Shown: one piece after another, positions 1 to 64,000 of the stretch
Position numbering within the stretch: position 1 is the stretch's first letter
Layout of the letters: every line of letters starts with the position of its first letter
Source of the DNA: Protoeuglena noctilucae
Taxonomy: Eukaryota
NCBI GenBank assembly: GCA_958009085.1
Contig: OY253686.1
Location: forward strand, 186,001-250,000
Reading direction: 5' to 3'
DNA: 64,000 bases
Translations under genes and position numbers: made by a program
Notes under the pieces: generated by a model
Told to the model about the DNA's origin: nothing
What the model saw: only the letters and a program-made list of their open reading frames with translations
Database searches by the model: none

Positions 1-509
1 GAGTGCGCTCTGTCCGTCCCCTGCCGGGCGACCGTGCGATGGCATTCATTCGTCTATACAGGTCATTTGGCACGCGCGGCTGCACGTTTGCAGGCCGCTC
101 GGCGCGGGTTTTGCGAGCGCCCTGGGTGTCTGCCAAGTTGACCCTCCGAGCAAGGGGAATCTGGGGCCTTGTTTGCGTCCTATTGTCGTATACTTGATAT
201 CTTTTTTCCCCCGGACGCGTGGCTGTTGGCGAAAGGGCGTCCCCACGCCGCAAGGCGCCAATGACCTTCCGCATGCGCGCGGTCCCTGATCGATGTCGAG
301 CACCGATGTTTCTCCCTTCCCAGCGCATGCATGGCGCCTCATTCACTGACTCGCTTGCGCATGCGCCGGCCGGCGCGTGCGGGGCGCGTCACGCCCACCA
401 CCTTCTGGCGCATGGCGGCGCTCGTTTGCCGAGCAGCCGCGTCCCTCGCATCCAATTTTACGCCCAATTCCAACTTCAATGTCCCGGAACCTGCTGGACT
501 GCGACCGAC

Positions 510-2564
510 ATGTCTTGCGTCGTAACGCGCAGAGAGGCGGGCGCGCCGAGCTGGGACCTGGAGGCGGTCATGGTGGCGCTGGCCGAGGAGCGTCTCGCGG
601 CATTCGACGGCGCTGACCTTGGTGAGACGCACGGCGCGGTGCCTCGATCGGCCCCCCAGCCGCGTCGGATCCCGAGCGCTCGAGGAACTTTGCCCGGCTT
701 CTGCGCTGCAGGCACCCGCCGGCCGTCCCTGCCCTCCCCGGGCACCCCGGACCATCGATGGCAGACATGGAGACATCTCGACTCGGTGGCTGTGTGCAAC
801 AGCGATCCTGCCGGAGCCCCGGGCGCGAGTCCGTCGTCCCCCGCCCTCCCCCGCAACAACAAGAAAATTCACCCGTTCGACGATCCGGGGGCGCCGCCCG
901 ACTCGCCACAGGTGAGACTATTTATGTCTAGGTCTGTCCGGGGCGCACCGGGCGGTCGGCACGCCTCGGCGGCGCGAAATGCCCTGCACTCCCGCCTCTG
1001 TGCTTGCAGGGCGCCAGGCCGCGCCGGTGGTCCCTGCACCTGCCCGCCTTCTCTCGCCTGTTCCGGACGCCCAGCGACGCCCTCGTGGTGCCCTCCTCCG
1101 GCGCCGACTCGCCCCGGTCGCCCGCCCAGCGCCGCGCCCCGGCCCTCACCGCCCAGCCCGACGGACTGTGGGACGCCTCCGGCCACGCCGCCCCCCGCCC
1201 GGCCGCGGGCGCGCGGCGCGGCTCCGCCGATGCGTCCGCGTCCTCTATGCGATTCGTGCCCAGCGGCCACAGCTCCCGCACGCTCTTCCACGAGAGTGCG
1301 AGCGACGTGTCGTCCTTCCCTGCTGCCGGCACCTCGCCCCCGGGGCTGTCGTGGGCGGCGGAGGCTCGCCGAGGTGAGAACCTGCTCTCGCTGCGCCGCC
1401 GCCGACGCCCCCGGCTCGCGTTCCCTCTTTGGGAAGTGGATGTGAACCCCACTTGTGTCCATGCCGCCCGCCTGCACACCTGCTGACTACGACCCCTCGC
1501 CCCCTCTCCCGCAGCTGCCCCAGCGACGCGCGAGGGCGTCCGGGCGCTGCAGACGAAGGAGTTGGCGGTGACCGCGCTCCCCTGGGCCCAACCCGACCGC
1601 CACCCTGCCAAGGCGGACAGCAGCAAGACCGACCGCACCGTGGCTAACTCGTCCGGCAGCTCTGCCGGCGAGCCCACGGACCTGGCGGCGGCCAAGAGCC
1701 CGAGCGCGTTCGAGGACGCGGGGATGTTCGAGGTCGCGCGGGTACCTCAGGAGCCCCGGACCAGCGACGGCAGCGCGTCGAGCCACGGCGGGGGCGGCGG
1801 GGCGAGGCGCCTGGCCCGCCACAGCTCCCACGAGGCGCTGAGCGACGCCTCGAGCCTGCTCAGCTCGCGGTCCTCCAGCGACGACGACACCGCGCCCGTC
1901 GCAGCTGCCGCGAGCGCCACGGGGCGCCGGGCGGCGGCCACGCGCGTCCGGGGCGGCCCGCCCAGGCACTCCGGCGACGGCAGCGACGGCGGCGGCGCCG
2001 CGCCGTCCCCCCGGGGCTTCCCGCGGGGCCTNNNNNNNNNNNNNNNNNNNNNNNNNNNNNNNNNNNNNNNNNNNNNNNNNNNNNNNNNNNNNNNNNNNNN
2101 NNNNNNNNNNNNNNNNNNNNNNNNNNNNNNNNNNNNNNNNNNNNNNNNNNNNNNNNNNNNNNNNNNNNNNNNNNNNNNNNNNNNNNNNNNNNNNNNNNNN
2201 NNNNNNNNNNNNNNNNNNNNNNNNNNNNNNNTCGCTGCCGCGCATCCCAGAGGAGGAGGCGGCGGGAGAGGTGAGGATGCGCGCGAGGGTGATGGGAATG
2301 GGGTGGTTGAGGTTGATTGCGGTTGACGACCGATGAGCCTCCTGCGCGTGTGCTGGGTGTGGGTGTGGGTGTGCGTATGGGTGTGCGTATGGGTGTGGAT
2401 GTGCGTGCTTGCAAAGACATTGCTGTACACCCCACGTCTCGCTCCCTCCCCCGCAGCTGCCCCGCAACGCGAGCATGCCCGAGGAGACCGACGGAGACCT
2501 CTTCACCTGCCCCATGGATGCCTACGTGCGCAACAAGAGCGACCCAGGCAACCTTGCCGTGTGA
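510..2564 (+). CDS. Multi-exon, Ser/Ala/Pro-rich hypothetical protein, interrupted by the assembly gap
   Basis: In-frame GT-AG chain from MSCVVTRRE (510) through exons near 711-910, 1010-1373 and 1515-gap, then SLPRIPEEEAAGE|LPRNASM...GNLAV*. No recognisable domain. Confidence 0.45.
2032..2231. other. Assembly gap (200 N)
   Basis: Run of N. Confidence 1.
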
Positions 2565-3891
2565 CCTGCCAGCAACACCGGCCACCTCGCTGTGTGACCT
2601 GCCAGCGGGTGCTCCCGCACGCCGCGCGCCCCCGCCGTGGGCGCGCCGTGCCTTTTTCTCGCTTTTCTGCCCCAACAAAGGGTCAAACGGCGCGCCTATC
2701 GCCGCCTCCCGGCCGACCCACGACATGTCCCTGCGAGTTTCGAGCCCCTTCCTGACCCCATAGTCTGACATGACACATGACGTGCTTTTTCCCACGGGGG
2801 GGTGTGCTGCACCTTTCTTGACTGCCACCCGGGACGCAGCCCCCGCTGCTGCCTGCGGCCACGTCCGCACACAACAGGCCCGCAGTAGCTTCTAGATTCC
2901 CGCTCTCGTCGTTTCTGGCCCCTCCCATCCTCCGGCTACCGATCGCCCGCGACCCCACCGCCGCTCCGCCGAGCCCCTGCCGCCACCCCTCACGCGCCTC
3001 CCGCCGCCACCCCGCCTTTCCACGTCTCCCCGTCGCCCGGCGGACCCAGAGCGGTCGCTTTAGCATCGTTAGCCCTCCCCTCTGTGCGCCAGCCGGCTGC
3101 CCTCTGCCCCGTCCCTCCCTTCCTCGGGCACGGCAGGCCCATCCCGCCAGAGCCAACCCCTTCCCTTTGCGCATTCGCCTCGTTACCTGGCCGCTATCCC
3201 TAGGACCTCCGATTGACGTAGGCTAGCCAGGTGGTCTCGGTTTTTACGACCCAGTCCCCATCTATCTCGGACACCATCGCCTGGGCAGGCCCGCTTCGGC
3301 AGGGCCTGACTCGACTTTTCCTCCTCCCGTCGATTCCCCGACGATGCCGCCGGCACCCCGTCGGGGTACGTGACTCCTCTCTATGTCTTCCCGCGCCTCT
3401 AGGCCCACGCGGCCACTCAGCGCCCACGTGCCGCAAGCCGGCCCCCCCAGTTGGCCCCAGTTCATGGCCCCAGTTGCTGCCGCGCCGTAGATAGTGCTGG
3501 CTTAAACGCGCTGGCCCAGCATCGACCATCGGGCTTTCTTGAATCTCCAGGGTTGCATGCAGATGTGCGCTGGCAGACGAGCGTGGCGTCTGTTTGCAAC
3601 GTCGCGAGAGGCAGCAGCGTAGCAGGGAGTGCTTCAAACGCGCAGTGATGAATTCCAGAAGCCATGCGCGATGCCAGAATGAGAATGAAACGGCCCGAGG
3701 TGCACATCTGGCATATCCGGGCTGTGCAACGTACATGCAATGGGAGCCATGCCGCAGGCCAAGCAATGCTGCCGCGCTAAAAGGTAACCATCATAAATGC
3801 CACCGGTGATGTCTAACGAAACCATAGGCCTCTGCAAACGCCAACCAAGTCCACCTCAGCCGTCCAGTTCTCCTCACCCCCCTCGCCAACC

Positions 3892-5966
3892 CTACAACGC
3901 ACCCGCACACTGTGCCACTCCCACGCCCTGCGCCGCACCCGCAGCCTGGCCAGCACCCTGCGCTGCACCCTCCGTCACACCCTGCGCTGCCCCCCCGCTA
4001 CCCTCGCCCTGCGCTGCCACCACACCCTGGGCCGCACCCGCACCTGCACCCTCCGTCGCTCCCGCACCCTGTGCACCCTGCGCCGCGCCCCCACTCCCCT
4101 CACCCTGTGCCACCCCTGCACCCTCCGCAGCACCCTGCACTGCACTCCCACTCCCCTCACCCTGCGCACCCGCCCCCGCCCCCGCACCCGTCGCCACCCC
4201 CGCGCGCCGCTTGGCCCCAAAGGGCGCGTCCGGGTCCGTCGCGGCGTACTTGCGCGCGATCGCTGCCTTGGCCTGGTGCGACCGCACCACGGGGTCGTCT
4301 GCGACCTCGTCGTACAGCTCAGACGCCGAGCACTTGAGCAAGTCGCCCACGAAGTACCGGTGCTGCCGCCGGGCGTCCATCAGAGCCTGGTACTCCACCT
4401 TGTGCTTGGCGAAGATCCACTTCATCTCCTCCATGTCGACCGCAATCGACTCGGCGTCAGATGCACCGCCCCCGTGCACCAGGAAGTCCTTGCACAGCCG
4501 CGAGTCGGACCGCAGCTCGCACCCGCGCGCCGCCAGCGCCGCGGTCAGCTGCGCGTACCGCTCCCCGAATCCCATTGGACCAGTCCCCTCCACGAACTTG
4601 CGTGCTGCCTCCGGGACCTTCTGCATCGCCTCCCGCGGCACCTGCTCCGCCCGGGGCCGCCGCCGCTCGGCCTCCCGCATCGTGACCTCGAACGACGGGA
4701 TGGCCAGCGGGGCACGGGGCCTGTACTCGCCGTACATCCCGTACCGACGGTACCCGCGATAGTCGTCGTAATCGTCATCCATGTACTCGTCCGGGTAGCG
4801 CATGCGCCTTAGCCAGTCCGACATGAAGAGGCGGGTGTTGGAGTACACCACCTCGTAGACGCGGATGGCCTCCTCGACGCCCTTGATGCCCCCGCGGCCG
4901 TTGCGGAGGTAGTCCTCGGCGGCCGCGTCGACAATGCGGGCGAAGAGGTTGGGGCGCGAGGCCTTGAGCTTGGCGACGCGCTCGGCCCGCTGCTGCCGGG
5001 CGTTGCCGGTGCGGGGGCGCGGGCGGGCGCGGGACTTGGTGCCGTGCTTGAGGATCGCCACGTCCTCGACGTGCTTGCGCGAGTAGAGCGTCATGGTGAC
5101 GTCGTAGGTCGAGTGCTGCTTGCGCTGGTAGGGCAGGCCGCGCAGGTCGGCGTCGTTGAGGTGGTAGCACTGGTGGCAGTCGCTGCGGGGTAAGGGCGGT
5201 TGTGAAAGGTGGGCGGACCGACGAGTCTCAATGATACACAGCGGCGACGCTCAGCAGCAGCACACAGCAATGCTCGTGCTCATCGCGCACCCAACAGGCG
5301 CACCATACTGCCACCCCAGTAGTGAACCCGCCGCCAGCACCCACACAACCCTCACCTCCGCACCACCCAAGAGTTGAACCTCCCCGGCGTGGGAATCGGG
5401 TGGTCTTCCCACTCCCACCGCTCCACGAGAGTGCCTGCCTTGTAAGCCTTGACCCGCGCCTCCCGCTCCTCCACCGCATGCTCCCGCACCAGCCGCGACA
5501 CCCCCGCAAGCGCCAGCAGCACGCGCGGGGACGCGAACGGCGCCACCAGCGTCAGCACACGCTCCGCCTGGTCGGGGGGCTGCGGGGGGGTGGAGGAGGG
5601 GTGCTTGTGGGGTGTGAGGTGGAAAGCCTCGGTGCGCTAAGCGATGGTCGGGAGATGAGTCCAACAAGGCACTCTCACCACGCGCATCGGCACGGGCGGC
5701 GCGCGGGGCTTCCTGGCGCGTTTGCGGGCCGGCGCGGGCTCGGGTTCCGGCTCCGGCTCCGACTCGGACTCGGGCGAGGCCGCGCGCTTCTTCCCGCGCC
5801 CTCCGCCGCGCCCGCCCGCCGGCGATGCATCGTGCGCCTTGATCTGGTGGGGCAGCCTGCCCGTCACCGACCGCGTCCGCATGCGCGGCGCCGTCGACTG
5901 CGCGGCTTGCTCCGTCTTCTCTGCCTCCGCCTTGTCGGCGGCTCCGGCACGCGCCTTGCGCGGCAT
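3892..5966 (-). CDS. F-box-like + XPA-C-terminal-like + 'LRSDSRLC' motif protein with Gly/Ala-rich repeat tail (3 exons)
   Basis: Exon 1 MPRKARAG...KKRAAS...RKRARK (NLS-like). Exon 2 PPDQAERVLTLVAPFASPRVLLALAGVSRLVREHA (F-box-like). Exon 3 VVRSDCHQCYHLNDADLRGLPYQRKQHSTYDVTMTLYSRKHVEDVAILKHG (XPA_C-like), then LAARGCELRSDSRLCKDF. Splice phases are consistent. Confidence 0.65.
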
Positions 5967-6292
5967 GGCGCCCGCGAGAGGCTCCGCTTCCGCTGCAGCG
6001 AGCACCTGCACCCACGACGGTCGCGCGGCCGCTCTAGATGCAGTTGGGGCAACCAACGCATCGTACAACCAACGATACAGCTGGCGCGACGTGCGCGCTT
6101 ACCCAAGGGGCCGCGCGGGCGCGGGATGCGGGCTCCAACCGACCCGCCTCGGGCTTCACGAGAAAGGGTCCGCTGGCGACGACGAGGCCCTCGATGCACC
6201 GATGTCGTGCGCGGAATGCTTCCGGTGTTATGAACGGACCATCCGAGCCACGGAAAGCCGAGGGCCTGGATGCTCGCGCGTCGGTGCGAGCG

Positions 6293-7737
6293 TCAGAGGG
6301 GCATCCCGACGCCCGTCTGCCGCTCCCACATCTCCCACAGCTTCCGCTGGACGTCCTCATCGTACGACACCCCCGGAGACTGCAAGTGCGCACAATTGGC
6401 TCCGGATAACGGTGCAGAACGCGTACACCGTCGGCGAGCCTCATCTCGGAGCTCACCCTGGTCTCCCTGTTGGACACGAAGTACTTGCCGGTGACGCTGG
6501 CGACGGAGGGGGACGTGGCCAGGAAGAACTCGTTACCCGCGTCCTCCACCTGTTGAGCGACAAACGCGGCAGCACTCAACGCATGGCGAGCGGTGGCAGC
6601 AGGGCGCATCGACGGCCCATGTCATCGCCCGCTCGCCTCGATGCCCATGGGACCCCACCCCGCCAGCAGCATCTTGGTGTTGACGGTGCCGGGGTCCAGC
6701 GCGTTGCACGTCACGGGTGACCCAGCTTGGGCCAGGCGCCTGGCCAGCTCGTACGTGAAGACCTGGTTGCAGAGCTTGCTGCAGGCATGGACGGGAGGCA
6801 GCTGCAGCAATGATGCTTTTATTACAAGCTTCACCTGCCGCATGAGTATCTCCATTCCTAACAACGCATGCAGCTCGCCGCTTGCCTGCAAGAGTACGCC
6901 TCGTGCCCCCGCGCCTCGTGAAGCCTCTCCGACACCACGATGCGACTCGATGCCGACAGCGACGCCACGTTGACGATGCGCTCGCGGACGGAGCCCAAGA
7001 GGTGCGCGGTGAGGGCGAACGGGGCCAACACATTGACCTGTGGCCGCGTGGGCATGGTGGGTGGAAAGCGCCCGAGTGGCTGACAGCCAGGCATATAGGG
7101 AAGTGCTCTCACCGCCCACGTCAGCCCGTAGCCGTCCAGGCTCTTCTCTGGACCCTGCAGGTGCAGTGCGTCTGAGTCTCGCCATCACGTGGTGGCATCG
7201 ACCAGGCCCCGCTCTTGCTGCATGCGGCCAGCGCTCGCCTCGTGGAAGACGCCTGCGTTGTTGATCAGGCACGAGATGCCTTCCGGAAAGTCCCGTTTTA
7301 CGTCGTCCGCTGCGGAACGAGAGCGGCCTGCCTGGGCTCTGCTGGGCATTCATTCGCACTAGAAGAGGCGCCGTCGTGCTCATTGCTTCAAGTAAAACCT
7401 CACCCAATCGACGGACCTCGTCCAGGCTCGCGAAATCGCGCACGTAGCCCCGGACAGGCCCCTGAAGCCCCGCCGACACGTGCGCCACGGCCGCGTCGAC
7501 GCGCGATGCCGACCTGCCGTGGACGAGCACCGTCGCCCCGTGCTCCGCAAGCAGCCGCGCCGTGTGACGGCCGATGCCTGCGTCGACGAGGCCCGCGGAA
7601 CGATTGGCATCAAGCGAGCCTTCGCCACCGCCACGCCCCGCCGGCGCCTTCCCACCGTCTGTGCTGCCAGTGACCAAGAACGTCTTGCCGGACAGATCGG
7701 GCGGCGCATCGCGCGTGGATCGGGCGCGCACTGCCAT
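6293..7737 (-). CDS. Short-chain dehydrogenase/reductase (retinol dehydrogenase-like), multi-exon; start uncertain
   Basis: DLSGKTFLVTGSTDG|IGRHTA (TGxxxGIG), NNAGVF, VNVLAPF, RIVNVAS, AYS|SKLCN, NALDPGTVNTKML, TGKYFV, YDEDVQRKLWE. Confidence 0.9.
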
Positions 7738-8671
7738 CCGGGTCTGGGGAGGTGCAACACAAGCCTGTCCGTGCATCGCTCCACTGGCGGCGGTGGGTTT
7801 GGCATGGACGGATGTACTGTGGGAGAGGTCCGGTGGCGTGTATCATCTGCGCAGAGCAAAGGCCTTTCTTGCGAGACAGTCTGTCGCCAGTGTGGCGGGG
7901 TGGCGAAAGAGAGCCGCGAGCCCAGCGTGCGCCCGAGCAATTTCGATAGCACTTAGCATTTCCTCATCCCCAGACCCGCTTGAAGGAGTACAGGAAAGTG
8001 TAGTGGTGACATTTCATTGCAAGCTGGAGACGAAAAGTGACGTTGTCTCAGGTGAGCTGCTGACACAAAGATTCATAATGAGTGGCAAGAAGGCTGTTGA
8101 GGCGTAGCGGAACACAGGTGCTACCAGATGGCAGGTGAGGTCGACGCCGGTCTGTTCGGTGCTAATTGTCGGTATTTTTCGGACTCAAACGCAAAAAAAG
8201 AGTGTTTCAGCTAGATACACGCTTCGGTAGTCCCTAATTCCCTTCCTTATGACCCGGGGCGACGACAAGGTGGCTGCACATGTCTGCGTCCCTGCGACCG
8301 CTGCTCCGCGCGTGGGGGCTCACCGTCCAAGCGAGACGGCTAGTTTCGCATATGGAGCACGGGGCAGGGCATACCTTAGGCTATAGCTGTGTGTAGTTTG
8401 CAAAAAATGGCAAAGCACCATGGACACTTATACAGAGACAGGTTGACCCGCCACAGGTGACACCGCGTTCCTTTCTTCTTTGTGCGAAAGTTTTGTACGT
8501 TTTGACAGTGGCGCTTGTCCGCACGGGCTTGGATTCCCTTGCGTTATGCATCCAAAGCTCGGCTATAGCATGCATTGTCTCTACTCGCACCACGCTCGGT
8601 GTCGCGCCACTTTGCAGGTATTGATGGACTAATCTGGACTAACTGTCACGTGCTGTACGTGCAGGTGACAG

Positions 8672-10731
8672 ATGGCGGGCCAGGGCGATGGAAAGGGCTG
8701 GTCCCTCCTGGACCGCATCTGTGATGCCCAGCCGCCGAGCTTGGAGCGCGTGGCGGGCCAAGAGACCGCCCGGCTGTTTCTGAAGAACTGCGGCACCCTG
8801 GTGAAGATGGGGGACAAAGAGGTGGAAGTGAAGATTGGAGAGGAGGTAAAAAGAAAGAAGGAGAAGACCATGACTTTCGGCAACGCCGTGGGCAAGTACC
8901 TCCAAATCGGCAGCTCCGATGCAGAGAGAAACATCTATGGAGATATCGTGGTCCTCACGGCAAGTGCTGAGGGTGGCAGCGTGTTGCTGGCCTTTGGCTG
9001 TCATGCACCTTCATAAGCTGTGGGACGCTTTGTTCTGCGCGTGCAGGAGACCCACATGACTGACGACGTGTCTCCCGTAAGTGATCTCATCGGAGAAGGC
9101 CAAGCCCTGGGGATCAAAGTGAAGAAGTCCGGTCCCAAGTACAATTTCTCGATGGCGTTCTCAGGTGCGCTGCTGCACCGCATCTTACAGGCAGGCTTGG
9201 CCTCACTACGCCTACCTATGCATTGGATCTAAGGTCATATCCAGGTGGGGATGCCCACATGCCAGAGATACAAGCCTGCCTGACAGCATCAATAGCACCT
9301 GGCATTCACATGCTTGCTGCGCCGAGTTCGTTTGACACCGTCGTTCTTTGGGTGCGCTTTGTTATGAAATGCCGCTCTCCTCCAACACAGGGGACTATCG
9401 CCACGGGGTCCTTGGCCGCATCACTCCGGTGGGGAGGGCCAAGGGCTTGAGCTTCTGGCATTCCAACAATGCCAACGGCAACGGCAAGATGGACCTGTTT
9501 TGCGGGCTTTCGAGAAAAACTCCTGATTCGGTCGGCAACAAGCTGAGGGGATGCGCCGAGTGGTCCATGCTTCGGGTCGACGGGAAGAACGTAGCGGTCC
9601 TCATTGCCGTGTACCTGAACAACAAACTTCACCATTCAGAGGTACAACAACTGACTTCTGAACTCACGAGGCAGCTGCAGCTTCTAAAGGACAAACTTCA
9701 AGACGCCTACCCCGGGAACATCATCTTTGCTGGGGATTTCAACAGCCACGGTAAATTCACGGGGAGGCCAGGTTTGAGGTCAACAACATCCCAGGCATTC
9801 TTGCGCGAGTTCATCGAGGAGCACAACCTGGTCGACGTTCTGCAGTATGCGGCCAAGGGGTATGTGGATGACGGTGGATTTGACCCTTACTGGACTGCGG
9901 GCCCAGTCACGGTGAGGAGCACACAGATGTCTTTGCCATGGTCAAGGCTTACTTTTAGTCACTTCCCTGCTTTACAGTTTACATTTCCCAATCGCAGGGC
10001 AACAGAAATTACATCGACCGCGTCTACGTTTCAAAGCCCCTGCTCCCGGCTGTGAAGCGTGCGGGACTGGAGGCCGCATGCGCAGACGAGGCAGGCGATG
10101 CAGACGAGGCAGACAAGGCAGACGAAACATATTCGAAGCTTTTTACCTCAGAGGTAGGTCTGGAGTCCGGGCAGACCCACGCTTGGCCTGCAAAGCAGGT
10201 TATCAGGTCATGCGACCCCTGGATTGTGCTTTGCAGGCCAACCATGCCGCCTTTGTGGGCATCCCGGCCGGCAGCCCCCAGGGACACGTCGCATCCGAGC
10301 TTGTCCAGGCATTTGAAGAGAAGGACCCGAGTCGGCCGGGGCAGCGCCGGTTTCCAGTGATTTTGCCGGGCGACAAGACTCACACCGGGGTGTTCGTCGA
10401 CTTCAACCTGGACAAGCTCCGCAGCCTCGGGGTGGACAGCAAGCAGAAGGGCAACCCCTCCAAGGCGGCTTCCAAGGCAGGACCCAAGGCAGCGGAGACC
10501 AACGAGACCAAGCCCGACGCTGAGTCTGTCACCGAGCTCGACAACGGTGTAGTGAACATGGCCATCAAAGAGGACAAGCCCGAACCGAGCAAGGCCGGAT
10601 CCTCGACTTCAGCTGGGACCTCAGCTCCTAGCGGGCCTTCTGCATCTGCGAAGAAGTGCTCGTACTGCGGTGAGCCAGGGCACAACATCACGAGGTGCCC
10701 CAAGCGCTTGGCAGAGTCTGCGGGCAAGTAA
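8672..10731 (+). CDS. Exonuclease-endonuclease-phosphatase (APE/DNase I-like) domain protein with C-terminal CCHC zinc knuckle, 5 exons
   Basis: Spliced product has LKNCGTL, DIVVLT|ETH (GC-AG intron 8960-9046), IAVYLN, IFAGDFN, YWT...NYIDRVYVS, THTGVFVDF and CSYCGEPGHNITRC. No RT domain. Confidence 0.75.
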
Positions 10732-11199
10732 CGGCCAGAAGGACAATAAGTTGCCCTAGTACGCCATTGTGCACGGTTGCAGTAGCACGGCGTTGATAAT
10801 GCTCGTGTGCGTTCAAGTGTAAGTCGCAACCCATCGCTTGTGAGTGTCGCTGCTTCTGTGCCATGGCGACCCACCTCACCCCTGTCAGTCACCGGCACCT
10901 TCGACTGCTCTGCTGTGAAGGCTTCATGAAATCTCAGACGCTTGGTCACCTCCACGTGCACCTGTGCGTGACCCTCGCGCCATCCATGGCCATGCTTCAG
11001 CGAAACACTGAAGACAAGGTATGGGAACTGGCCACAGCAACACATGATGACTGCCACGCCCACGTCGCACAAAGGAGCAGTACCGGCGATATAGAGCGCA
11101 TCTCGATCCGGGGCAGCCGCATGGAAGGAGGGCCGGGCAGAGCATGCAAGTCAACAGGCAGCTGCCCTCGCAGCCCCTTGCCGCCTGCTAGGTCACTGA

Positions 11200-11440
11200 C
11201 CTGCGCCGTGTGCCGGCCGATGCCTGCGTCACCGCATAACGAGCTGCGATAGCGTGCCCCCGCTGGCAACAGGTGAGCAGTCAGCCTGTCCGTGCATCGC
11301 CAGTGAGTGTGGCACGGACGGATGTGCGGTGGGAGGGGCCCGGCGGCGAGATCATCTGCGCCTTTCTTGCGAGCCAGTCTGTGCGCAACTGGCAGTGTGG
11401 ATTTCGAAATCCAAGAGCCCAGCGCGCGCCCCGAGCATTT
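11200..11440 (-). pseudogene. Degenerate duplicate of the 5' part of the SDR gene
   Basis: Similar to 7560-7943 (ggccgatgcctgcgtc; agcctgtccgtgcatcgc...ggacggatgt...atcatctgcgc...cctttcttgcgag...agcccagcg...ccgagca); GIGRHTA is retained. Confidence 0.7.
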
Positions 11441-11598
11441 ATGACAGCAGCTGGCGTTCGTAGCTCGCGTTCCAAACCAGTGGTCTCGCGGGGGCCGTCG
11501 GGTATTGCACGCGTCGGCTTTGCTGAACCGCGCAGGGCGCGTTTGAGGAGCGGGTACCCATCACTTGGGCAACATATCACAGTACCAACGAGACGTTA

Positions 11599-14500
11599 AT
11601 GTGGGGGAAGCTTGGAAACGGTGAGAGGCTCGCCGCGGTGCGTTGTTCTGCGTTGTTCTTCCAGAGGCGCGACTTCCATCCGCTTCCTCCCCGCCTGCAG
11701 CCCTCGAGGTCTCCAAGCGCCTCCAGGGTTTCCAGGCCAACCTCTCGCAGCGCTTTCAGGATGCCGACATCGCCGGGCGGCTGACGCGGCTCGCGGGCGA
11801 ACTGGTGCAGGTCGAGCACACGCCGCAGGAGCGGCCGGAAAGCACCGGGACAGGCCGCACGGCGCAGGAGATGGCCGTAACGGCGAACGCAGTGCGCAGG
11901 CGCGGCACGGGGCCGCAATCGGCGGAGCAGCCGGCCGCACAGACGGGCGCGCAGCAGACGACGTCGAGCGTCCCTGCGGAGAGGAGCAGCGCGGCCGCGA
12001 AGGGACGCGAGGGGGGAACGGAGACCTCGCGGACGGTGGCGGGCGATGCCGGGAAGGCGGGGCGGGCGGCGGTCGACGAGGCCACGGCCGCATCGCCCGC
12101 TGCGGTGTCGCTGGCCCCAGCCTCGCCTGTGGGCCGCCAAGTGGGAAGTCAACCTGCAAAAAGGAGTGGGCAATCAAAGACAACGCAGCTGCCAGGATCG
12201 TCTGCGGATGGCGCGGCGGGCGAGGGAGTGCAGGAGGCGCTGCGAGCGGCAGAGGCGGGGCGGGCCGAGGCCGAGCGTCGCGCTGCGGAGGCGGAGGCCG
12301 CTCTGGCATCGCTGAAGCGCAAGGCGCGGAGTCTCAAGGCATCGCACGACTCGCTGAAGCGGGAGCGGGAGGCGTGGGCGGCGGCACAGGCGAGGGGGTG
12401 GGGTGGGGGTGGGGTCAGCAGAGCCGGCAGCACCTGTGCTGATTCTTCAACATTGAGAGCCCACCCCCGATGCTCTGTCGCTATGACCACCGCGACGGTA
12501 CTTCACAAAGTCTGCGACAGTGTCTCGTTTCCTGACACAGGCGGACGCGTCGCAGCTGGGCGACTTGATGAATGAGTTGGATGCGCTGCGGTCGGCGCTG
12601 CGGGAGGCGGAGGAGAGGGTGGCGGAGGGGGAGCGAGCGGCAGCAGGAGAGCGGGGTGGGGGGCGGGCGGAGGGGCGGGAAAGGGTGGAAGGCGAGGCAA
12701 GAGACGGTGTCGAATCAACGGCAGTAGTAACGAATGCGGGCAGCGGTGGGAATGGCAAGGCGTCGACTCCGGACACGGAGGGGCGGTCTGCGGCGGGGAT
12801 GGACGACGGGGGAGGGACGGTGGTGGGGGACGAGCTGCCGTGGGGTGCGGGTGCGGGGGGCGGTGAGGGCGCGGCGGCGGCGGTGCGGGTGGGGGAGCTG
12901 GAGAGGCTGCTGGGGGAGGAGCGGGTGCGTGCGGAGGCGGCTGAGGCGGCGCTTGGAGAAGCCAGAGAGCGAGAGACGAAGCTGGCGGTGCGGGTGGCAG
13001 AGATGGAGGGGGCGGTGGAGGGGGAGCGTGCGAGAGCGGAGAGGGTGGCGGTGGAGGTGGGAGAGATGGAGAGGATGCAGGAGGAGTTGGAGAGTGCGAG
13101 GGAGGAGGCAGAGGGGCTGAGGAGAGCGGAGGAGGAGGCGGGGGCGGAGGCGGCGGTGCTGAGGCAGCGGCTGGGGGATGCGGAGGTGAGTGGGGTGCCG
13201 TGTTTGAAACAATATGTGGCATATGGGTCAACAAAGATCAGTAATGTGGCGCTGGTGCTGTGCTGGCTTTCAGAAAAAGAAGAAAAAGCAGAAAAAGAAG
13301 AAAAAGCGGCAGGTGATAGTGCTTTATAACGCCACCGTTGCTTCCCTCACAGCGTCAGTTGGCGTCGCTGCGCCACGAGGCGGCGCTGCTGTCGTCGAGC
13401 CGCGACGAGGTCCGGGCAGCAGCAGCCGCAGCAGAAGGGGCGGCGGCAGAGGCGACGTTACGGTGCAGGGAGGCGGAGGAAGGGGCGCAGCAGCTGCGAG
13501 CGACGCTGGACGAAGTCGCGGAGGCGCTGGGCGCAGCGAGGGAGGCAGCGGCGGTGGCGCAGGAGGGGCGGGAGAGGGCAGAGGCGCGAGCGGCAGCGGC
13601 AGAGAGGGCGGTGGCGGAGGCAACAAGCGCAGCAGAGGAGCGGGCGGGGGAGTCCGTTGCAGCTGCGAAGGCTGCGACGGTGGCTGCGGCGGAGGAGCGG
13701 GACGCTGCGGTGGCGCGGGCGGCAGCGGCGGAGGCGGAGGTGGGGCGGCTGTCGGCAGCGTTGGCGGAGGCAGAGGCGGGGGCGGCGGTGGCTGCTGACG
13801 AGGCTCGGAGCAGCGAGCGGGCGCTGATGGCAGCGGAAGCGGCGGAGCTGCGGGTGCGGGTGGGGCAGCTGGAGCGGGCGGGGGAGGAGCGGGCAGCGCG
13901 GTTCGTGGCGGTGAAAGCAGAGTGGGAGGCGCGGGTGGGGGAGGTGCAGAGGCTGCTGGGGGAGGAGCGGGTGCGTGCGGATGCGGCGGAAGCAGCTGTA
14001 GAGGAGGCGAGGAATCAAGAGACGAAGCTGGCGGCGCGGGTGGCGGAGATGGAGGCGGCGGTGGAGGCGGGGGCACGCGGGGAGGAGGGGCGGAGGGCGG
14101 CGGAAGAGAGGGTGAGGGTTGATGTGGCTGTGCTTGCGAAGTGGGCGAGATGTGCGAGGGGGGGCTGTTCAGCAAGTCTGTTTATAGACTTCTCTGCATA
14201 TGAATTTGATTCGAGTCCCCTCACCGCCCCACAGCCCAGGTCACCTTGGCCTGACACAGAGCGCCACACCCTCCAAACCCACCCGCGTCGCCCCTCACAC
14301 CTCCCTCCTCATCCACACCCGTCCCTCTTCCAAACCCCTCTCAGGCCGAGTCCCTGTCTCGGGAAGTCGCGTCGCTGCGCGCGGCTGCGAATGCGGCAGA
14401 GGGCCGACTGGTGGAGTTGGCTGTCCTGCTGGAGGAGGAGCGGGGCGCGCGGCGAGAGGCGGAGAGGGCGGCGGAGGAGGCGAGGAGGGAAGCGGAAGAC

Positions 14501-15478
14501 GCGAGGGTGAGGGTAGTGTGGAGTCTGGGTGGTGTGTGTAGGGTGCATGCATGGCTAAAACAGCAGGGCTGGGGTGGTCCGGAGGGGTGCATACGTGTCG
14601 TAAATAAGTAACTTGCGCAGTTCACGATTGCTTCACCTCTCCTCCGGCCCCAGGCGCGTGCTCTGGAGTCCGCCGCGCCGCCTGCACCCGCTGCCACCAC
14701 CTCTGCCCCTGCCGATGTCAATGTCCATGCCGAGGATGCCTCATCAGAGGCGGAGTCGCTGCGTGTGCGACTGGCAGAGGCGGAGGCGCGGGCGGAGGTG
14801 GCGGAGGCTGCCAAGGTGGCACTGACCGTGCGATTGGCAGAGGCGATGGAGGCGAGGGGACTGGAGGGAGCCACGGCCGCGCACGCGCCCTGGGACGCGA
14901 GTGGTGCTGCGAGGGGGGCGGGCGAGGAGGGGGGGGTCCCAGTGGACGGGCGGGTGTTGGAGGTGAGGGTGGGCGGGTCTGTCTGTCCGTGTCACCGACG
15001 GTTTTGCAACAAACTGGTTGCAGCAAAGCAAAACATGGCTTTCTGTCCGCAGCTGGAGGCGCAGAACCGTGCGCTGGCGTGGCAGGTCAAGATGCTCGCA
15101 GAGCAGGCGCGGGTGGGGCAGGAGGCCGGCGCGGGTGCGGGGGCGAGAGCAAGTGCGGGTGCAGGGGTGGCGACGGCGGGGGGATTCGAACCTGGGCTGT
15201 CTGGTGCGGAGGGGCGGGAGGGGGTGGCAGCTCCTCGGGAGATCGCGATACTTGGGGATGTCACGCGGCTATGGAGGGGCGAGGTGGCGGCGCTGTGGAG
15301 TCCTGCGGCGTGGCTGGGCGGTGGGCTGGGGCTGTGGGGGCGGCGGGGTGCGGGGGCGGGCGGGGGCGAGGGAGGCGGTGATGGGGGAGTGAAGGGGGCG
15401 GGAGAGGGGCCAGGAGAGGGCGAGGGCGCGGGTGGGAGGGGGCAGGCCTCAGAAGAGGAGGTGGCGGTGATGCCTTGA
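11599..15478 (+). CDS. Long coiled-coil (Ala/Glu/Arg-rich) protein, multi-exon, with an internal duplicated segment
   Basis: MWGKLGN|ALEVSKRLQGFQANLSQRF...; successive heptad-rich exons joined in phase; RLLGEERVRA...ETKLA.RVAEME occurs twice (~12900 and ~13950). Confidence 0.65.
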
Positions 15479-15759
15479 TGTGGTGACCGTGGCTATCGAC
15501 GACCATTTCGTTGCATCATTACGTTCGACCTTGTTTGCCATGGTACGGTGCGCATGTCTCGTGATTGTGCCGGTTGCTGCAACGCTGGCGCTGCTTGCCT
15601 TGAGTGCTTCGATAGGCAGGGATGCCGCGCAATGCTGGAAAGGGAATGGCATTGTGCGCATATGCAAGACATGCAGATGGCTCAATAGGCCATGCGACAG
15701 GCCGTCATATTTTCAAGCACGAAACAGGCGATGTCGTCCACAACTGGTGACGCCAAACA

Positions 15760-16450
15760 TTACAGCACGTAATTCCAAAGGTCCAGAGCGAGCTTGTGAG
15801 TTTCCTCCGGAGTAAAGCGCTGAGCGTGGCGGTTGTACATAGCCTCGACCAGGCGCTGGGACCGCCCCGCCAAGCCTGACTCCCCCTTCCCCTCCGAAAG
15901 TGCTCTGGCCAAGTCAGGCATCCACGTCCACAGCTCGCACGGCACCTCTCGCCACTGGGGCTTCTCGGCCGACGCAGCCCTGGGCGTCCCGTGCTTCAGC
16001 AGTGGTTGCAGGCAAGGCTGCCCGCTCGCCGAGCCAGGCACACTCACCACGTGCATCGCCACCTGGGCCTTCTTGGCACGCTTGCGGGCCGGCGGGAGCT
16101 GTGGCTCGGGCTCGGGCTCAGGCAACGCGGCGCGCTTCCTCCCGCGCCCTCCGCTGCGCCCGGCTGCCGCCTGCGCGGCCCCGCCGTCAGTCGCCGTCCC
16201 CGCCTCCGTCGCCTCCGTCCCCGCCGTCTTCATCGCCGACCGCGTCCTGGCCGGCATCGCGCACGCGGGACCGCTACGCTCCCGCTGCAGCCAGCACCCG
16301 CACCCGAGGACGTCGCGCAGCCGCTCCGGACGCGCCCCGGGACGACGCGCGCACCACGCAGCCGACGATACAGCCGCCGCGAGGCTCCCACTCACCTGCC
16401 GGGCCCCGCGCGCGCGGGATGCGAGCTCCAACTGACCCTCGGGCTGCGGC
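15760..16450 (-). pseudogene. Truncated paralogue of the F-box/XPA-like gene (5' flank, exon 1 and F-box-like remnant)
   Basis: GGRGRKRAALPEPEPEPQLPPARKRAKK..MHV|GT versus GGRGKKRAASPESESEPEPEPEPAPARKRARK..MRV|GT; flank 16360-16445 resembles 6070-6155; WREVPCELW is F-box-like. Confidence 0.6.
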
Positions 16451-16775
16451 CCCACGCAGCTGTCGATGCGACGCGAGGACGGTCCGCGGACCTCCGATGT
16501 ACGACTGCCACGCGGCGGGCGCCGTCGGGATCATGACGGCGTCGGTACACGGCCCGCGCAGGAAGTGCTGGTGCGGCCACCTGCGTCAGAGACCGGCAGC
16601 GCCGCGCAGGGTCGACGCGGGGAGGCGGGGAGGCGCGAGAGGCAGGGACGGAGGCGTGAGGCTTCAAGATGGCTCAAGCTGCGGCAGCCATCGCGGAGGA
16701 CGGCACTGCAATGCGGATCGTGCACTGAACAAATGAGCAGAATCCTGCTGACGAGAGAACTCGAGCCCTTGATCG

Positions 16776-17239
16776 CTATGTGAACTCCCACGGCTGTCTG
16801 TGGGCGCGGCGGCGACGAGAGCAGCCGTTCCCGGCACCACCCAGCGCCAACGCTTTGCGCTCGACCCTGTACGCGCTCCTGGTCCTGCCCACTAACCTGC
16901 AGAGTGGGCACTGCGCCTGCTCAGCCCCCTGCGATGTCAGCCACTTGTTGATGCACGGCAGGTGAAAGGGATGGTTGCACTTGCCCCACACGACGGGGCA
17001 GTCGTCACCGGGAAACTTGATGTCCAGCGGAGCTGCGTGTGCGGAAATTTGCGAGTGCGACCATGGATGGCGGACGTGCAGTTCGCACTGCTTCACCTAA
17101 CGGCAAGGTCTGCGGTACACCTGCGCCCCCCACCTTGGTCGAAGGGCATGTGGCAGATGCCGCACACGTCATCGCCCGCTGCCCACGTCCACGCCGCGAC
17201 GCCCTGCCATCGCTTGATCTTAACCTTCCACGTCCCCAT
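16776..17239 (-). CDS. APC11: Anaphase-promoting complex subunit 11 (RING-H2), 3 exons
   Basis: [67 protein letters not shown]. Confidence 0.95.
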
Positions 17240-17571
17240 TAAAGCATTCTCCAGCGCAGCGACCGGACGGCGACGCAGCGGCGAGCAGGGACGGTCCCAA
17301 CAGCAGCAGGTAGCTTCTCTAGCTTCTCTCGTTGATCTTACAGCGCGTGTGCTGGGCACTACAGAAGGATACTTGCCACCCGCAATTTGAGGCCGACGAT
17401 CTCCCTCAGCAGGCCTCACCAACCGGCAAGCGACCCTCCTGGCGCCATGCTGACAGGCCCCCGGGCTTGAAGCATCGTCTGATTGGAGCATTGCAAGGCG
17501 CGACGCATCGCTGTTGGTTCAATTGCACCGCCAAGCGAGTGCTGAGGGCTCCGCGGCGACCAGTGACGGGG

Positions 17572-19301
17572 ATGGTGCAGGATGCGCAAGACGAGCAACA
17601 CGACGCCCTCCTGAGCCGGTGAGGCGCTCGTTCGCCCTCCCATCGCGGCTGTGACTTTGGCCAAACATAACGCAATGTCTGCCACTTCCAATGCGCAGGA
17701 CGCTGTTGCACCGCGACATCACAGAGCTCGTCCTGCAGTGGGTTGCGAGTTCGGACACGGCCGCGGACGATCTCGTCTCCTGCTTCGCCGTATGCAAGGT
17801 CTGGCGTGACGTTTTCCTGGAAGGTGAGGCTCGACCCCCAATCGCGGCTGGGAGATTGATAAATGCTGGGCCTTAACCACCCATAGCTCGCATCCCCGCA
17901 GCGTCCTTCTACGAGCGCGCGACCGAGCAAATCCTCCACCGCCACGGCTACGTGCCCGCGCGCCACGCGTCGAGCCCGGCGGAGGACCCCCCGCAGCTGC
18001 GGAGGCGGCTCTTGGCCGCAGCTGGGGCCACGACCCGCGCCTTTCTGTTCGGCGCAGAGGTCTGCTCGCTCTTGTGGGAGCAGCCCGGATGCCGCTGCGG
18101 GCTGGGCCCCCCACCTCCGCCGGCGGCCACGGCAAGCAGCGGCGATGAGGACGCGGAGGGCTCGTTGCGGCGGATGCTGGGAGCCCTCCTGCCAGCCGGG
18201 GCGCGCCACACCTCGCGGCACGCGGGATGCGTCGCGGAGCAGGCGGGGGCGCGGCTGGCGGAGCACGCTGGGGAGGCCACGGGCGGCCGCTGCGGTGGCG
18301 GGTTGGTGGGGTCGAGCCACGGTGCGAAGTCGGTGCAGGGACGCACGTTGATGCTCCTCCCGCACGGCAAGGCGCTGTCGCTGATGCCTGAGATGGGCGT
18401 CCTCCCGGTGCGGCGTTGGAGGGAGGATGAGGGCGCGGCGGAGTTTGTGCCAGGCAGCGGGTGCGTGCGCGGGTGTGGGGGCGCGTGGGTGGGTGATGAG
18501 ACGTGGCCTGACACGGGGACCTTTGAGGATGGGGTGCAGGCTGCTGTGACAGATAGGCGGTGAGCAGGTCCGTTTCTCACGCCATAGTCGCCTCAGAATC
18601 GGCGCCCTCCCGCCTCTCGCAGGACGCGAGTGCGGTGGGCCCGCCTGCCTCTGCGCATGACGCGCTGGGGGGTGCCCCGTGGTGCGCGAGGCGACGACCC
18701 CGTGCAGAGCATGCGCGTGTTTTGGAGCGGGGACGTGCCAGAGGACTTTGCGCTGCGGAGGGCCCGCCGGCCGGAGCGGTGCGGGGTTTGCGGGCTGCTG
18801 CGGGAGGGGCCGGGGTCTGGGGTGGAGGACTGGGCGATGGTGGGGAGCACGGGGGCGGTGTTTTGGGCGGCGGAGACGCCGGCGTCAAAGGACGTGGGGA
18901 CATGGATGGAGGCGAGGGGTGTGGACATGCGGGGCGAAGGTGCGTGGTGTGGGGTGGGATGAGGCAGGTGGAGGTGCGTGGGGTGAGGTGAGTGACGTAA
19001 TGCATGGTGGAGCCGTGGGTAGTAGCGACGGGGTAGGTGTAGCATCGCGGCGTGGTCACTCGCTGGTCACTCGCTGGTCACTCGCTGCCCTTGCATGCTT
19101 GCAGGTCCGCCGTTTGCGGTGCCGGTGGGCCTGGCGCAGCACTGGACGCTGGAGCACGGGAGTTGTCCGCTGGAGCCCTCGCAGTGGGCTCTGGCGGAGG
19201 TGGTGGTGAGCGAGGGGGAGGGGTGCAGGGTGCGCTTGCTAGTGCCCACGCTCAGCCTGGCGTGGAGTGCGGTGGGGAGCGGAGTGGGTGAGGACGATTG
19301 A
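17572..19301 (+). CDS. F-box-like hypothetical protein, multi-exon
   Basis: LHRDITELVLQWV...DLVSCFAVCKVWRDVF (F-box-like), followed by in-phase GT-AG exons. Confidence 0.5.
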
Positions 19302-19500
19302 ACGTGCGCGGCCGGAAAAATGATAATGAAACGAGGAAAACATACCGATCGGAGCAAATGGCTATTGGACGTATGTTAAGCGCAAACAAAGTGGCGCGCG
19401 GTCTGCAGGACGTATGCGCCCGGAAATCGGCCGTCCTAAGAAAGTGTATGGCTGCTTAGAGAGATAGAGAGAGGAGGAGTGCTGCCTTAGTTGTGTGAAA

Positions 19501-21080
19501 TCAGGGGCTTGCAGTCCGAGTGTCGGTGGCCGCGCCATCGCCAATGTCGGTGCCCCGCATCGCTCGCGCCATCCCGTTGTACATGTCTGCCAGCTTTCTG
19601 CGACCGAAACGGAGCCAATATGTTCGGCACTCGGTGACATAGCACCACCGAGCTGACCAGCATACAGCCAGGTGCCTGCAGCACAAAGGAGAGCCTACCC
19701 CGTGCCTCACCTGTATGTTGCCTCGCAAGCGGCAGCCATCCAGGCCCCCCCAGAATTCTGAGAAAGGGTCATGGCCACGTGGACCTCCTCGCACGCGGTC
19801 CTCAGGACCGGCTGCGCCAGTCGCTCTCCGTCCCGCTCCCGCCGCAGCACGTAAACGTGGTACAGCACGGCACCCAGCTCGTAATGGCCCATGGGGTCGC
19901 CCGGGCACTCGTCCACACGCCGCTTCACCTCCCTGCCCTCCTTGCACACCTGGGCGAGCGTGGCCGCCATGGTGGAAGGCGGTTGCCTGGGCAGCAACCG
20001 TGGGCCCGCCGATGCCTTGCTGTACGACAGTCGCACATCAGCAGCGGCCATGCGAGCGTCGATGGATGCGATCCGCCGCATGATCTCCGCGGACCGCTGA
20101 ATGGCTTTTGGATCCACGGCCAGGCCCCGTGCAGTGCCGTTGCTGTTGTTGCTGCTGCTGATGGCCCCCGCCGTCGTCGCCTTTGTCGCTGTTGACTCAT
20201 TCGCGCCCAGGGGCCCAGGGCAAGCTTCCGCTGGTGTTTTCTCGGCTTCTTTTGGCCGTGCCGCTGAGACCTCGCTGCCACACTTGCCGCCGTCGCTCTT
20301 GTCGCGTCCATCCACCACCGTCATCGACAGGCTCGTGATGGCCATGCCGCCCTCGCCTCCTGCACAGGAAGCAAGGCCGATGCATCTAATGACGTTTCAC
20401 ACATCAACTGTCTTGCTGCAGGCCTCCTGAGTCACCATCTAGGCCCCTCTTGCCTCACTGGACACCCGCAGCTCGGTCATCGGCTCTCACCCTGTGGCGC
20501 CATCGAGCACTTGGCGTACAGCACGATTTTCCTCCCGCCCGTCGGTGCCTTGGCGAGGGCCATGAGCATGACGCTGGCTGACTTGTCGGCGTGGTTGTCG
20601 TACGATGCCACGACCTTCCTTTCATCCGACGCCGCGGGGAGCTCCACCTGGGCCAGGGATTTGCGCAGCACGCTCGGGATGTCTGCGTGTCACGACATAG
20701 AGGTCGAGTCATCGATAATTCGGACAGGGCGAGTTGCTGGACATGTGCGGCACGCCGCATGTGCGTGCACGCAACAGGTCATCGTGACAAGCAGGGGCTA
20801 GCCGGCTCTGCCTGCGACACAGGGACTCCACCCTCAAGGTGTGCACTCTGCCAGCCACCCGCGTCCCTTGCCTTTCGCTTCCAATGCCCTCTGCAAAATC
20901 GCCTTGTTCCCGGCATGGGTGAGCACCTCTGCGGTGGCTGCCGCCGCGAAGTAGCCCGCAAGCACGGCGTCCGCCTCGCCCGCGGAGGCCGCAGCCAGGG
21001 CCTTCTGCGATGCGGAACTAGGCAATACGATAAGCTCGACCTGGCTGACAGGGGATACTGCAGAGCACGCTATCGTCATG
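19501..21080 (-). CDS. Hypothetical protein, multi-exon, one TPR-like segment; boundaries approximate
   Basis: Open exons at 20834-21080, 20490-20680 and 19710-20370 (DPMGHYELGAVLYHVY). Confidence 0.3.
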
Positions 21081-22043
21081 CCATCGTCATGCTGCAGTTG
21101 CCGCCTGCCCGCGCCGCACCAGCAAATGCTCCGTGCACTTGGTGAGCGTGGGTATGAGGTGTCCCTGCTCGCGCAGGCGCTCGCGGAGGCGCTCCCGCTT
21201 GCCGTCCAGCGAGCGCAGCGTTGTTGCATGCCCCAATGCCCCTGCGCGCGAGGGTTTAGCGGTTCACACTCAGGGGTACGATTTTATCTCCAATAAATAA
21301 TGAAGTTGCGATTGGCGTTGATAAATGTCGCGATCAGCTCTCGGGCGAGTAGTTTCGAGGGAGAGCACACTATCCCAATTGTAGCACAGTGGGTGCGCGC
21401 GGGCGTCGGGATGCGTTCTATCGCCACGCGGCTTTCCATTCTTTTACTCACGAGAATGCAGGGCCTTGCGAACTTCGCGAACAATCGAGTCGGGGACTCG
21501 CGGGGTCGTCATTTGTGGGCCACGCTTCCGGGAGACGGTTCGCGCGAATGCGCCCTGACGAGGGCCCCTGGAACTGACAGGGAAAGGAGTGAAAGGGATT
21601 TGCTGTCTATGAGGCAGCGAAGGCTCGACGTGGGCTCTTGGACAGCCACTGGCTGCGTCCGTCTGCCGGACAGACGCCTGCCGCCAGTTTCACGCCAGAT
21701 TCAATGTGTGTGACGAGCACTTGTTCGCTTGCGATTGACACAGTATTGGCGTGTAGCTGATAGGTCTGGCCACTGGACGGCGAGAGCAACAATGGCCGGC
21801 ATTCGACAATTCAATCGCCCCAACGCAGCATCTGCCATTGACGAGCGCGCTGCCATGCAAACACTGCCCTATCGCAGAGAATGGAACCCAGCGCGGCTCG
21901 CTGCGACACCGGGCAAGGCAGGCAGGAAGAGAGCAGGCGTGCGAGCATGCGACATCGCCACTGCACACCGCGTCACACGAGCGCTATGATGTAGGAGTGG
22001 CAGGCGGATGTGGCATGCGGGCACGTGTGGTAGACCCATCCCT

Positions 22044-25000
22044 TCACACGAGCGACGTGTTGTAGGAGTGGCAGGCGGGGCACTTGTGGTAGACGAAGTG
22101 GAAGGGTGCGGTGCCGTCTGCGCCGCAGTCGTTGCAGTGGATGGACTGCGTCTGGGCCCGGAAGGAGTGGGGCATGGCCAGGCGCTCCTGCAAGGGGGGG
22201 TGGAGGAGCAAGGAAGGAGTTGTTCTTACTTCTGTCTGCAAAGTTGTAGAGAGAATGCTCCATGATTGTGACAGCTATATGATCATACGATTACATGGCA
22301 GTAACAGTTACAAGCGATGATCGAACAAACTGCCTAGGGCCGGGCAGGGACTGTGCTGCGGCGTCCGCATCAGCACCCAGCTGGGCGTCACCCATCGCAT
22401 GTCACCTGCGCGAGGATGGCGTCGATCATTCGGAAGTACATGGCCATGTCGCCCACGCTCTTCTTGCACAGGGGGCACTGGTACGAGTGGCGGGTGAGGT
22501 CCCCGAAGCACGACAGGTGCAGGAAGTGGCCGCAGGGGAGCTCCTTCACGGGCTGGGGAGGGAGAGAGAGGGGAGAGGGTAAGATAAGACGCCTGTTATT
22601 TGCTGTGACAGGTAGGGTCCAGCAGTAAGGTTTTGTGTCGATGCTGTTGACTGCCACATCACACACGCTCGGTACCCCCTCACCTGTGCGGACTCGAACA
22701 GGCGCTAGTGGCACACATGCTCGTTGCCACTCTCACCTGTGCGGACTCGACCAGCTGCCGCAATCCACACACACCACATCGCATCCTTCCTTCTCACTAA
22801 TCACCTGTGCGGACTCGAACAAATGCCACATTTCACACATTCACTCTGTAATGTGCCCCCATCCCTCACCTGTGCCGACTCGAACAGGTGCTCGTGGCAG
22901 ACGGGGCAGTCGGACTCGAGGGCATTCTCCCGGCACTTGTGGCGGCGGAACAGGCCCATGCTCATGCAGCTGTTGCACTGCGGGGAGGTGTGAGGAGATG
23001 CGAGCGTCAAGACCCATTCGCCTTGACACAACACACGCGCAGCCAAACATACATCAAATGCCACCAGCCCCACCAACCCACTCCACTCTAACTCCTCCCC
23101 CTCAAGCATCACCACCCACCCCACCAAGCCCACTCCATCACCACCCCTCACCCTCCCGCACTACCACCCACCCACCTCCCCACACCCCTCCTCACCCTCA
23201 TGCAATGGAAGAAGTCCACCCCCAGCCCCTTCCCCCTCCGGCACACATTGCAGAAGGGGCAGTGGTAGATGTCCCGTCCAGGAGTGTCGTCCAGCAAGTG
23301 GCAGATGTCGCAGTAGTAGCGCGAGACGGGGACATTACACGACGAGCACTGGGGGCCCACGGAGCCCGCCACGCCGCAACGCATGCACCTGTAGTAAAAG
23401 GGGGGGTGGAGAGTGAGGGATTCGAGTGAAATTGTGTGATGAATGGTGGGTGGATGATGGTGCACCTCATGCACCTGAGTGTCTGTCCACCCATGACCCC
23501 ATGCATTATCCCCATTACCCCCTCCAGCCACTCACCTCATCTCCCGCACCGCGTATCTGTCCATCACGTGGTCCTCCGCCTCGTCGTGGCACTGCCGGCA
23601 CGTGTACACCCTCCCGCAGCAAGGTGCCACCAACTGCGCACCCCGCGCGTAGTGCGCGCAACCCAGCACCCCACCCTCCCTGTCATGCCACGTCACCGCC
23701 TCCGATCCCGGCCCTGGCCCCGCACCCTCGGCCCTGTCACCCCCCACACCCCCGCCCTTGTCACACCCCTCGCACCCCCGCCCGCCCTCCGCGCCCCACC
23801 CTCGCACCCCAGCCCCGCCCAGCCCCGACTCAGGGGAAGGCGATACCCCCAATGTCGTGCGATCGTCGCGGGAGGCACCCACGCTGCTGCCGGCGCCCGC
23901 GGAGGGAGTGCCCGGGGCAGAGGGGGCAGAGACGTGGGCGTGGAAGGGCGAACCACGCATGCGGACCTGGGGGAGAGGGTGGTGGGTGTGGGTGGGGGTG
24001 CAATATGGGTAGATGGGGGGTGCATGGGTTGTGGGTAGGTTGGGGTGGCATTCCACACAGCACCCGACGTGCCCCACAATCATCATCACCACCGCATCCA
24101 CCCCATGTGCCCCTCACCTGTTGCGCCACGATGTACCGTGCCGCCATGAGGTTCTGCATCAGGTACGCCCTCCTCTGCTCGTCCAGCTCGGGGTCCTTGG
24201 TCATGCGGCGCACGGCAGCCTCCAACTGAGGGAGAGGAACGAGATGTGAGTTGTCAGACATTGCAATATTACTTGTTATTTGATTACGCGTGTAATGCGA
24301 TGATAATATACAAGTTGCCGCCCATATCACATACCCATCACACACCCAGCCCTTGGCTCCACATCCACAAGCACCACCACCACCACCCGCGCACCTGCTG
24401 CTGAGTCATGCAGAACAGATCACACGCAACACCCATCCACCCGCAACCACACCCCCGCACCTGCTGCTGAGTCATGCGGAACAGATCCTCCCATCCCGGC
24501 TGGAATGCCCTGCGATCCTCCACCACCCCCGCCACCTCCCCTCTCGCCACCTGCCGCGCCACACCCCTCCGCACACCCCCACCCCCACCGCCACCACCAC
24601 CCCCCTGCCCCCCACTCTCCACGCCCCCGACCCCACCAACCCCACCACTCGTCCCCCCACGCAAGTAATCCGCCACGTCCCGCAACCGCTCCATCTCCCC
24701 CCCATCCCCCGCCCCAGCTCCCGCGCCCCCCACGTCCCGCACCCTCTCTCTCCCCTCTCCCTCCCCATCCCCCGCCCCCGCCACTCCCACCCCGCTCGGC
24801 CCCTCTTGGTCTGATGCGCCCCCCCGCCCCTCCATGCTGTGTGATGCCCTGTGGACGCCCCTCCGCCCATCCATCACGGCGTCCAGCCACCTGTCGAAAC
24901 GCGTGTTCTTGGCAACCTGTGGGGGTCAGAGACAACAAAGGAGATAAGACATGTGATGTTTGTGTTCAGATGTTTTAGATAGGCTAGATTTGCATGAGCT

Positions 25001-28000
25001 AGTCAGGTCAGTCCTCCATCCACAACTGCCCCACCCATGATCACCTCTTGCCCAACGATCCTGGTCAGTGCTACCCCCACTACCACCCCCCACCCCTCCT
25101 CACCTCCTTGAGCGAGTCGATCATCCCGTCGACCTCCTCCGCAGGCAGCGCCATCTGCACCCAGGGCAGCATGGCCTGCAGCACCTCGGCCCCTGTCCTA
25201 CCGATGATCGTGCCCACCAGCGCCTGCTGTTCGTCCCTCGAGAAGTGCTCCACGAAGAGCGGCCACAGCCCCTCCTCCTCCGACCGCACGTGCGTCTCTA
25301 CCGCCGCGTGGATCGAAGCGCAGACCCTTTGGAGGTAAGAGACCAGCTCGTCACGCCGTGCGCCGGGCGGCGTGGACCGCAGCTCCCTTATCGCCGCGTC
25401 CGCCTGTCGGAACAGCACCTCCTCCTCCCGATGGTCCATCTCGTAGCTCTTGCTCACGTTATGCAGCGCCTCCTTTCCCTCCAGTGCGGGGAACACCACC
25501 TGGTCCTCCGCGTGTGAGTGCGCGTGGTAGATGGACCACAGGAACTGAAAGCGGCCGTCCAGGCGCCGCAGCGTAGACTCCGTGCCGTCCAACAGCATCG
25601 CGTCTTCCTCCAATAGGGCCAGCTCCGATCGGAGCGCCTCGTGGAATTGGAAAATGTGGTCAATGGGAGCGAGGCCCAGGTCGGGGGGTGACGACGCACT
25701 CGGGGCGGAGGGGGCGGGGAGGGTTGGGGAGAGGGGCGCGCCGTGCGACGGTGGGGCGCAGGAGGGGGCGTCGGCGGTGGGGGAGTGCCGGGGGCGCTTG
25801 CGGCGGTGGCGGGCGGCGTCGGTGTCCGCCCCGATGCCCGCCCCCGCGTCCGGCGAAGGTGGGGAGGTGCCGGGGGAGGTGACCAAGGCCTGTCGGTGCT
25901 CCGAAACGTGCTTTGGGTCCTCCGCCGGGTCTGCGGGGGGCCCGGCGGGCCACAGGCCCAGGGCGGCCGCTGCTTCGGCGCTCGTGACGTCCTGCCCCGG
26001 GTGCGCCTGCCTCCACGCGCGGCCCTGGTCGATCCAGGCGGCGAGCATCGCCACGAGGGGCTCCTCGGTGGGGGCCATGGCCTGGGGGTGGGGTGTGGGT
26101 GGGGGTGGGTGTGAGGGGTGCATGGGGTGTGGGTGTGTGGACAGGGTATTGGGATGCCACGCCCCACCGTCTCAGCACCCTGCAACCCTCCCATCTGCCA
26201 CTCGCCTGCCTCAGCACCCGGATGAACCTCACCACAACACTACCACGACTCCCCCCCTCTCATCTCCCACTCCCCACTCGCCTGCCTCAGCACCCGGATG
26301 AACCTCTCGGCCCCCTCCGGCGACAGTCGCGCCCCCAGCCACGGCAGCACCCGCTCCAGCAGGCGCAGGGGCATCGCACGCAACGTCATCCACGCCAAAC
26401 GACGCTGCTCCCGGGGACCCAGGCAGCGGCGGAGCTCGGGGAGCACCTGGGGGAAGGGGCATGAGTGGTTTACTTATTACCATTTACAGAGTACAGAATG
26501 CTTAGGGACCGAAAGTGGTATCGCCTCAACCTCCTCATCGCTCCCTTCGTCCCCTCACCTGCTCCTCCTCCACCATCATGTGGTCGAAGATGGACCCGCA
26601 CAGCGCCAGCGCCGCCGAGCACGCCCCCGCCACCTTGTCCCTCGCGTGACGCGTGCCCCGCCGCACGTGCATCAGCGCGTCCCGCATCCGCTGCCCCACA
26701 TCGTCCAGAGCCTCGCTGTGGCGGTCGTGGTCCGCCTGGCACCCGGCCGCCCCCACCGCCACCCCCGCCGCTCGCAGCGCGGGCAACACCGCGTCGTCCT
26801 CGCTCTGGCAGTGGTACAAGTGGATCTGGCGCAGCACGCGGAACTTGTCCACCAGAGACTGCGGGGGGAGGTGGGGGAGGTGGGGGGTGAGAGGTGAGGA
26901 TGTGAGCAGCACCTCACCGCACATTGATAGTACTACAGAGCACGCCCATACAGCTCAAGCATGACCACACCATTTTACGTCATCTCACATCATCAAAGCG
27001 CGCACACCCCACCCCACCCCAGAACCACCGCGCACCTCGAGCAAGGCCACCAGCCCCGGCCCCGTCGCGCCCGCCCCCCCCGCCGCCCGCTGCAGGGCGT
27101 GAGCGTCCGCCGACAGCGCCATCAGCAGCTCCCGAATCACGTCGTGCACGTGAACCACCGCCTCCATCGCGCTGCGGCCACCCTCACGCTCCTCCTCCTC
27201 CCCACCCTGGCCACCCTGAGATGTCTCCCCCGCGCCATCCCCGTCCGCACCTCCCGCCCCGCCCCGCCCCGCCGCGGCGCTCTCCGCTGCGGGCTGCGAC
27301 CCGGCCACTTCGCCCGCGCCCCCGTCCCCCAGCCACGCGTGCAGGACCTCCTTCGTCGGGGCCGAGAGCTCCGTCCCGGGCAGCTGCGCCAGGGCTTCAC
27401 GGATGCCCTCGAGGTCCGCGGCGTCCGCACCGCGCGTGAGCCAGGACAGCACGGCGGGCGCGGCGTTGAGGGGAATGCAGGCGAGGAAGTCGGCTACCAG
27501 CCGCGCCTGGGCGCGTGGGGAGAAGTGCTGCAGGAGGAGCGGGAGGAGCTGCTCCTCCTCTTTCGCGAGGTGCTTGCCGACGGTCGTGTGGATCTGCTCC
27601 GCCTTAAGCAGGAAGGCCCGGACCGCGCCCTCGCGCGCCGCGCCCGCGGGCGCATCCAGCGCCCCCGCCAGCAGCGTGGCCAGCTCGTCGAAGAGCCGCT
27701 CCTCGTCCTCGTGCTCCACCATGTAGCCGAACGTGACATTGCGTACTTTGCTCTGCGCGACGCGGAGGGACCCGAGCGGCGTCGAGCGCGGCGGCGGGCG
27801 CGAGAGAAACAGCACCGCAGCAGTCGCGTGGCCTGGACACTCGCCTCGAGCTCCGGGTACACGACCTCGTCCTCCACCGCCGTATGGTAATGATAAACGT
27901 TTCGGAGGAAGCGATAGCGCCCATGGAGCTCCGCGAGCGTCTCCCGCTCCTGCTCAGGCGTCTGAGAACGCGAGGGGGAAGCAGCGCGTCGGGGGACGGC

Positions 28001-28163
28001 CGGGACGGCGCCCCGACGCGCGTGCCGATAGACATTTGCGGCACGGGGCGCTCACCAGGTCGCTGCCCCTCAATCCACCGCATAAGGCGGACAGCGACGT
28101 CAACTCGTGCCGGATGCGGTCGTGCAGGTGCGAGTAGATGAAGCGGATGGGCTCCTCCGACAT
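22044..28163 (-). CDS. BTS: BRUTUS/HRZ-like E3 ligase: 3 hemerythrin (HHE) domains + CHY/CTCHY zinc fingers + RING + zinc ribbon
   Basis: HHE motifs (HLAKEEEQLLPLL; HCQSEDDAVLPAL; FQFHEALR...HSHAEDQVVFPALE); CHY GCAHYARG..APCCGRVYTCRQCHD; YYCDICHL..YHCPFCNVCRRGKGLG; RING CPVC..LPCGHFLHLSC..CPLC; CNDC..YHKCPACHSYNT. Confidence 0.93.
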
Positions 28164-28770
28164 CGCCCGCTTCTCATGGTCAGCGTCCCACGTCGGGACC
28201 GGCGGCACGCGCGACAGGGACATGCCGGCGGGCTCTCACGCACGGGGCCGGTGCACCGCAGCGCTCCCAAGCAAGTGGGAGCCCAGGGGACCTCCCTCGC
28301 GTCACCCTGCGAAGACGTGGGTCGACGAGCGTTCGGATGCTCGAAGGAAGGGCATGAAAGAGCGCAGAGTGCCGCAGATGCGCACCCTGATGCTGTGCTC
28401 GCAAAAGCGCTCGCAGCGTGGGGCCCGGGGACAGTCACAGTGCCATCAATCCAGGCATGGGGGCTAGCTCGATGGGCCCGGGAGGCCGCGGCCGAAATTC
28501 CCTGGCGAATCGACCTGCTTTGCTTGGCTGAGAGGCGATCCCTCGCTCATCGCATTCGGCGCGATCCTGATGCGAATTTGGGCGCGGGAGGGCGACGAAG
28601 CGCGAACAAAACCGTGCTCCCCCACCCCTGACAGTCGTCAGACACGTCTTTGAACGTGACAACTGAGCTATCGGTCACAGCAGGGTCCGCACGACAGCGA
28701 CATAAGCACCATGCAGAGGGTGGGGTCAGCGAGGGACGGAATGCGCGGCGATGGCCAAGCGTTGGGCCCA

Positions 28771-29635
28771 TCAACGCAAACGGCCCCCTCTAACCACCCC
28801 CTTTCTGCTCCACGAGCTCCTTGTAGGCGTTCGTCAGCTCCTGCTTGAAGTGCGTCTTCCATGCGTTGAATTGCCGGATCAGCTGCTCGAGGCTCTGCTT
28901 GACATCGAGCTTCTCCGCCGCACCAGGCGGGCCGAGCCTGCGTGTGCCGCAGCCTCACGCCGCATCTTTCCGTGCCCTGCCATGGCAGCACACGCACCCG
29001 ACCGCCGCATCCGATTCCGGCCACTCACCCCTGGGCGACCTCGCGAATGAAGAGGAGGTCGTCCTCCATCGTGCCGTGGCACCCCATGACCTGGTGGGAC
29101 GCGCCCTCTGGCATCAGCAGGGCCTTCTTCACATCCCCGAGGAAGTCGATGGCGGTCGTGAAGTTCTCGAGCAAATCCTGCTCGTTCTCCTGAAACACGT
29201 CTGCGGATGACGTGCACGCGGACTCTGGAATCCACAGCCGTGGCCCATCTCAGCCGCCTCCGGCCTCCTCTCCTGCCCTCACCGATAGCTTTGATCCTCT
29301 CCTCCCGCTCTTGTCGGAGCCTCTGTCTCAAGAGGTTGTTCTGTGGCAGCAAGAGGACTCGACCGTTACAGTGCACACGCCGGTGCGCGACTAGCGATGC
29401 TATCGCCACGGTCAGCTTGGCCGCATTCACCTCTTTCTCGAGCCGAAAGATCCTCTCGCGCAGGGAAGAGACTTCCCCGCCAGGGCCCCCCTCGTCCGAG
29501 TCCACGAGGTCAGGGACGTGATTCTGCGCGGGGCGAACGCCGATGGAGTCACCCCGCCATCCAGCACGTCCGGGAAGGCGGACACAAGGCGGACAAGAGC
29601 CAGCGACGCGCCTGGTAGCTCTTCCCGTTCGCCAT
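28771..29635 (-). CDS. Small coiled-coil protein with a C-terminus resembling the plant myosin VIII tail
   Basis: MANGKSYQ|NHVPDL...LRERIFRLEKE|NNLLRQRL...AI|DVFQENE...EDDLLFIREVAQG|LGPPGAAEKLDVKQSLEQLIRQFNAWKTHFKQELTNAYKEL; splice phases consistent. Confidence 0.6.
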
Positions 29636-30070
29636 GCCTCTCACGGCGTGCCGAGGCAGCCGTGGCCAACGGCAGCGAAGGTTGTTCCTCCCAGTCGCGC
29701 GCAAAGTCTCGAAACTCTAGCCTGACCCGGCCTCTCTCCCGCGAAAAGCTCAGGACACTGTGCTTGCGCCACCGGTGTGACCCTCGCTGAGAAAAGTCTG
29801 CTTGAGGACCGTCGCCTGCTCCACAGTCAGCTGTTCGCGCCACTTTGCGCTCAGTGGCGTCACAAGGCGCCGAGAAATGGTCATGCACCCACCTCTGGCG
29901 CATGGCTGACAGCGGCCCTGCCCGCTAAACGCGTGAGCTGCACTCCGCCGTTGCTCATTTCCCTCATCTACCGCGCACAGAGCCCCAGGTCTTCCTCGGA
30001 CGGGCGCGCGGCCACTGCACTCCACCGACACGGCCCGTCGCCGGGAATTCTCGGGGAGGCGCGTCCGCTT

Positions 30071-31588
30071 ATGCGGCTGCACTTGCTCCAGCGGGAGCAG
30101 AAGGCGCACGAAGACTCCGTCTGGTGCCTCGCGTGGGGAAAGGACGCGCGGGTCTTCGCCACAGGTACCACCAGGGAGCACGTTGCGGGGAACGCAGAGA
30201 TCCCGCCCCGCCGCGGGTCCCGCAGGCGCGGAAGCCGATTCCTGCGCGGGTGTTCTTGGGAGCAATCTGCATGCTCCTCCACCCGCAGGATCGGTGGACG
30301 AGCGCGCCACGCTTTGGTCGCTGGAGGTCAGTGAGGGGCCTGGGTCGGATGTCCCCACCGCGTCCATCTCGCGCACCAACTCCGTGACGGGCCACACCCT
30401 CGGGGTCGTCTCCGTCGACATCGGTGACACGCGGGCGGCCGTCGCGGCGATGTCCAGCGGTTGAGCACGGTAGCAAGACCCCGCTCTTGTGCCGCCCCCG
30501 CAGAGGCGTCCGGGGCTCTGGCGGCGACGACTGCTCTGGACAGCGTGCTGCGGATCATCGATGTCAGCAATCCAGCTGCGTGCAGGCCCGTGGGCGTCCT
30601 CGAGGGCAAGCCCATGCACCTGTGGCAAGCCGCCTTTGACCCAACAGGTCCGCATTGGTTCGCAAAGCACCAGGCGTACCACGCCTGGTAGCACATCGCG
30701 CTCCCCGCGCATTCACCCATCGCAACTCGCGCCGCGCTCCCCGCAGGCACGCGTGTGCTGGCCGCCGGTGGGTCGGCGTGCGCGCTCCACGTCGTCTCTC
30801 TGCCAGCCGACTTGGCGAGGGCGGAGCAGCCCGTGTCCCTGTCGCTGGACTCGTCGATAGGGGCGTACGCGGAGGGAGACGCGCCCCCGGAGAACGAGTT
30901 CGCGCTCTCAGGTGAGTCTAGTGAGGGAGTGGTGCTGGTGGGTCACCCTGCGTGCCCTGTGACTGAGCCACCCAGCCGTGGCGTCTCTGCCCATGCCCGA
31001 GGCAGGGCCCGCTAAGCCGGTGTTGTCACGTCCGCAGTCGCGTGCTCGCGGGACGGCAGGCGCGCGGCCGTCGGGTGCATGTCGGGGACCATTTCCATCT
31101 TCGACGTGGAGCGGGGGCAGCTCTTGCGGCAGATCAAGCGACACAGCAAGCCCGTGCGCACCCTGTGCTTCTCCCGCGACTCCAAGTACCTGTACGTGAG
31201 TCTAGCAGCGCGGTAGCGACCGGCATGCTTAGCCCTGGCTCTGCCGACGGGCTCAGTGACCGTCCCGCCTGGCACTCTGCAGTCGGGCTCGGACGACATG
31301 CACATCAACGTGGCGGACGCCGAGGGCGGGTCGCATGTGAGCGCGATGACGGGCCACAGCTCGTGGGTCCTGTCCCTGGACCTGCACCCGGAGGGCCAGG
31401 CGCTGCTGTCGGGGGGCGCAGACAGCAAGGTCAAGCTTTGGGACCTCCGGCAGATGCACGGGGCGTGCGCACAGACGTGCTCCGACCACGCCGGCCACGT
31501 GTGGGCCGTCAAGTTCAGCGCGGACGGGCAGCGTGCGGCGTCGGGGGCCGCGTGCGGCTCCGTGGCGGTCTACGGCTTCGCGCCCTGA
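30071..31588 (+). CDS. WDR61: WD40 protein WDR61/SKI8 (VIP3)
   Basis: KAHEDSVWCLAW, TGHTLGVVSVD, TALDSVLRI, HSKPVRTLCFS, GHSSWVLSLD, DSKVKLWD, DHAGHVWAVKF. Confidence 0.85.
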
Positions 31589-31903
31589 GCCGCGGGCGGG
31601 GCAGCGGGCGTTTGTCGCGAGCGCATCCCGTAGAGTGGCTGACGCAGCGATTCGTTCGTGCGATTCAAAAACTGGCTGTGCCACTCGTTTCCAGCGGCGG
31701 CGGCCTCATCCGTGCCGCGGCGGTCCCGCTCCCGGCGGAACCCCTTGTCTTGTCCCACCGCTTCACAGCTCCCTTCTCGGCTCTTCTCCGCCGCGTCGTC
31801 TCTGGACACGCCAAGCGACCGGCGCGCCGCGGCATCTAGCTTCCTCACCTCAGCAGCGGGCAGGCTGCAAGAGGTTATGCCAAGGAAGACTAGCAGACGC
31901 CCC

Positions 31904-33438
31904 ATGACATCCGAGACGAAGTGAGCGGCGAGCTCTTTGCCCCGCGGCCATTTTTGGCCACTGCTGCCGTCCGCCCCCCTCTGCCGCCCCGCGCCCACCT
32001 TGTGCGTCGTTGTATTCGCTTCATTTGCCTGCTGAGAGCGCCGGCTTGGTCGATACAACGCTGTATGCCCGTCCCGGGGCACCGTGCTCCGTCGCATTTG
32101 GCGCCGGATTCAGGCCCCACCCGGCGCTTAGCGGGCCCAATGCTCTGCCTCCGCTCCTTCTCATCAATCAAAGTTTGCGCCGCGCCGCAGAAAGAATGGA
32201 GCGGGCGTGAAATTGGCGAGGAATCTGTGGCGCAAGCTCGAGGGCTTCCTCCACGGCGACGACCGGCCCATGCACGTGCTGGTGAGCAGTGTGCGCAAAC
32301 AGTTGCTGCCGAAGCGCTTTTGGGCTCCGGCAGGCCGCCACCGACGCCCGCTGCGACCCTCCCTCCCTGCAGGTGGCCTCAGCCGCTCACCTGCGGGTTG
32401 ATGAGTTCCAGCAGTACGCGGGGGAGCTGCTTTCCGTGCTCAATCGCCTCTTCGTGGCGGGCGGGAGGCTGCACGACGGCACGGGCGGGAGCGCGCCCGT
32501 GGGCCAGACCTCCAGGGCCCTAAAGGAGCTCCGCGACTCGCTGTGCGCCCTGGGAGCGGAGAATGGCACGGGGTCCATCCGCGGCTCGCAAACCAACGAG
32601 CACATCGCCCACGCTTTCGAGCGCGTCGATGCGTTCTTCGACCTCCTGCGCGAGCTGGGCGGCGACGCGGACCGCGTGGTGTGCAAGACGCTCATCCAGG
32701 CGCACGGCTTTGGAGGGCGCATCCAGCAGCGACTGGCTGACGCCTCGGGCGGCTGGATACGCCGCACGGTCGCACTCAAGCAGGCGGACGCCTCTCTCAC
32801 GGGGCTCGGCACGCAGAAGCACCAGCGCCGCGTCTTCAGGGACAACGAGGCTATCCTCAAGGTCTCTGCCCCCAAGAACGTCCCCGCCGAGCCCGGTGCG
32901 TGCTGGCAGCCCACCCTCTGCTTGCGAACACAGGCACACCCGCCCAGTTGTCTATCCCCCACATCTGACCCTTCCCCCGCCGCTCTCCCCGCCCGCAGTG
33001 ACGCCCAGCCCCGCAGCGCCGGTCCCCGCCCTGCGCATCCGCCTCCCGGCCAAGCTCTCCTTCGGCACCCCCCCGACGGCCGCCACCACGCCGTCCCTCC
33101 CGCCCCTCGCCCCCGAGGACGAGGAGGCTGCCGAGGAGGACGCCCCGCCCGCCAAGCGGCCCAGGCGTGACCCCGACGTCACGCTCACCGCCCTCGTGGA
33201 GCCCAGCCCCACCGTCGACAGCAACGTCGACAACCACGACGGCGACGGCGAGGAGGACTGCGGGGAGGAGATGGTGGTTCCTGTGACTGCCATCAACGAC
33301 CTGGTGGCGCCCCACTGGGCCCCGCGGTTCCCGGGCGCGAGCTGCATGGAGGCCGACCTGGCGATGCTGGACACCTGCCGGTGGAGCCCCCCCATCGACC
33401 CTGAGTTGTTCCTCCAGGACATCGAGACGATGTTCTAA
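31904..33438 (+). CDS. Hypothetical protein (helical N-domain, basic NLS-like motif, acidic C-terminus), 4 exons
   Basis: MTSETK|KNGAGVKLARNLWRKLEG...HVL|VASAAHL...PAEP|VTPS...PPAKRPRR...LFLQDIETMF*. Confidence 0.55.
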
Positions 33439-34459
33439 GGAAGCTTCTGGTGGGCGCTGGCCCTGCGTGGTGAGACGCGCATGTGCATGTGGGGCGGGCT
33501 ATGCTTGCGGCGCGCGCGACATGTGATGACTTGCACCCGTGTCAGTCCGTCAGTGCGGCCACTGTGCCTCGTCGCTCGCATCTACGCTCACCTCTCCCTG
33601 CCCCGCCACGCGCCTGCAGGATTTCTGGGCTTCTCAGTCGCCACCCCCTGGGGGGCGACCATGCAGAAAACGACAAAACCAAGCACAAGATGACGAAACA
33701 ACCCAAGACGACGACAAGAAATGACTCATGACTCACTTGCACACAACACCCAAAGACAACGACAAGACGGTTCCCGACCTGGCATGACATGGAGGAGGAG
33801 GAGAGGGTCTGACTAGTCCTGCCCCTAGCGACCCTGGTGATCTGTGATCCGCCTGCTTTGCTTCTCTTATGTGATGTCCCACCATGCCCCCTTCTCAGGG
33901 GGATAACTACTACCACAAAAACAAAGACAAGTAGGGCTCCTAGTAGCTATAGTGCCCATTAGGAGTTAGCACACTAGCTCCTAGCCCAAAAACAAAAAAA
34001 AAAAAAGCTGTGAAGCCCACAGCACTAGCGACGTGTCAGTGGAGCACTCTGTGTGCTTCAGCACTATGCCTTTCATACCTGCCGACCCGCGGTGACGACA
34101 GCCCGTGCCCTGACAGCCCCTGCCCTGCAGCAGCAGCAGCCCTGCCACAGCGCGCCTCTGTCCCAGCAACAGAGGCCCTGCGGGCTTCTGCGGCGCCTGC
34201 CCTGCCACAGCACGCGGCTGTGGGCCCAGGTATCTCCCGACCCTCTCTGCCACTGGCAGGGTCTCTTGCGGGGAGGGTTTCCCTAGAAGCTCCTGCCCGA
34301 AATCCCTCACTTGGTTCACAAGACGGCGCATTACACGGTTGCATCGGCTGTCCTCGAGTCTCTGTTGGCAGGGAAGTCGTTCCCGGGCATTGGCAGGCCG
34401 TCACGCACTGCGCGCACTGCACACAGCGCCACCGGCGGCGTCTGAACCGGGAGGAGGAC

Positions 34460-35306
34460 ATGGGGGCGCGGAATATCCATGGAAACGTGAAGAAGAAGTT
34501 GCAGGGGCTTAAGCGTCTAAAGTTCGAGGAGGTGCGCGCCGGCAGGGTTGCCGGGCGGCTCGCGCAGTTGTGGAGGTTTTGGAAGCCCGAAACGCCGCTG
34601 GGGCTCCCTTTGTCGCTGCGCAAGTCGTGTACTAGTACACTAGCATGTGTCACCGTGGCAGTTCGCTCCCGCCGATGTCTCAGGCCGGCGAGCAGCCACG
34701 TCGCACTTGTTCAGCCTAGGGCACCTCGCGCCCCGCGCTGCAGGACGCGGGCGTGCAGCGGCGGGAGGCGGAGAAGGAAGCGGCGATGCAAAAGGTGTTG
34801 GCGGCGCCGAAGGTCCCGACCACAGGTGCGCGGCGGCAGCGGGGCCGGGTGCGCAGTCTTGGTAGCGTTGGCGCAGCGGCGTCCGGCTGCATATCTCCTC
34901 CCGCGTGGCCCTCGCAGACCCTTTAGCAGACCAAGATCTGTCTCGCATCAGGAAGTCGCTGCAAGGCCAAGCCGCCGCGCCGGACGCGGCGATGGACGAC
35001 GAGGAGGACATCTCCGCGATGGTCTGCAAGGAGAGCCGGCTGGGGCTCTACAACAACAAGAAGAAGAACCGGACGCAGATCGCAAAGGCGAGGGACTTGG
35101 CCCGGCAGCGGCCGAGCGCAACATGCACTGCGGTGCACGATGCAGGGTGCCGTCGGTCGTGTTTCTTTGCGATGCATCGACGCCATTTCAACGCTGCAAT
35201 CCCCTGCCCCTTGCAGAAGAAGCGAGCGAGCAAGATGCTGCGGCTGACCAAGGTCAAGAAGGCCAGGAAGCACGGCCTGATGAACGTCAAGATGGACGTG
35301 GGCTAG
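34460..35306 (+). CDS. Small basic (Lys-rich) protein, 4 exons; possibly nucleolar
   Basis: MGARNIHGNVKKKLQGLKRLKFEE|DAGVQ...|DQDL...IAK|KKRASKMLRLTKVKKARKHG; in-phase introns. Confidence 0.55.
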
Positions 35307-35342
35307 CCTGCCGCTAGGCAGGCACAGCGCCGCGCCGCGCTT

Positions 35343-36670
35343 TCAATTCAACACATCGTCCCTCAGCAGCAGCACGACAGCCTGCGGGGGTGCGCAAGAG
35401 GAGCATGCTTAGGATAGGCCCGCGCTTAGGCATGCGCATCGCACACCGTCACGGCGCTCCCTGCCCCCATGCATTGCCATGCCGCGGCACGCGGCCTTCA
35501 CCTCAGCGGCGATGGACCGGTTCTCCCCCAGCGAGTCGACCTTCTCGTGCGTTTTCGCCTTGAGGTTGACGCAGGAGGGGTGGCAGTCGAGCAGGGCACA
35601 CAGGTTGCCGCGGATCGTCTCCTTGTGAGGCGACAGCTTGGGCTTCTGCGGGCGAGACTCGCTTGCGTGTAGGGAAACGTCAAGGGCTGGAGAACACTCA
35701 AAATAAACTCGGATGGCAGACTCGGAGCGTGGCTGGCAGCGGCGCTCGAGGGGACAGGGCCTGTGCCAAGCGTTGCGCATAGCAGAGACATTGCGATCGC
35801 TCGCCTGTGCGATGATGGTGCAGTCGATGTTGCCGATGCGGTAGCCCCTGTTGCGCATCTCCTTGACAGCCTCGCGCACAAAGAGGTCCGAGGTCTGGCC
35901 TTTCCAGCGGGGGTCAGTGTCAGGGAACATCTGCCTGCAACAGAGAGACGCACGGGAGGGTGCGCTATTTGGGATAACAATCAGGCGACCTAACTGCTGT
36001 AGTAACATAAAGATTTGGCGGGAAAGTGGTCGCGTCATCGCCGCCCGCAGCGCCAACAGCGGCTGTTTCGGTGTCGCTTGCGCGCTCACCCGATGTCCGG
36101 CAGGCACAGGGCGCCCAGGATGGCGTCCGTCACCGTGTGCAGGAGCACATCGCTGCGTGCGAGGTAACAGAAGTGTTTGAAGTCACAGAAGCGTGCCTGC
36201 CGCGGGCCGGGTTCGCTGGGGAGGCCATGTGAGTGTGCAAGCAAGACCTCACCCGTCCGAGTGGGCCACGCAGCCCACTGTGTGAGGGATGTCCACGCCG
36301 CCAATGATAAGCTTGTACCCCGGCTCAAGTCTGCGTGGGAGGCCGAGGCCGGCATGCGCTGCGCTGAACAGCCGCGAGCGAGACGCTGGGGTTGGCACAC
36401 GCCGCGCCCGGGTGCCCCGAAAGGGCGATCCGCAGACAGCGACGCAGAACAAGTGCTCGTTTTCGACGACCAAGCGCATCTTCTCGCGACAGGGAGGTTC
36501 GCGCGTCCAGGCACGCACCGGTGGAGATCCCATCCGTGCCCGATGCGGTAGGGAAGCGACGGAGCCTCCGCCGCGACAGCCTGAACCGCCGTCCTCCGCA
36601 CATGAGAGCCAGAAGTCCGACAAACGGGCCCCTTCAGCCCCCCAGCCACCCGAAGGGACACGCTTTGCAT
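35343..36670 (-). CDS. ispF: 2-C-methyl-D-erythritol 2,4-cyclodiphosphate synthase, plastid-targeted
   Basis: RIGHGWDLHR, HSDG|DVLLH..DAILGAL..PDIG|QMFPDTDPRWKG, GNIDCTIIAQ|KPKLSPHK, VNLKAKTHEKVDSLGENRSIAAE|AVVLL; N-terminal transit peptide. Confidence 0.97.
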
Positions 36671-37046
36671 GGTCCCCTGCTGGCCCAATCCAGTCCCGAA
36701 TTCGCGCGCCGTGTGTACGTGCTGCAAGCCTAAATAGCAAATGATAGGCCGCTGCTGCACCTGAGTGCTTTTGCGAGGATGCAGGCCCCAGATCAGGGCC
36801 AGAAGGAGCAACGCAAGACACGGCCCTCTGGCATGCGCTGGCGCCGCCGTTGAGGGCTGACGATCCACTCAAAGACGAGCGCAGTTGTTCCGCGCTTCTT
36901 ACTCGTCGCGCGCCTGGGTCTCGGCTTCATCAGACGGCTGGAGCACCTCCCTGCACGTTGTGCGACGCCTACTGCAGCGCTTGCGCAGCCCGGCGAGCCG
37001 GGATTGGCGGCTGTCGTTGTCGTGGGAGCATCTGTCTGTTGCTCAC

Positions 37047-37836
37047 ATGGCTGCAACCGAGGTGCGAGCCCGCTGAGCGTCGCGCGCTTGCATCCCTTGC
37101 TCGCTCCCGCGAATTCCCGAGCTCCCCCGCTTGCTTAACCCCGCAGGCGCGTGAGGAAGAGACCGCGGTTGCGGGTCCGCGGGAGACCGGCTGCAGCGAG
37201 GAGGAGCGCTTTCGCTTGGAGATGGAGTTCGTGCAGTGCCTCGCCAACCCAGACTATCTTCACTGTGAGGCCGTCCTCGGCGGTTTAAACCCCATTTGCA
37301 CATGTCTATCTATACAAACAATAGCCCGCCCGGTCCCCCCGCAGTCCTGGCGAGGAGTGGCCTCTTGACAGACCCCTCAATGGTCGCGTATTTGGAGTAC
37401 CTGCAGTATTGGCAACTCCCCGAGTACGCCAGGCTGCTCATGTTTCCTTGGTGCCTCTACTCCCTGCGTCTCCTCACCATCGTGAGCAAGCAAGCCCTCT
37501 GCTTCATGCTCGCCCCACCCACACCCTGCACCCCTGATGCCTGCCCCGCCTGCCTCACCACATCCGCTGCCGCCCCACCCCTTCTAACCTCAGCATGAAC
37601 AGTACACCACACTGTATCCTGCTCACCCTTGTAACACCCCATCTGTCCCCCGTGTGTGCTTTCAGAAAGAGTTCCGCACCGCCCTCCACGATGCCGGATT
37701 CAAGGACGCACTTCGCGACCAGCAGCACCGATCGTGGCTGCACTTCCTCAACAACCGCTTCAGCGAGGGCGCCCGGCCCGCGACAGAGGGCGACGCCGCA
37801 CCAGCGGCGCAACCGGGGGGGCAAGAGGGCACATGA
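37047..37836 (+). CDS. MED31: Mediator subunit 31 (SOH1)
   Basis: RFRLEMEFVQCLANPDYLH|FLA..YLEYLQYWQLPEYARLLMFPWCLYSLRLL. Confidence 0.95.
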
Positions 37837-38046
37837 CGCTGCAAAGCTTAGTCTATGATGTACACCTGATTTTATCCTACTGCTTCCACAGCTGCTGCAT
37901 TTGACAGCCTCATTTCCCTATGCTTGAGGCTCGATGCATCCCATCCAGCTTGCGTGGCAAGTATAACATGACTAGCGAGACGTTGGATGGGCCAGTGACG
38001 TCAACAGTTGGGTCCCAATCTTCATGATTCAAACGTCACGTTCAAA

Positions 38047-39394
38047 TCACGTCCCGGACCCCACTGCTACCCTACGAAGATGTCTCGGCGCCCGCCCCAT
38101 GCTCGCCCTCTCAGTGCCATCGCCCATCGTCCTCGCACGCAATGCCTCGTCAAAGGCCGCCTGCTGGGCCACCATGGCCGAGAGCGGTCGTAGCAAAGCG
38201 TTTTGGAGATTCGAATCTTCCTCCAGGACCCCCACTGCCCTCGCGACCGCGTCGCAGGTCATCATCAGCCCGTCACCCGGCTCTGCCAGCAGCCGCAGAG
38301 CAGAGCCGTGCAAGTCCAGACAATGTGGTTGTTTTGAGATACTGCCTGTTCCCACGGCAGCACCGTTAGAGCCATCATCTCCACCGATGCCCTTGCGCCC
38401 CCTCCCATCACCCACACCTAGTATGCTGTCCCCACCACCCTCCTCCCGCTTCCCCCCCATATGCATGCCCCCGCTCCCCTCCCCCACCCGCACCCTCAGC
38501 GCCAACGCCCCCACATGCCCCGCCTCCATCAACCGCTCAGTCATTTCCTTGGCTTGTCGCCACGTCCCATCCACCACTAGCAACACATAAGGCCCGAAAG
38601 CACTGAGAGGTGCGCCACAATCAGGCGATGCGATGGCTGACTTGGCAAGGAGCGACGCTGCGGGTGGGGGACTGAGAAGAAATCAAACCCACACAGGCAA
38701 CATTACATGGCTTGGTGTGACTTGACTTGACAGGTACTGTGCTGCACCTGAGCCAGGTGAGGGCACGACAAGGATACTGCACACGACACTGCACCTCACC
38801 CGCTTCAGAGCAAGGGATGCTGTCCTGCCCAGGGAACAGGAGCAGCAGCTTGGTCAGGCCGCTCTTGGCGTGTTGTATCACATCAGCGAGCAATGGAAAG
38901 CGATGGAGGGGAAAGGAGCGATGGACGAGGACGTGGCAGCGGGAGAGGCAACGCTGCGGGAGGAGGAGCGCAAGGGGTGGGTGGGTTGGGAGCGGTGGAG
39001 GGAGGTGTTGGGTGCGGTCCGGTCGGGCGCGTGCACAGCGCGAAGGGGTGGGAGGCCAGTCGCAATCCAAGCGCTGCCCCTTACTTTTATCAATGGCACG
39101 GTGGCGAAGGGCCGTTTCGCTTCGTGCGGGTGCTGCAGGATGATGACGGTCCCTGACATGGGGAGGGGCGCCGACGGCAGCCACGCGCAGAGGCACACCC
39201 GCCGAGGACGGCCGCACGCTCCGCTGCGTGAGTGGAGAGTAGTAGTTTTTAGAGCAACACGGAGCTTTGATAGATATGATCGAGGATTGATCGATGGATG
39301 AGAAAACGCACCAGAGGCGGGACGTCGCCTCCTCCCCTTCGCTGGCGGAGGCATCCAGGGATAGCCTGGGCTCCCATCCCGATACTTCGCCCAT
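38047..39394 (-). CDS. DTWD2: DTW-domain protein (tRNA acp3U aminocarboxypropyltransferase, DTWD2/TapT-like)
   Basis: CGACGRPRRVCLC, IILQHPHE..ATVPLI, LLLFPG, LVVDGTWRQAKEM, EP...MTCDAVARA. Confidence 0.88.
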
Positions 39395-39723
39395 AATCAC
39401 CGTATGCTCGCTATCGCACTCGATTTTGTGTCGGTCTGAGCTCGCAGGGCCGTCCTGCACAGCATGCACTCCATGAACGGCGCAGCGGAAGCGTCGCTGG
39501 ACAGGTGTGCATCACCGGCGCACAATTTGCGCTTTGTTCAACCTCGTTGGCTGTCACAGCCCGTCCACGCTTGTCGCTTTTGGCGCCAGTGCCCTCCCGG
39601 GTAGGGTCCATGACGACAGCCACCTGACCTGCGCCCCATTGCAGCAACGGCGTGCAGGATGTGCGCATCGGTACCGCCTGCTTTTGGCGCGCCTGTCACG
39701 ACTGGCCCGGGGTCCTTCGGGCG

Positions 39724-42700
39724 ATGAACCTGGGCCCCGCGGTGTGCCGCGTGCACCTCCCCTCTCTCGCCGGGGCCCTGCGCCTCCACAGCCGATTCGT
39801 CAGGTTTTCAGAAACGAGGCGTCTCTTCTCGCAGTCGCGACCCTGGAACCGCTTCAAGCGCTGCGCCCAGGCCGGTGAATGTCCGCGGCTGCCGCCCCGC
39901 GCCCTTTTTGCCGCCCTGGCCTGCGCGGGGAGGCTTGCTGGTGGCGGAGACACCGTCTGTGCGTAGTGTGGTCGCAAATGAACATCTCGTGGTTGTATTA
40001 GCCGCGGCCTAACACCTCTTCGCGCTTGCAGAGGAGGCGCACCAGTTCGCAAGGACCGTCGCGAACGACGCTGCCGCCATGGGCAAGGGCAAGCGCGAGA
40101 AGGACGAGCGCAACAAAGGTGAGAAGTTGATGCAGCTGTTGCAACTAGGACTGTGGGAATTCGCCGCCCGCGCTGACGGGCAGCGCAGGTGCAGCGCTGT
40201 GAGCTCGGTGCTGTCGCCCGCGCGGACAGATGCAGGTTTTATAAAGCCCGGATTCTTGCAATGAAAGTGCGATATCACTCGCAAATGCCATCTCTCGCCA
40301 CCCCCGCAGCGCGCATGTCCCAGCGCGGCCACTCCATGTCGTACCTCCAAGTGCTGGGCATCGGCACGGACATTGGCGACAGCGTCGCTTCTGTGGGCCT
40401 TTTCTTCAACAACCACAGGTGTGTGTGCGATGTATGGATGCATGGAGAGATGATAGAGAGGGATGCTGCATGCAGAGTATCGTATCGACTGCAGTTGCGC
40501 CCTTGTTACGGCTGCCCTGATAGCATCACCACGCTCAAATGCTTGGCACAGTAACTGTGCCTTTCTCATGTCTCTCACATAGGTTCCTCTTCAACTGCGG
40601 TGAGGGCTTCCAGCGTTACTGCCTGGAGCACCGGGTGCGTTTGAGCAAGATCGACACGGTGGCCCTGACGAGGGTATCCCCGGAAGCCACGGGGGGCATA
40701 CCGGGGACGATGCTCACGCTGGCGGGGCAGGCGAGGGTGATGGTGTCTGCGGGGCGAGGGGGCGGTGTTGGCGATGATGGCACTTTTCGCGTGTCCACCG
40801 CTGCTTATGCGTTTGCCATGCTGACCCATCGACCATCCCATCCATTCACCACTATAACCACTATGACAGTAATTACTATAATTACTAGTATAACATATAA
40901 CATTAGTAGTACCGTGACCATCTCATCCCCTTCCCACGTCGCAGCCATCCACGGCCGGCTTCCGTTTGGTGGGCCCTCGCCCCTTGGCAACGCTCATGGG
41001 GGGATTTGATCGCTTTGTGGCCACCAAGGACCTCCAAGTCGAGTACAGCGAACTGCCACCGACGGTCCCAACACAGCAAGGGGAGGCTGTGGGTGCGGGT
41101 GGCAGTGCAGGTGGTGGTGCGGATGCGGGTGCGGGTGGCAGTGAGGGTGGCAATGGGGATGCCCGGATGGGTGGCGTTGCTCCCCGCTCCCAGCCCTGCA
41201 TGTGGGGCCCGACGGTGGACTCCAATGCCCGCGTGACCCTTCGTGCTGTGGTGGTCTTCTCGGATCGTGCTGTGGGCAATAACGACACCGAGACGCCTAC
41301 CGCTGCGACGGGCGGGGGTGAGGGAGCTGGGCGCGAGGTGGGCGTGGAGGGCAGCGGCAGCGGCGGTGCGGAGGGGCGCGTGACCAAGCGTGCGCGGTTG
41401 GGAATGGGACCCCCCATGCGTGGGTCATGGGTGGAAGAAGCCAGGGATGGCGTGGCGATGCTGGGACGCGAAACGTGCTTCGAGGCGGCGTGCTACGTGC
41501 TGGAGCTGGCGGACGCTCCTGGGAAGTTCCTGCCTGATAAGGCGCGGGCGCTGGGGGTGACGATGGGGCCGGACTGCGGGCGGCTGGTGATGGGGGAGAG
41601 CGTGGTGGGGGCGGGGGGGGTGATGGTGCACCCGAGCCAGGTGAGCGCGGGTGGGGGTGGTGTGGGTGAGGGTTTGTGTGGTGGTGGGGTCAGGGTTGGT
41701 GTTGTGACGGAGCAGCTGTTATGTTCTACATTCGTGCCGTTGCTTTGCAACTGATGCTATCACCGCTCGTTTCTATCTGCTCAATTCAGGTGATGGAGCC
41801 GGATGTGCCTGGCCCGGTGTGCCTGGTGGTGGACTGCCCGGATGCCTCATTCATCGACAGCCTGGTGACGGGGGAGGTTTGGTCGGAGTATCAAGAAAGG
41901 CAGATGGGGGGGGTGGGGGGTGGGGTGGGGGCGGGAGAGGGGAATGGGGTGGGTGCAGGGGTGGGAGAGGGAGAGGGGTTAAAAGGGGGGCCAGGCAGCA
42001 AGGCGGGCAAGGTCCTTTGCGTGGTGCATTTGGCACCGGAGGTGAGGGAGTGGGGGCGTATACGCTGTGCGACTTGTACGATTGGCATTCCAACAACCAC
42101 GTGTGGTCATTGATCCATATCAATCACATCGGCTATCAATCACATCAATACATCATTCTTCACTCTCTCCCTCACAGTCCGTGGTCTCTGACCCCCGTTA
42201 CCTGGCCTGGCGCTCCTGCTTCCCCACCGCCGCCCACCACATCACGGTCAACCCCAGCGCCTGCCACCACGCCCCCGTGCTGCGATCCTCGGCGAATCTC
42301 ATGGCGAGACTGGCGGCGCTGGATTCTCAAATATTCGCCAATCACTTCAATGCGGGGGTAGAGGGCGAGGGGGTGGGGGTGGGTGATGTGAAGGGCGAGG
42401 GGGGCGAGGTGGCTGGGAGGAATCTGCTCAAGCTGTGGTGAGGCGGGAGACTGGGGTGTATTAAGCGAAAGTTGTTTGCCACGAATCGCCCCTTTTAAGG
42501 CCCATTGCAAACTTCATATCAACTCACTATATAATATCCGATCTCTTCGTGCTTTCTCATTCCCACCGCAGGCTCCTCCCAGCCGACAGGAAGGGGCGAT
42601 TTGAGTTACCCACGGACGGGCAGGGAGGGGCAGAGGGGGAGGGAGTGGGTGGGGATGAAGGGGCAGTGCAGAGGGCAGCGGCTGTGGGGGGTGTGGGGGT

Positions 42701-45176
42701 GGCGGGAGCGGGGGTGGCGGGGGCGGCAGCGGCGGTGGGGCAGGGCAGCCAGGGCCACCAGCCGCCGCGTTTGGGGTTCGGTTCTCCGCAAGTGATGAGC
42801 GGCAGCGAGTCTGGGAGCGTGGCGAGTGGCGGGGAGGAGGGGGGTGAGGTGACGGGTGCGGGTAGCAGTGCGGGTGCAGGTGTCACTGCGGGTAGCAGTG
42901 CGGGTGCAGGTGTCACTGCGGGTGGCAGTGCGGCCGCAGGTGTCACTGCGGGTGGCAGTGGCAGTGCGGTGGGTGGGGCAGTGAGGAAAGGGAAGGCTCT
43001 GAAGCGGCGTGGGTGGGCCAAGGCAGTGGCGGACTACCCAGGTCTCGACGACGATTCCCTGGAAATCACCTTTTTGGGGACCGGTGCGGCGTGCCCTAGC
43101 AAGGTGAGGGTGCATGGTGTGGGTGTGGGTGTGGGTGTGGGTGTGGGTGTGGGTGTGGGTGTGGGTGTGGGTGTGGGTGTGGGTGTGGGTGTGGGTGTGG
43201 GTGTGGGTGTGGGTGCGGGTGTGGGTGCGGGTGTGGGTGTATAGGGTGCGTGGGTGCGGCGTTGACTGGTACCAACATCTACATACTCTTCTACCCCCAT
43301 ACATATCCCCACATTCACCTCAACCCATCCCCCCATCTCTCCCAACCATCGCAGTATCGCAACGTCTCTGCCATCCTGCTCCGCCGCACCGGCCCCACCC
43401 CTGCTGCTTTGCTGTTGGATGCGGGGGAGGGCACCTATGGTCAACTGGTGCGGCGATTCGGTATCGCTGGCGCCGAGGAGGTCGTGAGGTCGATCCGGGG
43501 GGTGTGGCTGTCGCACGTGCACGCGGATCACCACATCGGGGTGCGGAGGGTGCTGCAGAGGAGGGTGGAGCTGCTGGGGGAGGAAGCGGCGAGGGAGGTG
43601 AGGGGCTGGGTGGGTGGGTGTGGTGATGTGGGGTGGGTGTGGGTGGAGTGGGTGCTGCAGAGGAGGGTTGAACTACGACTATCTCCTTGCTCTCAAACAG
43701 ATATCAGCACTAGTACTAATACTCGTATCCCCCCTCACCATCCCCAGAACCCCTGCCTGGTCATCGCCCCCCCTAACTCCCTTATAACACAGCACTCTGG
43801 TATTGTTAATTATAATGATATCCACCCCCATCGCCACTCTTTCCCCAGAACCCCTGCCTGGTCATCGCCCCCCGCCCCCTCCGCGACGTGCTGGGCGCCT
43901 ATGCGCAGTTGGAGACCCTCGCGTGCCGATACCTGGACGCCACTGCCACGGAACAGCGACCGCCGCCCATACGCGTGGGTGAGGGGCGGTGCGATGTGAT
44001 GAGGGTGGAGCAGTGAGAGTGGTTAATTGTCGGATGATATAATCAATATTCGACTATCGATGCTGAGAGTGATGGTGCTGCCACGATTTTCATTCATGAA
44101 AGCATTTGCACACTGCCCAAGCAAGAGCCAATCCCCAACACCGTCCCAACACCGCCCTCTACCCCACCCCCCCGCAGGCACCGCCACTGCCACCGCCACC
44201 ACCACCCTAACTACCACCACCCCCACTGCTTCCCCCGCCCTCTCTCCCCTTCTCACATCCATGGGCCTGTCTCGGTTGGAGAGCGTGCGTGTGGTGCACT
44301 GCCGGGATGCATTCGCATGCGTGGTGGAGGGGCAGGCGGGGTGGAAGGTGAGAGGGGAGAGATGGGGATGAGAGATAAGATGGGGTGTTGTGCGTTGCAT
44401 CTTGATACTTTGTTATACTTCATGTCCATACATAGTAGTACTACTATTACTAGCAGTACCACTATGCTTTCTTATAATAATGCCAAACATGGCACTTCAC
44501 CTCCCTGTATGATCCCCTTCGTTCATGCATCTAACTAGCCCCCCCTCTTCCTCCCCCTTTTCTCAGGTGGTCTATTCCGGCGACACGCGCCCGTGTGACG
44601 CGGTGGTGGATGCCGCCCGCAATGCCACGCTTCTCATCCACGAGGCAACGTTCGAGGACCAGCTGAGGGACGAGGCCATCAACAAGAGACACTCCACCAC
44701 GGGGGAGGTGAGGTGGAGTGACTGTGTATTAGAGGAGTGGTTTGATTGATCATTGTACGAATGCATGTGCCAGCACCGTCTTGCTACTCACCCACTCCAC
44801 TCTCTCTCATTACATATCCCTCTATCCATATCTCTCCCCCTTACCCAAGCACACCCCACCACACCCCACTCACCCCACTCACCCCACTCACCCCAATCAC
44901 CCCATTCCCCCTCAGGCCGTGTCGGTGGGCGCGCGTGCGGGCGTCTACCGCACCCTCCTCACCCACTTCAGCCAGCGTTACCCCCGCATCCCCGTCATCA
45001 ATAAATCCTATCGGCACAACACCTGCATCGCGTTCGACCTCATGACGATTCGATTCCGCGACCTCCCGGGCCTGCCGGACCTCGTGCCCCGTTTGAAACG
45101 CGTGTTCGAGGATTCGATTCCGGGCGATGACAAGGAGGGGGAGGACGTCGCAGTGCCATTCAGCGCGACGGACTGA
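39724..45176 (+). CDS. ELAC2: tRNase Z long form (ELAC2/TRZ), multi-exon; second in-frame ATG at 40079
   Basis: [94 protein letters not shown]. Confidence 0.95.
42855..42968 (+). repeat. 30-nt coding tandem repeat ([10 protein letters not shown]) in RNase Z
   Basis: gcgggtagcagtgcgggtgcaggtgtcact, about 3.5 copies. Confidence 0.85.
43116..43240 (+). repeat. (GGTGTG)n intronic microsatellite
   Basis: About 20 hexamer copies; a similar short array lies at ~2355-2400. Confidence 0.95.
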
Positions 45177-45459
45177 CAGGAGGAGGTGGGGATGGGGGTG
45201 TGAGGGGTGGGGTGTGTGCTGGTGCCTTGGAAGGGTGTGCTGGTGTGGAAGGTTGAGTGTGACGACGTGCGTTCGTGTGCATTGTCGGGGTTGGTGAGTC
45301 GTTTGAACGTTTCGCATGAAAACAATCGTTATACTTTTGGCAGGCCCATCGGGGTTTTCACGATAACACCAGTCGCTCGGTGAAAGCTTGAAGGCACGCT
45401 GTCTCGTCAGTTCATAATATATATCCAAACCATACATATTTAACTCTATCTCCGCCACC

Positions 45460-46660
45460 TCAGCTCCCCCTCTGGATGTCCACCACCTCGAACCGCAGCA
45501 CCACCTTCTGCCCCGCCAGCATCCCGTTGGCATCCAGCCTGACCGAGGTGTCAGAAACTGCAGGGGGAAGTAGAGACAGGGGATGTCCATCGACATCTAT
45601 CGGTGCCTTCGATAGATGGGCGATGGTTAATGGATCGACAAAGGTAGACCACATCAGCTACTAGCACTGTTGTCCACCTCTCCCACTCGCCCACCACTCT
45701 TGTCCACTCATCCACCACCCGCCCCCCCTCACCTTCCAGCACCACTGCCTGCGCCCCGTTCGCCAGCTCCACCACCCGCCCCTCTCACCTTCCAGCACCA
45801 CTGCCTGCGCCCCATTCGCCAGCTCCACCACCCGCCCTTCGTGGAGACCCCCCGTGGCCTTGTACCGCCCCTCCAGCCGCTGCACCTCCTCGTGGCTCCT
45901 AGGGACCTGAGCATTCAAATTAATATTTGAAAAATGAATTGACATAAACAGCTCATCATCACTGGTGCTACCGCCCCACCTACCTCTGCATTTAACATAA
46001 ACAACGTCACCATCGCTATTGCCACCCCACCGCCCCCCACCACCCTCCCTCGTCACCTCAAACATCAGATCCGGGTTCCACTCCGGCCCCGACGCCTCCA
46101 CCTCCGCCACGTCTCCCCTGGACAGCCCCCGCACCGCCCCATCCATCGCCTCAAAGAGGGGGTTGCCCACCACATCACCCGCACCGACCTCGAACGTCAG
46201 AGGGCCGTTCTCGGCACCGCCGTCCAGGAAGTTCGCGGGACCCTGGGGGAGCAACGGGTAGAGGTGCAGGGGTGGGAAGGTGACGTGGCATGGCAGAGTT
46301 GTGTGTCCGTGCCCAACTCGCTGGGCAGGATGAGCCTTGTGTCTGTTGGCACATCATTACCATCAGCACATACGCCCAACAGCTGTGTGTCATATTGCAA
46401 TTGTCGACCCACTGACGCACTCACGTCTTCGGTCTGCACGGAGATGTGGACGGTGACCTGGTCCCCGTTCATCACCACCATGGGAGGAACGGCGGAGTCG
46501 ACCTGCGCCATAAGAAGCGCATCCATGTCATTGCACACAAACACTCAGCGGCACGCAGCTTCGCTCTCACAGGAGTCCCAACTGCGTTGCCGCACAAACC
46601 TGGGAAGGGTTCCCCGAGCGCCTTGCGGAGGCCGAGCGGCGCCTCTCCTGCCAGCGCAGG
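45460..46660 (-). CDS. SlyD/FkpB-like FKBP peptidyl-prolyl isomerase; 5' end uncertain
   Basis: NGDQVTVH, PLTFEVGAG, AVRGLSRGD, VRLDANGMLAGQKVVLRFEVVDI. Confidence 0.8.
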
Positions 46661-47405
46661 GGGCACGCAAGTCTGCGCACGTCGGGTGGGATGATGAGCT
46701 AGGGAAAAGGCGCAGCGCATTCGCGGGGCGGGATGGATAGGCAGTGGAGGGTGTGCAGCTCTCGCGCCGCCACGGATGCGCCTGATGACGCCCGATGCTC
46801 ATCCGCGTTGCGTGCAATACTGTACATAGAGTGCCAGCAGCGACACAGGCTCGCGAACCGACCGCAGCTGCGCACCTGCTGCATGCCGGCGGTCGTGCGA
46901 GGGCGCGGGGGAGGGATCCAGTCGGCCGATGCCGAGCCCAGGTCGACGTGCCGCTCGATACCGTCGAAGTCATACCGCCTCTGCTCGCTTGACGCCGCCC
47001 GCGCGACTCCTCACGCCTCCTGTGCGCGAATGTGCCCTGCTAAGCTCCTCGGTCTCCTGCCGATGACTGCCGCACGGTCCGATGTCGCACTTCTACTCCT
47101 GCCTGTCCCTTGTCTTCCCGGATGCCCACGCCTCGCTCAGCGTCTGGCGTCAGATGGAGCGGTTCCGACAGCGCAGGCCGCGGCCACCCGATGCGCGGGG
47201 CGCGCTGATGCCGGCAGAAAAAAACCCGTTCCTTAACCGCACACATCCGCTCGTCTCGGCGCCAGGACCGCTCTGCTCGCACTCCCACATCTCGCATCCG
47301 CTCGCAGTCTGTGTTTGAAGCCAGGGGGGCGCTGGCATCCGCGGAGGGCCCTATCCCGCTCCTCGGGCGCTGTTCTGTGCGGATGAGAGGGAGCGGGGCA
47401 ACGAG

Positions 47406-50400
47406 ATGCGGCTGAACCTCAGCGACAAGGATGCAGGTGCGGCGCAGCCTGTTGCAGCTCGCATGGACCTTATGGCCGCGTTTTCCCCGGGGATCGTTAC
47501 CTGACCTTGAGCATGAGAGCCCATGTACCTGCCAGCACTCTCTCGTGCGCGCGCGCTGGCCCCTCGCGGCCTCGCTGCCAATCAAAGTGCCTTTGCACCT
47601 CTTGTCGCCGAATTCAGCGGCCCCGTGGCCGCACCGACGCGCCTCTCCTACCCGCGCTCGCACATCTCGCTATCTCTCTCCACTGCCCTCCCCACACCTG
47701 CCCCGCCGCACCTCCCAGCCCCGCGCGGTCCTCGCAGGCACGGGCGGGGAGCTCCTGTGCGCGATGACGTGGGCGTCCGGGAACGAGCTCCTCTCCGCCG
47801 GCGACGATTGCGTGCTGCAGCGATGGAGCGGCTTCGCCGACCCGCTGGGCCGCGTGGCGACGCTCCCCGCCCCTCCCGCCTGCATTGCCTTCCCGCCCTC
47901 GCAAGGCCTCTCGCCGAGCGCCCCTGCCGCCGCGGACGACGCTGTCGCCGTGGCGCTGACGGACGGCAAGGTGCTTCTGATGAATAAGTCGGGACGCGTC
48001 GAGAAGACGGTGCAGGTGAGGGCACCTGCACAGAGGAGGGGGACAGGGGGGCCCACGTACGTTAGCATGCAGCTCTAGCACGCAGCCTCAATCCATGTCA
48101 AGCAGCACTCGCAGCGCCGTCCTCACCCTCACCCTCACCGTCACCCTCACTGCCACCCTCACCCCCGCAGGCCCACCAGGGCGCGGCCATTTGCCTGGCG
48201 TGGGACGCGGACGGCGTGGCCTTCGCCACGGGCGGGGAGGACGGCGAGGTCAAGGTCTTCTCGCGAGCGGGGATGCTGCGAACGGCACTGCACCGTGGCA
48301 GTGAGGCCGTGTATGCCCTCGCCTGGTCCCCGGACAGCGCCAGGCTCGCCATCGCCGCGGGGTCCTCGGTGCTTCTGGCCTTCGTCGAGGGGTCAGGGCA
48401 GCCCACGACCTGGAAGTGAGTGGGATGGGATGGGTATGGGTGCGAGCGTGACGGTGACAGGGCTGGAGGCTCCCCCAGGCTCTGCTGCGCGTCTGCTGCA
48501 TGTGGTTGCACAGTCGCAGCCGTCGTTGTCGTCATCGCGCATAGATGATGGCAATGAATTGATCGTGACTCCTCCTCTGCTGCGCTGCAGGGCGCACGAG
48601 GGCGTGGTGCTAACCTTGTCGTGGAACGGCGTCACGGGGCGCATCGCCACCGGCGGAGAGGACTGCCGGTTCCGGGTGAGCAGCACGCGAGTCGCATGAT
48701 TCTGTTATCGGACATGTAAATCCGCCCCGCAGCGCTGCCGGGTCTCGTCGCAGCGGCAGGGTTCGCTCGCCGCACCGCCGCAGCGTGCGACTGCGAACCC
48801 GCGACCCGTCCTCTACGCCCGCCGAGTCACGATTCATTTACCACTTACTCCCGTGCAGGTTTGGGACTCGATGGGAACGCTCTTGGGCAAGTCGGAGGAG
48901 CTTTCGTCCGTGGTGACGGGCGTGGCGTGGTCTCCCCAGGGCACCCTGCTGGCCGTCGGGACCTTCAACGCGTGCCTCCTCTGCGACGCCTCCGGGAACG
49001 TGCTGAGCAAGCAGCGCGTGGCGGACGTGGGCTCCGTGTCGTCGCTCGGGTGGACCCCGGACGGGACGCGGCTGGCGGGGGCGGGGCTGCTGGGCCGCAT
49101 TTGCATGGGGGAGGTGGTGGGCGTGACGGTCGAGGACCGCGGGGCCATGGCGACGGTGGAGGGGCTGCAGAGGGTGCGCGTCACGCACATCCAGGACGAC
49201 GGGGCCGCGGAGGAGGTGCTTGAGTACCGGTGAGGGGCGGGGAGTGGGTGGTGGGTGGAAGGTGATGTGGCGATGTGATTGTTGAACGTCAATGCTAGTT
49301 TGGTGAGTTACGTTACCTTCCAAGGCATCCCCTTACCCACCACCTTTACCATTGCCACCCTCCCTTGCGCTGTCCAAGGCATCCCCTCACCACTGCCATT
49401 ACCGCCACCGCCCTTCCATGCTTTCCTCAGGGATCGCGTCGTGGGCCTCTCTGCCGGCTACGGCTACCTGGTCGTGGCCACTGCCACCCAGTGCTACGTC
49501 TACGCTGTGGGGAGGTGGGGCAGCCCCCACATCATCGATGCCAAGGGGTCCGTCCTGTTCCTCATACAGGTGATTGTATATGCTGTGATTGACATTGTTA
49601 GTACTACTGCTATGTACGTATTGTACCTGTACTTGTGCTGGCATCGAAGGTGGGGCAGCCCCCACATAATCGACGCCAAGGGGTCCGTCCTGTTCCTCAT
49701 ACAGGTGTGACTGATATGCTGTGATTCATATCGCTAGGACAGTTGCCAACCCGGTACATGAACAACAGGCATATCTGCTTATGCTGTCATGGAAGGCAGC
49801 CCCCACATCGTAGCACCCCCTCCACCCCCCTCACCCTCGCCACCCCTCTCACCCTCCCTTCACCCCTCTCCCTCACCCCCCAGGCCGACAAGTGCTTCCT
49901 GACCGCCGACTCCGTCCTCGGCATCCGCGTCTTCTCCTATGACGGCCGCGCCATGTGCAACCCCAAGATGCAGGGGACTGGTGCGGCACAGCTCACGAGG
50001 GGGCTCGTGGCCCTGGCGTCCGACACGCTCGCGGTCGTGACCAGGAACAAGCCCATGAGCGTGCAGGTGAGGGGTGGGAGGGCTGCGAGGGTGTTAAACA
50101 AGCACGCCTGTCGGCAGCACGCACCTATTCCGATGCAAAGCTTGATGCTCCCACCACTCACCGCTCCCCTTCTGCTTCAAATCCACCCCCCAGGTCCTGG
50201 ACGCGTCGTCTGGCCGCGTGGCCGGCCAGCCCATCGAGCACACGTCGCGCATCGTGGGGGTGGGGCTGAGTCAGGGTGGCTCTCCCGCCGACCGCATGGT
50301 GTCAGTGCTGGACGCCAGCGGGGACCTCTTCGTGGCACTGGTCAACAAGTGAGTGACTGCATATGGATGTAAGTTGCCATATCGGTGGGATGCACCATGT

Positions 50401-51891
50401 GCTCATGCCTGGGAACGATGGGTGGGTTGTTTGTTGTGAGAAGTGGTTTGACCATCGTAGTCACGCCCATCCACGCCCAGCCACTCACCTTGTCCCTCTC
50501 CCCTCACCCCAGGGGCCGCCTGGTCCGCATCGCGAGCGTGGTGACGGCTGCGGTGTGGCACACGGAGCAGGGGGCGCTGGCGGCGGCGGTCGATGGGTCG
50601 CTGCACGTGTGGTGGAACCCACGCATGGCCTTCCTGGATCGCGAGCTCATGGACAAGGCCAAGACGGTCAAGGAGGATGCGGCGCTGGGGAAGGCCGCGG
50701 GGCTCGTGGCGTTCCAGGTGGGTGGGGCATGCATGAGACGGCATGTAGAGTGGCTGACTGGGTGGCATGCCCTACGCACGCATTTGATGCATGTGTGATG
50801 CGGATCCTGGGTGGAAGACTCCGGTCATCGGCAATGCAGTCGTTATCAATATCATTAGTCACTTCTACCTTTCCTCTTATTCACTCCCACCATTCATCAC
50901 CCCCTTGGCATGCTCCCACTGCCGCAGGGCTCGCGTGTGGTGGCGGCAACCGCGGACGGCGTGCCGCAGGAGATCGACGTGCCGCCCTTCGCCCCGCGCC
51001 TGCACGCCCTGGCGGGGAAGGGCGCGTGGGCCGAGTGCATGCGCCTGTGCCGCTTCGCCAGGGACCCCGCAGTCTGGGCCGCGCTGGCGGGCATCGCTCT
51101 TAAGGAGCGGGAGCTCAGCACCGCCGAGGCGGCCTTCGCGGCCATCCAGGCCGCAGATCGCGTCGAGTTTGTGCAGCACCTGCGGCAGATACCCACGGGT
51201 GAGGCTGGGAGGTCGCTACAGCTGCGGGCATCGAGCAGGAAGACATCTGCGGCGAGAGTCTGCGCTCAGCGGCCTCTTCATGTCGTTTGTCATGCATCTT
51301 TTCTGCGATCCGGAGGTCCCGTGCTTCCTCCGCGCGCAGAGGAGGGCCGCAGCGCGGAGCTGGCGGCATTTGCGGGGGAGTTCGAGGCCGGGGAGGACCT
51401 GCTCCTGCGCGCGGGGCTCATCTACCGCGCGTTGGACCTCAACATGGCGCTGGTGAGGGGAAGGAGGATGCAGCGTCGACCGCAGAGAGCGCATTTGAGC
51501 CCGCTTCGAACGACGCGCGCCGTGGCCCCTGGCTGCAGTTCCGCTGGTCGCGCGCGCTGGAGCTGGCGGTCAAGCACAAGACGCACGTGGACACGGTGTT
51601 ACTGCGGCGCCAGCAGTACCTCGCGGCCGCGGGCCTCGAGGAGACGGACGGGCAGTTCCTGCAGTTCGCGGGGAAGGTGCGGGGGCGCGCAAGCTCGGCC
51701 GCGGCCGCGCTGGGATTGTACATTTGCTTCGCTGCAATCTGCCGCATGGCTCTTTAGAACCCCGCGTCGCCTGGGTGCAGGTCCCGCTCGACCCGGAGGC
51801 CATCGACAGCAAGGTGCGGCAGGAGATCGAGGCGGAGGCCGCACGGGAGGGAGCGAGACGATACCAGCCGCCCGGAGTCGCCGCCGCGTAG
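47406..51891 (+). CDS. IFT80: Intraflagellar transport protein 80 (WDR56)
   Basis: MRL...ELLSAGDD, GRVEKTVQ|AHQGA, ATGGEDGEVKVFSRAGMLR, AHEGVVL..ATGGEDCRFR|VWD, LVVATATQCYVY, WSRALELAVKHKTHVDTVL. Confidence 0.93.
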
Positions 51892-52152
51892 ATATCGCAA
51901 TCGTATCGGCGACAGGGGTGACCTGCTTGAATGTGACGTGCCAGAGCGAGCCCCTGAACCCCCTGGGCGTCACTCCAGCCCGACCACCAGCCAGATGTGG
52001 CATGACTGTAACGATCGCATGCGAGCGCCCGTGTTACCGCCGATTCCCCGTCGCCAGCTGCACACTCCTCTGGGTCCTGCGCATCTCCTGCGTTCGCTGG
52101 ACATCCAGTGCGTCGCCCATCGTGGCCTCGCTTGCTTGACTGACTCTGCAAC

Positions 52153-54010
52153 ATGCCGCGGCAAAGGCGCAGGGATGACACGCAGGCCCGGCTGGCTTTC
52201 GTGGCAGTGCTGTCTTTCGGCCTCATGGTGAGCACCGCCGCTGCATCTTGCCACGAAGATTGCGGGTCAGACCAAGAAAACGACTTCTTAAACCTCGATG
52301 CGCCCGGCCGGAAGGCACGCGCGGTTCGGGATGGGCCAGGAGGGGCGTTGGAAGGGTCGTCCGTGACATCTCGCGTCTCCGCCCCCCGCTCCCAGTGGTT
52401 GCTCTCCAACAGCGCTCCCTCGCACAAGCTCGCCGCTCTGAGTGGGATCCTGCTCGTCTCCACGGCGACCGCGGGCATCTCGGGCCCTGCGATCGTCGCC
52501 GGGACGTTCCTCCTCGCCTGGCTCGCCCGGGACGGATTGCTCCCTTACGGCGGTTTCCTGAGCAGATTCTGGGACGGGTGCATCATCTCCGCCAACGGAC
52601 TGCTTCAAACAATCCGCGTCCCCGCCAGGTGGGCGTTCTCGCAGGGCCACCTGCTTCCTTCCGCATCCTCATCGCGCGCCGCTGCGCTTTGCCAGGTCTC
52701 CTGACATTGCTATGTCCCTTTCTTTCCGCTCTCAGGATCCCCGCCCTCGCCGCGATGTCCGCGGCTCTGCGAACCAACGCCCAGCCTTCTTTTTCCGTCC
52801 CGGGCCAACCCAGCCACGTCAACCCAGGCACCGCCACCCCGGCCACCGCCCCCGGCCCCGCACCAGGGCCGCTCTTTCAAGTGTTCCTGGCGATCTGGGC
52901 GCCCATCAGATCCGTCTTTTTTGGCGGAGAGGACGTGGTGAGGGGCCACTGTCATCAGTGACTGATTTGGTTGCACACAGCCAAGTTGACAGTACTGTTA
53001 CATTACACAAAGCAGCAATGCTTTGTTTGGCTTCCGTGACCCCTCCACGCCCCCTCCACGCTACCCCCCGTGCATGCCACGCCCTCTACATGCCCCACTC
53101 ACCTCCCCCGCAGCTCTACCGGCCAAGCCCCGAGAGCTTCCTTCGCTTCAACAGGAACGCGGTACCTTACCTGATCCAGTGGGGGATCATCGCCCTGGTC
53201 ATCTATCGGGTCTTCTATCGAGAGCTCGAGTCGACGCTTTACGAAATCAAGCGTCAGTTGCGGCGTGCGCTGGGCATGGGGCGGCCCGCCCACCCCGCGC
53301 CGGGCAGTGCGGGCGAGAGGGCGCGGGAGGTGCGGCGAGAGGCGGAGGAGGCCGGGCGGAGGGAGCAGCAGATGAGGGCGGAGGAGGTGAGGGGCGCACG
53401 GTGGGCGGTTGCACAGGGGACTGCTTTGGTATGACCGAGGACTTCAGGCGGTGCCAGGTCTGCATCGCAAACACCGGTATGTGTATCATGCTCTGTATCC
53501 TACATCACCGTGTCCCTCGTCGCTGCTGCTTTTGCAGGAGGCTGCGCGTGGGCGGCGTCAGGCTGCGAGGGAGGAGATGGGTGGGGCGCCGCAGTCGGGG
53601 TCGAAGGGAAGCAGGGCCAAGGAGGAGGCGAGGAAGGCGTTCCTGGCCAAACTGCAAGAGGAGCACGCCAAGACAGCGGCCGAGGCGGCTCGCGGTGAGT
53701 GACGCGACGCCAGGTGCGTGTATGGAGGCTTAGCGTGGCGGGGCTGTTCATGGCGGCTGGTGCATGGTGCACGCGGCGATGTGAAGCACGGACGCTGGAT
53801 GCCACTCGCTGACAGTGCGCGAGCAGTGACTTGATTGCGACTTCCGATGCGCCGTATGCAGATGCGGCACAGAGGAGCCCAGGGGACCAGGATGGGGGCA
53901 AGGGCGGCAGTGGCAGTGGCAGTGGCGGTCGCAACTCTCTGGACGGTTTCGGGGACGTGGGTGGCTTCCGATCGCAGCGCAAGAAGCCGTCGTGCGGGGG
54001 GTGCGGATGA
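52153..54010 (+). CDS. Selenoprotein S (VIMP)-like membrane protein with Cys at the Sec-equivalent position
   Basis: Signal/TM segments, LIQWGIIALVIY, charged coiled coil, Gly-rich tail RNSLDGFGDVGGFRSQRKKPSCGGCG*. Confidence 0.6.
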
Positions 54011-54258
54011 AGTGCAGCAACACACTGGGTCAGCACTCGTATGGGATGCGAGTGTCATTTTTGTGAGGGCTGGCCACTGCTTGTCCCTTCTGTTTGCATC
54101 CTTTCGTGTTAGCGTAGTATGCGTGGAAGGCGGGGCTTTCCACTTTCTTTCCTCGACCTGCTTTGTACGTGTGGAGGACAGATGCACGAGTCGTGACGGG
54201 GCCATAGGGCACGACTCATGGGGCATCTCGGGGGGCATTGGACTGTTTGGCAATGGGC

Positions 54259-55700
54259 TCATGTAGAAGTAGCCCTTTTTGCGTATTGCCCGATCATCTC
54301 CCACAGTTGCTCCACGTGAGGCTTGTATTGGCGAGCTGTTTCAACTTGCACCTCGCACAATGCACCTGACCCGTGACGCAGACCCGACCTGTGACACTGC
54401 GGGCTCATGCGAAGGGCTCTGCGACGACCCGCTCCTGGATGCGGCGCTGCAGCTCCTCCACTTCCTTCGGAGACATTTCCGACTCGTATCGCCTCAGCCA
54501 CGACTCCTCGTACCCATCCAGGGGCACCATACGCTTGCGCAAGAAGGACCTGCATGCAGCGGCAGCTCGCGGGTCGCCCTAAAGCACACGGAAGACAATT
54601 TGCGTTTCACAATATCGTAACATCATGGACGCGGCTGCACCTGGCGGGACCGGTCGCGCCCCTCCACAGCTGCCGCCACCACGCCCGGTCTTTGGCCCAC
54701 GCCTCCGACGCCGCCCTCAGCACGTCGCTGCGCCGGGCGTTGCGATTCGACGACCCGGCCGTCCGGATGCCGACCTTCCGGGCGAGCACCCGCCCCGCGT
54801 GGCCGAGTACGAGGGCCACGGGCGAGCCCACCCGGTCCAGCCGCGCCTGTTGCCGCGCGATGGCCGTCCATCGGAACGTGCTGACGACTGCGCTCCGCAG
54901 CGTTCGCCAGATCACGTACCACACGAAGCGCAGAATCTCGGGCGTCACCTCGTACTGAGCAACAGGATAGGCAGGGAACAGGGTTGGGTCGCATGCACTG
55001 CCACGCGTGCTGTCCATCCAGGTCGGTTTAACAGAGTAACAAGACTCAGCCATATGCTGCATTACATCATGAACTTCCAATACACAGTCACAGACACTGC
55101 TTGGTCACCTTGAGGAAGAGGAACACGTGACTGATGAGGGTGCCGACGGTGGGCGGGGCTGGCTCAGCGCCCACTGCCGTGACGTCGAGCCAATGGTCCA
55201 CGTACTCCCTCTCCACCTCCCTGCGATGGAGCATGTGTATGCGATCAGCGCCCCATCGATGAACAGTCGAAGCCGGCTCCGCCCAGAGGCCAGCAAGTGC
55301 GCTCACCGCGTCGGCCGGTTCGCAATGTATTTGCGCCACTTGGGAACGCTGGCGTTGCACCGGACCTCCCTGGATGCCGTCATCGGCATGTGAACGGAAA
55401 CATGCCGAGGCGTCCGCAGCGGCGCGGGCCGCCGGGGGCCTGGGAGGCCCGCGGCGCTCGAGACGGCCGTGGCAGGCCGGCAGGTCACGACGCTCGTCAT
55501 TCGAGGCCACGCAGTCCTCCTCGATGCGACTGCAATGTTCCAGGTGAGCGAGCGCCCAGGAAGAGCGGGGAATCGCGGGAGGCACGGACACCGCCAAGCC
55601 GATAGACGCACGGGCTGCGTGGTTGAGGTGTGCCCCTGTGCCAGGCGCCAGAGGGCCTAGCGCGGCGATGTCCTGAAGCACACGCTGCGGCAGAGCGCTT
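54259..55700 (-). CDS. Hypothetical protein, multi-exon; 5' end uncertain
   Basis: In-phase junctions ...HVFLFLK|YEVTPEILRFVWYVIWR... and ...GPAR|VLLAQ. Confidence 0.35.
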
Positions 55701-56104
55701 GAGCAGTGCCAGGCGTTGCCCAGCCGGCGAGGGAGACCCCTTTCGGGAGCACTCAGGAGCTAGGACGCCACTGAAGATGCCGATGGGGCTACAAAGATAC
55801 GTATGATGCCCTCCTTGTGCAAGGCTGGTGGACAGAGCTGGGACGGAACGTTTTGGCGGCGAGTCCGACGTAGGTGTCCTCGGTGTCACCGTATTCGCTG
55901 CTCCAAAGCCCCCCTTTCTGCACGAGCTGCATTCTGCTATCGACGAAACGACGCCGGCATTGCACATCACCTCCTTGCCGCCGAATCGGACCGCCAAACG
56001 GGCCCGTCGTCCCCTTCGCTTGCTGCGCCCTCATAGCGTCACGCGCGCTGCGCTAGGGTTCACAGAACCTCGCAACATATTCACATCTGGTTGCGTGTGC
56101 TAGG

Positions 56105-58018
56105 ATGGCCGCGCGCGGGGCGCTGTGGCAAGCGGCCAAGGGCTGCGTGGGGCACAACACAGCGTGGGGGGCTGGCTCGTCAGCCATTGCCTCTCCCGTG
56201 GATGCCATGGGTTTCTGGTGAGTTTCCACTGCGCGGTCATGTCCAATTGGGCTACGCTCGCCCAGCGGCGCAAGCGCACGGTCTCTTCCGCACCCGTGCA
56301 ACGCAGCGCCTCGCGCGGCGGCTTCGCGGGGGAAACGGCGAGGAGATGTGCCGCGACGGAGGCGACGGGGGTCTCGGACGCGCCTAGCTCGAGCGGCCGC
56401 GTCGCGGGGGAGCCGCCCGGTCGCAAGCCCCGGAAGATGGACCCGCTGCGTGGTGGGGGCCCCTGCCGCGATCGTTGCGCCGACGCGCGCGCCTCCCTTC
56501 GCCGGACGCGAGGCCCAATGTGGAGTCGCTGCTGCGCCGATCCACGCCGCTCCCCGGCCCCTCTCTGTGTCCCCAGGCCTGCGTTTTGAGAACCCCTGCG
56601 CCGTCTTGAAGAAGCAGATTCCCGGGCCTTTCGTGCTTCGAGCGACATTGCGAGGCGAAAATTTCATGGGGCACAAGGGGTCCAAGCGGTTGCGGGAGCG
56701 TGGCTTGCTCCCTGCTGTGGTCACGTAAGTAGAAAATGCGGAGCCTTCGATCATATTTTTTCGGCGATTTTCCTGGGCGCGGCCTGCGCGGTCATTTTGC
56801 GCATGCAGATGGGTTCGATATTTTTTCAAACTGCGCCGGGCGTCGCGGGCACCGGGATTGGCCCTTCCTGCTCGCAGGAACGTGTTTGGGAAGGGCGAGC
56901 ACACGCCCATCGCCGTCGACGCCCCGCACTTCACGCGCCTGCACCGCTACTTCGGCTTGGGTCTCTTCGCGCTACCCATGCGCCTCAGCTTCGCCGGAAT
57001 CGAGGTGAGGGGCGGTGCCAGGGGGCCACTTGCGGCGCTGTCCCACCTCCACCCATGCACCCTCCACCCCCTCACCTCCACCCCTGCACTCTCACCCCTC
57101 ACCTCCACCTCGTCCACTCTCCACCCCCTCCCGTGCGACCCCGCAGATCCCCGGCTTCGAGGGCCGCCCCTTCGCCCCCCAGGTCATCACCCACGACATC
57201 GACACGGTCCCCATCAGCCAGAGGGACGGGAACTTAGTGGCGCCCTCCGCCGTGGGGTTCAAGTTCGCGCCAGCCAACCAGCCAGTCATCGCGTCCGTCC
57301 CGGTCGTGCTGGGTGAGAGAGGGTAGCTGTGCTTATCGAGTGGGTGACTGGCTGGGCGCTCCGATGGGCGTGGGGCAGTGGGTGTGCGAGATTGGCTGTG
57401 GAACAGTGGCTGTGCGTCGTAGCGAAGACAGCGCGAGGCAGTGTGCCCCAACCACGACCCCTGAGCCGAGGCAGCACCCGTTGTTGACCCACCTTCCTCA
57501 CACCGTCGCAGTGGGCCAGGAGGAGAACGAGGGGTTCAAGAAGGGCCGCGCGTGGGAGGTGGAGATCCGCAGCGTGCGCGTCAAGGCCGACCGGCCCGAC
57601 CTCCTCCCGCGGTCCGTCACCATTGACGTCAAGGCGAGTGGATGGGGATAGTTACGAGGTCTTGTGCCTTGTTGTGGCCTTGAACACTGGTTGCTACTTC
57701 CCCTCTCCATCCACCGCCCGACCCGTTACCCCTCCACATCCACCGCCCAACCCTTACCCCTCTCCATCCGTCGCCCCAGCCCCCCTTCTTCCCCTCTCCA
57801 CTCATCACCAATCCCTCCTCCCTTCCCCACAGAATGACGGCGAGCAGGGCATCCACCGCCTGTCGGATGTGGCGGCCCTGCTGCCCCAGGGCGTGAGGCT
57901 GTACCGCCACAACGACCCCCGGCTCACCGTGGCGCGGGTGGTGTGGAGGAAGCAGTTTAACGGGGCGCTCGAGTACAAGGGCAACCCCAAGAAGGGCGGG
58001 GAGGGCGCGGAGGCGTGA
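56105..58018 (+). CDS. rplY: Ribosomal protein bL25/CTC, organellar (probably mitochondrial)
   Basis: GHKGSKRLRERGLLPAVV; VPVVL|VGQEENEGFKKG; LPRSVTIDV; LPQGV. Confidence 0.8.
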
Positions 58019-58625
58019 GGGGGCGTGAAGGGGGGCGAGGGCTGAGAGCACGTTTGCAAAACATGAGCGCGTTCTGCGAAGGTGCTGTGATGGACAGCGT
58101 CTGCTGCGCTGTGGTGTGCCTGTCTGATGAGAGCGAGACAGTCGTACCGTGCCATGCTGCTCTTTGCCTGGTCAATGAGACTCAACTCCTCTGAATATTG
58201 CTGGCTTTCAAGCGACGTAAAAGCTAAAGAACGGATGCAACGGGGAACGAGGCCGCTTGGGATGGTGTTATCGTGCGGTAGGTACAGGATGGATAGGCGA
58301 CAAAGCAACAAGCGTCAAGGGCCAAGGCAAAGTGCAAAGGCAACCAGGGAAATTGCGTGCTGCGGGCGGGTACGGACACTATCACTTAAGAATGCAAGAA
58401 ACCTTCTGCAGCAATTACATCATCTGGGATCTACTTCCCTCAGCAGCCCTGCTGTGCGCTACGACCTGCACGGGACCGCGCAGCCCAACTCGCGCAACCG
58501 AGGGCGCACGGTGTCCCGGAAACAAAGGGACCAGAGGGTCCCTTGCAGGCTCATTTGACAAGGCATCGGTAGCAAATATCACTTCTTCGATCGGTTGCAA
58601 TGGCTTACAGCCAACTCTGACAGCC

Positions 58626-61600
58626 TCACGCGCTCTTGGCCTTGGGTCCCTTCTTGGGTGCGGGCGGCGGGGGCGTGTACTTGACGGCCGGGCGCGGGTG
58701 GTAGGTGGTGTGGAGGAGCTCGTGCGAGCGGTGGCTGTTGGGCTCCTTGAACTCCTCCTGGGGGGAATGAGCGAGCGGGTGGGTGAGTGGGTGAGGGAGG
58801 TGAGATGAGTGTGCGGTCGAGGGTGAGTGAGAGTGCGTGGGTGAGGGAGGGCAGCAAGCTGAGCATACATGCCTCCACCGCACAACTCACTTGCAATCAG
58901 CAGATGTTCCAAAGTTACAGTGACCTGAACACAGAGCACTGCGACACCCCCTGCACCCCCCACGCACTCCTCACCTGGTACGCCAGCAGCACCTCGGCGT
59001 TCTCGTGGCTGCGCCTCTTCACGGCCCTCTCGTCGATCGAGTACAGCCCCTGCATCCGCAGCCACGCCGCCTCCCGCTCCTGGGCCTTGGGCTGCCCACC
59101 GCCGCCGATGCAGCCGCCGGGGCACGACATGACCTCGATGAAGTCGAACTCACGGTCCTCGCCCTGGGATGGAAACAGGGGAAAGACGTTAAGTCATGAA
59201 TTGATGGAATGGGTAGTACCGTAGTCACGGTCCTCGACCCTCACAAACCCTCACTCTCCCCGCACCACCACCCGAACCCATCCCTCACTTTCCTCATCCC
59301 CTCACAACCCGTACCTCACTCCCCACCACCCCACCCCCCTCACCTTCTTGAGCCCATCCACGAGCGCCCGGGCGTTGCCGATGCCGTTGGCCACGGCGAT
59401 GCGGACCTCCTTGTCAATGCCCGCAGACTCATTGACCAAACGAAGCGTGGCCTCCTTGACCCCCTCGAAACCCCGCACGGGCGTCAAGTTGAAGCTCTCC
59501 AGCTCCTTGCCCGTCACCATGTGGTAGGCCGTGCGCACGGCCGCCTCCATCACACCACCCGTGTTGCCGAAGATGACGGCGGCGCCCGTGGTCAGGCCCA
59601 TGGGAGAGTCGTAGGCCTGGGGAGTCAAAGACGCCAGGTGGATGTGCTTCATGTCCAGCATGCGGCCCAGCTCGCGCGTCGTGATGACGAAGTCCACGTC
59701 CTGGGGGACTGCGAGGGGGAGGTGTGGGGAGAGGAGGGGTTGAGGCGGAAGTAGGAAGGGAGGCCGGCGTTGTGGGCCTGGACGGGGATGCACTAGCGGG
59801 GGCGAGCTGGGAGGGTAGGCACATGCACAGATAAGCAGTTGAGCCGGCACTAACACACCCCTACCATGCGTTGCTGCATCACATGTTCCCACTCCCATGC
59901 TCCCTCACCCTTGCCAGTCGCCCCGTCACTCGCCGCCGCATCCGCCGCCGCGTGCGCATGGGGCTCCGCATGGTCATGGTGGTGATCGTGATCGTGAGCA
60001 TGGTCGTGGTCGTGGCTGTGCTCGAACATCTCCGGGTGCGCGTCGTGGGTGATCATCTCAGGTCGGTCCGCCTCGCCCTTCTTGGCCACGCACGGCATCA
60101 CCGACACCATCACCACGTCCTCGGGCTTGAAGCCCATCTTCTTAGCCCAGACGTTCTGTGGAGATGGGAGAAGGGGGATGATGTGGATGAGATGGACTTG
60201 TGAGATGAGATGCATGGGATAGCATGGAGACGATGACGACGGTGCTGCTGCGCCCGGAGGTGCAGTGCACTCACGCACGCTGTCCTCCCTTACACACATT
60301 CCTCGACAGTCCGCGCTGCTCTTGTTACAACACTCAACACCCGCACCGCCCCAACCCCACAACCCCCACCACCGCCCTCAGATCACCTTGATGACCGCCC
60401 CGACCATCTGCTGGGGGCTCTTGCAGGACGACAGGTTGTCGATGAGCTCCGGCTGCTCCTTCTCGACGAAATTGATCCAGGCGGGGCAGCACGAGGTGAA
60501 CATGGGCAGGGCAGGCGCCTCTCCTTTCACGCCCTTGCCGCCCGTCCACGCTGCCACCAGACGCCCCACCAGCTCCGTGGCCTCTTCCATGATGGTCAGA
60601 TCGGCACCGAAATTGGTGTCGAAGACGTAGTGGAAGCCCAGCTTGCGCAGAGCCGCCACCATCTGACCGGTCGAGACGTCGCCGGGGGCCATGCCAGCCG
60701 TCTCTGGGGGTGAGGGTGGAGAGAGTGGTGAGAAATGAGGCGTGGTGAGGGATGAGGGGTGCAGGGAAGGGGGTGCTGGGTGAAGGTGAGAGAGGCACAC
60801 TGATACCTAGCATGGGCCACAACACACGACACACTGCTCCACCATCGCCGCTCAGCCGCCACACCCACAACCCCACCCCACCCACCCCTCTTCCACTCAC
60901 CGCCGATGGCCACGCGCGTGGCGGGCGCCGTCTGCGCCACGACGATCTTGCGCCCGCCCTCGAGAGCGCGCAGCACGTCCCGCCACTCCTGCCGCTCGAA
61001 AAGCGTACCCGTGGGGCACACCGTGGAGCACTGCCCGCACTCGATGCAGTTGGTGTCGGCCAGCGGGACACCCGACGCGATGCCGACCCGTCGGTCCTTG
61101 CCCCGCCCCACCCAGTCCAGCACGTGCATGCCCTGCACCTCGTTGCACATGTACACGCACCGGCCGCACTTGACGCAGTGGTCGAACTCCAGCTGAAGGC
61201 CCTTGCCGCTGTGGTCCATGTACGGGCCCAGCTGCAGGCGGGGAAGAAGGGGGTGGGGTGGCGCGTGAGGGGTGAGGGTGTGTGAGTGGCGGAGGTGGGG
61301 TGAGGGCTATGATGCTGTTGATGCTATCAAGAGGGCAGGGGATGACGCAAGAGCAAGGCGCGTACCTCAATCACAGCCCCTCATCTCGCCCACACCCCTC
61401 TTCATCCATATCTCACATCCCTCATCGACCTCTCCATGTGCCCCTCACCTCATCAAAGCCCTTCTCGTCGAGCACAGCTCAGCCATTTTCTCTTACCCCT
61501 CCATGCACTCCTCACCTCGTCAAAGCCCTTCTCGTCCAGCACGGGCATCGGGGGCAGCTCCCGCGTCATGTTGGGCTCGTACTTGCGCACCAGGTCCTGG

Positions 61601-62180
61601 AACTCGCAGTCCCCATTCACCGGGCAGTGCATGCAGTCCTTGGGGTGGCAAGAGACCAGGTCCTCCAGTCGCGACTTGACCGCATCCAACACCTTTGGGG
61701 AATCGGTCACGACCTCCATACCGGCCTCCATCCGCGTCTTGCAGGCCGGCTTCATCTTGCCGTTCACCTCCACACCGCACAGGCGGCACGAGCCGGGCTC
61801 GTTGCCCTCGAGGCGCGGGTGGTGGCAGAGGTGCGGGATGTAGAAGCCGGCCTCCAGCGCGGCGCTCAACACCGAGTCGCCCTCCGCCACGGAGACCGTC
61901 TTGCCGTTGATCGTCACCTCGAAGTGACGCTCCGCTTCGTGCTTCTTGCGATCGTCGGGGGTGAACCTGCGAACATCCAGCGAGAGCGCACAGATCGAAT
62001 TGCCACATCGCATCAACGCAGGCGCGCGGCGCAGCGGAGGTGCCCGAGTGTGGACAGGGACTCACCAGACCCTAGGACGCGGCGCGTTCTCGAACCGCGC
62101 CACCAGACGGCTGCCGCGAAGGTGCTTCTGGGACACAGCACGCCCCGAGACCCCACCGGGCGCGAGGCCGGCCGCGGGGC
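58626..62180 (-). CDS. hydA: [FeFe]-hydrogenase with N-terminal F-domain (2Fe-2S, His-ligated 4Fe-4S, two 4Fe-4S) and H-domain; start codon unresolved
   Basis: [56 protein letters not shown]-cluster motifs [40 protein letters not shown]. Confidence 0.97.
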
Positions 62181-62214
62181 GCCCGACGGCCGGCCTCGTG
62201 CCTGTTGGGGTCTC
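62147..62214. repeat. 68-bp imperfect palindrome at the hydA/hydG junction
   Basis: Left arm gagaccccaccgggcgcgaggccggccgcggggc versus reverse complement of right arm gagaccccaacaggcacgaggccggccgtcgggc: 29/34 identical, no spacer, centre GGGCGCCC. Confidence 0.95.
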
Positions 62215-64000
62215 CTCGCACCGGTTGGTGCGCGCGGAGTACAAGGCCCCCCATGCGCCGGAGGATGTGCATGTGAAGAAGACCTGGAAGGATTACGGCT
62301 GGCGTGATCCCCACTGGGAGAAGTTTGGCGGGGCAAGCGCGTGGTCCGTGGAGACCGAGACGTTCCACACCTACAAGTGAGCTCTTTATTCGAGTGGTTG
62401 CAGCGGTATATCTTGAGGTCCTGTGCTGTACTGTTGTCGAGTTGCACACAGCGCGTCCTGCGGCCGCCTTACAGGGCCCCATTGTGTGCGAGCAACCCAG
62501 CGAGCGAGCACATGCAGACGGCCGTGCGTCGCACCCCCGCAGGCACCCGAGCGAGATCATCCAGCACGAGCTGATCGAGTCGCTTCTGGAAAGTACAAAG
62601 GACGCGGCGAAGGACCACGCGCGCGTCCGCGAGATCCTGCACAACGCTCGGTGAACCCTGCGTGTTTCCCGCGCCCGCCGCGCCTCTGCCTCTGCCGCTC
62701 CCGGCCGCTTCAACCTCTCCTGCGCTCTGTTATTCCAGGGAGCGTGCATTCCTCAAGGACTGGCAGCCCATCACGGGCGGCGGGGAGTACGTGCAGGGTC
62801 TTTCTTACGAGGAGATGGCAACACTCCTCAACACCGACCCGGAGGACGAGTCGCTGATGCAGGAGATCTTCGATACCGCGTTTGCGATCAAGGAGCGCAT
62901 CTACGGCAACCGCATCGTGCTCTTCGCGCCCCTGTACCTCGCCAACCACTGCATGAACGACTGCCAATACTGCGCCTTCCGCGTCAAGAACAAGGGCATC
63001 GAGCGGTGAGGCGGCGGGGCGGTAGATACGCGCAGGGGGATGCAACGCGAGTGATGGGAGGCGTGGCAGCTTCGCGGTTATGCGAGAGAGGCAGCTTTTT
63101 ACGCTCCAATGTCGCGGCCACGTTTGCGCCGCCCCACGACCACCACAGCGCCATCTTACCCACCCCACCAGCACCTCACCTTGCCCCCCGCAGTGTGTCG
63201 ATGACGCACGACGAGATCCGCCGCGAGGTCGAGGCCCTGGAGCGCATGGGTCACCGCCGCCTGCTGGTGCTGACGGGGGAGAGCCCCAAGTACACGTTCG
63301 ACACCTTCCTGGGGGCACTCAAGGTCATCAAGGTGAGAGCGGCCGTATAGCAGAAAGCATCAAGTGCCTTTCCCTCACAAGCGCCCCCACTGCCACCCGC
63401 AGTGCCACCCGCAGTGCCCCCCCCCCCCTGCCACCCCCCCTGCCACCCCCACTGTCACCCCCACCCTCCCCATACCTCCCCATTTCCCCAGGACGTGACC
63501 ACGGAGCCCTGCGGCTCCATCCGCCGCATGAACGTCGAGATCCCCGCCCTGTCCGTTTCTGACATGAAGCGCCTCAAGTCCCTCGACTGCGTGGGCACCT
63601 TCACGCTCTTCCAGGAGACTTACCACCGGCCCACCTTCGAGCAGATGCACCTCGCGGGGCCCAAGGTGAGGGGAGAATGAGGGAGGGTGTGGGGTTGTGT
63701 GGGGCTAGGCGTGGCACGCTGTGGTTGAGTGGCTGAGCAGATGAACCTGGCTGGTGCTGACCATGGACAGTGCTCTCCCTCCCTCTCTCACTTCCCATAC
63801 GCAATCTAGTCTCACAATACTCATATCTCTCTCCACCCCACCTGCAGTCCGACTACGACCACCGCGTGCTGACCATGGACCGCGCCTTCCGCGGCGGCAT
63901 CGACGACGTGGGCGTGGGGGTCCTGTTCGGACTCCACGACTACCGGTTCGAGTGCATGGCGCTGCTGATGCACGCCAACCACCTTTTGGAGGAGTACAAG
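62181..64000 (+). CDS. hydG: [FeFe]-hydrogenase maturase HydG (radical SAM); runs off window end, start codon unresolved
   Basis: AWSVETET, IKERIYGNRIVLFAPLYLANHCMNDCQYCAF (CX3CX2C), GHRRLLVLTGE, SIRRMNVEI, LFQETYH, MDRAFRGGIDDVGVGVLFGL. Confidence 0.97.

Follow-up and report, generated by a model that had tools for sequence, protein, structure and literature searches.

A probable loss of DNA at an inverted repeat between hydA and hydG in a Protoeuglena noctilucae assembly

The genes hydA and hydG, which encode a predicted [FeFe]-hydrogenase and a predicted maturase, are placed head to head in an assembled contig of Protoeuglena noctilucae (OY253686.1). In the window, that is, the whole 64,000-nt stretch of DNA analysed here, an intron-rich hydA gene lies to the left of a palindrome and runs on the minus strand, and hydG leaves the same palindrome on the plus strand. 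The frames of both genes are open across the palindrome, and neither contains a start codon. The locus raises the question of where the two coding sequences begin, and whether the DNA that separates them in the assembly is the DNA that separates them in the organism.

The structure of hydA was derived from a single RNA-library contig (record 21 of run X9, 2679 nt), from which all seven introns present in the window have been spliced out. When the exons were joined by script, the frame remained open from 62193 for 719 codons to a stop codon, which is followed by the 3′ UTR. Matches of the exons to domain profiles included Fer2_4, NADH-G_4Fe-4S_3, a Fer4 dicluster domain, Fe_hyd_lg_C, and Fe_hyd_SSU. 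The catalytic H-domain was represented by PF02906 (Fe_hyd_lg_C) on four exon ORFs (best E = 2.5e-38) and by PF02256 (Fe_hyd_SSU) on one, and all parts of the F-domain were detected, namely the 2Fe-2S domain (PF13510, E = 1.1e-18), the His-ligated 4Fe-4S domain (PF10588, E = 2e-9), and the pair of 4Fe-4S clusters (PF12838, E = 3e-9). Moreover, the alignment of exon 2 with chain 1c4a_A covers residues 4-126 of that chain. Judged by these matches, hydA is predicted to encode an M3-type [FeFe]-hydrogenase. Its coding sequence is incomplete in the window, where no Met precedes the 2Fe-2S domain, and the mRNA contig continues beyond the window. Searches for close relatives returned distant matches. 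The exon 2 protein query detected ten loci in metagenome contigs, with only 35-37% identity, and these were judged bacterial from identity alone. Among 805 candidate longer proteins, 18 matched exon 2 (the best being 50% identical), the named ones being bacterial, and the full protein of the organism itself was absent. Two candidates, neither of which gave a score, were obtained when the hydA presequence region was used as a query in the protein collection.

The right-hand gene could be assigned in a similar way. TIGR03955 (HydG) was the best family for three of the six open-frame pieces of hydG (E = 4e-21, 8e-12, and 4.5e-18); the pieces, each of which is a fragment, score below the whole-protein cut-off of this family. 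The frame stays open over five GT..AG introns up to the end of the window, which cuts the gene near position 262 of the HydG profile (470 positions). The spliced translation holds the CX3CX2C motif in the form CMNDCQYC, and the best solved chains are 4wcx_A and 4rtb_A. All these features identify the plus-strand gene, as far as its sequence can tell, as the radical-SAM maturase HydG. The hydG contig in run X9 begins near 62328, and among the contigs listed none reaches the 5′ end of hydG in spliced form.

Between the two genes, at 62147-62214, lies a 68-bp palindrome with no spacer. Its arms, 34 nt each, are 85% complementary, with mismatches at the pairs 62176/62185, 62175/62186, 62162/62199, 62158/62203, and 62156/62205, and the likeness of the arms ends outward of 62146/62215. 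A search for inverted repeats of at least 20 nt separated by no more than 60 nt found two pairs in the 64-kb window, and only the palindrome had zero spacer. None of 20 shuffled versions of the window contained 29 matches in 34 arm positions at any centre, and the folding energy of the palindrome as single-stranded DNA (-39.5 kcal/mol, z = -6.4) was equalled in none of 200 shuffles. The palindrome exceeds chance expectation. Due to the palindrome, and to the fact that both frames have the same phase about its centre, the two proteins have similar N-terminal peptides. A preliminary description of this DNA had reported a palindrome at the hydA/hydG junction, from which two unrelated proteins with like N-terminal peptides are read outward; the palindrome is indeed present in the assembly, the peptides are as stated there, and the naming of the genes as hydA and hydG is upheld by the profile matches to hydrogenase domains and TIGR03955. 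The arm also contains a smaller symmetry. When the arm was compared with its own reverse complement over 62167-62194, 24 of 28 positions were alike, and this near-palindrome gives the two inverted copies an overlap that resembles a direct repeat. The coordinates of all features are collected in Table 1.

Table 1. Features at the meeting point of hydA and hydG (positions in the window)
Feature	Position	Strand	Description
hydA as held by the window	58216..62194	-	8 exons, 7 GT..AG introns, 719-codon open frame without start, 410-nt 3′ UTR
hydA intron between presequence exon and 2Fe-2S domain exon	61967..62065	-	from the X9 mRNA contig and the joined frame
hydA presequence exon, 5′ end cut off in the window	62066..62194	-	encodes 43 residues; from the X9 hydA mRNA contig
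Palindrome left arm	62147..62180		true hydA-side sequence; on the minus strand, contributes to the hydA presequence
Small near-palindrome within the arm, GCCGGCCG ... CGGCCGGC	62167..62194		read from the sequence
Palindrome right arm (mosaic)	62181..62214		62181-62186 hydA-side; 62187-62194 common to both; 62195-62214 hydG-side
Junction overlap CGGCCGGC	62187..62194		change from hydA-side arm to hydG-side arm; position of the overlap inferred
hydG as held by the window	62195..64000	+	6 exon pieces, 5 introns (GT..AG); gene cut by the end of the window
hydG first exon, 5′ end cut off	62195..62376	+	encodes LVPVGVSSHRLVRAEYKAPHAPEDVHVKK...HTYK; joint 62376/62543 with GT..AG ends

The absence of start codons extends well beyond the palindrome. 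On the plus strand, an ATG at 61838 is followed by the next ones only at 62253, 62265, and 62271; the hydG frame has no Met over 61928-62380, and in the hydA frame, followed upstream, the stop codon at 62293-62295 is reached before any Met. The earlier statement that both frames lack an ATG, with no plus-strand ATG from 61841 to 62252, is thus confirmed. The earliest Met in the hydA frame sits within the 2Fe-2S domain and that in the hydG frame within the conserved radical-SAM part. Since these residues fall inside conserved domains, the starts of both proteins must lie upstream of them. In addition, residue 17 of hydA exon 2 is already matched to residue 4 of 1c4a_A, a chain of the clostridial hydrogenase, and in hydG exon 3 it is residue 4 that is paired with residue 39 of the HydG chain 4wcx_A. 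These near-N-terminal alignments place the starts upstream of the exons held by the window.

Independent information on the junction was obtained from Logan contigs (not raw reads) of four sequencing runs, which were compared with positions 58000-64000 of the window. One of these, X3, belongs to an organism-labelled study, and X9, X10, and X11 are metatranscriptomes; two possible source runs (X1 and X2) lie outside this four-run comparison. Six runs, including X1 and X2, contain a fraction of 0.99 of 209 sampled words of the window. In all four compared runs, a hydA-side contig matches the window up to 62194 and then diverges into other sequence. The 30 loose letters that follow 62194 are identical in X3, X10, and X11; the longest continuation, in record 10 of X11, extends 506 nt past this position, and the shared contig of X3 extends at least 255 nt. 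The spliced hydA mRNA contig of X9 is colinear with 62066-62194 and then has 108 more letters: its joint 61964/62064 (cut +2) is followed by 131 nt on the presequence side before the 108 loose letters begin. Neither loose-end continuation has a match in the 64-kb window at up to 3 mismatches, and their exon and intron parts have none at up to 2 mismatches, by which an upstream hydA exon or intron end elsewhere in the window was ruled out. The 30-letter loose end also has no match in the metagenome contigs. Among the 28 contig pieces listed, none crosses 62194/62195 without mismatches; a cleanly bridging contig may be among the 47 pieces and 7 loose ends beyond the listing. In the listed contigs, the junction is unsupported, as at an assembly collapse or mis-join, with a loose end at 62194 in four of four runs and a continuation that is missing from the window. 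Run X9, in which the un-collapsed hydA mRNA occurs, derives from a sample that is one of the possible sources of the window.

On either side of the junction, the assembled sequence is reproduced well. The contigs of X3 match the window with no mismatches on both sides, and X3 contig 18 matches 60841-62192 with no other letters, so that the left arm is completely covered. The positions at which contigs break are themselves informative. On the hydA side, record 18 of X3 and record 4 of X10 end at 62192, which equals 62162 + 30 and is the end of the last 31-mer that still contains a difference between the arms. On the hydG side, record 19 of X3 and record 5 of X10 begin at 62169, the mirror position of 62192, with four other letters each. 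When 62163-62194 is reverse-complemented and compared with the window, exactly four positions disagree (62175, 62176, 62185, and 62186), all of which lie within 18 nt of the contig starts at 62169. The table of contig differences was empty because it omits contig ends, and the four differences sit near the 62169 starts. The start position of these contigs and their mismatch count are read here as an indication that the true hydG side carries a mirror image of the hydA arm. In the same reading, the palindrome without a spacer is a defect of the assembled sequence.

The rough depth of X3 in the bin 62020-62220 was 403.7, compared with 275.2 and 345.4 in the neighbouring bins. Summing of the depth leaves about 486 for the 32-nt shared contig, more than for either flank, which would fit two copies but is a weak hint, as unlisted contigs could contribute.

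The letters past 62194 offer a view of the absent DNA. The loose letters of X9 match those of the genomic contigs over 17 nt and diverge thereafter: read in the sense of the mRNA, the common part is preceded by ...TCGTCGTCGTTCTCGCAG in the genomic contigs and by ...GGCCTGCCGCAG in the mRNA. The point of difference comes, in the genomic contigs, after ...TTCTCGCAG, which is readable as a splice acceptor. The mRNA contig is read here as revealing an eighth hydA intron, which would have its acceptor 12 nt past 62194 and would be preceded by an upstream exon with a length of about 96 nt or more. Translated by hand, the 30 known loose letters keep the hydA frame open. The complete presequence exon would be 141 nt long in hydA and 222 nt long in hydG. 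In both genes, the presequence exon would begin with one base of a split codon, and with this common phase the same kind of upstream exon could be joined in frame to either gene. The arms would be identical over a few hundred nucleotides, provided that Logan contigs end at branch points.

The spliced hydA contig also decides between some earlier proposals. A start at ATG 62272 followed by a 94-nt intron (62221-62128) had been suggested for hydA; the mRNA contig is colinear with the window at 62066-62194 and then departs from it, which contradicts this splice model. Truly overlapping 5′ ends of the two genes, another proposal, are not seen in this contig.

We consider it fairly probable that DNA has been lost at the junction, most likely in assembly, within a local inverted repeat of the adjacent genes hydA and hydG. 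Under this explanation, each gene would have its own copy of one 5′ module, the two copies lying in opposite orientation in this layout. The module copies are alike at 13 of 16 positions where 62147-62162 is compared with 62199-62214; from 62163 inward, they would be identical and would share k-mers. In the window, the hydA copy would give way to the hydG copy within CGGCCGGC (62187-62194), the last 8 nt of the near-palindrome, and at least 506 nt between 62194 and 62195 would be omitted. Such a switch between copies is possible because the near-palindrome makes the sequence and its inverted copy alike at 24 of 28 positions in direct orientation. In the lost DNA, the hydA presequence exon would be completed by about 12 nt, and an intron would separate it from an upstream exon of about 96 nt or more; the hydA ATG would be located in that upstream exon or in one still further upstream. 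The same arrangement would be expected for hydG by symmetry, with a splice phase that fits both genes. Accordingly, the missing start codons are read here as a consequence of assembly loss, both of them probably lying in the absent DNA. With regard to the joining step, an 8-nt overlap is too short for a join by a k-mer assembler, and merging of end overlaps or gap closing is a guess.

A fault of the assembly is favoured over other origins of the loss because the un-collapsed form is found in four of four runs, the genes are otherwise intact, the window is scaffolded draft sequence and contains a gap of 200 N, and only one contig is known to contain the ORF that spans the collapsed junction. 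This ORF is represented in the public protein collection by one protein (P0021), which forms a one-member cluster at 90% identity and derives from one contig of 502,807 bp. A search of hydG exon 1 against 1.84 billion protein representatives gave one match, the window's own collapsed ORF. The preliminary description had anticipated much of this explanation by proposing for both genes a common inverted-repeat 5′ module with a centre that is missing here, a proposal supported by the exits at 62194 in all four runs and by the mirror arm on the hydG side. It had also expected microhomology at the point of a hairpin deletion; the idea of an overlap proves right, but the overlap is CGGCCGGC at 62187-62194 and not the central 8-mer GGGCGCCC.

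The adjacency of hydA and hydG comes from the window alone, whose joining letters differ from those of the contigs, and among the contigs listed none links the two flanks through the centre. For this reason, a chimeric join has to be weighed, in which both hydA and hydG possess the module but are not next to each other, or are separated by a greater distance in some other layout, and in which two contig ends that had both stopped within the shared module were merged on the false overlap provided by the near-palindrome. The local contig graph would be the same for adjacent and non-adjacent copies, with two flanks converging on one shared contig, and the junction is not a valid k-mer path in either case. 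In the accessible part of a survey of algal hydrogenase genes (PMC4416025), the partner of HYDG is HYDEF in Volvox, Chlamydomonas, and Chlorella variabilis, and HYDA is near other HYD genes in Volvox only. On the other hand, both genes lie inside cleanly supported sequence of a 502,807-bp contig, with no mismatches to X3 on both sides, and a local collapse needs fewer coincidences than the joining of unlinked loci at precisely mirrored ends. A chimeric join is thus considered unlikely.

The loss might also have occurred in the organism. Palindrome-mediated deletions occur at hairpin-folding sites with short overlaps, and the 8-nt overlap lies within a strongly hairpin-folding sequence. A deletion of the DNA between the inverted copies in part of the source population, through slippage or recombination at the near-palindrome, would have generated a haplotype that is start-less, promoter-less, and hydrogenase-null, and the possible source runs X1 and X2, in which it could be represented, are outside the compared set. 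However, the un-collapsed form was present in all four compared runs, including RNA from a possible source sample; apart from the junction, neither gene shows damage, the frames being open and the splice sites canonical, and the collapsed ORF comes from a single contig. A real deletion allele is thus judged to be quite improbable.

Even less credence can be given to an invertible cassette, in which a central promoter and ATG exon would flip between the inverted arms and serve either hydA or hydG. The layout needed for such a switch, identical inverted arms around a centre, would be provided by the arrangement described above, and the splice phase of the arm exon, by our own reckoning, fits both genes. 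However, two orientations are not in evidence (contigs cannot show them), RNA-library contigs of hydA and hydG both occur in X9, and an either/or switch makes little physiological sense for a hydrogenase that needs its maturase at the same time. The least credible alternative is that the window is correct as it stands, with non-AUG starts or with exons inside each other's territory, for although both frames are open across the palindrome, the spliced hydA mRNA and the genomic contigs leave the window at 62194 and their continuation is nowhere in the 64 kb.

If local collapse in an inverted duplication is accepted, the nature of the duplicated piece becomes of interest. In hydA, the N-terminal extension in front of the mature domain comprises 34 residues (PAVGRP...SRLVARF), none of which is Asp or Glu, and that of hydG has 23 residues up to LVRA, also without acidic residues. 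Both are rich in Ala, Arg, Gly, Ser, and Val and are located upstream of the parts that align to bacterial chains. In composition, they are as organellar targeting presequences are. Homology of the presequences past the arms, as hinted by RLVAR in hydA and RLVRA in hydG, was considered and rejected: the local DNA alignment scored 16, compared with a shuffle mean of 15.6, and was equalled in 243 of 500 shuffles.

Two functionally coupled but unrelated genes appear to share a duplicated, partly coding 5′ piece, the inner part of which has been kept identical. A tentative extension of this view, which may well prove wrong, is that hydA and hydG stand head to head with mirror-image 5′ modules, each made up of a promoter region, an exon with the ATG, an intron, and the beginning of the presequence exon, and that the identity of the modules would be kept by gene conversion. 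Expression of the hydrogenase and of the maturase that assembles its cofactor would then be activated by identical DNA, and an identical peptide would direct both proteins to one compartment; in a bolder form, the centre between the arms could also flip. Should the module hold both a promoter and an ATG exon, it would provide compact co-regulation and co-targeting of an enzyme and its assembly factor, and, if true, this would be a natural case of presequence sharing by duplication. For practical use of the assembly, the DNA missing at 62194/62195 would explain why both hydrogenase-pathway genes look start-less and promoter-less, and gene models, ORF calls (such as the public P0021), or regulatory analyses built on the junction would be wrong.

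Several known systems resemble parts of this locus. As in assembly collapses or mis-joins at other inverted repeats and palindromes of draft genomes, the junction letters are not supported by the listed contigs, the real sequence is absent, and the contig breaks mirror each other, each lying one k-mer inside the last difference between the arms. The usual collapse at inverted repeats loses a spacer between long identical arms, whereas the switch point here is an 8-nt overlap in a small near-palindrome inside the arm. With respect to the presequences, targeting peptides can be gained by duplication or shuffling of 5′ exons. The present case is similar in that unrelated mature proteins have the same acid-free, Ala/Arg/Gly-rich N-terminal stretch on a separate 5′ exon piece. 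Unlike in exon shuffling, the copies are mirror-oriented at what is apparently one locus, and their inner part is identical, which suggests ongoing gene conversion and not an old shuffling event.

The domain order of hydA is that of the clostridial hydrogenase 1c4a_A (further entries 1feh and 3c8y), comprising 2Fe-2S, His-ligated 4Fe-4S, two 4Fe-4S clusters, and the H-domain. It differs from the clostridial enzyme by a presequence at the N-terminus, by an H-domain insert rich in His and Asp, and by a tail rich in Pro and Lys. HYDA proteins with F-cluster domains are described for Chlorella variabilis NC64A and Nannochloropsis in the accessible part of PMC3897525.

The closest parallel in gene arrangement is the HYDEF-HYDG pair of green algae. 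According to the accessible part of PMC4416025, HYDEF lies next to HYDG in Volvox, Chlamydomonas, and Chlorella variabilis, with HYDA near them in Volvox only, and HYDEF and HYDG of Volvox are on opposite strands about 0.4 kb apart (Table 2 of that paper); a shared 5′ sequence is not mentioned in that part. Relative to the pair as described there, the P. noctilucae locus also has hydrogenase-pathway genes close together, which would allow joint control, but the partner of hydG is the structural gene hydA, and what the two genes have in common goes further than an intergenic promoter, being a transcribed, probably coding 5′ stretch in inverted duplication, with an adjacency that is given through a faulty junction. 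No published hydA-hydG pair that shares a duplicated 5′ piece was found in the open-access literature. Divergent co-regulated gene pairs and the gain of presequences by duplication are both known kinds, and the hydA-hydG pair with its shared, duplicated 5′ piece is classed here as a variant of these.

In the spliced translation of hydA (the M3-type [FeFe]-hydrogenase gene, with exons joined by script over GT..AG introns), the H-domain contains an insert rich in His and Asp ([23 protein letters not shown]...), a putative metal-binding stretch by its appearance. The C-terminus, past the small-subunit-like domain, is a tail in which Pro and Lys abound (...[23 protein letters not shown]).

On the plus strand, where hydG encodes the radical-SAM maturase, no ATG other than those at 62253, 62265 and 62271 occurs between 61838 and 62500, where the scan ended. 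They lie within exon 1 but not in the hydG frame, sharing one common frame that is closed by TGA at 62274-62276. At hydG intron 2, the aligned hydG contig of the metatranscriptome run X9 (depth 5.8) showed an odd joint at 62642-62738 with AA..CA ends and 8 letters between its sides; a clean GT..AG intron that keeps the frame in the spliced translation is available in the window at 62651-62738. The AA..CA joint probably reflects a quirk of the alignment or a mistake in a low-depth contig.

RNA depth over hydG was uneven in another metatranscriptome run, X10, reaching 81 in the bin 62422-62622 and 97 in the bin 63427-63627 versus less than 7 elsewhere. Loose ends, at which an X10 contig stops matching the window and continues unlike it, were observed at 62603 and 63530. 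The high-depth bins seem to result from short contigs of other origin matching there, for instance from a different transcript or from the hydG of another organism.

A search of the whole 64-kb window for inverted repeats (arms of at least 20 nt, at most 60 nt apart) returned two pairs in all, the palindrome at 62147-62214 where hydA and hydG meet and one other, listed below. The window also contains a run of exactly 200 N, a scaffold gap, which indicates that the assembly is a scaffolded draft.

Coordinates of additional features in the window
Feature	Position	Strand	Details
Run of N	2032-2231		200 N
Inverted repeat	10178-10246		arms 20 nt, 90% complementary; spacer 29 nt; whole-window inverted-repeat search
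Intraflagellar-transport gene	~48066-52136	+	domain search
Last hydA exon	58216-58757	minus	codes Pro/Lys-rich tail
hydA exon with His/Asp-rich insert	59909-60155	minus	within H-domain

At about 48066-52136 on the plus strand, several ORF pieces matched WD40, the IFT80 second beta-propeller and the IFT80/172 TPR domain. This locus is an intraflagellar-transport gene, from which it may be presumed that flagella or cilia are formed by this organism.
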